DNA of 64,000 nucleotides, taken from positions 104,284,001-104,348,000 of the forward strand of contig NC_043002.1 in assembly GCF_006345805.1 (NCBI RefSeq). The letters are read 5' to 3'. How positions within the stretch are numbered: position 1 is the first letter of the stretch; every line of letters begins with the position of its first letter. The DNA comes from Octopus sinensis. Taxonomy: Eukaryota. Of this stretch, positions 1 through 64,000 are shown piece by piece. A model generated the notes under the pieces. It saw only the letters and a program-made list of their open reading frames with translations, was not told the origin of the DNA and searched no databases. The position numbers and the translations under genes are program-made.

Positions 1-165
1 ACCAGTGTTGGTGTGTTTCCGTCCCCGTCTCCGGCAAAAGGAAACGATGGCTAAATATTAGGCTTTAAAAATGTAAGTACTGACGTGAATTCATTCGAGT
101 AAATTTTCTTGAAGGCGGTGCCCCAGCATGGACTCAGATTAAGGATTCAAAAAAGCGAAAGATAA
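1..165 (+). mobile_element. SINE family A, 3' fragment
   Basis: ggtgtgtttccgtccccgt...ggcggtgccccagcatgg matches the 3' half of the full copies at 18299, 34016 and 49363. Confidence 0.8.
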
Positions 166-343
166 ACCATAAAGGATATTATTTAATGAAATATTCACGG
201 AAGAAAATGAAGAACCCGACAGAAAGGAGATATTTTTGCAATTTTGGATTGCTAAATCTTCACTTTGTGTCAATTGTGGCAGACGGTTATTTCATAAACG
301 AAAATATAAGCACACACGTGCACACGCTCTTGCGCATATATAT

Positions 344-385
<42 letters not shown>

Positions 386-388
386 GTG

Positions 389-795
389 AAATAGAAATAA
401 TAATCTTGTTGCAGATTAATCAAAAGTTTAACCGATACCTTGGTAGCAAAAATCACACCAGAAAAAAATACCCCAGCAATAGTTGTCAAGAACTTTTATA
501 CCCCGATTTTAAAATTGGAAAGCATGAACAGAAAGAGGTTCGGATAACAATTTCCACAAGACAAAAATTAAAGTTTGGCCATGGGCTCTTAGGAGCCTAG
601 TTCGATTTGTTTTGCTCCGCCTCTATTCTGTTTTTGTTTTTTCCAACGGATTTCCTATTTCTTCCTAAAGAGAAAGACACAATATGGTCTCATTATTCAA
701 TCGGAATTTGGTAAATTGTGCCTTCGAAACACGTGTAGAATGAAATAAAACGTTTCTGTTCAATCTTCGTTTCAACATTTCTTCATTCTATCATA
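389..795 (+). mobile_element. Penelope pLTR-like fragment between (TA)n tracts
   Basis: Flanked by (TA)n on both sides; contains a hammerhead-like motif followed by AATAAA. Confidence 0.55.
657..746 (+). ncRNA. Type I hammerhead-ribozyme-like motif (core mutated, G5A)
   Basis: atttcttc-CTAAAGA-gaaagacacaat...attgtgccttc-GAA-ACACGTGT-A-gaatgaaat: stem I, long imperfect stem II and palindromic helix III are visible. Confidence 0.65.
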
Positions 796-796
796 T

Positions 797-827
<31 letters not shown>

Positions 828-830
<3 letters not shown>

Positions 831-1100
831 TGTGTGGTAAGTAGCTTGCTTATCAACCACATGGTTCTGGGTTCGGTCCCACTATCTGGAACCTTGGGCA
901 AGTGTATTCTACTATAGCCTCGGGCCGACCAAAGCGTTGTGAGCCCGTCGTTTTTGTGTCTGTGTTTGTTCGCACAACATCGCTTGACAACTGATGCATG
1001 TATGTTTATGTCCCCGTAGCTTAGCAGTCCACTTGTTCGACTTTAAGCGGTACTCTAGCACGGCCGCAGTCAAATGTCTGTAACAAACAATGAAATAACA
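828..1100 (+). mobile_element. SINE family A, internally deleted copy
   Basis: gtgtggtaagtagcttgc head, ccttgggcaagtg segment, ggccgcagtcaaatg tail. Confidence 0.85.
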
Positions 1101-1185
1101 TATGTGTGTGTGTTTGTGTGTGTGTAGGAAAAATTGAAAATGGAGACACACGTTCAAGATGTTATTAAATAATTTATATCTTCAT

Positions 1186-1300
1186 ATCATCAACATATGT
1201 TTCGATAGATGCATTCAAAATAAATCCGACAGGATAAATGATATAAACAGGATATAAACAGCAGTGTGCATCGAATAGATATTTTAACAGGTGTATGATG
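1186..1300 (-). ncRNA. Degenerate hammerhead-like motif in a short element abutting (TA)n
   Basis: Minus strand: catca..CTGTTAA-aata..gatgca...tgcatc-tatc-GAA-ACATATGT-T-gatg; two core mismatches. Confidence 0.45.
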
Positions 1301-1311
1301 CTCGGATATTT

Positions 1312-1354
<43 letters not shown>

Positions 1355-1355
<1 letters not shown>

Positions 1356-1590
1356 AATATTACGATGTACTTATATAGCAAGTGACCTAATCTGAGATCG
1401 TCTGCTGGAACGAAAACAATTGCAGCGTGGAAGATGTTTATAAGCCATTTAAGAACATACAGAATTTTGTCAGTGAACAGGTCGCGGTCTCAAAGAGACG
1501 AAACTATTTTGATAAATTTTATTAAATGATGAAGTGAATCTAACGGTTTTGTGTGTTTCTTAAACACCTTCCACGCTGCAATTTTTTATA
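1355..1590. mobile_element. Foldback pLTR-like element (same family as 28311-28592)
   Basis: 1356-1462 is the reverse complement of about 28485-28590; inverted aattgcagcgtggaag / cttccacgctgcaatt; flanked by (TA)n. Confidence 0.75.
1465..1516 (+). ncRNA. Hammerhead-like motif with G3:C8 core (GTGAACA)
   Basis: ttttgtca-GTGAACA-ggtcgc..gagac-GAA-ACTATT-T-tgataaa. Confidence 0.55.
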
Positions 1591-1879
1591 TATATATTTG
1601 TATATTTCTCTCTCTCTCTCTTCTCTCTATATATATATATATATATATATTATCTATATATATATATATTATATTTGCATGTGTGGGTGTGTGTGAGTGT
1701 GTGCTGTACATACGTAGACGTATAAACACATATATGCATATACATACACACCCATAAGCATATACATATATGCATAAACATATATAAACATATACATACA
1801 TTCATACACATACATATACACATGCACACATGCACACATATATAAATATAAATGCATATATATATATACAGGAATATTT

Positions 1880-2415
1880 ACGCATAAACATATGGAAAGT
1901 GAAGCTGAGAAGGGAACGGTAGTAATTTTAAAATGCCGTTGAGGAAACAGATGTCATAGGGCGGGGGAGGAAGAGGAGGTAAAGAGGAAGAAAGAGGAGA
2001 CGAAAGATCGAAAGTTTAAGGAGAAAGGTAGGTACGAGCAAAGAGACAATAGATAATAGATGGAAAGAAAAGATGAAGGGAAGATTAGGGTGTACCGGAA
2101 GTAAAAATAAGGAATAAAGATATTTTGTAGAAATTATTATTACGTGACAGGTAGGGTATCATTTTAAAAGGAAATGAATGTCTTTTTTTTCGACTGGAAA
2201 CACCTGTAAACGCGTTCATTAAAGGTGTTAGCCAGCTTATGTTTAGAAAAGAGAATAGATTTTCGTCCGTACAAAGAGAACAGAATCATTCCCTTTTGTT
2301 ATAGGAAAATGATCTTGATAAAAATTTTTCAATCTAAAGATTGCTTGGACATGTGTGCGACATTTGGCCACCTTGTTATTGTTCCCCCTGGATCTTTTCA
2401 ATAAACTGAACATTC
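1880..2415 (-). mobile_element. Penelope-like element 3' end (GIY-YIG C-terminus and 3' UTR), decayed
   Basis: Minus-strand translation across frameshifts ~LSRSFSYNKRE*FCSLCTDENLF..SKHKLANTFNERVYRCFQ resembles the PLE C-terminal CxLC...LN...CxH pattern. Confidence 0.65.
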
Positions 2416-2444
2416 ATATATTTATGTATTAAATATATGTGTTA

Positions 2445-2501
<57 letters not shown>

Positions 2502-2659
2502 TATGTACATAATGTATATATTAGATATATATATATATATAGATATATATATTATATTATATATATATATATATACATATGCATATATATATGAATATAT
2601 ACCTATATATTTTATATGTATATATATTATATAATAATATACATCTTCTCTATCTCTAT

Positions 2660-2717
<58 letters not shown>

Positions 2718-3302
2718 ATATCATAGGCACATTCATATGTGTATGCGCGTAGATTTCTGTGTATACAAACACACATATATGCGTGTATGCGTATGTGTGT
2801 GTGTGCGTGTGCGTATGTGTAAGATATATATGTATGCGTATAGTTATGGCTAAGTGGCAAAATAACAAGAAAGTAAACATCGGAATTCCAATGGGATGTT
2901 CCTCATTTAATAATGCCGTACAACAATTAGGTTTATGACAAATAACATCCACACACAACTCGTGTTGTCTCCTGCATGTTCCCTATTTCCCTTACTCTAT
3001 TACTCATCACTAAATTTCCATTCTCCATGCCGACAAAGCAAGCCATAATAACCACCGCCAGCGCCGATGTTTGAGCTGTCGACTTATTCAGCGTTCATTC
3101 TCTTGGGAATTTTCATCAAGTACAGCTTCCTTATTAAAGATGCCGGAGTGACATTGTTACATTTTATTAAATGCTTCGCATTTTCTACCTTTGCTCTAGA
3201 TTATGTTGTAAAATATAAGATGTCAACGAAACTCTCCGTCATTTACCCTCTTAGTATACGGACACACTTTCCTATAGTAATTACTCAACCCCGCCTCGCA
3301 CG

Positions 3303-3348
<46 letters not shown>

Positions 3349-3624
3349 AAATCACACACACACACACACTCTCATTTGTTCTGCTCTACCGGTCAGCCTG
3401 TTTGTTTTTGTATATCTCTATGCCGTTGTCTACGCTGTGTGTGTATCTACCTGCCTGTCACTTTCTCTCTCTCTCTCTCTCGTCTCTCTCCCTTTGTATC
3501 TATATATATAATATATATATATCTATACACACCACACATATATAATATATATACATATATATGTACATACATATAATTATATATATATATATATATATAT
3601 ATGAATATATATATATATATATAT

Positions 3625-3845
3625 AACACGAGTGAGAGGACACTCGAAGTAACGGCACTCAACAATTTATTGTGATGTTACTTGTATAGATCAAAACAGT
3701 TTTATTCAATTTCGTTGGTACTCTCGAGTTTCAAGCGCGATGCTAATCATCAACTATTTTGAATTTTTCAAAATATCTGACAACTAGTATCACGCTTGAA
3801 ACTCAAGTATACCAACGAATTTGAATAAAACTGTTTTGATATATA
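3625..3845. mobile_element. Foldback element with two head-to-head hammerhead-like motifs
   Basis: Imperfect ~160 bp palindrome 3685-3845. Plus: CTGACAA-ctagtatcacgctt-GAA-ACTCAAGT-A. Minus: TTGATGA-ttagcatcgcgctt-GAA-ACTCGAG. AATAAA on both arms; in (TA)n. Confidence 0.7.
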
Positions 3846-3863
3846 TATATATATATATATATA

Positions 3864-3952
<89 letters not shown>

Positions 3953-4375
3953 TTGTTCTTGGAATCTTTAGATAGATATTTTTTATATGTAGAACACTGG
4001 AAAAGCTCGGTGAAGGTACGAGACATTGCAGCGTCTCTCAACAGCTATTCAAATATCTTTTTATAAACTAGCGTTCCTCCGTCTGGTCAGTAACGCCACT
4101 CTATGCAAATAGCCACCGAAGCTTACTAAATTGCGCCTTACTACTTTGATAAACGAATATTACACTGTGCAATGTAATCTTACTTATACAATGTCGGAGC
4201 AAAACAATGACAAGCATAAGATGTTTTCACTGTTAGGTATGAATGAAATAAGGAATTCAGACAACTGGACTGTCAAGGATTGTTGATTGAGGAGTTTAAA
4301 TAGGTTATCAATTGTCCTAATATTAAGGAGAAACCATGGCGGCTATTACTTTGCCGCCGTCGTTGTTGTTGAATT

Positions 4376-4712
4376 TTAGTAGGAGAAATATACATCTCTG
4401 TGAATTAATTTTAAAGAGGTTTTGATATGCTTTCTGCGATCACTTTTAGAACAGTTAGAATGTTCTTTTTGGCAAAATAATTCAGACATGCTTCGTTTCA
4501 TCTTAGGTAACACAAAACCATTTATGAGAATGTTGTTTTTATTTTTAGACGAATTTGGTTTATTGTAGACATGTTCCGTAGTGATAAGTTGATGCCGTAA
4601 TTCAGGGTATAGACTATAATTATACAGATAATAACTAATCATTTCATTCCAGTTAGATTCGGTAATATATTCCATTGATCTCAGCATAAAAATACGAAAA
4701 CCGTCTGGCACA
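4376..4712 (-). CDS. Candidate terminal coding exon of an unidentified host gene
   Basis: 111-codon non-repetitive open frame VPDGFRIFMLRSMEYITESNWNEMISYYLYNYSLYPELRHQL...FSY*, directly preceded by a polypyrimidine tract and AG (tttttttattttccgtacaag); no recognisable domain. Confidence 0.4.
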
Positions 4713-5869
4713 CTTGTACGGAAAATAAAAAAAAAATTAACATACTTTGCGTAATTTTTATATTTCTTATTAAGAAAGTGTTTTAAAGTTAAAAGTTTAG
4801 AAAAATTATTGGATACTATTGTTAACCTCGATTTTTTTCATTTATTAATTGTAAAGTAAAATAAAAACGTTTACCAAAATATTCAAATGTTATTGCAATA
4901 TTTTAGAATATACAGACCGCATCGAACTACCTCTGGTGACACACAAGATGAAGAAACTCTAAACCAGAATATACGGAGCTATCGACACTGCCACTCATAC
5001 ATAATTGTCCCATGATCTATTCGATCTCGGGCGACATTTATTATACGTAAGGAACGAGGAGTTTGCGGTATGAATACGTTTCCTTCATGTGTTATCAGTT
5101 TCAGGAGTCGGTCGAATGCCAGCATCCTTCCATTCTGTTGCGTCCACTTCACTCATCAAATACTCTTCGTTCGATCACTCAATTAAGATGGGGGAAAAAC
5201 ACGAAGAATAGAATAACAAAACGAGGAAAAAACCGCGAAAATAATCACATTTTTTTCCTTTTTTTTTTTTTGCCATATTTCCCTTCCAACGGAAAATAAT
5301 ACAAAACATATGTTTGAAAGAATTACCATTCCTACATGACAACCAAGATGAAATCATCAGAATTATTTTAGCTTTCGAAATGAAGCCTTGATTTTATTCT
5401 TTTTCCAGGAATATTTCAGCGCATTTCTCCGAATCCTGCAACATAATCTCCATATGAACTCAGTTGCAATATTGTCAGAAAATAGCTTATAAGCCTACTC
5501 CACAGAATTGTTTCTACTTCACTGAACAGCGAATTTATATTGATGTCATTCTTCGTCTTCTTCTTCTTCTTCTTATGGTGCTTCTTGTCTTATATACATT
5601 ACATAATTCCAAACAGCATTGGCAATCATCGTTATGAAAATTACATTTACAAAGGAATAAGCTGTTGCTGATTCAGCGCAAAAATCGATTCTATTGATCG
5701 AACCGAGGAATGCGAATCTTGAGAGTAAAAGGAAATAATAATGAAGACGGTGGTTGTGGTTGTGCTGGTGGTGGTGGTGGTAGTGCTGCTGATGATGATA
5801 AAAATACATGAGGTAAAGAGAAGCATATTGAAACATAATGCAATATGTTTCCACATAAGTATATACACG

Positions 5870-5928
<59 letters not shown>

Positions 5929-5929
5929 T

Positions 5930-5963
<34 letters not shown>

Positions 5964-5973
5964 ATATATGCGT

Positions 5974-6009
<36 letters not shown>

Positions 6010-6452
6010 GTATATTAAATAATAAAATATAAATATATATACATATATACATATGTTATATATATATATATATATATAATATATATATATATATATTATT
6101 TAATATATACATACATACAAATATATGCACACATGTTTTAGTGTATATGTGCTTGCTGTGTGTATTTACGAATATATGTATATAAGTCTCGGAAGTATAA
6201 CGAAACTAGTTGGCGTTGTTTTCTAAACAAGCTGCAAAGAATATGCTTAACGTGGATAAATTAAATTGCAATGATTAAATTGTGAATTCAGCTTCATTAT
6301 ATTTATTAGTTTTGCCTCAAAAAGGTTTTTTTTTCTCCTCTATATTCTATTATTCACACATCAACTCACTTTCTGATTATTTCTCATATACGTTAAATGA
6401 ACACACACCCATATGTATGAATATGTTATATACATATGGATATGTGTGTGTA

Positions 6453-6505
<53 letters not shown>

Positions 6506-6509
6506 TATG

Positions 6510-6624
6510 TAGGTCCCGGGTTGATTCGGGGTTAACCACAGTAAATAAGGTACTCAATACATAGTAGAGTAAAATTAATTTATTATATAGAAGGAGCTTC
6601 TACAGTAGAAGCTCCTTCTATATA

Positions 6625-6630
<6 letters not shown>
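6510..6630. mobile_element. Foldback element with collapsed centre (family of 35818-36005)
   Basis: Same gtcccgggttga...gtactcaatacatag arm; perfect 26 bp inverted arms 6578-6603 and 6605-6630. Confidence 0.8.
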
Positions 6631-6691
<61 letters not shown>

Positions 6692-7906
6692 GCAGGCATG
6701 TATGTTTGTATAGATGCAGGTATATGCATCTAGATACGTATGTGCGATTGTATAAGTGTATATACATATATGTATGTATATGCCCGTGTTTTCATATTTG
6801 GGACATAGCGTTATAATGATGTCACACAAAGGCACATTGCTAAATAAAATTTTCACTGTTCCGCTAATAAAGTCATCACTTCTCAATTTTAAATCCATTG
6901 ATTTAAGCATAATTGCTATAAATATCATCAAAATTTCCCTCAAATTAGATTTTATTCTTTTAGAAGAAGAAATTTCAATAATTTAATCCAAACTCTAAAA
7001 GCTAATAGGATAATAATGGACCAGAAGGAATTCGATCATCGGTGTAGTGTGTTAGAGAACAACCTGGGAGTTACCATGGAGAATAATAAGAAATTGCACA
7101 GGAATGCTGGACCTTTCTTGATCGAATAAGAGAGTGATGCCAACTCGATATATTCTCCGTGCCTATCTGAGACTAAATCCATTTGGTTCCGAGGAATAAA
7201 GTGAATTCTGGAAATGGACAGTATTTACAAACAATATATTAGAATAATTTATTGTGAAATATTTCACACATTAAACAGATAAGGATTAAAATACACGCTT
7301 CTCCGATGAAGTGGCCGCCATTGCAGTAGAGTATTTTCTTCCTGTCTGGGCGTCTGATAATTGAGTCTACATTTGATAGGAAGAGAAGTAGATCGAAGTA
7401 GCTTTAGACACATTGCTCAAAGATATATTGTTGATATGATTTGAAAGTTACTGGTTAATAGCATGAAGTGTTGTTTCTGTCTAAAGTACTGCAACGTTTG
7501 AACATGAGAAGGGAGTGAAATGAAACCACGTAACCACAAGCAATCCAATCAGGCGAATCTCTTCATTACAATGATGTGTAGAGCTAATTAAGTAACGGAG
7601 TAGAAAGTCATGCGCAAATAACTCTTCTGAAGAGGTTTGTTCATGGCTAGCTTCGGGTAACTTTGAACGACTAACCGTACGGAAACAGATCTAGGCGGGC
7701 TCTTTGGTTTTTATTATAGTTTCTTGGAAATCTAAGATGCCAACGGCTAAATATGTGATAGACAGTCTATAGTATCGGCATCATTAAGATGCATTTAATT
7801 TGGTATTTCATATTGATTCAAGATTGGTGGCGAATTACAAAAAGTCACGTGCCTCATGAAAAAGTACACACGTACAATATTGAACACGTTCGCAATGAAA
7901 TATATA

Positions 7907-9173
7907 TTAGGTCATCCCATAAGTTCTGTCCGATTTTACCTCTTTGAAAATTGAATGAAATTTAATAGTATTTTAGAATGTCTAATGGAATTAAAAATTA
8001 ATTTAATGCATTTGTGTACATTTAAACTAATTAAATATTATTTTACAGAATAATAGAATTAAAATTTCTTTGATTAAAACCCTTTCTAACATGGAAGTAC
8101 CAAAGAGCTTTTAAGGCACATAATGCTTTATGAGTACAAAAAGGAAACTGCAGCCAAAGTGACTCGAAACATACACTCAGTTTATGGCAAAGAATGCTTA
8201 AATGAAAGAATTTGCAGAAGATTGTTTGCAAAATTCAGAAGTGGAGATTTCAGCCTTGAATATGAAGATTGAACAGGACGTGCAGCTGAGTTTGATGATA
8301 AGCTCCTCGAGGCATTACTTGGAGAAAATCCTGCATTATCAGTTGAAGAATTGGCCATAAAGCTTAGACCAAACCATACAACTGTTCATCGTCATCTTCA
8401 ACAACTTGGAAAGTTTCCTATACTTGGAAAATATCCGAAAGCATCCGCAAATCCCGAGTTGACATCTGCTCTTCACTCCATTCTCGGGAACACATTTCAC
8501 CCTTTTTGGATAAACTTGTAACTGGTGACGATAAATGGATCTTCTAACAAAATGTAAAATGTCGTAAACAGTGGCTTGGTAAAAAGGAAATAGCTCAATC
8601 ACAACCGAGAATGGAACTTCATGGGAAAAGATTCGTCTCTCTATCTGGTGGAATTGCAAAGGAGTAATTCAGTTTGAATTGTTACCACCTAATGCAACAA
8701 TCAATGTTCAAGTTTACTGTCAAAAATTAGAGCGTTTGAACCAAGCTGTGAATAAAAAAGATCCGCTTTAGTGGATCGGAAAGGAGTGATGTGTTCATCA
8801 GAACAGTGCACGATGCCACACGGCAACGATCACATCACAGAAGAGCGAAGAGCTTGTTTGGGAAAAAATTCCCCATCCACCTTATTCTCCCGACCTTGCT
8901 CCTTCAGACTATCATTTGTTTCGTAGTTTACAGAATCATTTGGGGGACATAACGTTCGAAAGCCAGAGCGAGGTCGAAAGTAACATTTCAGAGTTCTTCG
9001 CTTTGAAACCCAAAGAGTTTTACATTGATGGGATTAAAACGATGGTAAATAGATGGGAGGAAGTCATAGATAATCAGGGAAAGTACATTGATGATTATAT
9101 TTCAATTAAATATAACATTTGCTCACTTGTTTTCTTTATTCAAAATTCGGACAGAACTTATGGGATGACCTGA
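7907..9173 (+). mobile_element. Full-length decayed mariner transposon
   Basis: TIRs ttaggtcatcccataagttctgtccga / tcggacagaacttatgggatgacctga, TA on both sides, 1267 bp; transposase motifs VTGD.KW and HPPYSPDLAPSDYHLFRSLQNHL. Confidence 0.95.
8091..9110 (+). pseudogene. Mariner transposase pseudogene
   Basis: ATG at 8091 (MEVPKE); several frameshifts and stops; YSPDLAPSD motif near 8883. Confidence 0.9.
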
Positions 9174-9269
9174 TATATATATAGAAAAGCTATGGTGCAA
9201 ATACGCGCATCTAAATTCATGCACATACATAAACTAAAACAAAGACATACGCTTATTTACGCAGAAACA

Positions 9270-9300
<31 letters not shown>

Positions 9301-9344
9301 TGTATGTATAGATAGATAGATAGATAGCTAGATAAATATGTATG

Positions 9345-9540
9345 TAACCTCGTGAAGACTACCTGCAATTTTTTTTCCTCTGTCCTCCCGTCTCGGGATC
9401 TTTCTTTCTCCTATGTTTCCGACGAAGAGCTCCGCTCGAAACGTCATACCCTCCTTCTTCCATTTTCCTGAGCGCCTAATAATAATAATACTGTAATTCT
9501 TCCACGTGTGTTGTTTTTTTCTGTTTCCCCGTTTGGATTA

Positions 9541-9545
<5 letters not shown>
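9345..9545 (+). mobile_element. Short pLTR-like element ending at (TA)n (homologous to 39190-39390)
   Basis: Shared ctcctatgtttccgacgaagagctccgctcgaaacgt and tttggattaac-(TA)n end. Confidence 0.75.
9415..9449 (+). ncRNA. Minimal hammerhead-like motif (C4 variant)
   Basis: gttt-CCGACGA-a-gagc-tcc-gctc-GAA-ACGT-C-atac. Confidence 0.55.
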
Positions 9546-9609
<64 letters not shown>

Positions 9610-9689
9610 TATATAATATTTATGAATACAACAGATCCATAAGTGTCAAATACTAACTTTGTGTTCCATATTAGTAGAATCAAAACTTC

Positions 9690-10925
9690 ATCAGAGATGG
9701 CATCATACGGTTGCATGTGTAATGAGAGTTAGAGGTGACCTTCAGGAAGTAGTGTGCAGAGTGAAATTACTAGTGTTCACCTTGTAAGTTATAAAATTCG
9801 TATTGTTTTGATAACATGTACGCTGTACTCTGCAATTTCATGATGCAGAGGAGGTTGGAAGATGATATTTTGCATTAAACTTGGGACGCTTCGGCAAGCT
9901 TATGGTGAGGAGGCAATGGGTCGAGCGCAATGTTCCCAGTGGTAGGGACGCTTCAAAAGCGGAAGACGATGATGAATGTGGAAGATCTGCCACATGCGTC
10001 ACATCCGAAAATATGGAGAAAACACATCAGCTTGTACCTGACGGTCGTTGGAGGACTATCGACGATATTGCTGATGTTGGTTTGTGGTATGGGTCCGTGC
10101 AGGAAATCCTAGCGTGTGAATTCAAACATGTGGCGTGTCTCTTCTAAGTTTGTTACTCGCTACCTGACCACCGAACAAAAGAAAACCACGTCCAACTCTG
10201 TCAAGCTCTCCGTCAGCGTGCCGCTGATGACTCATCTGTGATGTCGTGGATCATCCACGGTGGTGAGAGATGTGTCTTCGGGTGCGACCCTGAGGCGAAA
10301 CAGTAGTCATTACAATGGAACAGGCCTTCATTTCCGCGACTGAAGTAGGCACCACAGAGTCGCAGCTTAATCAAAAGCATACTCATCATTTTTTGTTTCT
10401 TTTTCTATTTTCGGCATCCGTGATACAGTTCATCGAAAACTCGTCCACTAGGGCCAACCCGTCATTTCAGAGTTCTGCTGCGGTATATTGAAGCGTTTGA
10501 GGGAGGACATACGGTGAAAGTGACCAGATCTGTGAAGCATGAAGAGTTGGATTCTTTACGACGCCAGAGCACTCTGACACCGAGCTATCCTTACCCTTAA
10601 GTTTCTCGCGAAAGACAACATGGCATCGCTTCTGCATGATATCTGTGGACTTCCCTCTCTTCCTCAAGCTGAAAATGCAGCTCAAAGGCCGTCGCTTTAA
10701 AAGCGTTGTCAAGATCCAGAGTGAATCGTAGAAGTTTCTCGACTCGCTTACGGAAAATGACTTTCAGGGTTTGAAAGTCATTTTCAACTCCAGAGGCGGC
10801 AGGATCCCTCGGACTAGTGCATTGCTGTGCAAGGGGACTATTTGGAAGGAGATGATGTTAAAACTTTGGGAAATAAGGTATTTTTTTTATTACACGTAAA
10901 TAGTCTGTGAACTTTTTGACATCAT
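9690..10925 (+). mobile_element. Second decayed mariner of a different subfamily; left TIR not seen
   Basis: Remnants WII.GGERCVFGCDPEAKQ*SLQW, LFLKLKMQLKGRRF and QGDYLEG; TIR-like gtctgtgaactttttgac at the right end. Confidence 0.85.
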
Positions 10926-11001
10926 GTTTTTCATACAGAATAGAATATAATATGATATAATATTATATATATGTGTGTGTATGTGTGTGTGTGTGCGTAT
11001 A

Positions 11002-11237
11002 CAGGGTGGCCCAAAGTAGGTTTACAGCTATCCCGTGAGCAATTTTATTTTTTTTTAAACATTTTATTACATTTTAATTTCTATCTCACAAACTGAAAAA
11101 TGAGCTTGACAAAATTATATTATTTAGCATAAAATAATGGTGTTATAATATTTATATAATTAAGATCAAAACTGTTAATATATGAATGAATGTGAAAGAG
11201 ATAGTTGAATAACTATAAACCTACTTTTTGACACCAT

Positions 11238-11240
<3 letters not shown>
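11002..11240. mobile_element. Tc1/mariner-type MITE
   Basis: TA-cagggtggcccaaagtaggtttacag ... ctataaacctactttttgacaccatctt-TA imperfect TIRs, no ORF. Confidence 0.7.
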
Positions 11241-11319
<79 letters not shown>

Positions 11320-11419
11320 TTATATTTACATATACATATATATATACATACATACATATATATATATGTATATATATAAGTGTGTGTCTGTGTGTCTGTG
11401 TGAGTGTGCGCGTGTGTGA

Positions 11420-11635
11420 GTTTGTGTCTCATGCGTGTGTTTGTCTCCCATCAGGTTTTGACAACAAATGTTGGTGTGTCTACATCCCTGTAACCTGCCG
11501 CTTCGCCAAAAGACAGCGATAGAATAAGTACAATTTGCCCTGGTGTCGATTTGTCCGACTAAACCCCTTCAAGTCGCTGCTCCGACATGGCCGCTGTCAA
11601 ATAACTGAAACAAGTAAAAGAATAAGAGAATAGAA
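11420..11635 (+). mobile_element. SINE family A, 3' half
   Basis: gatagaataagtac...catggccgctgtcaaataactgaaacaagtaaaag. Confidence 0.8.
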
Positions 11636-12295
11636 TACATATATGTATATTATCACACATGATACATACGTTCTTATATATCTGATACATGCATACATAC
11701 ATACATACATACATACATACATACATACATACATACATACATACATACATAATTTGACAAGTGAAATTGTTAAGCATTTGGCTTCCGTCCAGCTCTTGCA
11801 GTTTATATGGAATTACTGTTAGTGAGACTGCAATGTTTAGGTTTGGCAAGAAAAAAAGCATCAAGCCTAAATGGCTGTCATCTCAAGAATGCCACATTCC
11901 GACAGCTTTCTCCTCTTTAACGAAACTAGAGCGAATTTGCAAAGCAGGCGGTATTTTTCCATTATAAATTAATGATTCCGCCTGGCTGTCAATAAAATAT
12001 GTTGGCGAAGATGTTCAAATTCTTTCTTGTGTGATTAGACACGCGTCATTGAATATTTGGTTTCACACTGTAAAGAGGACACCAGATCAGTAGGTACATA
12101 AACTATCTATACTAAATGAGAGCCAACGAGGAAATTTCCATAACGAACCTTAACCTGTTGGGAACCGCAACTGACCCTTCTAATGCGTGGGATATAGAGC
12201 AGTGTGTAATAGATAATGTGGCTGTAAATATCAAAGAGAAGCTGATTATAGGTGTATATCATCACGATAAAGTAGTACAGAAATATAGAGAAGTA

Positions 12296-12362
12296 AGGCG
12301 GTGAGGTGGCAGAAACGTTAGCGCGCCGGGTGAAATGCTTAACTGTATTTCGTCTGTCTTAC
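12296..12362 (+). mobile_element. SINE family B, 5' head only
   Basis: ggcggtgaggtggcagaaacgttagcgcgccggg matches the heads at 44553 and 45228. Confidence 0.75.
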
Positions 12363-12402
12363 TATAGGCGCAGGAGTGGCTGCGTGGTAAGTAGCTTGCT
12401 TA

Positions 12403-12881
12403 TTAAAAAGGGAATATCGCTTGTGGCCGAGTGACGCCGACTCAGAGCCCGCCTTGGTTTTAAATGAAGCATGGGCGATGGTGAAGTACACAGGCACATG
12501 TGATGATGAGGTGGAAAATTGATAAGAGGTTGAAAAGCCTCAGTGTAATAATGTGTAAGAGGCTCAACGCCTCCTTTTTAAATGGACTAGTGTTGATTGT
12601 ATATTGAATATTTTATTGTATGTTATTGTATGTTATTATTTGTAATGGTCTTTTAAGTTCAATAATTGTAAAAACTGTAGTGAGAGGTTCAATACCTCGC
12701 TTTGTCTTTTACTTTTGGGGAAAAAAAAAATAATGTTTTAGAGAAGCAAAATATCGGCGGGTGTTTTTTGTCTTCTCCCATCAATATCACCCCCCTTTTT
12801 TTCATCATTCACCTCATCAATGTATTAGTCCAGCCCGCAAGCTACTCTTTGTAATGCCTTTATGCAATTCTTAATGAAATA
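12403..12881 (+). mobile_element. 5'-truncated non-LTR retrotransposon 3' end (possibly L1/Tx1) with 14 bp TSD
   Basis: TSD aagtagcttgctta at 12389-12402 and 12882-12895; ends in atgaaataaa; clade assignment is inference. Confidence 0.7.
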
Positions 12882-12995
12882 AAGTAGCTTGCTTACCAAC
12901 CACATGGTTCCTGGTTCAGTCCCACTGCGTGACACCTTGGGCAAGTGTCTTCTACTATAACCTTGGGCCGACCAAAGCCTTGTGACTGGACTTGG

Positions 12996-13287
12996 GGAAC
13001 TTTCGAACTCAGAATCTTGGGTTTAGTAGCCCGCGCTCTTAACCACTAAGCCAGATGCAGGTGGGCAATTATTGAGTGAATTTTAGGGCTTATAAATCTA
13101 ATAGTTTTCTATCTTCCTTAATACCGGTTCCCATATGCTATTCATATCTGCACTAGGTCTGCTTAGGAGGTTGTTGTGTCCTAGCATATGCGCTGCTTCT
13201 TTTAGTTTTCGTATTTTCCAGTGGTGTTCTCTATCTATTATTTTAACTTCAATCCACAGGGGGATTAATATAAATAATGAAAGAAAG
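12996..13287 (-). mobile_element. Penelope-like GIY-YIG C-terminal fragment followed by a tRNA-like segment
   Basis: Minus translation PLWIEVKIIDREHHWKIRKLKEAAHMLGHNNLLSRPSADMNSIWEPVLRK; then tggcttagtggttaagagcgcgggctactaaac...gagttcga. Confidence 0.75.
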
Positions 13288-13301
13288 GAAAGAAGACCGT
13301 C

Positions 13302-13340
<39 letters not shown>

Positions 13341-13353
13341 TATATATATATAT

Positions 13354-13407
<54 letters not shown>

Positions 13408-13909
13408 CGTGTGTGTGTGTGAATGTGTGTGTGTGTATGTTTGTGTGTTTGTGTTTGCCCTCCAACATCGCTTGACAATCGATGCTGGTGTGTTTACGTC
13501 CTCGTAAACTAGCGGTTCGGCAAAACAGGCCGATAGAATACGTACTAGGCTTGCAAAGAAGAAGTCCTGTGGTCGATTTGGTCGACTAAAGGCGGTGCTC
13601 CAACTTGGCCACAATCAAATGACTGAAACTTGTAAAAGAATAAAAGAATAAAGTAAATTAGTAACAAACAAAAATCTGTTTTGTGCTTCATGTGAACGAG
13701 AATGCCTCTCCTTCGTCAGTGACCTGAAAACCCTATCATACAATGTCCATTTGTCCTTCTCCTTTCCTTTTTTTAATAACGATAAGTTGTATATTCAAGG
13801 AACGCATTCGAGATCTCTCAGTATGCTGGAAATAGCCGTAATGTCTCCAAAGAAGGCAGCAGACTAATCGAGAATTAGATTCCAAATTCTAATACTTTGA
13901 GAATCCGTA

Positions 13910-14298
13910 TGGATGGAAGCACTCCGTCGGTTACGACGATGAGGATTCCGGTTGATCCGAATGAACGGAACAGCCTGCTCGTGAAATTAACGTGTAAGTG
14001 GCTGAGCACTCCACAGACACGTGTACCCTTAACGTAGTTCTCGGGGATATTCAGCGTGACACAGAGAGTGACAAGGCCGGCCCCTTGAAATACAGGTACA
14101 ACAGAAACAGGAAGTAAGAGTGAGAGAAAGTTGTGGTGAAAGCGTACAGCAGGGATCACCACCATCCCCTGCCGGAGCCTCGTGGAGCTCTAGGTGTTTT
14201 CGCTCAATAAACACTCACAACGCCCGGTCTGGGAATCGAAACCGCGATCGTATGACCGCGAGTCCGCTGCCCTAACCACTGGGCCATTGCGCCTCCAC
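13910..14298 (-). mobile_element. SINE family C (tRNA-derived), full length with 13 bp TSD
   Basis: Head gaggcgcaatggcccagtggttagggcagcggactcgcgg...ggtttcgattccc with A and B boxes; TSD ttgagaatccgta at 13897-13909 and 14299-14311. Confidence 0.95.
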
Positions 14299-14394
14299 TT
14301 GAGAATCCGTACACACGCTCACGCACACACTCACACATGCAGGCACACAGTCACACACATACACACATATCTTTTGTTAGTGTGGCAGGAGGTC

Positions 14395-14545
14395 AGCGAT
14401 GTTCTGGAGTGAAGAAGTCGATTATATCGGTCCTAGATATTGACTGTTACCTAAAGTATCGTCCACGAAAGGTTGAAAGGCAGAGTAGACCCCGGCGGAA
14501 TTTGACCTCAGATACAAAGACAGATGAATATGCAAAAGACTATTC
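14395..14545 (-). mobile_element. SINE family B, old fragment
   Basis: gaaaggttgaaaggcagagtagaccccggcggaatttga. Confidence 0.65.
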
Positions 14546-14592
14546 CAACCAAAGCATACATATATGTTCTTGAAATCTAAGCAGATTCTTCT

Positions 14593-14672
14593 ATTCTTTT
14601 ATTTCTTTTATTTGTTTCAATCATTTGACTGCGGCCATGCTGGAGTACCGCACTTAGTTGAACAAATCGATG
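14593..14672 (-). mobile_element. SINE family A, 3' tail
   Basis: tcatttgactgcggccatgctggag. Confidence 0.8.
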
Positions 14673-14879
14673 TAAATTGTTGGTGAAAATGTTTAAATGT
14701 CAGTGATATGATCTTAGTTACTCGGTTTAATGGATTTTTTTTACAGTAGTTCGTAACTTCGTAAGGCTGAATTGAGAAACAAATTTGTCGAAATATGGAC
14801 ATTCTTGCGATTTCGGGATGAAGAGGCGCGTCCTGGGATTTGAACTCTTGATCGCAAGAACTTGGTTTACATTTCGTCA

Positions 14880-15010
14880 TTTACTCTGTCTTTTATTTCT
14901 GAGTTCAAATTCCGTAATGGTCAACTTCGCTTTTCATCTAACCGGGGGCAATAAAATAGGCACCAATGGAATACTGGGGGCCAATTAAATCGATTTATAC
15001 CCTTCTACGA
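14880..15010 (+). mobile_element. SINE family B, old fragment
   Basis: ttctgagttcaaattccg...gtcaacttcgcttttcatc. Confidence 0.6.
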
Positions 15011-15064
15011 ATTTTAACGAATATCCCCTGTTTCAATTGAATTCGAACTTACACCCTGAACAAT

Positions 15065-15300
15065 ATACTTATTTCTTTATTGCCCTCGGAGTGCTACACA
15101 TAGAAGGGACAAACAAGGAAAGGCAAAGGTGTTAAGTCGGTAACACCGACGCCAGTACGCAACTGGTACTTAATTTATCGACCCCGAAAGGATGAAAGGC
15201 AGAGACGACCTCGGCGAAATTTGAACTCAAAACAAAACGGCAGGTGAAATACCGCTAAGCATTTCGCCCAGCGTGCTAACGATTCTGCCAGCTCGCTATC
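15065..15300 (-). mobile_element. SINE family B (Nin/Deu-like central domain)
   Basis: Reverse complement of gcctttcatcctttcggggtcgataaattaagtaccag plus tRNA-like head. Confidence 0.9.
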
Positions 15301-15419
15301 CTCACCCTGAACACTATATTGAACACCAAATGATAAATTCTACCCCATTTGAATATTTTACGCACTCACACATTCATACACACATATTCCCCATCACTAC
15401 CCATTATATACATACATAC

Positions 15420-15765
15420 GACGAAGGTTCCAGGTGATCAGATCAACGGAACAGCCTGCGCTTAAAATTAACGTACAAGTGGCTGAGCACTCCATAGACA
15501 AGTATGCCCTTCACGTAGTTCTCAGGGAGTTTCAGCGTGACACAGAGTGAGACAAGCTAGCCCTATAAAATAGAGGTACAACAGAAACAGGAAGAAAGAG
15601 TGAGAGAAAGTTGTGCCGAAAGAGTACAGCAGGTTCCACCACTATCCCCTGCCGGAGACTCGTGGCGCTTTAGGTGTTTTCGCTCAATAAACATTCACAA
15701 CGCCCGGTCTGGGAATCGAAACCGTGATCCTACGACCGCGAGTCCACTGGACCATTGCGCCTCCG
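15420..15765 (-). mobile_element. SINE family C
   Basis: Colinear with 13910-14298, with a deletion in the head. Confidence 0.9.
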
Positions 15766-15786
15766 CACACACACACACACACGAAC

Positions 15787-15837
<51 letters not shown>

Positions 15838-17136
15838 CTTGAACACACGCGTATATATAAATATATTTGAATATACATACGCATATGTGTATACGAATAC
15901 ATGTGCGTTAGTATGTCAGTTGATATATATATATATGTGTGTGTCTATTTGTCAGATCTCCTAATACAGCCCGAGTGCATATTACTATGGAGCTATACAT
16001 AAACGCCAGCATAGTGCTCAAAGTTATCTCGATCATGATCTGTCTTGCTTCATTATTCACTTTGTTGTGGACCCATCATTATAATATACGCGACTTGTGC
16101 AGGCATTCACTCACTATTCTATATTATGTGAGGCTATTTGCATTTGTGTATATGTATATCTCTAAAACATATTTGCTCCTCATCATACGCATAATTTTTT
16201 CTTCATCTAAGTAGATTGCTATGTACTCGTACGTGCTTGTGTTTGTAAGCATAATGATATATTTTTAATTGAAAATGTATCTTCGGATGAAGGTCCATTC
16301 GCTAAAATTTTGATTAATATTTCAAGGGAAATTTATATTTCATCAAACATTTCATAAATAGTATTGGAATGCTCAAGTATACATATATTTTCAGCATCTG
16401 TATATATATATATATATGAAGAGGAATATATAGATATGCGTGTATGCCTGTGTGAACAAATATTTAGGTATCTGCTAGTGCATTACAAACAAAGGTAAGA
16501 TGGTATTTGAACAAACAGCAGGGTTCTCGTTGGCCTTGTATTTAAAAGCTTATCAGCTGGGCTGATGTTAAAGTTCTCATTAACACTGGCTTCAAACAAA
16601 CAATTAAACATCGTTCAACCATGAAACCTGATAGACTGCAAACAATGTTTGCGTTACACTTCCTTTGATCTTAACCGCCACGTGGCGCCTCGTTCCGCTC
16701 CATGACATGAAGGACGCCACGGTGTAGTAAGTACTAGTAAACTTATACATTAATGCCAATATAGCGTTTCTTCAATATTCTGTTGTAAATGCTTTCATAT
16801 TTATTTATTTGACGTTACACATGTATTTCCATTTCCCGTCATGCAACACATCCAAGGGCTTATTTATATAATGTTACCTTTAGTACGAATGAGGCTGAAA
16901 ATGCAACGATATGGAAGTGACGTATCGCATTAGAAGTTGTATACGTTAGAATGTATATAATACGTGTACATACATTTATACATATTCATGTACACATACG
17001 TACATGCATACACAGAGACATATGCTCATATACGCATATATGTGTGTGTGCCTGTGTGTGTATATGCATATATATATAATAAAAGAAATATATATAATAT
17101 ATATTAATATATATATATATATATGTATGTATATAT

Positions 17137-17204
<68 letters not shown>

Positions 17205-17324
17205 TATATATACATACACACATACATATATAGCTAGATATTTAATATATATATATACATATGCATTTATATTATATATATATATGTATGTGTATGCATA
17301 TGAATGTATATGTGTACGTATGTG

Positions 17325-17368
<44 letters not shown>

Positions 17369-17454
17369 ATGTATATATGTATACATATGCATCTATGTAT
17401 ATGAATATATGTATATAGAGACACAGACGCACGCACATGTATGTGTGTGTGTGT

Positions 17455-17650
17455 ATATGTCCACCACCGCTTTATAACGGGTGTTTATGTCCACCACCGC
17501 TTTATAACGGATGTTTATGTCCACATAACTTAGATTTTCGACAAATGAGTCTGTTAGAACAACTACCAGGTTTTAAAAACATATCTTAGTTGATTCGCCC
17601 AATGTCCCAGCATGGCCGCAGTCTAATGACTCTAACGAATAAAGAATACA
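17455..17650 (+). mobile_element. SINE family A 3' fragment with a 30 bp tandem duplication
   Basis: tatgtccaccaccgctttataacgg twice; cccagcatggccgcagtc. Confidence 0.7.
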
Positions 17651-18298
17651 TGACAAAAATACACACACGCACGCATCTTTCATATTTGTTTCTGTTTCTG
17701 ACGCTTAAAGCATTTGTAATGGCCAAGCTATTACTTTAAATTCATTTTAACCATTTTACCGTACATTTTGGAATGTTTTGCTCTACGTTCAAGCGAATAG
17801 TTATGGGTTTTGCTGATGAGATATTAATATGAAGAGAACTTAGCTTACTGCTATTTAATATCCCACTACAATGTAACGGTGTATCGTAATGAAAAAGGCA
17901 GCGCAGCTTTTCTCAGAGCTTAACGTCTCATTGCCCCGAAAATTGTTCCTTGCAACAATTTCTTGCTCTTTAGAGAATTTAATGCTAGAAAAAGATATTG
18001 TGCTGATTCCTGGTTTCATGTAATTGATAGATGAAGAGCAAGCAAAGTGAATTGTAGTTGATTACATCTGCTGTCTTTGCGTAATGATTTAATCATATGC
18101 TTCAGAATCGGGGTGTTCCGGCAATCAAACAGCCATAACAAAGACATGGATGCGTCGTCGGTCGGAGTTTGGCATTTATTTGATGACATTATGAAAAGAA
18201 ACTGGCTGTAAATTATGTTCTTTCTGCTCATTTATTCCTTATCATTTGCGAGTCGGATTACGTTTCGTTTAGCAACAAAGTTATAACAAAAGTTCGGA

Positions 18299-18720
18299 GG
18301 CGCAGGAGTGGCTGTGTGGTAAGTAGCTTGCTAACCAACCACATGGTTCCGGGTTCAGTCCCACTGCGTGGCATCTTGGGCAAGTGTCTTCTGCTATAGC
18401 CCCGGGCCGACCAATGCCTTGTGAGTGGATTTGGTAGACGGAAACTGAAAGAAGCCTGTCGTATATATGTATATATATATAAGTGTGTTTATGTATAGTT
18501 TGTGGTTTGTCCCCCTAGCATTGCTTGACAACCGATGCTGGTGTGTTTACGTCGCCGTCACTTAGCGGTTCGGCAAAAGAGACCGATAGAATAAGTACTG
18601 GGCTTACAAAGAATAAGTCCCGGGGTCGATTTGCTCCTCGACTAAAGGCGGTGCTCCAGCATGGCCGCAGTCAAATGACTGAAACAAGTAAAAGAGTAAA
18701 AGAGAGAGTAAAGAGTAAAG
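18299..18720 (+). mobile_element. SINE family A, full length, young
   Basis: tRNA-like head ggcgcaggagtggctgtgtggtaag...gggttcagtccc, CORE-like cttgggcaagtg, internal (TA)/(TG) tract, (gtaaaaga)n tail. Confidence 0.95.
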
Positions 18721-20019
18721 AATGGAAATGAAAAGAACAAAACAATTATAAGTGTGAAGTCACTCCAGATTTGTGATAAATGTCTGTTCTCGGATAAATT
18801 CGAAGGAACACAATTGTATATGTAATAAGTGTAGTGTGTATATAAAGGGATGTGTTGCAAAATCGTTGAGGTTCTTAAATATTGGATCAGCGAGAACACA
18901 TTCGAGATTAAGACACGTAACAAATTAGCAGCCCCACGATGGTGATTTACGACACACTTCAAAGTCTGAACCGATCACGAAGGACAAATCATTGGCACCG
19001 AAAGGAGTTGAGATAAAACTGGCAGTGAATGAGAATGGAATTAATGTCATAATTGACCAATTCATCGACACAAGGTTTGATGGAATTTCTAGCTGTTCGA
19101 ATAGGCATACAGAGCAGTCTAATGGAGGCATTACTGCTCAGAGTGATGGAGACGGGAGGAACAAAATCCTTTTCCAATCTGAGCGGACTGACGTCAGGGT
19201 GTGGTGAGGGGGGAAAAGAAACAAAGATGAGAGGAGACTATATTAATTAAGCGAACCGTGGATATATTTTGCAGGCTTTCATCCACACTTCGCTACACCT
19301 CGCTTCACTTCGCTGCACCTGTTCAAAACTTTCTAATTGTTAGCTTAGAATTTATATTAATATATATATATATATATATACATATATATACATATATATA
19401 TACATATATATGCACGCATATATATGTATGTATATATATATATAGATAGATACACATACAACATACATATATAATATATATTATATATATATATATATAT
19501 GTGCGTGTATGTATATATATATATATATATATATATAAGAACAATGCATGGCTACCAGACAGTTGCACACTTTCTCCATTAAAGAGTGTCTTTTGACACA
19601 CCTGATCATTCATTCAACAATGAGACTGGTAATGATATCAACAATAGCAAATGCTACTACTACTACTACTACTACTACTACTATACTATACTACTACTAC
19701 TACTACTACTACTACTATACTACTGCTGCTACTGCTGCTGCTGCTGCTGCTGTTGCCGCTAGTGCTGCTACTGCAAATATGAATATAAGCATATTATATA
19801 TATATAGATAGATATTTCTTTTGTTGTCTTACCATTTCTATCAATAAATATACATTTATATATACGTATGTACATATATATATATCTATATATATATTAT
19901 ATATATATTTATGTTACTGTTGTTGTTTATACACTTATAATCGTATAAAAACGTATTCATTCTTGTATTCTTTTATTTGTTTCAGTAAGTGACTGTGGCC
20001 ATGCTGGAGGACCGCCTTC

Positions 20020-20450
<431 letters not shown>

Positions 20451-20884
20451 TATTAATGTTGGTGTTGTTATGATTGCTGCTGCCTGTGACGATGTTCTCT
20501 TTTATTATGTAAATATCATATATCAATGTTGAATCACTTGATTAAGCGTGAAGCATTAAAAATAACATACTTATTGCAATCACACCGAAACCCGTCCACA
20601 TACATTCTCTTTATCTATCCATCTCTCCCTCCATCTCCCTCTATCTCCTCTCTCTCTTTCACACACACACACACTCTCTCTCTCTCTCTCTCTCTGGTCG
20701 GCACCATTCTTCCTTTTCTCTCCTCTATTTTCTATCTTCTCATGCACATACAGACATATATATATCCAAACAATCATGTCGGCATATCGCGTGTCGAATA
20801 TATCTTTAAGTGTACGTGATTTATCATTTGTATATTTGGTGGGTCTATCTCTACTCATCTATTCATATGACATTATCTCTCTAG

Positions 20885-21003
20885 CTCCCGCTTATTGTCC
20901 TGTATCTCTTTTTTTCTTTTTTGCTTGTCCTGTTCCTTGGTTTGTGTCTATGTTTTCGTCTCTCTATGTGTTCGACGTCTTTTTGGTGTCCTGTACACAT
21001 ATA
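20885..21003 (+). mobile_element. 3' part of a short TA-associated element (family of 32240-32400)
   Basis: Shared tgtcctgta...ggtgtcctgtac(a/t)catata end. Confidence 0.55.
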
Positions 21004-21075
21004 TGCGGGTATATGTACATGTAGAGGTGGTACGTACATATATGTTTATATATATGCATATGTTCTATATTATTA

Positions 21076-21151
<76 letters not shown>

Positions 21152-21519
21152 GTTATATATATATATATATATATATTTCCCTATCTATCTCTTGTCTTGA
21201 AGTTGATCAATATTTTTCATGGGCAAAACAGCCAAACAACCATCTATACACCCATGCAACCACCCATTCATTGATTTACATACATACATACGCACACAAA
21301 CTCACATGTATATACGCATAAAAGAACTACATACACACACACACACGCACACACACGTACGCACACAACACACACACACACACGCACATATATATATATA
21401 AACGCATAAAAGAATAACATGATGTATATATTCTTTTATTTTGTTATGAGTTTCAGCCCAAAGGCTGTGGTCATACTGTGGCACATCCAGAACTATCACC
21501 TTTCTAATGACCTTTCTTA

Positions 21520-21715
21520 TGGGATTGCCTCTTGATGATTCGATATTGTTGCCCTCATGAGTTTCTTACCGTGATCTGGGCCATCTGGGACACTGGACAG
21601 CAAAGGCTGAAGTCGTTTCTTAAAAGCGTCCACACTATAACCAGTAGATTTCTCAGTTTTCGGCAAGTTAAGAAATAGCTGTGCGTCTTTGAATCTTCAC
21701 ACAAGTCCCTCACAT
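21520..21715 (-). mobile_element. CR1-group LINE ORF2 3' end
   Basis: Minus translation across frameshifts AQLFLNLPK.LRNL.GYSVDAFKKRLQPLLSSVPDGP matches the LFNxLP..LRN...FK..LD..L..VPD pattern. Confidence 0.75.
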
Positions 21716-22149
21716 TAAATAGTAAAGCTTGAAATTTTGAGCAGTATGGCTGGCATATGTATATGTGTGTTTGGGTACGTGTATGTGTGTATGTGTGTGC
21801 ATGCGTCTATAAGATTATGTATGTATCCATGCGCACATACACAGAACAGAAGCACTCGTAATACGGACAGATACGTACACATATTGTGCACAGATGCATA
21901 CACATATTTAACTATATGCACATGCGCAAATAAACACACATATTTGTACTTTATTATGGGTATGTTATAATCAACTCTCATAGACTTAAGTAAATAGAAA
22001 GTTTATGTCTTTCTTTAAGAGATAACGGGTTAATAGATAAAGGTATCAAAATAAGGAAACAAAATAGTAATTATGGAGAATAGTAAGAAAATATATATAA
22101 CTTATTATATATAATACTAGTAGGAAGTTCACATCAGACTCTAAAAACT

Positions 22150-23740
22150 ATTAATTTCCCTTCTCTATGTTCAACTGTAACACCTTTAAACGCTAATTTC
22201 GAAAATATTTAAATGTACAGGTGACTGCACGTACGCATGATACCCTTAGATCTAATCTATTATTAATCAGGATGCTCTTGTCCCTATACTTAAAAATTTC
22301 ATAAGTTTCCATAAATCACAGCTCGCACCTATGTCGACTATCTCTATAAGGCTGCGCTTTCCTTAAAATATCTCATTTAAGGCTAAATTCGATTCCGCTT
22401 TCCTTCAGTTCTCAAATCTTGCTAGATAAGGACGTACAATTGGCCTTATGTTATAGCCTAAAAGTTGAAAAATGGTTATTCATATGTATTTTCATATTTA
22501 TTGAACATCCTATATATAGAAAGTTAGCAGCTACAGATGTGATAGTGCACTTATAAATTACGTTTGGGTTAGACATCGGCCTATAACGGACAGTGGGATT
22601 TAACCCTACAATTGCAACTAGGAGAATTAACACTATTAATATTATTGATATTCATACCATTATTATTATTAATATTACTATTAATATTAATCTTACCACT
22701 ACTATTGTATGTGTTATTTTCATATCTAGCATTATCTCTCCATTCTTCAATTGTAGTATAATTCACAGTCATTCCAGCATCATCAGGCGTATCAGTAGTC
22801 CTTGTGCTACTGTAGACCTCAGAGCTACAGTCTTTATTGTATAAATTAGAAGCATTAATCTATGATAGTTGATTATAACATATCCATAATAAAGTACAAA
22901 TATTTGCGCATATTTGCATGAGTGCACATAGTTAAATATGTGTATGTATCTGTGCACAACTTATTTTTCCGATTTTTTCTGATTCTTAGCTTATAATTAA
23001 TATAAAGATAGCATGATTTATCGTCCCTGTATTTTTTTAATACCCAGAGCAATCTTTATCGAAAGCATCTGATGAATAAATAATTAAGTACCGAAATGAA
23101 TATTAAACTAATTCTATGTAATCTTCCTTTCCTAATGTTGAAAATTGGAATATATACAGTTTATCTACTCTCAAATCTTATCTTTACACATCATAACAAT
23201 ATTGTTTATATACAATCATCGATTGTACACCATGATAATTTCCTTTCTATTAACATCATAAGTTCAGAATCTTGATTTTGGGGTTTCCCCTAACCAGCCT
23301 CTTTTATAGACAGTATTTATGAAAAATGCTAAAGTCCTGACAATATTTATGACCATACCTAACTATAAACTGTCAACTCACTCCTACCGTCCATTCTAAA
23401 CACTGTCCTCTAGCCTGAGACTTAGTAGGTGTTAATAAAAAACAAATAAATTGAAAGTGAACCACAATCCTTTACAAGCTATGACACTAACACACTTCAT
23501 ACAGTTCTTAGAAGTGTAGTATATTCTTAGCGACATTAGAAGCGACTTGAGCATTTCCCTCTTCTTGCTCTCTTAGAGAATTAAAGTAAAATTAAATTAA
23601 TATGTCCAACTGATTAAAAATTCTATTTATATATGCAGCCGAGGATAGCCCTGCATTAAATTTATGTAATGCTTGCACTGTTCAATTAAATGGAGTCGCT
23701 TGAAACGGTCGTACTGCATCATTTCTTGATATCCTACTGC
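22150..23740 (-). mobile_element. Decayed Penelope-like element (RT remnants and GIY-YIG endonuclease)
   Basis: SCNCRVKSHCPL..NVIYKCTITSVAANFLYIGCSINMKIHMNNHFSTFRL (VIY..YIG), ILRKAQPY..RCEL; weaker upstream RT-like FNQLDI..FY. Confidence 0.8.
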
Positions 23741-23745
23741 TTATT

Positions 23746-23783
<38 letters not shown>

Positions 23784-24849
23784 TAAACATAAACATATAC
23801 ATGCGAAAAAATTACGAGAGTTAATGATGTGCAATGATCTATATAGTATAGTAAAAAAAAATTGAGATCCTGAAAATTAAACCTGTAAGAAATTAAAATA
23901 TTCATGTTAGAAACATTTTGAGATGTTATGACAATTTTATGTTCTATTCAAAGAGAATGTGTAATTTCTTACTAACTTACTTTTTCTTTAAAAGTGATTA
24001 TCGTCACTGTGCTGTGTCGCAGTTTCAGCCGGTTTTTTTTTTATTGCTCTAACCTTGGATGACAGTGTACGGAACATTGCATTCTGGAGGTTTTGTGTGT
24101 CTCAAAGACTGAAATATTCTTGTCATTTTATCGTTCATTATCTTTCAAATCACGATATTATATTGCTGACATTAAAGATATCTCAGATCATATATTTTCA
24201 CCAGGATGAATAAATGCAGACATTGGACACCCACACATAAATATATGCACACATGCCTTGTGTACAGGTTGCTAAATCAAATGTGGAAGTATACGTTTGC
24301 GAAGCAATATTCTTATCGAATCAGCAAGCCTAGAGGATAAGTATTCACGTTAAATAATATCCTCACATAGAGAAAAAGAAAACACTGCTTGCCTTATTAA
24401 CTGCAGCAGTGGTTGGTCCGTTGGAATCCGATAAGTATAAGCGCTTTTCTTCAAAACTGCTTGATATGATTGCAACAAAATGGTGAAATACAGAAAAATA
24501 TGAAACGTAATAATTTCACAAGTTTATTGGAACGGAGTCGCAATATTAGGTTTGTACGATATTTACTATTTATTGTAAAAGACTCTACGTTTGCCACCTG
24601 AATTGCATTGCAGAATTAATCGGTGCTGGTTCCAATAAATTTGCTAAGTAAAGGCATTCACTGCAATTTATTTTTAATTATAGGGTATCATTAGTTTAAT
24701 GAATTGGAAATTTAATTACAAGGAATTAATTTTGGTTTCGAGTTATTTGGCAACAGAAACAAAGCGGTATGTGTGCATATGTGAGCATGTACATATGCAG
24801 GGGGCGTACGCAAGTATGTATAAGTATATGGTGTGTATGTATATGCGTG

Positions 24850-24884
<35 letters not shown>

Positions 24885-24937
24885 GCATACATAGTTGTGA
24901 TTGTGTGCGTATATATATATATATAGTATATATATAT

Positions 24938-24977
<40 letters not shown>

Positions 24978-25383
24978 GTGCGCTTCTATATGTTAATATA
25001 TGTATATATGCAAGCATATACTAAATATGATTAAAGACGCACGCACGTATACACTCGTATGTGTATGCATCTAAATTCTATCTATCTATCTATCTATATG
25101 TATGTATTATACATACATATACACATATATAATGTATATATATATATATATATATGTGTGTATACATACATATATACATACACACATCTCCATTCGGATA
25201 TGTATATACCTAGCGATATGTGAATCTATAATACTTATAATATATAATATATATAACATATATAATTATTACATATAATATACGTAATATAAACATATTA
25301 TATGATATATATATATATATATATATATAGTATAATGTATATATACACACACATATACATACCTGTTTCATATGTATGTGCAC

Positions 25384-25414
<31 letters not shown>

Positions 25415-26169
25415 CATACATATATATATATGTGTGTGTGTGTGTATATATGTATGTATGTTTCTATTTATTATATATATATATATGCACGTAACGCCAC
25501 ATCAACACACGTACTCTCAAATATATTTATGTTGCGTATAAAATTATGACATATGTCTGTATGTATGTACGCATGCATGGACACAATTTGCTTCATCTTT
25601 TATATTGGTTAATGGGGAGGAAAGCCGTATGCATGCAAAATGAAAGTAAAAATGTTCAGAAGGAATTTCATTTCTATAATTTGGATTGAACTAGTTGTGT
25701 TTTTATCAACGAACACATGGAACTCATGTAGAAAGAATTGCTTCATATCTCGAATGCTGTTATATATCCGTGTGATGTTGCACTTGATGTAAATTTGTTT
25801 GGAAGTATAGCTGGATGTTTTTGTTATTAGGGGCTCGTGAATGAAATATACTTCAATGATCTCTTGATGAAAACCTTCTGTTAATATAAATGTTTGGTCG
25901 GCATATTTTCTAGGAATTGAAACTGTAGGCACCATTAATGATTCTTCAAAATATCGCAAGTCCCTTTACATCGATCTCATCTCTGGTCAGATCAATGCTA
26001 CATATTATCTGGACACTGTTTTTTTCCCCCGCAAAATGAGTCCAAATCAACTCATATTTATTTACTGACACTAACACTTGTAATTCGGAAACTACATACA
26101 AATACATAGTTCAGAGATGATGTCAAAACACGCCAAAACTGGTGCCGAATTATCCTGCTTCAATATTTT

Positions 26170-26360
26170 GATTCAAATTTTTGTATAAAGGCCGCCGTTT
26201 TTGGGTGAGTGAGGTAGTGGATCATATCAGCGCCAGTATTTAAGTTGTACTTTATTTTATCGAAGTTGATGTCAGCGGAATTTAAGCTCAGCAGGTACAG
26301 TGCTGGAAGAACCGCCGCCAGACCTCTTTGACGCGTTAGTGAGGCGCTATTCGCCTTATG
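26170..26360 (-). mobile_element. SINE family B, old copy
   Basis: gtactttattttatcga...cagcggaatttaagctcag. Confidence 0.55.
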
Positions 26361-26796
26361 TTAATATTAGACAGTAATTAACATTGTATATCTTTTCGGT
26401 AGCCCTTAAGCACTGCTGTTTAAATATTGAAATGTGTAAATGGCTAAATCTTGCCCTGTTTATAATTATACCATATGCTACTTTATATTATATCATATCT
26501 TTATACTGTGTGAACTAAGGTCTCCGTAGAAAGGCCGCTGTTATTTATAGTGTTAAACATTTTTGCTATGCAAATTAGGGACCCCTTCATAGAGTAGCTG
26601 TTGCATTTGTTGCATATATAAGCAGTTTGGCTGATTGTTAATCTGGAGACTGTGAGAATGATATAGACGCCTTTAACAACCCAATAAAGTTAGAATAATC
26701 GATTAAAGGTGTTCATTTCTTTACCTTATCGGAATGCAATGACTACTACATCTTTCTGGATAAATAGACACACTAGAAGGAATAACCTAGTACTTT

Positions 26797-26854
<58 letters not shown>

Positions 26855-26856
<2 letters not shown>

Positions 26857-27002
26857 TGAGTTCTGCTACTTGACTGATGAAGGAAAGCCAAGGATAACCC
26901 GTTTCTTTTGCCTGTCCTCATTGTTGGTTCTCTTGTCCGTCTTTGTGTCGTCTATCTATCCGAACGTTTTAATGACCTCTACTGCGTTTTTGTTACATTT
27001 AT
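26855..27002 (+). mobile_element. Short (TA)n-embedded element with CTGATGA and a pyrimidine-rich tail
   Basis: Bounded by (TA)n; ctgatgaagg present but no matching GAAA arm. Confidence 0.4.
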
Positions 27003-27025
27003 ATGTATGTATAATATATATATAT

Positions 27026-27060
<35 letters not shown>

Positions 27061-27061
27061 T

Positions 27062-27428
27062 GTATTCTTTTTTTTCTTTTCTTTTACTTGGTTCAGTCAT
27101 TTGACTGCGGCCATGCTGGAGCACCGCCTTTAGTCGAGCAAATCGACCCCGGGACTTATTCTTTGTAAGCCCAGTACTTATTCTATCGGTCTCTTTTTGC
27201 CGAACCGCTAATTGACGGGGGATGTAAACACACCAGCACACAAACACACACACATACATATACATATACATATATATATACATATATACGACAGGCTTCT
27301 TTCAGTTTCCGTCTACCAAATCCACTCACAAGGCATTGGTCGGCCCGGGACTATAGCAGAAGGCACTTGCCCAAGATGCCACGCAGTGGGACTGAACCCG
27401 GAACCATGTGGTTGGTTAGCAAGCTACA
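27062..27428 (-). mobile_element. SINE family A, near full length
   Basis: Reverse complement of the consensus, 5' end truncated at (TA)n. Confidence 0.95.
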
Positions 27429-27435
27429 TATATAT

Positions 27436-27519
<84 letters not shown>

Positions 27520-27569
27520 TGTATGTATGTATGTATGTATGTATGTATGGGTGGGTGGATGTGTGTGCG

Positions 27570-27794
27570 TGTGTCGTGTCCGTCTCTGCCAGCACCACCG
27601 CATCAGCGCTTGCCAACCGGTGTTGTTGTTTTTTATGTCCCCGTAACTTGGCTGTTTGGCAAAGGAGACCGAAAGAATTAGTACCAAGCTTTAAAAAACG
27701 TCCTGGGGTCGATTCATTCGACTAAGACCCTTCAAGGCGGTGCTCCAGTATGGCCGCAGTCAAATGACTGAAACGAGTAAATGAATAAAAGAAT

Positions 27795-27795
<1 letters not shown>
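27570..27795 (+). mobile_element. SINE family A, 3' half
   Basis: gtccccgtaac...ggcggtgctccagtatggccgcagtcaaatgactgaaac. Confidence 0.9.
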
Positions 27796-27827
<32 letters not shown>

Positions 27828-27849
27828 CATGTAAACATACCCACTCGCA

Positions 27850-28078
27850 TATTCTTTTATTTTTTTATTTGTTTCAGTCAATTGACTGCGGCCATGCTGG
27901 AGCATCGTCTTTAGTCGATCGAATCGAGCCCATAACTTATTCTTTGTAAGCCTAGTATTTATTCTATCACTCTTTTTACCGAACCGCTAATTTACTGAGA
28001 TGTAAACTCACCAGCATCAGTCGTCAAGCAATGTTGGGGGGACAAACACACACATACAAACGCCCATACATACACATA

Positions 28079-28150
<72 letters not shown>

Positions 28151-28287
28151 ATGGGCTTCTTTCAGTTTACGTCTACCAAATCCACTCACAAGTCTTTGGT
28201 CAGCCCGAGGCTATAGTAGAAGACACTGAACCCGGAACCATGTGGTTAGTAAAGAAGCTACTTACCACCCAGCCACGTCTGCGCCTA
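27850..28287 (-). mobile_element. SINE family A
   Basis: Reverse complement of the consensus with a small internal deletion. Confidence 0.9.
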
Positions 28288-28310
28288 TATATATTTTTCT
28301 TTATATAAAT

Positions 28311-28592
28311 TAAACCGTTAGATTCACTTCAACATTTAAATTTAATTTGCCAAAATATTTTCGTCGCTTTTTAGACTGAAATCTGCTTTTTAGACGGAAT
28401 TTTGTCAGTGAACAGGTCGCGGTCGAAAAGCGTTGGAAATATTTTGGCAAATTAAATGTAAATGTTGAAGTGAATATAACGATTTTTGTGTGTTTCTTAA
28501 ATAGCTTATAAACACTTTCCACGCTGCAATTGTTTTCGTTGCAGCACACGATCTCAGATCAGGTCACTTGCTATGCAAGTGCACCTCCGTAA
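28311..28592. mobile_element. Foldback pLTR-like element carrying the G3:C8 hammerhead-like motif
   Basis: ~60 bp inverted arms 28312-28371 and 28426-28485; tttgtca-GTGAACA-ggtcgc at 28401-28420; the opposite arm keeps gcgac-GAA-AATATT-T-tggcaaa. Confidence 0.75.
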
Positions 28593-29245
28593 TTTATATA
28601 AATTCTTATCTCATATATTTTATAAGAAAGCGATCTACATGCATGTTGTGTTCTTTAAGCGAGCAAACAATATAAACATTTGGTCTTTTATACACCGAAT
28701 GTTATTAAAGAAACCTGTACAAATATATAGCGTAGATCTTGCTAAAATCTCTTTAGTCAAGAATTAAACGAGTTATTTTGTACTTGTATTCTGGTGTGTG
28801 AGTTTCTATCTCTATATATGTAAATCTGAAGGTGACGTTTGCCATATATTCCACGTTTAACCTCGAGGATAGATCGAGTAACGCACGATATCAAAACATT
28901 TCGAAAATTGAAAAATATATTTTCGTTTATTTTCGTGCAAACGTTCCAAATTAAGCGATAAATTTAAATATACTATTTCGAAAGACATTGAATGTAGTGT
29001 AACTATATAGTAAACCAAAAACCTAGTGACACATGGAAACGTAAAATGCTTTCTATTTAACACACACATACACACATCGGCTAGCGCGCGTGTATGCGCT
29101 CACGCATGTACACACGCACGTACGCTCAAGATTCTACCATATGCATGTATTTAAGAAAACTACTTACGTGCACTTTTGAAATATCCTTTCCCATTTCCGA
29201 ATGCAACTTTTTTTTTTCGTGTGTGTGAGTGAGTGAGTATGTGTG

Positions 29246-29285
<40 letters not shown>

Positions 29286-31479
29286 TGTGTGTGTGTGTGT
29301 GTGCGTGCGTGTGCGTGTACGCGTTGTAAAGTTTTTTTCTTTTTTCGCCCAGCGGCATACGAACTTTAAAATTTCCATATTTACGAATGACATATAATAT
29401 AATGTAATATACGTATGTGTGCACGTATGCGCACATCTGTGTGTTCATTGTATATGCTTGCATTTATGTGTTTAATTTCTGATAATAATTAATGGGGAGT
29501 TGTTGAGACTAGATTTCTCAAACTAACAAGTTATCAAATTTAGAAACACCAAATGACTATGAAATACAAGGGAGGATTAATTAAATTGATTAGATTACTG
29601 AGAGAGTAGGGGCAATCTCATATTACACGTAAATGAACAAAGGACTGGCCCCGCTCCGAATATTACACTGATCCACTAACATTTCCAAAAGCCCGCCATT
29701 ATTTGATGTGATATGAATCATGTTATTTGTTTTCTAATGTGGTTCTGATGTTATATAAAGGAGTGTATAAATGAAATCTAACTTCATTACGGTAGTCTAT
29801 TTTCAGTTACCAACCATGAAATGTTTCTCCGACTGATATTTCATTCGTTGAAATGGCCGTATGATATAAACACAGAATGTTTTCACATGATGCAGTGGTG
29901 CATTCGCATCTTGACCTTAGGTCATCAGGCAAACGGCTGAGTCACGGATTAATGGATTCTATTAGATTTCTTTAAAATCTTGGATGCAATCATTTCGTGC
30001 CTCGGCCCTTGTTGTCCACTGATTCGCATACCCTACCGACCAGCCTTAGCACGAGAATCCTTCCCCGCTCCCACTCATGCACAGTCGCTCACTTTACTAT
30101 TTCGTTTTTGGAGGAGGGTACTTCAAAAGATCTGAGCTTATCCAATAAAAATAAATTAATGTCGTTGGAGATTAATTTAGATTTTGCTCATATTTTTTCC
30201 CTTCGTCATTTATAGCAATGTGATTTTTGTCAAACCAATAAAATTTTTCCTTAATTGCCGCCGAGATTTCTATAGAGGCACACCATAATTCACCGAGTCA
30301 AAGACACACACACACACACACATACATCATTCACCTATTATGGTGTGACTGTTGAAGGCCACGGCTTGCTTTATATTGCAACCATTTTAAATAACTCAAG
30401 AAAGAAATTATATTAAATTCTCTCTCTTCTCTTACTTAACTTCTTTCTCGCAAATACTTTATGTCTTTCTTTCTCACCCATTCCCTCACTATTTTTCCCT
30501 GACTCAATTTCTCTTAATTTCCGTATCATTTTCTCCTTCTTTCTCCCCCGTTTCTCCCTCATCATCTGTTTCCCTTCCTTTCTATATCCCCACCTTTCTC
30601 TTCCTCTTCCTCACTCTCTTCTTTCCCCATTACTTCGTTTTCTCTGTCCAATCCTTTTGTTTTCATTGTTCCATTCTATGTTTCAGTTACTCTTACTGCC
30701 ATTGTATCGCCTTATAATTAATCTTTTGTCATCTCTATGAAATCTGTTAACCAAGGGAATGTGCAATCGTCCTATCTGTTGTGTATTTCTAGCATATTAT
30801 CGTTAGGAACTTTATATTAGAGAACAGAAAATACATAAACCACCCAAAACACTACAAATATGCATCGCACACTAACAACTGGTCTGACTTCGATAACAAT
30901 AAATATTTTTAACTTGAAATATCCAACCAATAAACAACAAGTGTGCTATGGCAATTCCTTATAATCAATACGAGAACCAAAGCTCTCCTACAAGTTTGCA
31001 ACAAAAGTGAATATACATCTTCATCGCAAAACTATTTTTGCACAACTTAATGATGGAGATATGTGCAAGGGTTGGAGACATTCTTTGTATCAGGTGCAAT
31101 TTTGTATAGAAAAGAATATATACGCTACATTTGTACTGTTAAATATAACGAGACAATAATAGAACATTTATGTATATGTTAAATCGTTTTTGCTTCTTGA
31201 GAATCTCTAGAAACTTTGTTAACGAACGGTTTCTACTTTAATTGCGTTCTAGATATTCCTCGCAAACAAATGCATCTGTGCTTTTCTACAACACGGCCAT
31301 CCGTTAAGGAGAAAAAGACAGTTGTCGCCCAAAGTGTGTGTGTAGTTGCAATAATGAAGTCAAATTAATACGAAAACGCGAAACGTACGTATGAAGTGTT
31401 TTGAAATATACTTTCTGCTATACACTTCCTTAAAATATACTTTCTGCACAACAAGTATATTTTAAGGAATATACTTTCT

Positions 31480-31660
31480 GCCTGAAATTTGTGGAAGAGT
31501 GAAAATCGATTACATCGACCCCAATGTTCAGATCGTACTTATTTTATCGGCCCCAAAACGATGAAAGGCAAACTGGACTTCAGCGGAATTTGAACCTCAG
31601 AACGTAATGACGGACGAAATACCGCTAAACATTTTGATCGGCGTGCTAATAACTCTACTA
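31480..31660 (-). mobile_element. SINE family B
   Basis: atcgacccc...gtacttattttatcg...gatgaaaggcaaac...cggaatttgaac. Confidence 0.8.
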
Positions 31661-31849
31661 CAATTTGATTTGAATTCATTATTACAACTAATGTGACTTG
31701 ATGCCAACAGAAAATTGCCGGTCTAGACACAGTTCATGCGGATTTAGAGTAGTTTGTTATATTTGACTCGTGTCAAAAATTCTGATAATGTGCATCGCTT
31801 ACTACCGTTACATAGATAGTTATGTTGTTGTTGTTTTGTCTCATTTGGT

Positions 31850-32162
31850 CTAAAGTCGTATGACAACCACCGTTATATATGTTTTGTTTTTTCATTACTG
31901 TTTTCAATTTCGTTTTCGTCTCTTGTATTCACATCCGTCTTGTGCGTTCACATTCCTGTCTTCTACCAAGAAATCTAATGCTTACAGCTTAGTTTTTTTT
32001 CTTGGGGCTGGCCGAGTTGGAGCAAATATCAGAATTGAACAGCCGAAATTTGCTATGATGATTCGGTGTCTGACTGAAGATTGAAGGCTTCGAATGATTT
32101 GTCTGTGTTCCGTGTTCGTCCCTTCCTGTATTTCTCGTTCATTATATATAAAAACATTCATT

Positions 32163-32165
<3 letters not shown>
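31850..32165 (+). mobile_element. TA-associated element (family shared with 41196-41330)
   Basis: cagccgaaatt...gatgat.cgg...ctgaagatt...gcttcgaatga present in both copies. Confidence 0.6.
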
Positions 32166-32237
<72 letters not shown>

Positions 32238-32239
32238 AC

Positions 32240-32395
32240 ACGCATTGAGTCGAACCAGGGGCAGCTGATGAAGGGGAATATTCCTTGTATTGTTTGTCCT
32301 GTACTCTGTTTTTCGTTGTTAAAAAAAGTCCGTTTCCTTGTTTGTTTTTGTTTTCGTTTCTCGTTGTGTTCTACGTTTATCTGTGGTGTCCTGTA

Positions 32396-32400
<5 letters not shown>
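32240..32400 (+). mobile_element. Short microsatellite-embedded element with CTGATGA
   Basis: cagctgatgaaggggaatattcc; T-rich tail ending at (TA)n; homologous to 20885-21003. Confidence 0.55.
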
Positions 32401-32441
<41 letters not shown>

Positions 32442-32522
32442 TGTATATATATACATATAGATGTAGGTATGTACATATATGCATGTATGTATATGTTTTA
32501 TTTGTTAAATTGTTATTAGATG

Positions 32523-32581
<59 letters not shown>

Positions 32582-32619
32582 GCATTCCTATTTTATATAT
32601 ATTTATACTTTTTCGTTCA

Positions 32620-33004
32620 TTCTTATAATATATTCAGTCACTTGACTGCGGCCATGCTGGGGCAGAGCCTTGCCTTTAATCGAACAAATCAACCTCAGGA
32701 CTTATTCTTTATAGGCCTAGTACTTATTTTATCGGTCTTTATTGCCGAGTCGTTAAGGTTACGGGTGCGTAAGCACATCAACATCGGTTGTCAAGCGATG
32801 GTGGTGCAACAGACACAGACACAGACACACACATAAATATATACATATACAACAGGCTTCGATTTTGTCTACCAAATCCACTTACAAGGCTTTGGTAAGC
32901 CCGAGGCAGACGGAGTAGAAGACACATGCCGAAGGTTCCACACAGTGGATCTGAACCCAGAACTATATGGTTTCGAAGCACACAGCCATTCCTACGCTTA
33001 TGCG

Positions 33005-33005
<1 letters not shown>
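32620..33005 (-). mobile_element. SINE family A
   Basis: Reverse complement of the consensus, diverged. Confidence 0.9.
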
Positions 33006-33083
<78 letters not shown>

Positions 33084-33084
33084 C

Positions 33085-33301
33085 CAGTAGTCCCTCGACA
33101 ACCGCAGGTGTTACGTTCCAAAACCGCACGCAGTTGATGAAAACCGCGAAGTAGATAAAAAACTGTACTGTATATATATTTTTATTTTTAGGATTACTTT
33201 ATATTTATTTTATTATAAATGCAACACAACACCACGGGGGAATCGACGTAAGCTTAAATAATAAATTGCGATTGGTGAACCGCAATATGGCGAGGGATTA
33301 G
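33085..33301. mobile_element. pogo/Tigger-type MITE
   Basis: cagtagtccctcga... / ...gcgagggattag-TA imperfect TIRs with subterminal aaccgc repeats. Confidence 0.7.
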
Positions 33302-34015
33302 TATATGTGTGTGAGTGTGTGTGTGTGGGTTTGTGTAAGTGTATATATGTACGTGTGTTTGCGTATGTGTGTGTATGTGCGTGGTAAATGAAAGACATAG
33401 AATGGAATATACGATCATTTTTATTAATCACGACAATTGTTTCAACACACTTAGCTTCCCTGCTTCACGAGGAATCTTGTTAGACTAGTGTCTCATTAAT
33501 ATTTTTATCCTTTGTGTTGTTGTCGTACTTATTGTTATCCTTATTACTGTGTCATATACAAACAAGTATGTAGCACCATGGTGATTCAGCTGTCCTATTG
33601 ACGAGTATATCAATTTTAAAAACCAGAACGGAAGTGAAAGACTAGAATGCTGCTTCGAAACCTCTAGCTTCTATGACCAAATTACAAATTCAAATTGGTA
33701 CTAATAATATTTTGTGCAAGTGGTCTTTTGTTTAAATGCCTAACGGACAATCGAGAAAAACTCTTGTTTGAAAAAAGAAAACAGAAAAAATTTCAGTTAA
33801 TCCGCACATTATAAGTACAACTTGTTATCGGAATAGTAAAGATCTGCAAGTCTTTTCGCAAGTTAGAAAGTTAGGTATTGTTTTAGTTATCAACATTCCA
33901 AAGATAGAGCTTCGTGTCTTTGTTAGAAGACAGTTCTTTCTTTACCGAAAGACTTCATTCAAACAATTAAAAATATAAGAGAAAATCTATACATAAAGAA
34001 AACATATATTACTTA

Positions 34016-34438
34016 GGCGCAGGAGTGGCTGTGTGGTAAGTAGCTTGCTAACCAACCACATGGTTCCGTGTTCAGTCCCACTGCGGGGCATCTTGGGCAA
34101 GTGTCTTCTGCTATAGCCTCGGGCCGACCAAAGCCTTGTGAGTGAATTTGGTAGACGGAAACTGAAAGAAGTCTGTCGTATATATGTATATCTATATATG
34201 TATGTGTGTGTATATGTTTGTGTGTCTGTGTTTGTCCCCCTAGCATTGCTTGACAACCGATGCTGGTATGTTTACGTCCCCGTAACCTTAGTGGTTCGGC
34301 AAAAGAGACCGATAGAATAACTACTGGGCTTACAAAAAATAAGTCCCGGGGTCGATTTGCTCGACTAAAAGCGGTGCTCCAGCATGGCCGCAGTCAAAAT
34401 GACTGAAACAAGTAAAAGAGTAAAAGAGAGTAAAGAGA
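34016..34438 (+). mobile_element. SINE family A, full length, young
   Basis: Nearly identical to 18299-18720. Confidence 0.95.
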
Positions 34439-35760
34439 TGCCCCACACACACACACACATTCACATATACGCAGATATACAGATGTTTGCGCCTGTGTAC
34501 ATTAATATGTGCGCATGCGTACATTTATATGTGCAAGTGTTTGCCTTGGCGTCTGTGTTTGTCTATGTTGGTTGGGTTATTTCCTCGTAACCACGCGCTT
34601 CGAATGAAAGACTAATAAAATAAGCAGAAAAGTTTAAAAGTAAGACAAGGACTGAATCGATTTGTTCGACTAAATTCCACCAACGCTCCAGTATGGTCAT
34701 ACGCCAATGACAGAAACAACTAGAATATGCATATGTGTGTGTGAGCGTGTGTGTGTGTGAGAGGGAGGGAGAGAGAATCTGTGTGTGTAATACATAACTT
34801 TTAAGCTTACCTGTATAGATTTCTTATAGAATTCATAACCACCACAGAAGGATAAATTGTGTCGTCAACGAATACGTGTTTGTAAACAAAGTAAACGAAG
34901 ACAGAGAGAAAAGAAAAAATAAAGAGTGTAGATGCATATTTCAAGATTTATTGTTTACTGTTACCAGTAAAACGTGCAACTCATTGTCTGTCAACGATCA
35001 CATTGATGAAATTCTCATGAGGTTTAGTGGTGCCACACTGTTAGATTTTACCAAGTTACATTTTAAACAGATTCCCAGCAACATGCGAACGCATAACAAT
35101 TGCTGGCGCGGACACAGTATTTTGTTTTGCAACCATAATATATATAGCTAAATATATTTAATGCTTGTAAGTTAATGTAGTGCGTTACTTTAATGTTAGT
35201 AGTGCGGAATATTCAATTTTTTTTAGGTTATCTCATTAGATTTTCTATAGAATTTGGAGTCATCGCTGCAAGTTACGCTTTATAAACGAATTCATCTATG
35301 GCAACAATGCGATCGAAGGTAGTAAAATAGGTAATGGTCGTATATGCATATCTCAAGTGTTATTGCTCTTTCATCAGTACTGCAATCCAACTATCCACGA
35401 TCATACGCACACACACACATACACACACAGTCACACACACAAACACACAAATAAACACACACACACACAAGCACATATACGCATAAGGGTACACAGACAC
35501 AGACACACACACACACACCACACACAAACACGGACACAAGCATACGAAACACATGGAGACACACACAAACGCACAGATAAGTACGTACAAACACACACAC
35601 ATATCTGCCTCTCTCTCTCACTCTCTTTCTCTCTATGTATACATGGTTAAGTATATATATAAATCATATATTATATAAACGTATGTACATATTTGTATAC
35701 ATAGAAAATATTTAATATATAATATATATAGAGAATTATATATATACATATATATATACG

Positions 35761-35800
<40 letters not shown>

Positions 35801-35817
35801 AATATATATATATATAT

Positions 35818-36004
35818 GTAGTCCCGGGTTGAGTCGGGGTTAACCACAGTAAATAAGGTACTCAATACATAGCAGAGTAAATTAATTTATTTATAGAAGG
35901 AGCTTCTACAGGACTAGAACTGTTTCATTCAAAAGAAATCATCAGGATCCTGATGATTTCTTTTGAATGAAACAGTTCTAGTCCTGTAGAAGCTCCTTCT
36001 ATAA

Positions 36005-36005
<1 letters not shown>
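35818..36005. mobile_element. Foldback element with a perfect 116 bp palindrome containing two hammerhead-core motifs
   Basis: Arms 35890-35947 and 35948-36005 are exact reverse complements; CTGATGA-tttcttttgaat-GAAAC on each strand; flanked by (TA)n. Confidence 0.85.
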
Positions 36006-36074
<69 letters not shown>

Positions 36075-36510
36075 CGTATATATATATATAATATATATAT
36101 ATATATAATATATATATATATATAATATATATATTTTCAAACTCAATATATATAATTATGTATATACACACACGCGTACACACATAGAAACACACATACG
36201 TCTGTGTATCACTCTATCCATCTTCCTATGTATACTACGTGAATGCTTGCTCTATAAAATATGCAATTTGTACTACTACTACAACTAGTAGTAGTAGTAG
36301 TTGTAGTAGTAGTAGTAGTGTAGTAGTAGTAGTAGTAGTAGTATAGTATCATCATCTTTATTTTCATATTATTTTGGATGTTGTTCTAGAGATATGCGTT
36401 TGGAGGTAATTCAATATATATATATTTAATAACTATCTAGTAATTGTTTTACTCAGTTCCCTGTTCCTCTCTCTCTCTCTCTCTCTTCTCCTCTCTCTAT
36501 AGAGAGACAA

Positions 36511-36569
<59 letters not shown>

Positions 36570-38048
36570 TATAGATAGATAGATAGATAGAAAGAGATAT
36601 ACATATTATATACATATTTTTATATGTATAATACATATCTATATGATAATATATAATATATATATATTATAATATTATGTATGTGTGTATGTGCATGTGT
36701 TTAAGTGTGTGTGTGCGCGCGCGTGTGTATAAATTAGTTTATTTATTGCCGTTAGTTTTATAGTTGTTATTGTTGTTCCTTTCGGAGAATTTTTATATTT
36801 TGTTCAGTTATTTCCAAAGTCTCCAATCTTCCCTTGGTATTCTCTCCACATCAATAAATTTTGCCATTGCGTCTTGAGACTTCACCTCTTTTCTTCATTC
36901 TACGTTGTTATCAATCGAGATTTGCAGTAAATCCCGTGTGTGCTTCAACCATTCCTTTCTGTTGGGAACATTTTAAGCTGTTGGAAGCGGCAATCAAAAT
37001 CCACATTCTTTCTACTCATCCTCAGAGATTACGAACTCTGTTCTTTTGCTCCTTACAATCCTGTTCAACATAAAAGCAACAGAGATGAATGTATAAAGAC
37101 ACCAAAAAATATGATAGAGAATTATTTTAAATGACATTTAATCATGAAAGAATAATAGATTTGTGCATCATAAGGGTCTTACACTTTCAACATTTCTTGT
37201 ATATTGTCGGATTTTATTTCTATCTATATTAAACTGAACCGATTTTCAACCTCAATATTACAAACGAAAGACAAGTAATATTTTGGGGGAAATATATAGA
37301 TATACAGATATAAATATCTTAGTCAGAGATTGAAGGGAATTGACTTTGATCTTTGGACAGCTTCTGAGAATTGTTTTTGCTGTTGTTGCTGCTGTCATTG
37401 TTGCTTTGTTGCTTTTGTGGAAGCAAGCTCTTGAATAAAAGAATTTCATCTGTGAACAAACAATGTCTTTGTTATGTACAGGGATTTCAGAGAAATCAAA
37501 ATAAATACCCCAACGTGTAAGGTATGATTTCAAAGAACCCGTTGATATTTCTAGCCAGAGAAGTGACCTCTTATAAACTTCATTTTGCACTCTTGTTGAA
37601 ATTTGTGATTTGAATGGAGAAAAAAAAAATCTTCGGGTTCATGAATTTTGTTATTTTTATTTTTATAGTTTAGCTAAAATCTGATTCCTTTCTCTGCAAA
37701 CGATTGAGAAAATACATACAAATCTTTGCAACATTGCCCTGTTGTGGTTGACATTCTCTCGTTTTTGCTTCACGTATTTGAAATCGTGAAGTAAGACATG
37801 AGAGATGTGTGGCTGCTGCATTAATTAAAATCATAGCCACAGCATAAGCGTTCGTCGGACAATTACTACATTATTGTAAAAGAAAGGCTTCGTTATATCA
37901 AAATAAGTTCTCAAATTCTCCTTCCTGAAGACATAGGATTTATTTGATAGTTATGTAACAAATAGGAACATATTATAGAAAAGAATGAAGTTTAAAAAAA
38001 AACCCAGTTTTTCTGGGGCGTTTTAGACGTTGTAGCCAAGTAATATAA

Positions 38049-38385
38049 GAGGTATGGTTCAGTGGTTAGAGCGTCGAGCTTACGATCGTGAGGTTGTGAG
38101 CTCGAATCCCGGACCGGGCTGCTTGTTGTGTTCTTGAGCAAGGCACTTTATTTCACGTTGCTCCAGTTCACTCAGCTGTAGAAATGAGTTGCGACGTCAC
38201 TGGTGCCAAGCTGTATCGACCTTTGTCTTTCCCTTGGATAACACTGGTGGCGTGGAGAGAGGAGGCTGGTATGCATGGGCGACTGCTGGTCTTCCATAAA
38301 CAACCTCGCCCGGATTTGTATCTAGGAGGGTAACTTTCTAGGTGCAATCCCATGGTCTGTGTCGTGACCGAGAGGGGTCTCCGAT
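38049..38385 (+). mobile_element. SINE family D (tRNA head plus CORE-like domain)
   Basis: tggttcagtggttagagcgtcg...gagctcgaatcccgg; tgtgttcttgagcaaggcacttt...cactcagctgtagaaatg. Confidence 0.85.
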
Positions 38386-39189
38386 CATTAAATTCACTTC
38401 TCTATATCGTAGAACTAATTAAATGCAACAAGAAAGATGTAAAAGTCTCATAGTCAGAATGTATCTTCCATGTGTCGTCTCTGTAATTATTTCCATGCTC
38501 AGTGCTCTGAGAGACTTTCTGGTTTAGTACACTGTCAACTCCTTTAAACGTGTTACCCGCTTTTCACCCTAGGAACATTGTTTCTCTTTTGAGCTTCCAC
38601 TGAATCTTAGATCTTTTTTTTTTCATTCTAATAGCTTCTTTCCTCAAACTACTTCACTCTGAAACTCCCAGCCATCGTTTAATTTCCCTCCTTTAAAATT
38701 TCAGTCTACTGACAGAATGTGTGAGTCCCTTCTTTTCCTTCTATGGAATACTTGTTTCAGACAAAATGGTTATCATAAGGTAATGATATGAATTATTATA
38801 AATTTCAAGAAACGATATATGTGACTCGAGACCGTTGTGTAACTACCGCCGTAAAAATCTTAAGCTTCAATGCAATTTAAATAAATAAAAATCAAGTCAC
38901 TTGACATGTAAACAGATCGACATTCTCTCCCACACAATCTCTCAACTCATCTTTAAGTCATAGTCAGTTTCCATCTCGGCTCACTCTCTCTCTCTCTCAC
39001 TGTGAGTGTATGCATGAGTATGTTTATATACTGTACATCGTAGCTTCTATATTATATGCACGTACGTGGTGCATGTGGTAGTATGCCTCAATACAAGCAC
39101 GTAAACTCAAATGCATAGACAAATATGCATATATGTAGATATGTATACATACCCCCCCAACACACACACATATATATATATATATATAG

Positions 39190-39390
39190 TTAGTTAATCC
39201 AAACAAGAAAACACAAAAAAACCCCACAAAAACGCGAGGACGTGTTACAAATACAGTATTATTGGACGCTCCGGAAAGAAGGGAAGAAGGAGGGTTTAAC
39301 GTTTCGAGCGGAGCTCTTCGTCGGAAACATAGGAGAAGGAAAGATCCAGAGGAGGGAAGACGGAGGGAAAAAAATTGCCAAAGGTACACA
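39190..39390 (-). mobile_element. Short pLTR-like element with minimal hammerhead-like motif at 39294-39328
   Basis: Minus strand gttt-CCGACGA-a-gagc-tcc-gctc-GAA-ACGT-T-aaac with intact stem I; homologous to 9345-9545. Confidence 0.75.
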
Positions 39391-40202
39391 CGAGGTCACA
39401 TACACACACATAAATGCGTGTATGTGTGTGTGTACATTTGCTGGTGCACACATATTTATGTATATGCATATATGCTTATATATATATATATTTATATATA
39501 CATGCACATACATATATCCACACACACGCACATACACACACACATATATATTTATATGAAATATTGGTGAGTCCTCTGAAATCGGGGCGTTTTCAAATAT
39601 CGATTTGGCTGAGTATTTAAATCGGACAGGATTTTGCAAATTGTTTTTCGTCGTGAGAGTAAAAGGGAACAAAAATCTTTAGGGGACTGTTGGTGATTAA
39701 GAATGAATTGATGAAATGAAGAGAACTTCTCAGTTAACTTAGTTAAGTGACAACCAGACAATGATTTCGGAATCAAGGGAAAGCAAGGGTCACAGTTTGG
39801 GGGATTGAAAGGTACTGTGCTATCACTTTGGCCTCAAAAATAATTTACAATTCGATGGTTTGATATTTTACGATTGTCTACAACTTAGTTTTCACATTTT
39901 TGTTGAATCAGATCTCTTATTTAATCAATTATTGATTGCAATAATTTCGTTCCTCTCTGGAGGATTGTCAAACGTAAGACCCGACGTTCCTTCTGCGTGT
40001 CCTCAAAGGGAGCTAAATGAGGTTGGATTAGCATTTGCATCCCAGCCTCGTAAAACACTCACCAGCAACGACTAACAAAACAGAGCCATGGGCTGGAGGG
40101 TTATTACCTGATTGATGCGAAGATGTCATTCCTCTGGAGTTGTAGAGAATCACAGGCACTTTCTGGATGCAGCTACGTGCTGTTACTGACCATGCACCCC
40201 CA

Positions 40203-40267
<65 letters not shown>

Positions 40268-40392
40268 TTTTCAATGTTCATCGCTAAAACACACACACAC
40301 ACAATATATATATAAGTATATATATGTATATATATATTTGCATATATATATATATATATGTATATATAATGTATATATATATATATAATATG

Positions 40393-40426
<34 letters not shown>

Positions 40427-40439
40427 TGTATATATATTA

Positions 40440-40477
<38 letters not shown>

Positions 40478-40486
40478 TATATATAT

Positions 40487-40570
40487 ACTTTATTTAAAAC
40501 AGCAGAAAATTCAACAAAACCTGTTACTCTGAGTTCCGCGTTGCCGTTCATCGGACAGTTTTTGCTATAT
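40487..40570 (-). mobile_element. Single arm of the 59757-59965 family with hammerhead-like motif at 40521-40558
   Basis: Minus strand ctgt-CCGATGA-acggcaacgc-GGA-ACTCAGAGT-A-acag. Confidence 0.7.
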
Positions 40571-40574
40571 ATAT

Positions 40575-41068
40575 ATGACGTGCTTTTTTAAGCTTTTGTC
40601 TACAAAATCCACTAATAAAGCCTTGATCGGCCCGAGGCTACAGAAGACACTTGCTCAAAGTGCCACGCAGTGGAACTGAACCCGGAACCATGTAGTTTGT
40701 ACACAAGCTACTTACCACATAGCTACTACTGACACTATAAAACTCTCCTGCGCCAAGTGTCTTAGCATCGAGCCAACCAAACTCTCATGAGTGGATTTGG
40801 TAGACCGAAAATGAAAGAAGCCCGTCGTATATAAATATGTGCGTGTGTGTGGGAGGGTGTATTTGTGTGCCTTTTCTTGTCCCCCACCATCGATTGACAA
40901 CCGTTGCTGGTGTGTTTACGTCCCCATAACTTAGCACTTTGATAAAAGAGACTGATAGAATAAGCACTAGGCTTAGAAAGAATAAGTTCTGGTGTCAATT
41001 TGGTCGACTAAAAGCGGTGATCCAGCATGGCCGCAGTCAACTGACTGAAAGAAGTAAAAAAAAGAATC
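40575..41068. mobile_element. Two SINE family A pieces in divergent orientation
   Basis: Minus 5' half about 40575-40753; plus 5'-truncated copy about 40754-41068. Confidence 0.85.
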
Positions 41069-41084
41069 AAATAATATATATAAT

Positions 41085-41185
<101 letters not shown>

Positions 41186-41195
41186 ATATATATAG

Positions 41196-41330
41196 GATTA
41201 ATCAGCCGAAATTGCGAGGATGATCCGGTTCCTGGCTGAAGATTAGACGCTTCGAATGACCCGTCCGTTTTTTGTGTCGTCTCTTTGTGTATTTTGCGTT
41301 CTTGTCCCATTTTATATTTTTATATATAAT
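41196..41330 (+). mobile_element. TA-embedded element (family of 31850-32165)
   Basis: cagccgaaattgcgaggatgatccggttcctggctgaagattagacgcttcgaatga. Confidence 0.6.
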
Positions 41331-41509
41331 TTATATATATATATATATATATATATATCATACCGTTTCATATCACATCACATCAACGACCGTTCTCAAA
41401 GTGACATCTGCCTCCAGGAAAAAAAACAGACAAAATACCACACAACTAAACACATCAATAAAAAAAATAGTAATGGATATATAATGATATTCAAAAAAGC
41501 AGCGGTTGT

Positions 41510-41725
41510 AAATTTTTGCACAAGATCAGCAATTCTGGGGAGGGATAGTAATTCTATTACATTAACCCCCACAAAGCTCAACTGGTACGTACGTATTTTA
41601 TTTTGTCCGAAAGGATGAGAGACAAAGTCCACCTTCGCGGAAATTGAACTAGGAACATAAAGTCTGGCGAAATGCCGGAAAGTATTTTGACTGGCGTGCA
41701 AACGATTCTGCCAGCTCGCGGCCCC
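41510..41725 (-). mobile_element. SINE family B
   Basis: aacgattctgccagctcgc head and gaaaggatgagagacaaagtc domain. Confidence 0.75.
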
Positions 41726-41844
41726 TAATAAATGTATTTTCGACCTCCTAAAAAACGTAGTTCTTTATCCTGCAAGTATCCTTCAAAAAGATTCTTCGGA
41801 TTTGAGGATTAACTTATTACCAAACCTGACGCAATACTCCGCTA

Positions 41845-41861
<17 letters not shown>

Positions 41862-41880
<19 letters not shown>

Positions 41881-41881
41881 G

Positions 41882-41975
<94 letters not shown>

Positions 41976-42045
41976 TAATAATAATAATAATAATATTAAT
42001 AATAATAATAATAATAATAATATAATAATATGATAATAATAATGC

Positions 42046-42080
<35 letters not shown>

Positions 42081-42257
42081 TAATAATAATAATAATAATA
42101 ATAATGTAATAATAATAATAAAAATAGTGACGACACACATCATGATGATGTTGACGACAACAAAGAAGATATTATAGTGATGACAACGACAACAAAGAAG
42201 ATGCTGCTGAGGCTGTCGTTCATAAAATGTCGATCTCCATCATTTTGTAAGGTAATA

Positions 42258-42318
<61 letters not shown>

Positions 42319-42352
42319 TAATATAATAATAATGATGATGATGATGATGATG

Positions 42353-42428
<76 letters not shown>

Positions 42429-42485
42429 GAAGAGGAAGAACAATAATAATGATTATGATGATGATGATGTTGATGATGATTTTGT
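41862..42485. repeat. Compound trinucleotide microsatellites (TAC)n/(TAA)n/(TGA)n/(GAA)n
   Basis: Direct inspection. Confidence 0.95.
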
Positions 42486-42959
42486 AGAAGATAAGAAGAG
42501 TAAAATTAGAGAAAAGAAAGAAAATGAAAGAATTCTTATGAAAATCGATAATAGGAAACAAATCACAATTGTTTCGTCGATTGATTTTCGAAACCCTTAA
42601 AAGAAAACAAAGAAAGAAGGAAAGAATAATTATTTCTTTAATTAAAGTGAATGGTTTGTCAGATGAGTGGTGCTGTCACCATATTTCCGACAAACCACAC
42701 TCAAAGAATTGCAAGGAATTGCAACAGAACAACAATTATTGAAAAAATCAGCCAGCTTCCTTAATTTTTATTATGAGAAAGAATTTTCGTATTTATTAAA
42801 AAAGAATCTTCTTAAGAACTCTTTTACTACTTTCGCTCTTGTTGTTGTTGTTGTTTTTGTTGATGTTGTTGTGGTTGTTGTTGAAAGTCTCAGCCGCAGC
42901 TGCATTTTTTGTTCGTCGAGTGATTTCGGCGCCATTCCTCACCAACGTCGCCGCATTCA

Positions 42960-43254
42960 CATCATCTTCAATGCACATCATCTTCAGCTTCGCCGCCATC
43001 GCAGTCACCGCCATTGTCAGTATCATTATTATGATCATCATCATCACCATCATCATCCTGATCATCACTATCATCACCATTTACACCATACTCATCATCA
43101 TTATCGTCGTCGTCGTCGACGGCGGCGTCGATCCAACGTATAGATATTATCATCGCTATTGATATCATCCTCATCATCATCATCCTCCTCGTCATCATCA
43201 TCATCGTCATCACCATCATCATCATCATCATCATCATCATCATTATGATCATCA

Positions 43255-43305
<51 letters not shown>

Positions 43306-43433
43306 CATCGTCATCATCATCATCGTCATCATCGTCATCATCATCATCTTCATATCATCATCATCATCATCATCACCATCATCATCATCACCATCATCAT
43401 CATCACCATCATCATCATCATTATGATCATCAC

Positions 43434-43466
<33 letters not shown>

Positions 43467-43802
43467 CATCATCATCATCATCAATATCATCATCGTTGTT
43501 GTCTACACGGTCACCACTGTCGCACTCATACTGTCCGCCGGTAGGCGCACCACCATTATCTTGACCATCATCATCACTACTACGATCATCAGGACAATCA
43601 ATATCATCATTATCATCATCATCATCATCATCGTCAATATCAATAACACCAACGATCCACCATCAACGTCACCTTCGACAACAACGCTCCAAAAATGAGC
43701 ATTTCAGTCATCATCGTCACTTCCCCTCTACCTATCATCATCATCAACATCATCATTATCATCATCATCAGCAGCATTATCATCATCATCAATATAATCA
43801 TT

Positions 43803-43849
<47 letters not shown>

Positions 43850-43850
43850 T

Positions 43851-43888
<38 letters not shown>

Positions 43889-44140
43889 TATCATCATCAT
43901 CATCATCATCGTCGTCGTCATTATTATCATGATCAACATCAACATTATCATCATGATTATCATCATCAACATCAACATCATCATCATCATCATCATCATC
44001 GTCGTCGTCATTATCAACATCAACATCATCTTCGTCGATGCCATCGTCGTCGTCATCATGATCATCATCATCGTTATTCTTCGAATTATAATCTTCATCT
44101 TTATTCTCTTCACAGTCATCATCTTCAATGTCACCACCGC
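42960..44140. repeat. ~1.2 kb degenerate (ATC)n tract
   Basis: Direct inspection; source of the poly-H/I/S/M/D pseudo-ORFs. Confidence 0.95.
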
Positions 44141-44552
44141 ACCCCCCCCCTATTTTCCTCGCCCTCTCTTTATAGGCGTTTTTCCTCCTTTTCTTTCCTT
44201 ATACTATTCTCTTTCCGTTCTTTGTCAGGAGCTTTGAGGTTGTTCCCTCATAACTTATCCACCCCCCCCAAATCCAGTGACGTTCTTATCATTGAGGATA
44301 GAACTATCTCTATCTGTACCCCATTAAATATCTTTATCGTGTTGAGATTAAAGGGGACAGATACATCTCTTTCTCTCTCTTTTCTTCTGGTGTTTATTAT
44401 ATATATGCCTCAGTTCCTACCACATCTATTTTGTAATCTTCTCTTTTCGACTTTTAGCTGGTCACTTGTCATTTAGAACCCATCCATCATAAATTATTTC
44501 GTGGCGATAATTACGGTTACAATTTTTTCAATAATTAATATTATTTTGCTAT

Positions 44553-45630
44553 AAGGCAGTGAGCTGGCAGAAACATTAACACGCCGGGCGAAACGCTTAG
44601 CGGTATTTCGTCTGCCGCTACGTTCTGAGTTCAAATTGCGCAGAGGTCGACTTTGCCTTTCATCCTTTTGGGGTCGATAAAATAAGTACCAGTTACGCAC
44701 TGAGGTTGATCTAAACGACTTAGTTCCTTTGTCTGTCCTTGTTTGTCCCCTCTATGTTTAGCCCTTTGTGGGCAAGAAAGAAATAAGCAACATTAGCACG
44801 CCGGGCAAGTTCAATTTCCACCGAGGTCAACTTTGCCTTTCCTACTTTCGGGGTCGATTAAATAAGTACCAGTTACGCAATGGGGTCGATATCATCGACT
44901 TAATCCGTTTGTCTGTCCTTGTTTGTCCCCTCAGTGTGTAGCCTCTTGTGGGTAGTAAAGAAATAGGTATTTCGTCTGTCTTTATGTTCTAATTTCAAAT
45001 TCCGCCGGCGTTGACTTTGCCTTTCATCCTTTCTGGGTCGATTAAAGAAGTACCAGATAAGCACTGGGGCTGATCTAATCGACTTAATCCCTTTATTTGT
45101 TCTCCCAGTGAACAATAAAGAAACAAATATAGAAACAAGTTCTATTTTTAATAGATCTTTATATCTAAATAGTTCTATATTTAAATATCCGTCAAATGTA
45201 AATAATGTAAATAATATATGGCTCAAACGCAGCGAGCTGGCAGAAACGTTAGCACGCCGTGCGAAATGCTCAACGGTATTTCTTCTGTCGCTACGTTCTG
45301 AGTTCAAATTCCGCCGAGGTTGACTTTGCCTTTCATCCTTTCGGGGTTGATAAATTAAGTACCACTTACGCACTGGGGTTGATGTAATCGACTTTATCCG
45401 TTTGTTTGTCCTTGTTTGTCCTCTCTGTGTTTAGCCCCTTGTGGGTAGTAAAGAAATATGTATTTCGTCGGTCTTTACGTTCTGAATTCAAATTCAGCCG
45501 AGGTCGACCTTGCCTTTCATCCTTTCGGGGTCGATAAATTAAGTACCAGTTGCGTATTGGGGTCGATCTAATCGACTGACCCTGTCCCCCAACATTTCGA
45601 GCCTTGTGCCTAGAGTAGAAAGGAATATTA
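44553..45630 (+). mobile_element. Tandem array of about five SINE family B units (Nin/Deu-like domain)
   Basis: gactttgcctttcatcctttcggggtcgataaattaagtaccag-like block repeated near 44650, 44830, 45015, 45325 and 45510. Confidence 0.9.
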
Positions 45631-46399
45631 TTTTGCTCACTATTTTATGCATGTCAGCGGTGACATTAGTAATTATATAATGTCGTAATCTGTCGTCTCT
45701 CTTCTGTATGTGTGTCGATCGGAGGTACATATGTCACCATCATGAACTATTTGTGTTAGAAAAATTCATCCTAAAGTTTGGGGCAGATGTGTAATATCTA
45801 AATAAACTTTATGGTGATATATTTGCAATGTTGTCATCGGTCGTTGGTGGACGGTATTGCATGCAGGATTTGGAAGGCATTAATTCTCTTACTTGAGCGC
45901 AGCTGAATATCTGTCTGGACCTCACAGACTCTCTGTCCGTTGCAGTGTCTCTGACTGTCCTCCTTGCAGAGGTAATTCCGTGACATGCTAATTAACACAA
46001 AGCTGGAACTTGACAGGTGCCACTGATCGAGGTCACAGCAGACTTGTAAACTATTGTGTTTATGATGCGATTCCACATTCCTGAATCCCCGAAACTCGTG
46101 AACCAACGCTCCATTATCGAACGACGTTTAACATCATGTCCAGGATATTGTTTGAGATGTGTAAAATTCTAATATTTCTTTTTGTTTAATCCTGAGTCAG
46201 TTCTGCCGCTCATCGTCCTTCCCACCAACGTAAGGTACTTTAGAAAAACACAAACTATATCATTTGCCTTTTCACAACTTTAATGCTTAAATTTAACGGA
46301 GATTTGACAGCCATTTCTTTCTAGATGTAAATATAGTGTGGTACTGTTTTGAATTTGATGTAATTTGTAGCATATCTATAAATTATGAAAGCTATAAAG

Positions 46400-46760
46400 A
46401 TTTCATTTGACTGCAGCCATGCTGGAGCACAGCCTTTAGTCGAGCAAATCGACCCCAGGACTTAGTCTTTGTGAGCCTAATACTTATTCTATCTGTCTCA
46501 CTTGCCGAACCGCTAAGTTACGGGGATTTACACACACCAGCATCAGTTGTCAAGCGATGGTGAGGGAACAAACACAGACACACACACACACACACATATG
46601 TACACGACTGGCTTCTTTCAGTTTCCGTCTACCAAATCCACTCACAAGAGTTTGGTCGACCCGAGATTACAGTAGACGACACTTGCCCAGGGCGCAGTGG
46701 GACCGAGCCAGGAACCATGTAGTTGGAAAACACGCTACTTACCCCACAGACACACCCTTT
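46400..46760 (-). mobile_element. SINE family A
   Basis: Reverse complement of the consensus. Confidence 0.9.
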
Positions 46761-47104
46761 TATTAACGAAATATGGATGCAGCTACAGATGTATATTTTA
46801 GTGTTGCTGTTCTTGTTGTTATTATTTTATTGCTTTTCCTTCTGTCGTGCCCCGGACCTGGTTGAGACTTTCCTGTCAAAAATCTTCACAGTAAACCTTA
46901 ATACAAACTAACATAAAATTCAAATTGTCCTTTGTTTTATGAAAATGCTTCTGTGTCTTATAAATGGAGATGTTTTGGTCCTTTGTTACAGGCCGAGCGA
47001 CCAAAATCAAGCTCTCTCAGTGCCCTCATACCATTCTCGAAGAATCTCGCTCTTACTTCTCGGAAGAGTGTGTTACATAGCTTCTCGTGGATGTTCAGTT
47101 AAGA

Positions 47105-47560
47105 CGTGGATGTGTGGTACATAGCTAGCTTTCCAAACATATCGTTCCGGGTTCAATCTCATTGCGTGGCAACTTGTGCAAGAGTCTTCCACTCTAGATC
47201 TGGACACACCAAAGAATTGAGAGTGGAATTGGTATACGGAAATTGAAAGAAGACAATCGTGCACATGTAAGTGTTTGTGTGTGTATGTGTGTGTGTGTTT
47301 GTGTGATGTGTTTCTGTGTATGTGTGTTTGTGTGTGTCTGTGAGTATGTATGTAGATGTATATTTCAATGTCTGTATGTTCCCCATCACCACTTAACAGT
47401 CGACGTTGTTTTGTTTACGTTCCCGTAACTTAGCGGTACGGGGAAATGAGGCGATAGAATAAGTACTTTACAATAACAACTGCGGTCGACTTTTTTTATC
47501 TTGTGCCACATCATGGCTGCAATCCAATGAGTAGAACAAGTAAAAGCTAAAAAAGAGAAT
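47105..47560 (+). mobile_element. SINE family A, old copy
   Basis: gttccgggttcaatctcattgcgtggc...gatagaataagtac. Confidence 0.8.
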
Positions 47561-48125
47561 ATATTGCCATGGTTAATTATTATCTGGGTTCATTTCTATT
47601 CCCCTTCTTTGGTTTTTGCCTTTTCGTTTCTGGTTGCCCCAGTTTGTTTTCTATGTATTGAATCGTAATTTATTATATAATTAATTGCCATAAGCACATT
47701 TGCTGTCTAAAAACTATTTTTTTTCTTCTTGGAGTTAAAAGAGAAAAGCCTTACACCGATCTGTGCAGTGTTGCCAATATTTATGCGGGCAAAAAACGGA
47801 ATTCATCGATACCGCAAATATGAAATATCTGATCGGAAAGCTTGCAACATACTGAATCCCGTTATATTAAGGTTGAAAAGATTTTATCAACCCCAATATT
47901 AGTTCCGCTCCTTTAAACAAAATACGTTGACGATATTTGTAACCATATTTTATGTCAACACTTTAACTGAATTCTTGTGATATAGTTCACTACTTCTCTT
48001 TTTGTTTCCTTTTTTAATCAGCATATTATGACATATCCATACGTAAGAAATAGCCGATTTCCACTGAATAACGTCTTTTTTCCGGAGGTATTAGCGTCGA
48101 ACAAAAATGTCAATGGCGCGTGTGT

Positions 48126-48161
<36 letters not shown>

Positions 48162-48700
48162 ATAGAACGAGAAAGTCGGAGGGATTGCATGCATTGTCAG
48201 AAATAATCCTCTACTAATAGATTTGGGATTGAATTCCATAATCCACTGTCTTGTTTTTAAAGGCATAATCGTTTGCCACTTACTCATAACGACCGATGTA
48301 CCTGCTCATTACTAAAGCGAGCAAAACCAGGGATAATGTTTCCAGGATCCACAGATATTGAATAACATCAAGACTATTCTTATTTCCCATTCTCCAATAC
48401 CCAAGTAAGGCTTTTTGATCCATAATTGAATTTTACAATCAAAATTTCCTTTACAGCATTATTCCTGTTCTTGTAAAAGTACAACGTTATGTTCTTCCAT
48501 GGAGCTTCATTATTCGCAGCGTTAATATTGCTGTTAACTATTCATATAATGTGGGCTGCCTGTATTAAGTCTGTAATTTTCTATTTGTATGTGCATTAGC
48601 CTTGGAAATTAACGGGATTTTCTGCTCAAGTTTCGTCATTCACATCTTTGAAGTACGAAGGCTTCCTATATTCTTCCTCCTCAGCTATATATATATATAT

Positions 48701-48781
<81 letters not shown>

Positions 48782-48906
48782 TATGTGTGCGCGCGTGTGT
48801 CTGTCTGCGTACCTAAGTGTATGTGTGTATGTGTGCGTGCGTGCGTGTGTGTGCGTGTGTGTGCGTGTTGTGTGTGTGTGTGTGTGTGTGTGTGAGTGTA
48901 TGTGTG

Positions 48907-48938
<32 letters not shown>

Positions 48939-49268
48939 AGTGTGTGTGTGTGTGTTTGAATGAATTGGTCAATTGTGAAGAGCGGCAGAAATTATCGTTT
49001 TTCAAACTAAACGCCTCAGGGTGTCCATTTTCCTGTTATTTGGGTTTTCACATCAAATAATACAGAAAGCAACCACGACGTACGAATCCGTTCGATATAA
49101 TCGATAAGGCGAATTCCAGGCACATTGTTTCATTCAACGGCCATACTCATTTCGGCGTCCATGTTGTCATCAGCATCCTTTTTATCAGCATATCATGGAC
49201 GTAGCCGACAATATTATCTATACAATGAGTACGTTCTTCATAGCCTTTACACACTCACACATCATATA

Positions 49269-49362
<94 letters not shown>

Positions 49363-49772
49363 GGCGCAGGAGTGGCTGTGTGGTAAGTAGCTTTGCTGAC
49401 CAACCACATGGTTCCGGGTTCAGTCCCACTGCGTGGCATCTTGGGCAAGTGTCTTCTGCTACAGCCTCGGGCCGACCAAAGCCTTGTGAGTGGATTTGGT
49501 AGACGGAAACTGAAAGAAGCCTGTCGTATATATGTATATATATGTATATGCATGTATGTGTTTGTGTGACTGTGTTTGTACCCTTAGCATTGCTTGACAA
49601 CCAATGCTGGTGTGTTTACGTCCCCGTCACATTAGCGGTTCGGCAAAAGAGACCGATTCAATAAGTACTGGGCTTACAAAGAATAAGTCCCGGGGTCTAT
49701 TTGCTCGACTAAAGGCCGTGCTCCAGCATGGCCGCAGTCAAATGACTGAAACATGTAAAAGAGTAAAAGAGT
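49363..49772 (+). mobile_element. SINE family A, full length, young
   Basis: Nearly identical to 18299-18720; begins directly after (TA)n. Confidence 0.95.
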
Positions 49773-49773
49773 A

Positions 49774-50014
49774 TATAATAATAATAATAATAATATTAGG
49801 GAGCAAATCCAAACTTACAGGGAAAAATTAGATTTAGGATTAAATCTAATTTCACAGTATAATTATAAATTAAATTAGAGATAAAACCACTATTAGGCAA
49901 ATCGAACAGTGAAAAACATAAACCAAAGCATAAAAATAACAATAATGAATATAATATACAAAATATATAAAATACTAGCATTATGACCCGTCGTTGCCAG
50001 GTCATAGTGCTAGT
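49774..50014 (+). mobile_element. Possible non-autonomous Helitron-like element
   Basis: Ends in hairpin actagcattatgacc..ggtcatagtgCTAGt, i.e. subterminal hairpin plus CTAG before T. Confidence 0.4.
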
Positions 50015-50109
50015 GCATGTATATATGTGTATATATATATGTGTACACATTACATGTACATCTATATATATATATCTACACATAAAATACAAAATACAAA
50101 GTTATATCT

Positions 50110-50560
50110 TGGTATCGCTAGTGATAACAATACTCAAAATATATAACAGACTGGAATTGTAAGCCCGTCTGTTGCAATTTCGATCAATTGTATCTTGTCC
50201 TCCCTCTTGTATAGAAGTGTGGCTACAATCCAGCCTACTTCTACTGCTATTGGGGGCAAGGCATTTTTAATTTTTATCCCGGACGTCCCACGTCCCAGAT
50301 ATAAAGGTGAAAATAAAATATTTCCACTTTGCAAGTTCGAGTCGAGTACTCCCTTGCATGCTTCGTTGACTCGAACCTTGCTTCTATTGTGGCGAATTTA
50401 CCGCCTCTGGTTAGATATCTTTCATAGTCGCACGAAGACACTTTTCGATGGTGCTTTACTCCAGGTGTTCAAATCTTTTTTCTCTACATTGTATACTTTA
50501 TATACAATAGTCTTTTCTTTAATTTAATTTTTTATTATCCATCTGGACTATTTCATTTCT
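50110..50560 (-). mobile_element. Decayed coding fragment, possibly a LINE ORF1
   Basis: KYLTRGGKFATIEARF..LQSGNILFSPLYLGRGTSGIKIKNALPP..GWIVATL across frameshifts; family assignment is a guess. Confidence 0.35.
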
Positions 50561-50564
50561 GCAC

Positions 50565-51477
50565 GCTAATTTTATTTTTGATTTATTCCAAATAACAAAT
50601 GACCTCTTTTACTTTGATCTTGAAAGAGGTATTTATATGTACAGGACAGCTAACCTCTATGATGGTACATATCTTTTCCCATCTTTCCAAAACAACAATA
50701 TCCGGCCGTTGTGTTTACATTTGATAGAGGTTTTGATAAGAATATTCCACCAGGATTACTTGAGCTGGTATTTATGAATGTATTCCATAATAGAGGGATT
50801 TTTACAAGTTTATTTCAGGACAGTCTTTTTTGCGGATGGCAGTGTAGATTGTTTTAGCAACAACATCGTGCCACATGAGGGGGGGGGGGAGGTTAGTACC
50901 GTGACGATATTTTAGGACTGCTGCTAATCATATGCGTATTGTCTTTCACAGAAACATGACATAGCCTACACATGCGGTTATACCTTGGGATTACAAGGGC
51001 GTCAGTGTCTCTCTCTTGTTCACCAGGCACTTTGTGGCAATCCTAAGCTCCTGGATTGCAAACGCATAGCCTTTAAAGTGATATGTGATGTAGGGGTCTT
51101 GTGTCCAAGAGAGAGTGCGCTTCGTGAATTCTTCACGCCTCTGGGCAACATAACCATGCATTGTCCTTTTATTTTTGTATGCTGAGTGCTTTCCATCCAC
51201 GTCTTCTCTAATGTAAGAGACCCGAGCTGTTTTGGTGCTATATAGGAGATCATCAGAAAGATAGTGCTTCCTGATGAGCGCACTGTCATCTCGTACAGTG
51301 TTGCTCACTTCAGCACTGAATCTATATAGTCATATTTGCTGGTGTTGTTCAGCATGTGCTGCCTGAGTGATACCACATGGCATTCGAAGACCGTCTACAC
51401 TGATCTCAGGTCTCTACCACCTTCATTTCTTCTTAGGTGGAGTCTGTCAACATCACTGTATCTGTAGAAGTTCCCGG
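50565..51477 (-). mobile_element. Dong/R4-type (REL endonuclease) LINE fragment
   Basis: SDVDRLHLRRNEGGRDL, GYAFAIQE, CRLC..THMISS..WHDVVAK zinc-knuckle remnant, WWNILIKTSIKCKHN.PDIVV..TIIEVSCP. Confidence 0.85.
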
Positions 51478-51843
51478 TTGTTCTTGTTCAAGGGGGTGAT
51501 GGTGCTGGTAGTTTATAGTAGGCCCCTAAACTATGGTTGCCTAGATTTAGCTTATCTTCTATTAAGAAAATATGAGTCTGCAATATCATCTATTGTGTTT
51601 GATACACAAGAAGAGCATGCAACTGGGAAGATTCCCAGTATAAATGCAGGCTACGTGTGCATGTATAGAACCTGCATTTATACTAGGAATCTTCCCAATT
51701 GCATGCTCTTTGTTGTGTATCAAACACAATAGATGATATTGCAGACTCATACTTTCTTAATAGCAGATAAGATAAATCTAAGCAACCATAGTTTAGGGGC
51801 CTACTATAAACTACCACCACCGTCTCCCCATCAACAAGAACAA
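51478..51843. repeat. ~365 bp near-perfect inverted repeat (foldback)
   Basis: ~172 bp arms ttgttcttgtt...cagtataaatgcagg / cctgcatttatactag...aacaagaacaa with a ~20 bp spacer. Confidence 0.9.
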
Positions 51844-52159
51844 AAACAACATCATTTGAATCGTAATAGAACCATGTGTTGATGAATATCTATAAATGAG
51901 TAATTTCCCGTAAATAATTCATTGTTCTGCTTCTATCATCGTAATATAACCGATTATGTTTACATATAAAATAAGCGAAAAAGATTTAATATGTCCGAAA
52001 GAAGACTGGATTTTTCACACCCCGTCCTTCGCAAGATGTTTAAATTAATTGTCATGATGTTGTGTTTTCCCTTCCTGCATAATTTTAATCCGAATATCGA
52101 TGGAGTTTACATTAAAGATATTAACATGGACGCAGACATGGCAAAATGTTAAAGTGTAT

Positions 52160-52505
52160 GGTTTTACAACCACGCGGTTTCCGGCCAAATCCCACTCTAC
52201 TGCATCTTGCGAAAGTGCATTTTGATATAGCTTCGGGTCCACCAATGTCTTCCGATAGAATCTGGAGATGGAAAACCGTCATGTGTATGTTTGTGCATGT
52301 GTGTGTGTGTATGTGAGCCTTTGGATTTGTGGGGTTTTTTTTTTTCGTCCCCATCGCTTTACAAGCTGCGTTGTTTGATCTTGTCCTCTTAACAACTGTC
52401 TTTGGCAAAAGTGGCTGACTGAATGAATGCCAAAATTACGTCCTGGGGTCGATATGTTTCACTGAACCCTTTAAGGACGTCTTCTTTTAAATCAAACAAG
52501 TAAAA
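52160..52505 (+). mobile_element. SINE family A, old copy
   Basis: caaccacgcggttt...gtcctggggtcgatatgttt. Confidence 0.65.
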
Positions 52506-52542
52506 TACCGGTTAAATTTACCGTCATGGCAAATATCGATAA

Positions 52543-52596
<54 letters not shown>

Positions 52597-52895
52597 AAAC
52601 GCTAATGTTCAAACAAAAATATAACTGAAACAACCAGAAGGAAAACTAAACTCACCAAAAATCATGCGAACAACAAGGATAGAAATATAAACAAGGCAAA
52701 TAAAAAATATAAATGGAAAAAGCAAAGAAAAATCAGCAACGAAAATGGAAAAATTTGAAGGGTGATTTAACAAGCTCTGGTGTTTTGGCAGTTTCTCGCC
52801 ATTGCTATTTTGGTTTTTTTGAAAATCCGATGCGAAATTTGGTGTCATTATCAGTGATGTTCTTGTTGTTGTTGCTTGCAGCTTCCACCGTTATT

Positions 52896-52943
<48 letters not shown>

Positions 52944-53424
52944 GTAGTAGTAGTAGTATAGTAGTAGTAGTAGTAGTAGTAGTAGTAGAAGTTGTTGTTG
53001 TTTTGTTGGTAATAGTGGTATTGGTGTTGGTGTTGGCGGGAAGATGTGCTATGATGGTGGTGGTGGTTGAGATGTATTTAAGTGTTCAGTCGATCGTGTA
53101 TAAAAGTGTCTTTAAAAACTCATCTGGCTTCGAAACTGCAAACGTAATGTGACATCTCGACAAGAGCGACCATTGGAAATAGATCAGTGATTCTACACAC
53201 GCGCACGTACATAAATAAAGAAGAGAATTACACAAATTTCACAGACATGCACATACGTATGGATTATGCACAAACGTATTCGGAAACATGCACACACACA
53301 CCACAAGCAAACAGTCACGAGTGCATATATTATGTGGGTGATGATGATGATGATGACGTTGTTGACGACCATGATGATACAAGTAAAAAAAATGACATTA
53401 GTAATAAAAATAGATTGCATTACT

Positions 53425-53790
53425 TTCGATTCTCATTGTGCCTTGTGACACTTGAGGCGACAGCAGATCATACCCTTTTCTAACGCTGTAAGCGTCCTTG
53501 ACAGCTTCTTCTATTGCTAACCCTTTGCTTTTAAGATCGTTTGTTACTGTTCTCCGCCACGTTTCCTTTGGTCGGCCATGTCTTCTTTTATTTTGTGGAA
53601 CCCATCGCAAAACGATCCTGAAAATTCAGTTCGGTTTATAGCAAGAAAATCAACCCAGTCATTTCCATCTCCTTGCTTCAATAAGTTCTCTTATTGATTT
53701 CCCGTTAGCCTTGGTGTGTAGTTGGCTATTCGAAATCATATTCGGCAAGTACACCTTCATAATTGTTGGTAAACATTTCCTTTGAATCCC
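53425..53790 (-). mobile_element. RTE-clade LINE 3' end
   Basis: IEARRWK*LG..LRWVPQNKRRHGRPKETWRRTVTNDLK matches the RTE C-terminal GRP..TW motif. Confidence 0.85.
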
Positions 53791-53799
53791 CTCCAATTT

Positions 53800-54730
53800 G
53801 AGCAGCTCAAGAGCAAGCTTTAAGGATTAACTATGTGTCGTGCAGAATTGACAACGCTACCGACAAAAAAAAGAAAGCGTGTATGGAGACAAAATGTACG
53901 GTTTGTTAGCAAGAGATACCTACGTGAAAGGTACAGAAGACCGGTGGCTATGTACGAGGAGGAATGACCTGAATATAGAGACAGAAGTACTTATTGAGCA
54001 GCTCAAGATCAAGCTCTAAAGATTAACTGTGGGAAGTGCAGAATCGACAACACTTGCCGACAACGACAAATGGAAAACGTGCGGTGAGAGGGCTGAAACG
54101 GTATATCGTATCGTTAGCGAATGACTTAAGCGGGTACAACGCGATTGCAATAGACGACAGGACAGTGCGGTAATCGATTGAGAGCTCTGTGGAAGTCACG
54201 GCCTACAAAGAGTAAAGACATGGTATGAGAAAACTCAATGAGTCACCAAGAATGAAAGTTGCAAAATCTTCTGCGATGCAATGAATCAGTCTCATCAGAT
54301 GACTAGACATCGGAAACTGGACATTGTTGTGGTGAATAAAAAAGTAAGAACTTGCATGATAATCGATATAGCATGTGCCAGTGACAACCAGATCAAAGAA
54401 GAAAAAGAAAAACTGTACTACGACGATTTGAATTGGGAAATAGGAAGATTGTGGTCCATGAAGAGAGTAGACGTGCTATCAATAATAATTGGTGCACTTG
54501 GAAGTATCAGCATTCAAATACCAACAGGTCTCACAAAGATTGGTGCAAATATGAAGGTAGAATAACTACAAAAATCAGTATTGCTTGGAACTGCGAATTA
54601 TACACAGGGTTTTTGAAGTATGAGCCTGTTATGCCCCGGTCAGACGTGTAGTCTCGACGGGTATATTGGGTTTCGTATATTCGTACCCCAGTTTCACTTT
54701 GATTGTATGTGCTGCACTAACATTAATCAT
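53800..54730 (+). mobile_element. Dong/R4-type LINE 3' end
   Basis: AAQDQAL, CGERAETV, HRKLDIVVVNKKVRTCMIIDIAC, IIIGALGSI, LQKSVLLGTA. Confidence 0.9.
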
Positions 54731-54734
54731 AATA

Positions 54735-54939
54735 ATCCTTTCTAATATAGGCACAAGGTATGAACTTTTGAGTGAGCTTAGGAGTTGTTTACAACATCCC
54801 AAGAACGTAACTGGTATATATTTCATCGATCCCGGAAGTAGGAAAGGCACAGTCAATCTCAACGGAATTTGAACTTAGAATGTAAAGACGAAAGAAATGC
54901 TAAACATTTTATCCCTAAGCTAACAATTCTACCAGGTTA

Positions 54940-54940
<1 letters not shown>
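54735..54940 (-). mobile_element. SINE family B
   Basis: aactggtatatatttcatcgatccc...gaaaggcacagtc...cggaatttgaac. Confidence 0.75.
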
Positions 54941-55262
<322 letters not shown>

Positions 55263-55974
55263 TAAGATGGTGACGGGAGAGGAAGATTAAACATAATAAC
55301 AATAATGGTCATAATATATAATGTTTGTGATGATAGAGCAAAAAGAAAAAAAAAAGAACGAAATAAAAAACAAAAATACAAAACAAATAAATAAATGTAG
55401 AGCAGCCAGTAATTTTGAGGATCATCGCCAAGAAACTTGAAGACAAATTGCCAAATATATAATTATGCATGGTTGTGGAGAATAAAAAAAAGAAGAAAAA
55501 CATATACTCGGAGGTAGACATTCATTAATATATATTTTTTTACGTACATTTCTGGATACACAAAGCCATTCACATTGGCACTGAGAGTTGCATTCATCGA
55601 TAGAGAGCCACACAGTGTGCCATACATTCTGACAGTATCGAAGCCATACCTTGCAGGGTATGCTCGGCTAAAATAACCAAATATTGTCGTTCATGCACTT
55701 CAACAAAAAATGCAGGAATGGCGGTATTCTATGATTTAACACCAAACTGAAACCCTTTGAGTTTCTTGAGCATGGCAAGAATGGAAAATGCGCGTTTTCA
55801 AAAAAAGCGGGAAGACGACACACTGATTCAGCATGGTTTGGATGACCAGCAAAGGCTGATGGATTTGAATAAAGTGTTCCTATTCAAATATCTTTGTTTC
55901 ATAAGGCGGCAAAACATTGACCTCAAAACATAATTTCACTCTTCCACCTATTTATCAAGATGTTTGTAATTTGG

Positions 55975-56118
55975 TATTCTTTTATCCTTTTATTTGTTTC
56001 AGTCATTTGACTGCGGCCAGGTTGGAGCACCGTATTTAGTCGAGCAAATCGACCCCAGGACTTATTCTTTGTAAGCCTAGTACTTATTCCATCGGTCACT
56101 TTTGCCGATCCGCTAAGT
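55975..56118 (-). mobile_element. SINE family A, 3' fragment
   Basis: gtttcagtcatttgactgcggcc...gtcgagcaaatcgaccccagg. Confidence 0.9.
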
Positions 56119-56468
56119 TTCTCTTCTCTATCCCAAATCATTATATCAGGTCAGGTGTGCTTACATTTTATTGGAGTTTTCACTGGGACATTCCGCCAGC
56201 ACTCCTATTTATTATGAATGATAACGGCTTGTACCATACTGTGTGTTCTTATTTGTTTGTCCTCAGGGTTATCCTTCCGACAGATTTCATTACAGAGCTT
56301 CCTAGCTACAACGTCATATCTCATCGGTAGATAATGCCGTTATGACATTTTCGGACAACTGCTTCTATCATCTCTATCACTTTCGTGCATCAGGTACTTT
56401 CATGTATGTATGTACATATGTACGTATGTGTGAATGTATGTATGTATGTATGTATGTATGTATGTATG

Positions 56469-56500
<32 letters not shown>

Positions 56501-57099
56501 GATGTATATCTGTGAGTGTGTCTCTATGCAGGTGTGTGTGCGTGCCTGCATCTTCTTAGACATAGTATAAAATCCACCTGAAATATACATAGATGTCGAT
56601 GTATCTATGGTAATCAAATGAAAATCAGGACACATGATTTTATGAGTAATTAATAAGAAAAGAAGAATAAGCTATGTTGGAAATGACAATAATAAAATTA
56701 CACAAGAAAGAGAAGCTAGTTAACATCTAAGTTGAAACCGGTATTAATGTAAGTTATCGTACGTTGTTTTATGTGACTACACATGTGTTCGCTTGTGTAA
56801 TATGTATTTATATATGCGTGTGTATATGTGTGTGAGAGAGAGAGGGTGTGAGAGAGAGGGTGAGAGAGAGAGAGCAAGACAGAGATTGTGTTTGTGTCTG
56901 TTCTCGAGGGTGTTTTTGTCTTGCTATAAGTGATTTCTACTACAAATTAAAGTTATGAGCGCGCTCACATTTGCACCTTGGCATATTCACACGCGCTTAT
57001 GTACAATTATTGATCTGATATTAATTTAAGAACTAGTTAATTGGTCTTTTCTTTTTAACAGGTGGAAATTGAAAGGTTATCATCAATGAGATGCTCGGA

Positions 57100-57114
57100 T
57101 CATCATCATCACGA

Positions 57115-57175
<61 letters not shown>

Positions 57176-57410
57176 CGTTGTCATTATTATATCATCATCC
57201 TTACCACTAAGGAAAGAAAAGACCACCCAATCATCTTCATCCTCATCTTCATCATCATCGTCATTATCATCATCATCATTATCTCCGTTATGGTCATCAT
57301 TATCTCCATTATCAACATCATCTCCATTGCCGCCATCATCATCTTCATCATCCTCATCATCATCATCATCATCCTCATACTCATCCTCATTAATATCATG
57401 CTCATGTATC
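57100..57410. repeat. (TTA)n/(ATC)n microsatellites
   Basis: Direct inspection. Confidence 0.9.
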
Positions 57411-59715
57411 ATGCATTCATTTAGATATTCGTGTTTGCCCTCTTACGTATTTTGTAGGTTTGTGTTTTTATGTACACTAACCCCTACAAAACCAACACCC
57501 GCATGCGCATAAAACGGGAATGCATGTATACGCGTGAGTGTGTATGCAAGTGTTTTCTACAACTGTGTATCATATTTTCTCGCAACTTCATTGATGTTGT
57601 ATAGGTAACATCACAGACCCAGATCCTCCGACCCTTCGTTTTCATCTGATTGTAATAATCATTGTTTACTTCTATGATTAGGATCCCGAATCGTTGCTTG
57701 TCTTTTCCTTAAGAGCATTTGCAATGATGACTTCTTGTAATATCCCCTTTTACAATGGGAGTATTTACATTTTTTCTTGGTTTATCTCTGTATTTGGGGA
57801 AAAGAGCTTGCAGGTTTCCTTTTCATAGCATCCATATTTGTCGCCTAAATACTTAGTCGCCCATTATAAAGCCCAATGCCTGGTTAATGATTTTGTTTCC
57901 CATCATCCAATCAAGTATACTTCAGATTCCTCAACAAGAAGGATAAAGTTTTCAATGCCAGTACAAATATTAAAGAGAGGCCGTAATATTGAACCAATTC
58001 ACCTATTTGGCTGTGCTATTTGCCAGGGGGAAGTGAAATCGGGCATACGTGACAGGATTGGAAATGTCCCCAGCAGTGTTCCGGCATAATTAGTTTCGTC
58101 TAAGCTACCTCAAACATAAGTACGCACTGATGTCAAATTTTGTTTATATAACTCTATCTCCCTACCTTCTGTAATGTATGCCAGCGAGAGGTGGAAGAGT
58201 GAAAGGAGGACTGATAGAAGATTAAATGAATTCAATCAAACGTGACTCTGAAAGATACTGAATGTCAACTGGTGACATCGTGTCATAAAAACTGAAATTC
58301 TGAGAAGGACATCGGTACGATCACCGTAAAATACTGTTGCAGAACGCGATTCCGGCATGTTGGCCACAATGTCCGTCTAGCCGATTAACAGCAGTGAGAA
58401 ACAGCCCTGATGTGTGTGTAGAGTACACGTCGCCAGGCTTAAAAGGAAACGATAGAATATCACTTGGTGGTGAATATAAAATAAAGGCGGTTAATATTAG
58501 GTGGTTAATGGGTGGGCATGAGTAGCCACTGATCGAAGCCGGTAGAGGAAGCTTACCACAAATTGCAATGAACACAGTAGGATGACTTAAAGCTTAAACG
58601 TAATACTGGAATAGAACAATGTGTCACTTTACTCTTTGAGAGGAAACGCAATCATTTCCTGTATTTAACTACAAGATTGCGACACTGATTGGTGGTGTTA
58701 ATTAAAGTTTTTTCGCACTTAACGTTATCAAATGCAGGATCAAAGTCAAGTGTTTTCTTTTATTCCCGCTTTACTGTATTTCTTCTCTCTGGGTTTGTAT
58801 TCTCGTGGCTAAACACGTTTTACAATATATGTACTTCTATTTCTTGCCCCATAGGATGCTATGCTTAATTGCTAATATCTAATTTCTACAGGAAACTGCT
58901 CTATTTTCTTAATTCTTGTAATGTTTATGCAATTTTCGTATTAATAATTTTTGTTGAAATTCTTCATTTCTTAATTTTGTCCTCTGCAAAAATCGTCCTA
59001 AAAAAATCATTTCCATTAAGATTTTGCTTTTTTAACAGTTTTAAACAATTGCTGCGTTTGCTCCATTTGAGATATAAGTAGCATCTTGATGTTTCTGCAT
59101 AGTGGAAAAAAATCAATTAGAAGCATTCTAGAAGTGCTTCAGTTAAAGAAGGAAATAATTGCTTACGAAGAATGAGAATGCAATTAGAAAGAATAATAAT
59201 GAGTTATTATAAACCAATCCTTTAACTGAGAAGCATGCACTGAAGTCTAAAAAGAATGGAAATAATAAATATGTAAATACATAAAAAGACAAAAAATAAT
59301 AAATATATATAATTATAGCGTGTTTTTTTAAGAGAAGGACAAGAAATTATGAACACACGGAAGTATACATGAAAATTATTTAAAAGAACAAAAATTTATT
59401 AAAATATAATCCTATGAATCTGTGAAGAGAAAACAAGTGATTGAGTAGTTGGAGAGAAGAGGTAAGGTTATATGATAGACAAAATGTCCGTGGGTTTTAT
59501 GGTGACTGGGTGACAACAAAATGGATTTGAACGAAAGGAAAAACACCACGAAGTTTTGTGATTTTGAATATTATACAAAAAGAAAAAAAACTGTTATTTT
59601 GTAGAAATAATATTCCAAAGGTTTGTGAAGTACCTTGTAAGAAACAGTTCATCATAGGATCGATTTTCAGTAATGTATACATCTGAATGCATTCGCATTC
59701 CTGTGCGTGAGTTTC

Positions 59716-59746
<31 letters not shown>

Positions 59747-59756
59747 ATATATATAT

Positions 59757-59962
59757 ACCGGAGTAAACACATAAATGTGAAAAAAGGTGGAAATAAGAGT
59801 ACTCAAATACCAGTGGTAGAGTAATATGCTTTATTCAAAAGCAGCAGAAAATTCAATAAAACTTTGAGTTTCACGTTTTTGCTAGCAAAATCTGTCCGAC
59901 GAACGGGAACGTGAAACTCAGAGTTACAGGTTTTGTTGAATTTTCTGCTGCTTTTGAATAAA

Positions 59963-59965
<3 letters not shown>
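59757..59965. mobile_element. Foldback pLTR-like element in (TA)n
   Basis: ctttattcaaaagcagcagaaaattcaa / ttgaattttctgctgcttttgaataaag inverted arms; left copy of the motif partly deleted. Confidence 0.8.
59892..59929 (+). ncRNA. Minimal type I hammerhead-like motif (C4 variant)
   Basis: ctgt-CCGACGA-acg-ggaa-cgt-GAA-ACTCAGAGT-T-acag; all three helices pair and stem II has a GNRA loop. Confidence 0.7.
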
Positions 59966-60017
<52 letters not shown>

Positions 60018-60020
<3 letters not shown>

Positions 60021-60210
60021 ATAGTGAGAATTTACAAAAAGTCAAAAGACGAAGACAAGTGTATAAACAACAAAGAGATGTATTAGTTTAATCGCTCGGG
60101 AAGTGAAAAAAGTCTGTAACGTTTCGCGCCTACGCTCTTCGATAGAAAGAAACTCAGAAATAAGTAGAGAGAGAGAAAAAAAAGACGTTTTGTGGCTAGC
60201 GATATTTCAT
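60018..60210 (-). mobile_element. Short TA-associated element with degenerate hammerhead-like motif (~60112-60150)
   Basis: Minus strand CTATCGA-a-gagc-gtag-gcgc-GAA-ACGT-T; same layout as the 9415 and 39294 motifs. Confidence 0.5.
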
Positions 60211-60869
60211 CTATTTGTGTGTGTATATGTGTCTGTAATCCAAGTAAAAAGACAAAGAAAGAGTTTGTCGCATCTTTAATAACCAGTTTGTAAAGAAAGA
60301 AGTATAACTGGTTATTCAAAGTACGGTAAACTCTTTCATTTCCTAATTATTTGAAAAATATTTTATTCTTCTCTCAACTCAAACAATGGTTTTGCCGTTG
60401 TGACATCTTGAATTTCATGTTTTCTTAAGTCAACAATCTAAGAATGTAGATACCTTAAAATCCTGCAATGGAAACACCCAACAAACACGCTGTAAGGAAA
60501 CAGTACTCGCTCTCACCCACCAGTAACAGAGGCCTTCTAAAATGTGGTGGACCCTATTTTCTCCTCTGACTAAAAGATATATAAAAGTTACTAAACTTTG
60601 CTACCGTTGAACTACAGATTGTTAAGTCCGAATCCAGTTCCGTATGCTTCAAGAGTTATTAGGTCAAGTGAAGCATTCTTTATAGCTCTACTGCTAATAG
60701 ACTACGGAGGTTTTTAATCAAGACTGTCCGTCCCAAAGCAGCGGACTGTGTTGTTGTAGGACTAAATACTGGCTTCAAATTTAGCTTTGTGCTTCATATT
60801 CCTGGTGGAACATGTTTTCTCAGAAGGATGTTGTTGCCGTTATATCTCGAGTAGCTCATTCCGATTTGT

Positions 60870-61103
60870 CCTTTTTAATTTTTTATATTTTACTTGTTTC
60901 CGTTATTCAACCGCGACCATTCTGGGGCTCCGCCTTGAAAAACGTTTTGTCGGATTTATCAACTCCAGTAGTTACATTACATTTTAGGCCTCGTATTTAT
61001 TTTAACAGTCTCATTCTTGCCGAACTGCTAAATAAAGGGGGACGTAAATGCACTAACACCAGCTGGAAGGCAGTTGTGTGGGACAAAAACATAATCAAAG
61101 AAG

Positions 61104-61134
<31 letters not shown>

Positions 61135-61300
61135 ACACACACACTCACGTATATATGTATGAGACGGGCTTCTTTCAGGTTCGCCCCAGCATAATTTACT
61201 CACAAGGCTTTGTTCGGCCAAAGGCTATAGCAGAAAACACTCGACGTGGGACTGAGCCCGGAACCATATCCTTGGAAAGCAAGCTTTTTGCCCCACAAAG
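60870..61300 (-). mobile_element. SINE family A, old copy
   Basis: gacgggcttctttcagg...cacaaggctttg...gtgggactgagcccggaacc. Confidence 0.8.
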
Positions 61301-61681
61301 TTTTGTTTTTATTCATTCTTCTATGAGTACATAACATGCTGAAGCGGTTAATCCAGAGACCAGTTGTCTCACACGTTGCCAACATAGTCACGTGCAGTGA
61401 GTTCTGCGTGAATGTTTAAATCATAAAATTTTATATAAATTCAGATCATTATGAAGTCGTTGAACATTGTATAGCTGATCCGTGATCCACGTTATTTATG
61501 AGAGCAGGCGCTTTTAGTGATCAGGAACAGTCTGCCGTAATGCTTAGTTGCATGTTTACGAAGATAAAATGTAAAACAGGATTTTCAACAAAAATATCAA
61601 AATATCATATACATTCTTACCTTCAGAAGGAAAGATGTTATATCTAAACAAAGTTCCAAAACAGAAAAAAATATTCAAACG

Positions 61682-61725
<44 letters not shown>

Positions 61726-62428
61726 CACACACACACACACACACACACATGCTCACAGGTATGTGCGGAGTTACAAGCTGAATCATACGCAATATATGCA
61801 TTGCTTTTGTATGTATGTGTGTCCGCCAATGTATGTCTATTTAGTGAGAGACTGATCCAGATCCGCATTACTTAAAGGTTCCTAGGCAGACCAGAGCTAC
61901 AGATGTACACTCATTTGTATGCAGAAGACATTCGTCTCTGAACATCGGATCTGGAGATGCATATTTGTGTCAGCGAAAGTTTTAATAATACGGCGCGCTG
62001 AGTCAACATGTTATAAAATACAGCTACAAATGAATGTGCTGAGTGCTTATTTCCTTTCATTTCTTCATATATACGACAAGTATACGCGTATAAACGTTGT
62101 GTATACATTGAGGTTGATACATAGATAGCCATTTTAATATAATGCTTTCACAGTTGAAATATACACACATAAATCAACTCATTTATTTTCATATATACAT
62201 ATACACATACATACATGCATGCATAAATACATACATATATATACACACACACATATATATATATATACATATGTGCATATATGCATCTATATGTGTGTGT
62301 GTGTGTGTAAATATATTCATATATGTATGCATGCATTCGTGTGTGTACGTGAGTATAAGCGTGCGTAGTATATATATCTATATAAATATGTATATATATC
62401 TATATATTTATCTATCTATCTATCTATA

Positions 62429-62475
<47 letters not shown>

Positions 62476-62476
62476 A

Positions 62477-62642
<166 letters not shown>

Positions 62643-62711
62643 CGCCTATACTCACGCACACACACGTACATACATGCATGCATATATATGCATATATGAA
62701 TATATATATAT

Positions 62712-62750
<39 letters not shown>

Positions 62751-63660
62751 ACATATTTTTATATAAACCTACATGCATACTCATACACACATACCAATGC
62801 GCGCATACATAATAATATTCAATTGTCTATCGTGCAGAATATGCAGTTTTAAATTATAATTTCAATTACTCTGCAAATCCCCCAAACAAAGGAATTGGCA
62901 CCAGACCCTGTGTTATTGTAGGAAGAGTATAAAGTTAATTAGTGCCGAATCCCCCATGTTGGTACGCATCATATGCAGCCCCAGCTAAATCACGAAACAT
63001 ATCGCTCTTCCACCCACCTCCTACTCTCTAATCAGTCTTTATATTTCTCGTCGTTGTTGCTATAAAGCTTGTCACATATTCATTGATTCTTTGCTTGTTA
63101 TGAATGATATATTTTATATATTTCAATGTTATATTTCTTTGCGCATTACGCACGTTTGTCTCTCTGTTTTAGTAAGTTTTGTTGTTGTTGTTGGTTGTGT
63201 GTGTGTATTACAGACACACACACATACACACACGCACGCATGTATAATACATGTACATATTTATTTATGCTGTGAGTCGCTGCTATCAGGTTGGAGATCT
63301 TGTTTTCTAATGCAAGTGGGATATGCCAGGTCGAAATCTCGGCGCTGACAAATGAACGACTCGCACACTCTCACAAACATAACAATATATACATGGATTC
63401 ATCCATACATACACGCATATATGCGTGTGTATGCACGCGTGTGTGTCTGTCTGTGTGTAAGTATGTACGTATATATGTATGCATACACATATAAACGTGC
63501 ATTATCAGATTGTCAGCCATGCAATCTGACACAGGCAAAGTATGGTATATGTGTATGTGTTCTAAAGAGGAAGAGTGACAGTGAGAGATAGAGAAAGAGA
63601 AACAAAGAACGAGAGAAAGAAATAATTTTGATAAACAGTAAGGAAACTCGTATTTGTGCA

Positions 63661-63713
<53 letters not shown>

Positions 63714-64000
63714 TGGAGAGAGAGAGTTTGGGAGAAGCTCTTTACTCACCTCTATGAATATGTGCTCGTGTTTGTATGAGTTGCCTGTATATGTAAAATG
63801 GAGTAAATATTTAAATGTGTCATTTCCGTAATCTCACGTAACTGCAAATATATTTGATTTCATAATAAATCTAAAGATTCCATGAGAGCTGAAGTAATTA
63901 TACAATTGGATTGCTTAGTTAATTAGAATCCATTACTAAAAATCTGTTCGTGTGTTGCTATTATTGAAAGGAAATGCAAATATAAAAGGGCAAGTCATAT

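Follow-up and report, generated by a model that had tools for sequence, protein, structure and literature searches.

A natural G3:C8 hammerhead motif in the 3′ ends of a Penelope-like retroelement of Octopus sinensis

The window analysed here is a stretch of 64,000 nucleotides from Octopus sinensis (NC_043002.1, positions 104,284,001 to 104,348,000, forward strand), in which the heptamer GTGAACA occurs seven times. Two of these occurrences, at 1473-1479 and 28408-28414, lie inside copies of one repeat of about 205 nt and are flanked by TTTGTCA and by the helix II 5′ strand GTCGC. A preliminary description had read both as hammerhead ribozymes with GTGAACA in the place of CTGANGA, between stem I and a gtcgc/gcgac stem II; the coordinates and the context of stem I and the stem II 5′ strand stand, but the gtcgc/gcgac helix is found on neither GTGAACA strand. 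The motif in the window is not a chance occurrence, because both sites are copies of one repeat, for which searching the 2.7-Gb genome with a 41-mer that spans the motif gives 825 exact matches, and its reversed control none. A Penelope-like element (PLE) left both sites, which are decayed copies of its 3′ end (pLTR), and each is an inverted pair, with the following parts:

1364..1464, minus strand: copy 1, inverted 5′-truncated pLTR arm that ends in the long 3′ end (tail) and has no hammerhead core; 87% match to reference pLTR positions 96-198
1459..1587, plus strand: copy 1, pLTR stub in sense orientation that contains the hammerhead and stops at the short 3′ end, with an 11-nt internal deletion and (TA)n flanks
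1466..1472, plus strand: helix I 5′ strand TTTGTCA, pairing with 1510-1516; predicted probability 0.93 for the pair 2.1-1.1
1473..1479, plus strand: core G3 U4 G5 A6 A7 C8 A9 with the swapped 3:8 pair
1480..1499, plus strand: extra G between 9 and 10.1, then helix II (GTCGC/GAGAC; family GCGAC) with a 9-nt loop; damage at 1496
1500..1509, plus strand: G12 A13 A14 A15.1, helix III region (ACTATT; family AATATT), U16.1 and U17
after 1509, plus strand: predicted cut, placed by hammerhead numbering
1510..1516, plus strand: helix I 3′ strand TGATAAA (family TGRCAAA)
28312..28370, minus strand: copy 2, inverted arm with an intact 3′ hammerhead half and downstream pLTR, without the 5′ core; 93% match to reference positions 41-98
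28371..28393, no strand: copy 2, junction filler between the arms, without a match to the reference pLTR
28394..28588, plus strand: copy 2, pLTR stub in sense orientation that reaches the long 3′ end; core at 28408-28414, helix II 3′ strand and A13 damaged (28433-28436)

The complete hammerhead belongs to the family and not to either copy in the window, both of which are decayed and dead. The helix II 3′ strand of copy 1 reads GAGAC at 1495-1499, with a mismatch at 1496, and an A>C change at 1504 breaks its helix III palindrome; in copy 2 the same strand reads GCGTT and A13 has become G. The predicted pairing of 10.1 with 11.1, which closes helix II, is 0.00 in both window copies, as against 0.99-1.00 in intact family copies. 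The intact downstream half that had been placed on the opposite arm of the second site is present there, as GCGAC-GAAA-ATAT-T-T-TGGCAAA on the inverted arm 28312-28370.

The surroundings are otherwise rich in microsatellites. tRNA-type SINE-like repeats, typical of this genome, directly adjoin copy 2 (27905-28280) and recur at many other places in the window. An open frame at 8790-9173 (plus strand), with the motif HPPYSPDLAPSDY, resembles the C-terminal part of a mariner transposase, and another at 54242-54565 (plus strand) resembles the restriction-like endonuclease end of an R4/Dong-type LINE. Among the 150 listed of 201 Rfam matches over the whole window, only microsatellite-driven miRNA noise was found.

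When positions 3 and 8 were left free in the search pattern, 1,366 genome matches were obtained. Among the 100 listed of these, G3 is present in 97, C8 in 94 and both in 91, with no case of a double change. Copies sampled independently of the core, by a 30-mer lying outside it, agree: 45 of the 47 that could be parsed carry G3:C8, with one G3/G8, one A3/U8 and 2 more unparsed. The proposal of a repetitive natural family in which G3 and C8 are both fixed is thus confirmed, and it holds in all three subfamilies (81, 22 and 57 of 187 copies, with 27 unassigned), which differ in age (median divergence 4.6, 2.9 and 1.5%). Older, diverged relatives (L274, L301, L309, L312 and L314) retain G3:C8, U4 G5 A6, A9 and GAAA, with changed loop II, helix III and flanks. 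The element is also present in contigs of four other organisms, and the three examined have the identical variants and the two 3′ ends. One family copy with C3 and G8, L114 (one of seven matches), has a broken helix I and was set aside as chance decay. A long copy with an ORF, L264, has A3 and U8, the fourth Watson-Crick state; this is a single copy, likely produced by two chance transitions. One head-to-head pair of stubs, with an identical junction and a shared SINE-like flank downstream, is repeated at many places of contig C1 (L031-L033, L044-L048, L052, L056, L057 and L060), and is a palindrome captured and spread by another repeat.

The consensus of intact copies consists of helix I TTTGTCA/TGRCAAA, the core GTGAACA, the extra G, helix II GTCGC/GCGAC, GAAA, AATATT and U17. 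Column counts over 187 copies (a sample partly picked by core patterns), together with an alignment across families, show the U4 G5 A6, A9, G12 A13 A14, A15.1-U16.1 and H17 of the hammerhead consensus, while the literal C3 and G8 of CUGANGA are replaced by G3 and C8 in nearly all copies listed. Helices I and II are predicted at probabilities of 0.93-1.00 in intact copies, though not in the two window copies, so that the fold predicted for intact copies is the minimal type I hammerhead of PLEs, here with G3:C8 and U17. Over 26 chosen rows helix II is 96% paired, and one of its pairs has changed on both sides (A-U in 14 and G-C in 9 of the 26). The AATATT palindrome of helix III is kept in 106 of 123 parsed main-family copies; the AAUAUU helix of a dimer is marginal, at -0.2 kcal/mol at 37 C. 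The changes diagnostic of the subfamilies fall on the 9-nt loop II (5) and hardly on the 41 structured positions (1; Fisher p=0.0003), the lone structured change being a pairing-neutral U-A/U.G. Set against the rest of the pLTR, the structured positions do not differ significantly (1 of 41 vs 12 of 148 changes, p=0.30).

The parent element is best seen in L250 of the same genome, which has an open frame of 722 aa (5′ ORF start not recovered). The frame contains DKS and YVDD, a Cys-rich CxxC linker and, at its C-terminus, a YIG motif. We take these to mark reverse transcriptase (RT) and GIY-YIG-like domains. The best database match of the frame is an Octopus vulgaris RT-domain protein (56%), and 269 homologs are found at E<=1e-20, a few of them labelled PF00078, PF01541 and PF26215; Pfam and PDB sequence searches with the frame returned no direct match, so the domain assignment draws on the motifs and on the labels of these few homologs. 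An insertion with 597-nt direct repeats (97.8% alike) and the look of an LTR element interrupts the 3′ region of this parent copy (L250:4359-7104). At nine separate insertions, including L043 of the window's own subfamily, the end of the ORF lies 0.9-1.4 kb upstream of the core, which a minority of copies reach across a microsatellite-rich region (a 30-mer from the upstream side has 415 matches). Of 35 inverted pairs, 32 join a long 3′ end to a short one, the two lying about 57 nt apart, and such a tail is a signature of PLEs (PMC8557442, PMC11167929). The element therefore has the marks of a PLE, namely an RT frame with C-terminal GIY-YIG and an inverted 5′-truncated copy with the tail at one end, and it is not a Naiad, because its endonuclease is C-terminal. 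A direct upstream pLTR was seen on no copy among the loci examined, which were not picked for a pLTR-ORF-pLTR tandem. The copies are dispersed and begin upstream of the core, and so are not the tandem monomers bounded by the cut site that characterize non-LTR retrozymes. PLE ORFs near family copies in L092 and L104 proved coincidental, belonging to other PLE families, one with its own canonical hammerhead, and the G3:C8 copy of L245, with a sister-type ORF upstream across a (TA)n tract, was treated as a nested insertion. On the minus strand of L092, about 470 nt past the ORF end, another PLE family has a canonical-core hammerhead whose helix II is unusually long, with about 60 nt separating the two halves of the core.

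Sister families found with a loose pattern have the core CTGANGA (N being A, T, G or C), the same extra G and helix II GTCAC/GTGAC; the C3:G8 sister pattern has 1,562 matches, against 6 for its control. Their tails align with that of the G3:C8 element (76.6% over 47 nt), and the ORF of one sister is 49-57% identical to that of L250. A pattern excluding C3 and G8 gave 252 matches (control 24), and hand-counting of the 100 listed yielded 61 G3:C8, 17 U3:A8 and 22 other; the 61 include the older diverged relatives, in which N7 is C or U and the loops differ. The U3:A8 copies L305 and L306 also sit behind homologous ORF ends. Tabulated as G3/U3 against C8/A8, the counts are 61, 5, 3 and 17, in rows that are not independent of each other, and 26 rows picked across the groups have G-C in 11, C-G in 9 and U-A in 6, paired by the choice of rows. 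Three Watson-Crick states of the 3:8 pair, G-C, C-G and U-A, are therefore represented in homologous families. Since these sisters share helix II, the tail and the ORF but have C3:G8 or U3:A8, the swap is a natural covariation of the 3:8 pair. Trees separate the G3:C8 lineage from the C3:G8 lineage, with G3:C8 in one clade of the unrooted pLTR tree, and a tree of the endonuclease region groups the genome's own families (support 98) and leaves U3:A8 unplaced. Because of this, and because the outgroup proteins come without DNA context, the order of the 3:8 states is not fixed. To reach G3:C8 from C3:G8 takes two transversions and reverses the pyrimidine-purine order, whereas U3-A8 takes two transitions and keeps it.

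Position 17 differs among these groups. It is U in 122 and C in 1 of 142 main-family copies (19 unparsed); C in 25, U in 2 and G in 1 of 45 C3:G8 sisters (17 unparsed); and U in 6 and C in 1 of the 17 copies of the U3:A8 group (10 unparsed). The view that a UUU cleavage triplet is atypical must be given up, as Fig. S3 of PMC4209133, with 56 PLE-type hammerheads, shows U17 in 24 of them and UUU itself in the oyster row. G3 is predicted to mispair with position 17: with C17 it would form a full pair that extends helix I (0.98), with U17 a wobble (0.67 at 37 C), and with A or G nothing. Since G3 pairs fully with C17 and with U17 only by wobble, U17 is possibly permissive for G3. Published work remarks as data not shown that a G3-C8 variant was more active with G17 than with C17, and describes traps of this kind as slowing hammerheads (PMC3884650). 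U17 may therefore permit G3 and still act as a brake, a hypothesis that draws on few independent events.

We scored the 5′ ends of copies in loci sampled by internal patterns, some of which are repeats of one composite insertion. In this sample, an AG/ATG junction 21 nt before the core has 74 of the 142 5′ ends within -6 to +7 of it, and 2 of 142 lie near the predicted cut. Ten of the 11 ends that start at the AG junction carry a non-template G (p about 1e-5 vs 0.25), as is expected from the copying of a 5′ cap (PMC9341517). From this we infer that new copies are made from uncut RNA with a likely capped start, and that the pLTR holds a promoter. Transcription would start about 23 nt before the core, and reverse transcription of the capped, uncut RNA would begin at either of two sites separated by about 57 nt, which would give stubs of about 150 and 205 nt, often head to head. 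In the lizard PLE (Anolis Poseidon), too, the insertion template is reported to be uncut RNA, the hammerhead cuts only with the protein, and hammerhead mutants do not impair insertion in vitro (PMC11167929). The sequence just before the short unit (L204, L191, L198 and L215; 415 genome matches) runs from ACTAAC through a pyrimidine tract to CAG. It resembles a strong branch point with its 3′ splice site and lies exactly where the short copies start; PLEs are known to retain introns there. No genomic copy was found in which an upstream exon is joined to the short unit, and the 10 contigs listed from four sets that may be RNA (perhaps DNA) contain no splice joint but do not cover the repeat stretch.

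What, then, is the motif doing? The window sites are decayed 3′-end stubs of a PLE whose family has a minimal type I G3:C8/U17 motif, and we consider it probable that in intact copies this motif is still a slow self-cleaving RNA assisted by a dimer partner or a protein. Helix III would then be formed between two RNAs, paired at the AAUAUU palindrome, and the cut would fall after U17. The 2′-OH of nucleotide 8 is the proposed general acid (PMC6155905); the 3:8 pair is positional, so its reversal would keep the fold at some cost in rate. The swap C3G/G8C partly rescues a PLE hammerhead in vitro, one that cuts only with its protein (PMC11167929), and minimal PLE hammerheads are described as weak even with the usual core (PMC4209133). 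The reversed pair sits in one genome beside sisters with C-G and U-A states, so the motif is probably a natural version of a self-cutting RNA that works slowly. Since cutting is not needed for new copies, the core could perhaps have passed through mismatched intermediates. We also put forward, more tentatively and without claiming that it is the likelier outcome, that one retroelement clade has sampled C-G, U-A and G-C with position 17 in step (C17 with C3; U17 with U3 and G3), and that in a putatively active G3:C8 hammerhead the G3.U17 wobble would be a brake: the capped transcript would stay uncut, and so available to reverse transcription, for as long as no second RNA and no protein of the element has switched G3 over to C8.

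The main competitor, which we find possible but the less probable account, is that the motif derives from an active PLE hammerhead and no longer cuts, its fold being kept for RT binding, as a promoter or as an RT start, or being simply too young to have decayed. New copies do span the cut site and start upstream of it, lizard PLE insertion in vitro was unimpaired by hammerhead mutants (PMC11167929), the G3.U17 trap is predicted, and conservation of the structured positions is not significantly above that of the remaining pLTR. However, the five older relatives keep the core while their loop II, helix III and flanks have changed; a dead ribozyme would have no clear reason to restore a 3:8 pair formed only in the active conformation, and mismatched 3/8 states are the minority noted above (22 among 100 listed of 252, control 24). 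The complementarity of G3 and C8 might also be a coincidence, if a founder effect in a single master element fixed two unrelated substitutions. Every G3:C8 copy seen may indeed trace to one event, given their single clade in the unrooted pLTR tree, and for this reason copy number is not independent evidence. Yet the same clade has a third Watson-Crick state in U3:A8, no large mismatched family was seen, and G3:C8 persists in the three subfamilies and in the older relatives, so that we regard such a coincidence as improbable. Least credible of all is a DNA-type palindromic repeat (MITE or fold-back) with an accidental likeness to a hammerhead. Both window sites do resemble imperfect palindromes, but arm lengths vary, the breaks differ, the 3′ ends have two fixed positions, and the upstream continuation into an RT/endonuclease-like ORF refutes this account.

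The preliminary claim that CUGANGA-based searches would miss the family is true by construction, but Rfam hammerhead models match neither an intact G3:C8 copy nor a canonical-core sister. The literature searched yielded engineered uses of G3:C8 only, with incomplete coverage that makes an earlier record possible. G3 occurs in none of the 56 hammerheads in Fig. S3 of PMC4209133, and the G3:C8 motif is absent from the consulted part of the supplement of PMC8557442; the accessible text of the octopus repeat annotation (PMC13282606) does not mention ribozymes, nor does that of a 2026 preprint on retrozymes and PLEs (10.64898/2026.07.22.740005) mention cephalopods. Natural C3-G8 and U3-A8 are on record, and for G3-C8 we found only a laboratory mutant in the literature. 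Searches of genomes for hammerheads should therefore treat 3:8 as a pair and not as fixed letters. In the best-studied small ribozyme it is the 3:8 pair that positions the general acid, and how much catalysis PLEs need is a question because their hammerheads are weak and insertion in vitro can do without them; thousands of G3:C8 copies, with sisters that have the other two pairs on the same scaffold, form a natural series for testing these needs.

Several features place the element among known systems. As in canonical EN+ PLEs of the Neptune/Nematis type (Craig 2021, PMC8557442), there is an RT, a CxxC-type linker and, at the C-terminus, a GIY-YIG-like domain, with inverted 5′-truncated copies, a tail at one end and microsatellite targets; it differs from the PLEs described there in a tail of about 57 nt vs 30-40. 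Like the minimal type I metazoan PLE hammerheads (Cervera and de la Pena 2014, PMC4209133), the motif lies in a pLTR downstream of an RT-endonuclease ORF, has an extra nucleotide between 9 and 10.1, G10.1-C11.1 and a short palindromic helix III, occurs mostly as solo stubs and shares the common U17. It differs in that the extra nucleotide is G, rare in their consensus (H), and in G3:C8 itself, position 3 in Fig. S3 being C in 53 and U in 3 of the 56. Natural U3-A8 hammerheads (Perreault 2011, PMC3088659; Schistosoma Cercyon PLEs, PMC4209133) are a precedent for Watson-Crick covariation at 3:8, which the sisters here share; U3-A8 keeps the pyrimidine-purine order, whereas G3:C8 reverses it. The closest parallel is the Anolis Poseidon PLE (Frangieh 2024, PMC11167929), in which uncut RNA is the insertion template and two RT start sites make the tail, as we propose here, and in whose hammerhead the identical swap, C3G/G8C, was engineered with partial activity. 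What in Poseidon is a laboratory mutant is, in this octopus, a fixed natural state in thousands of copies.
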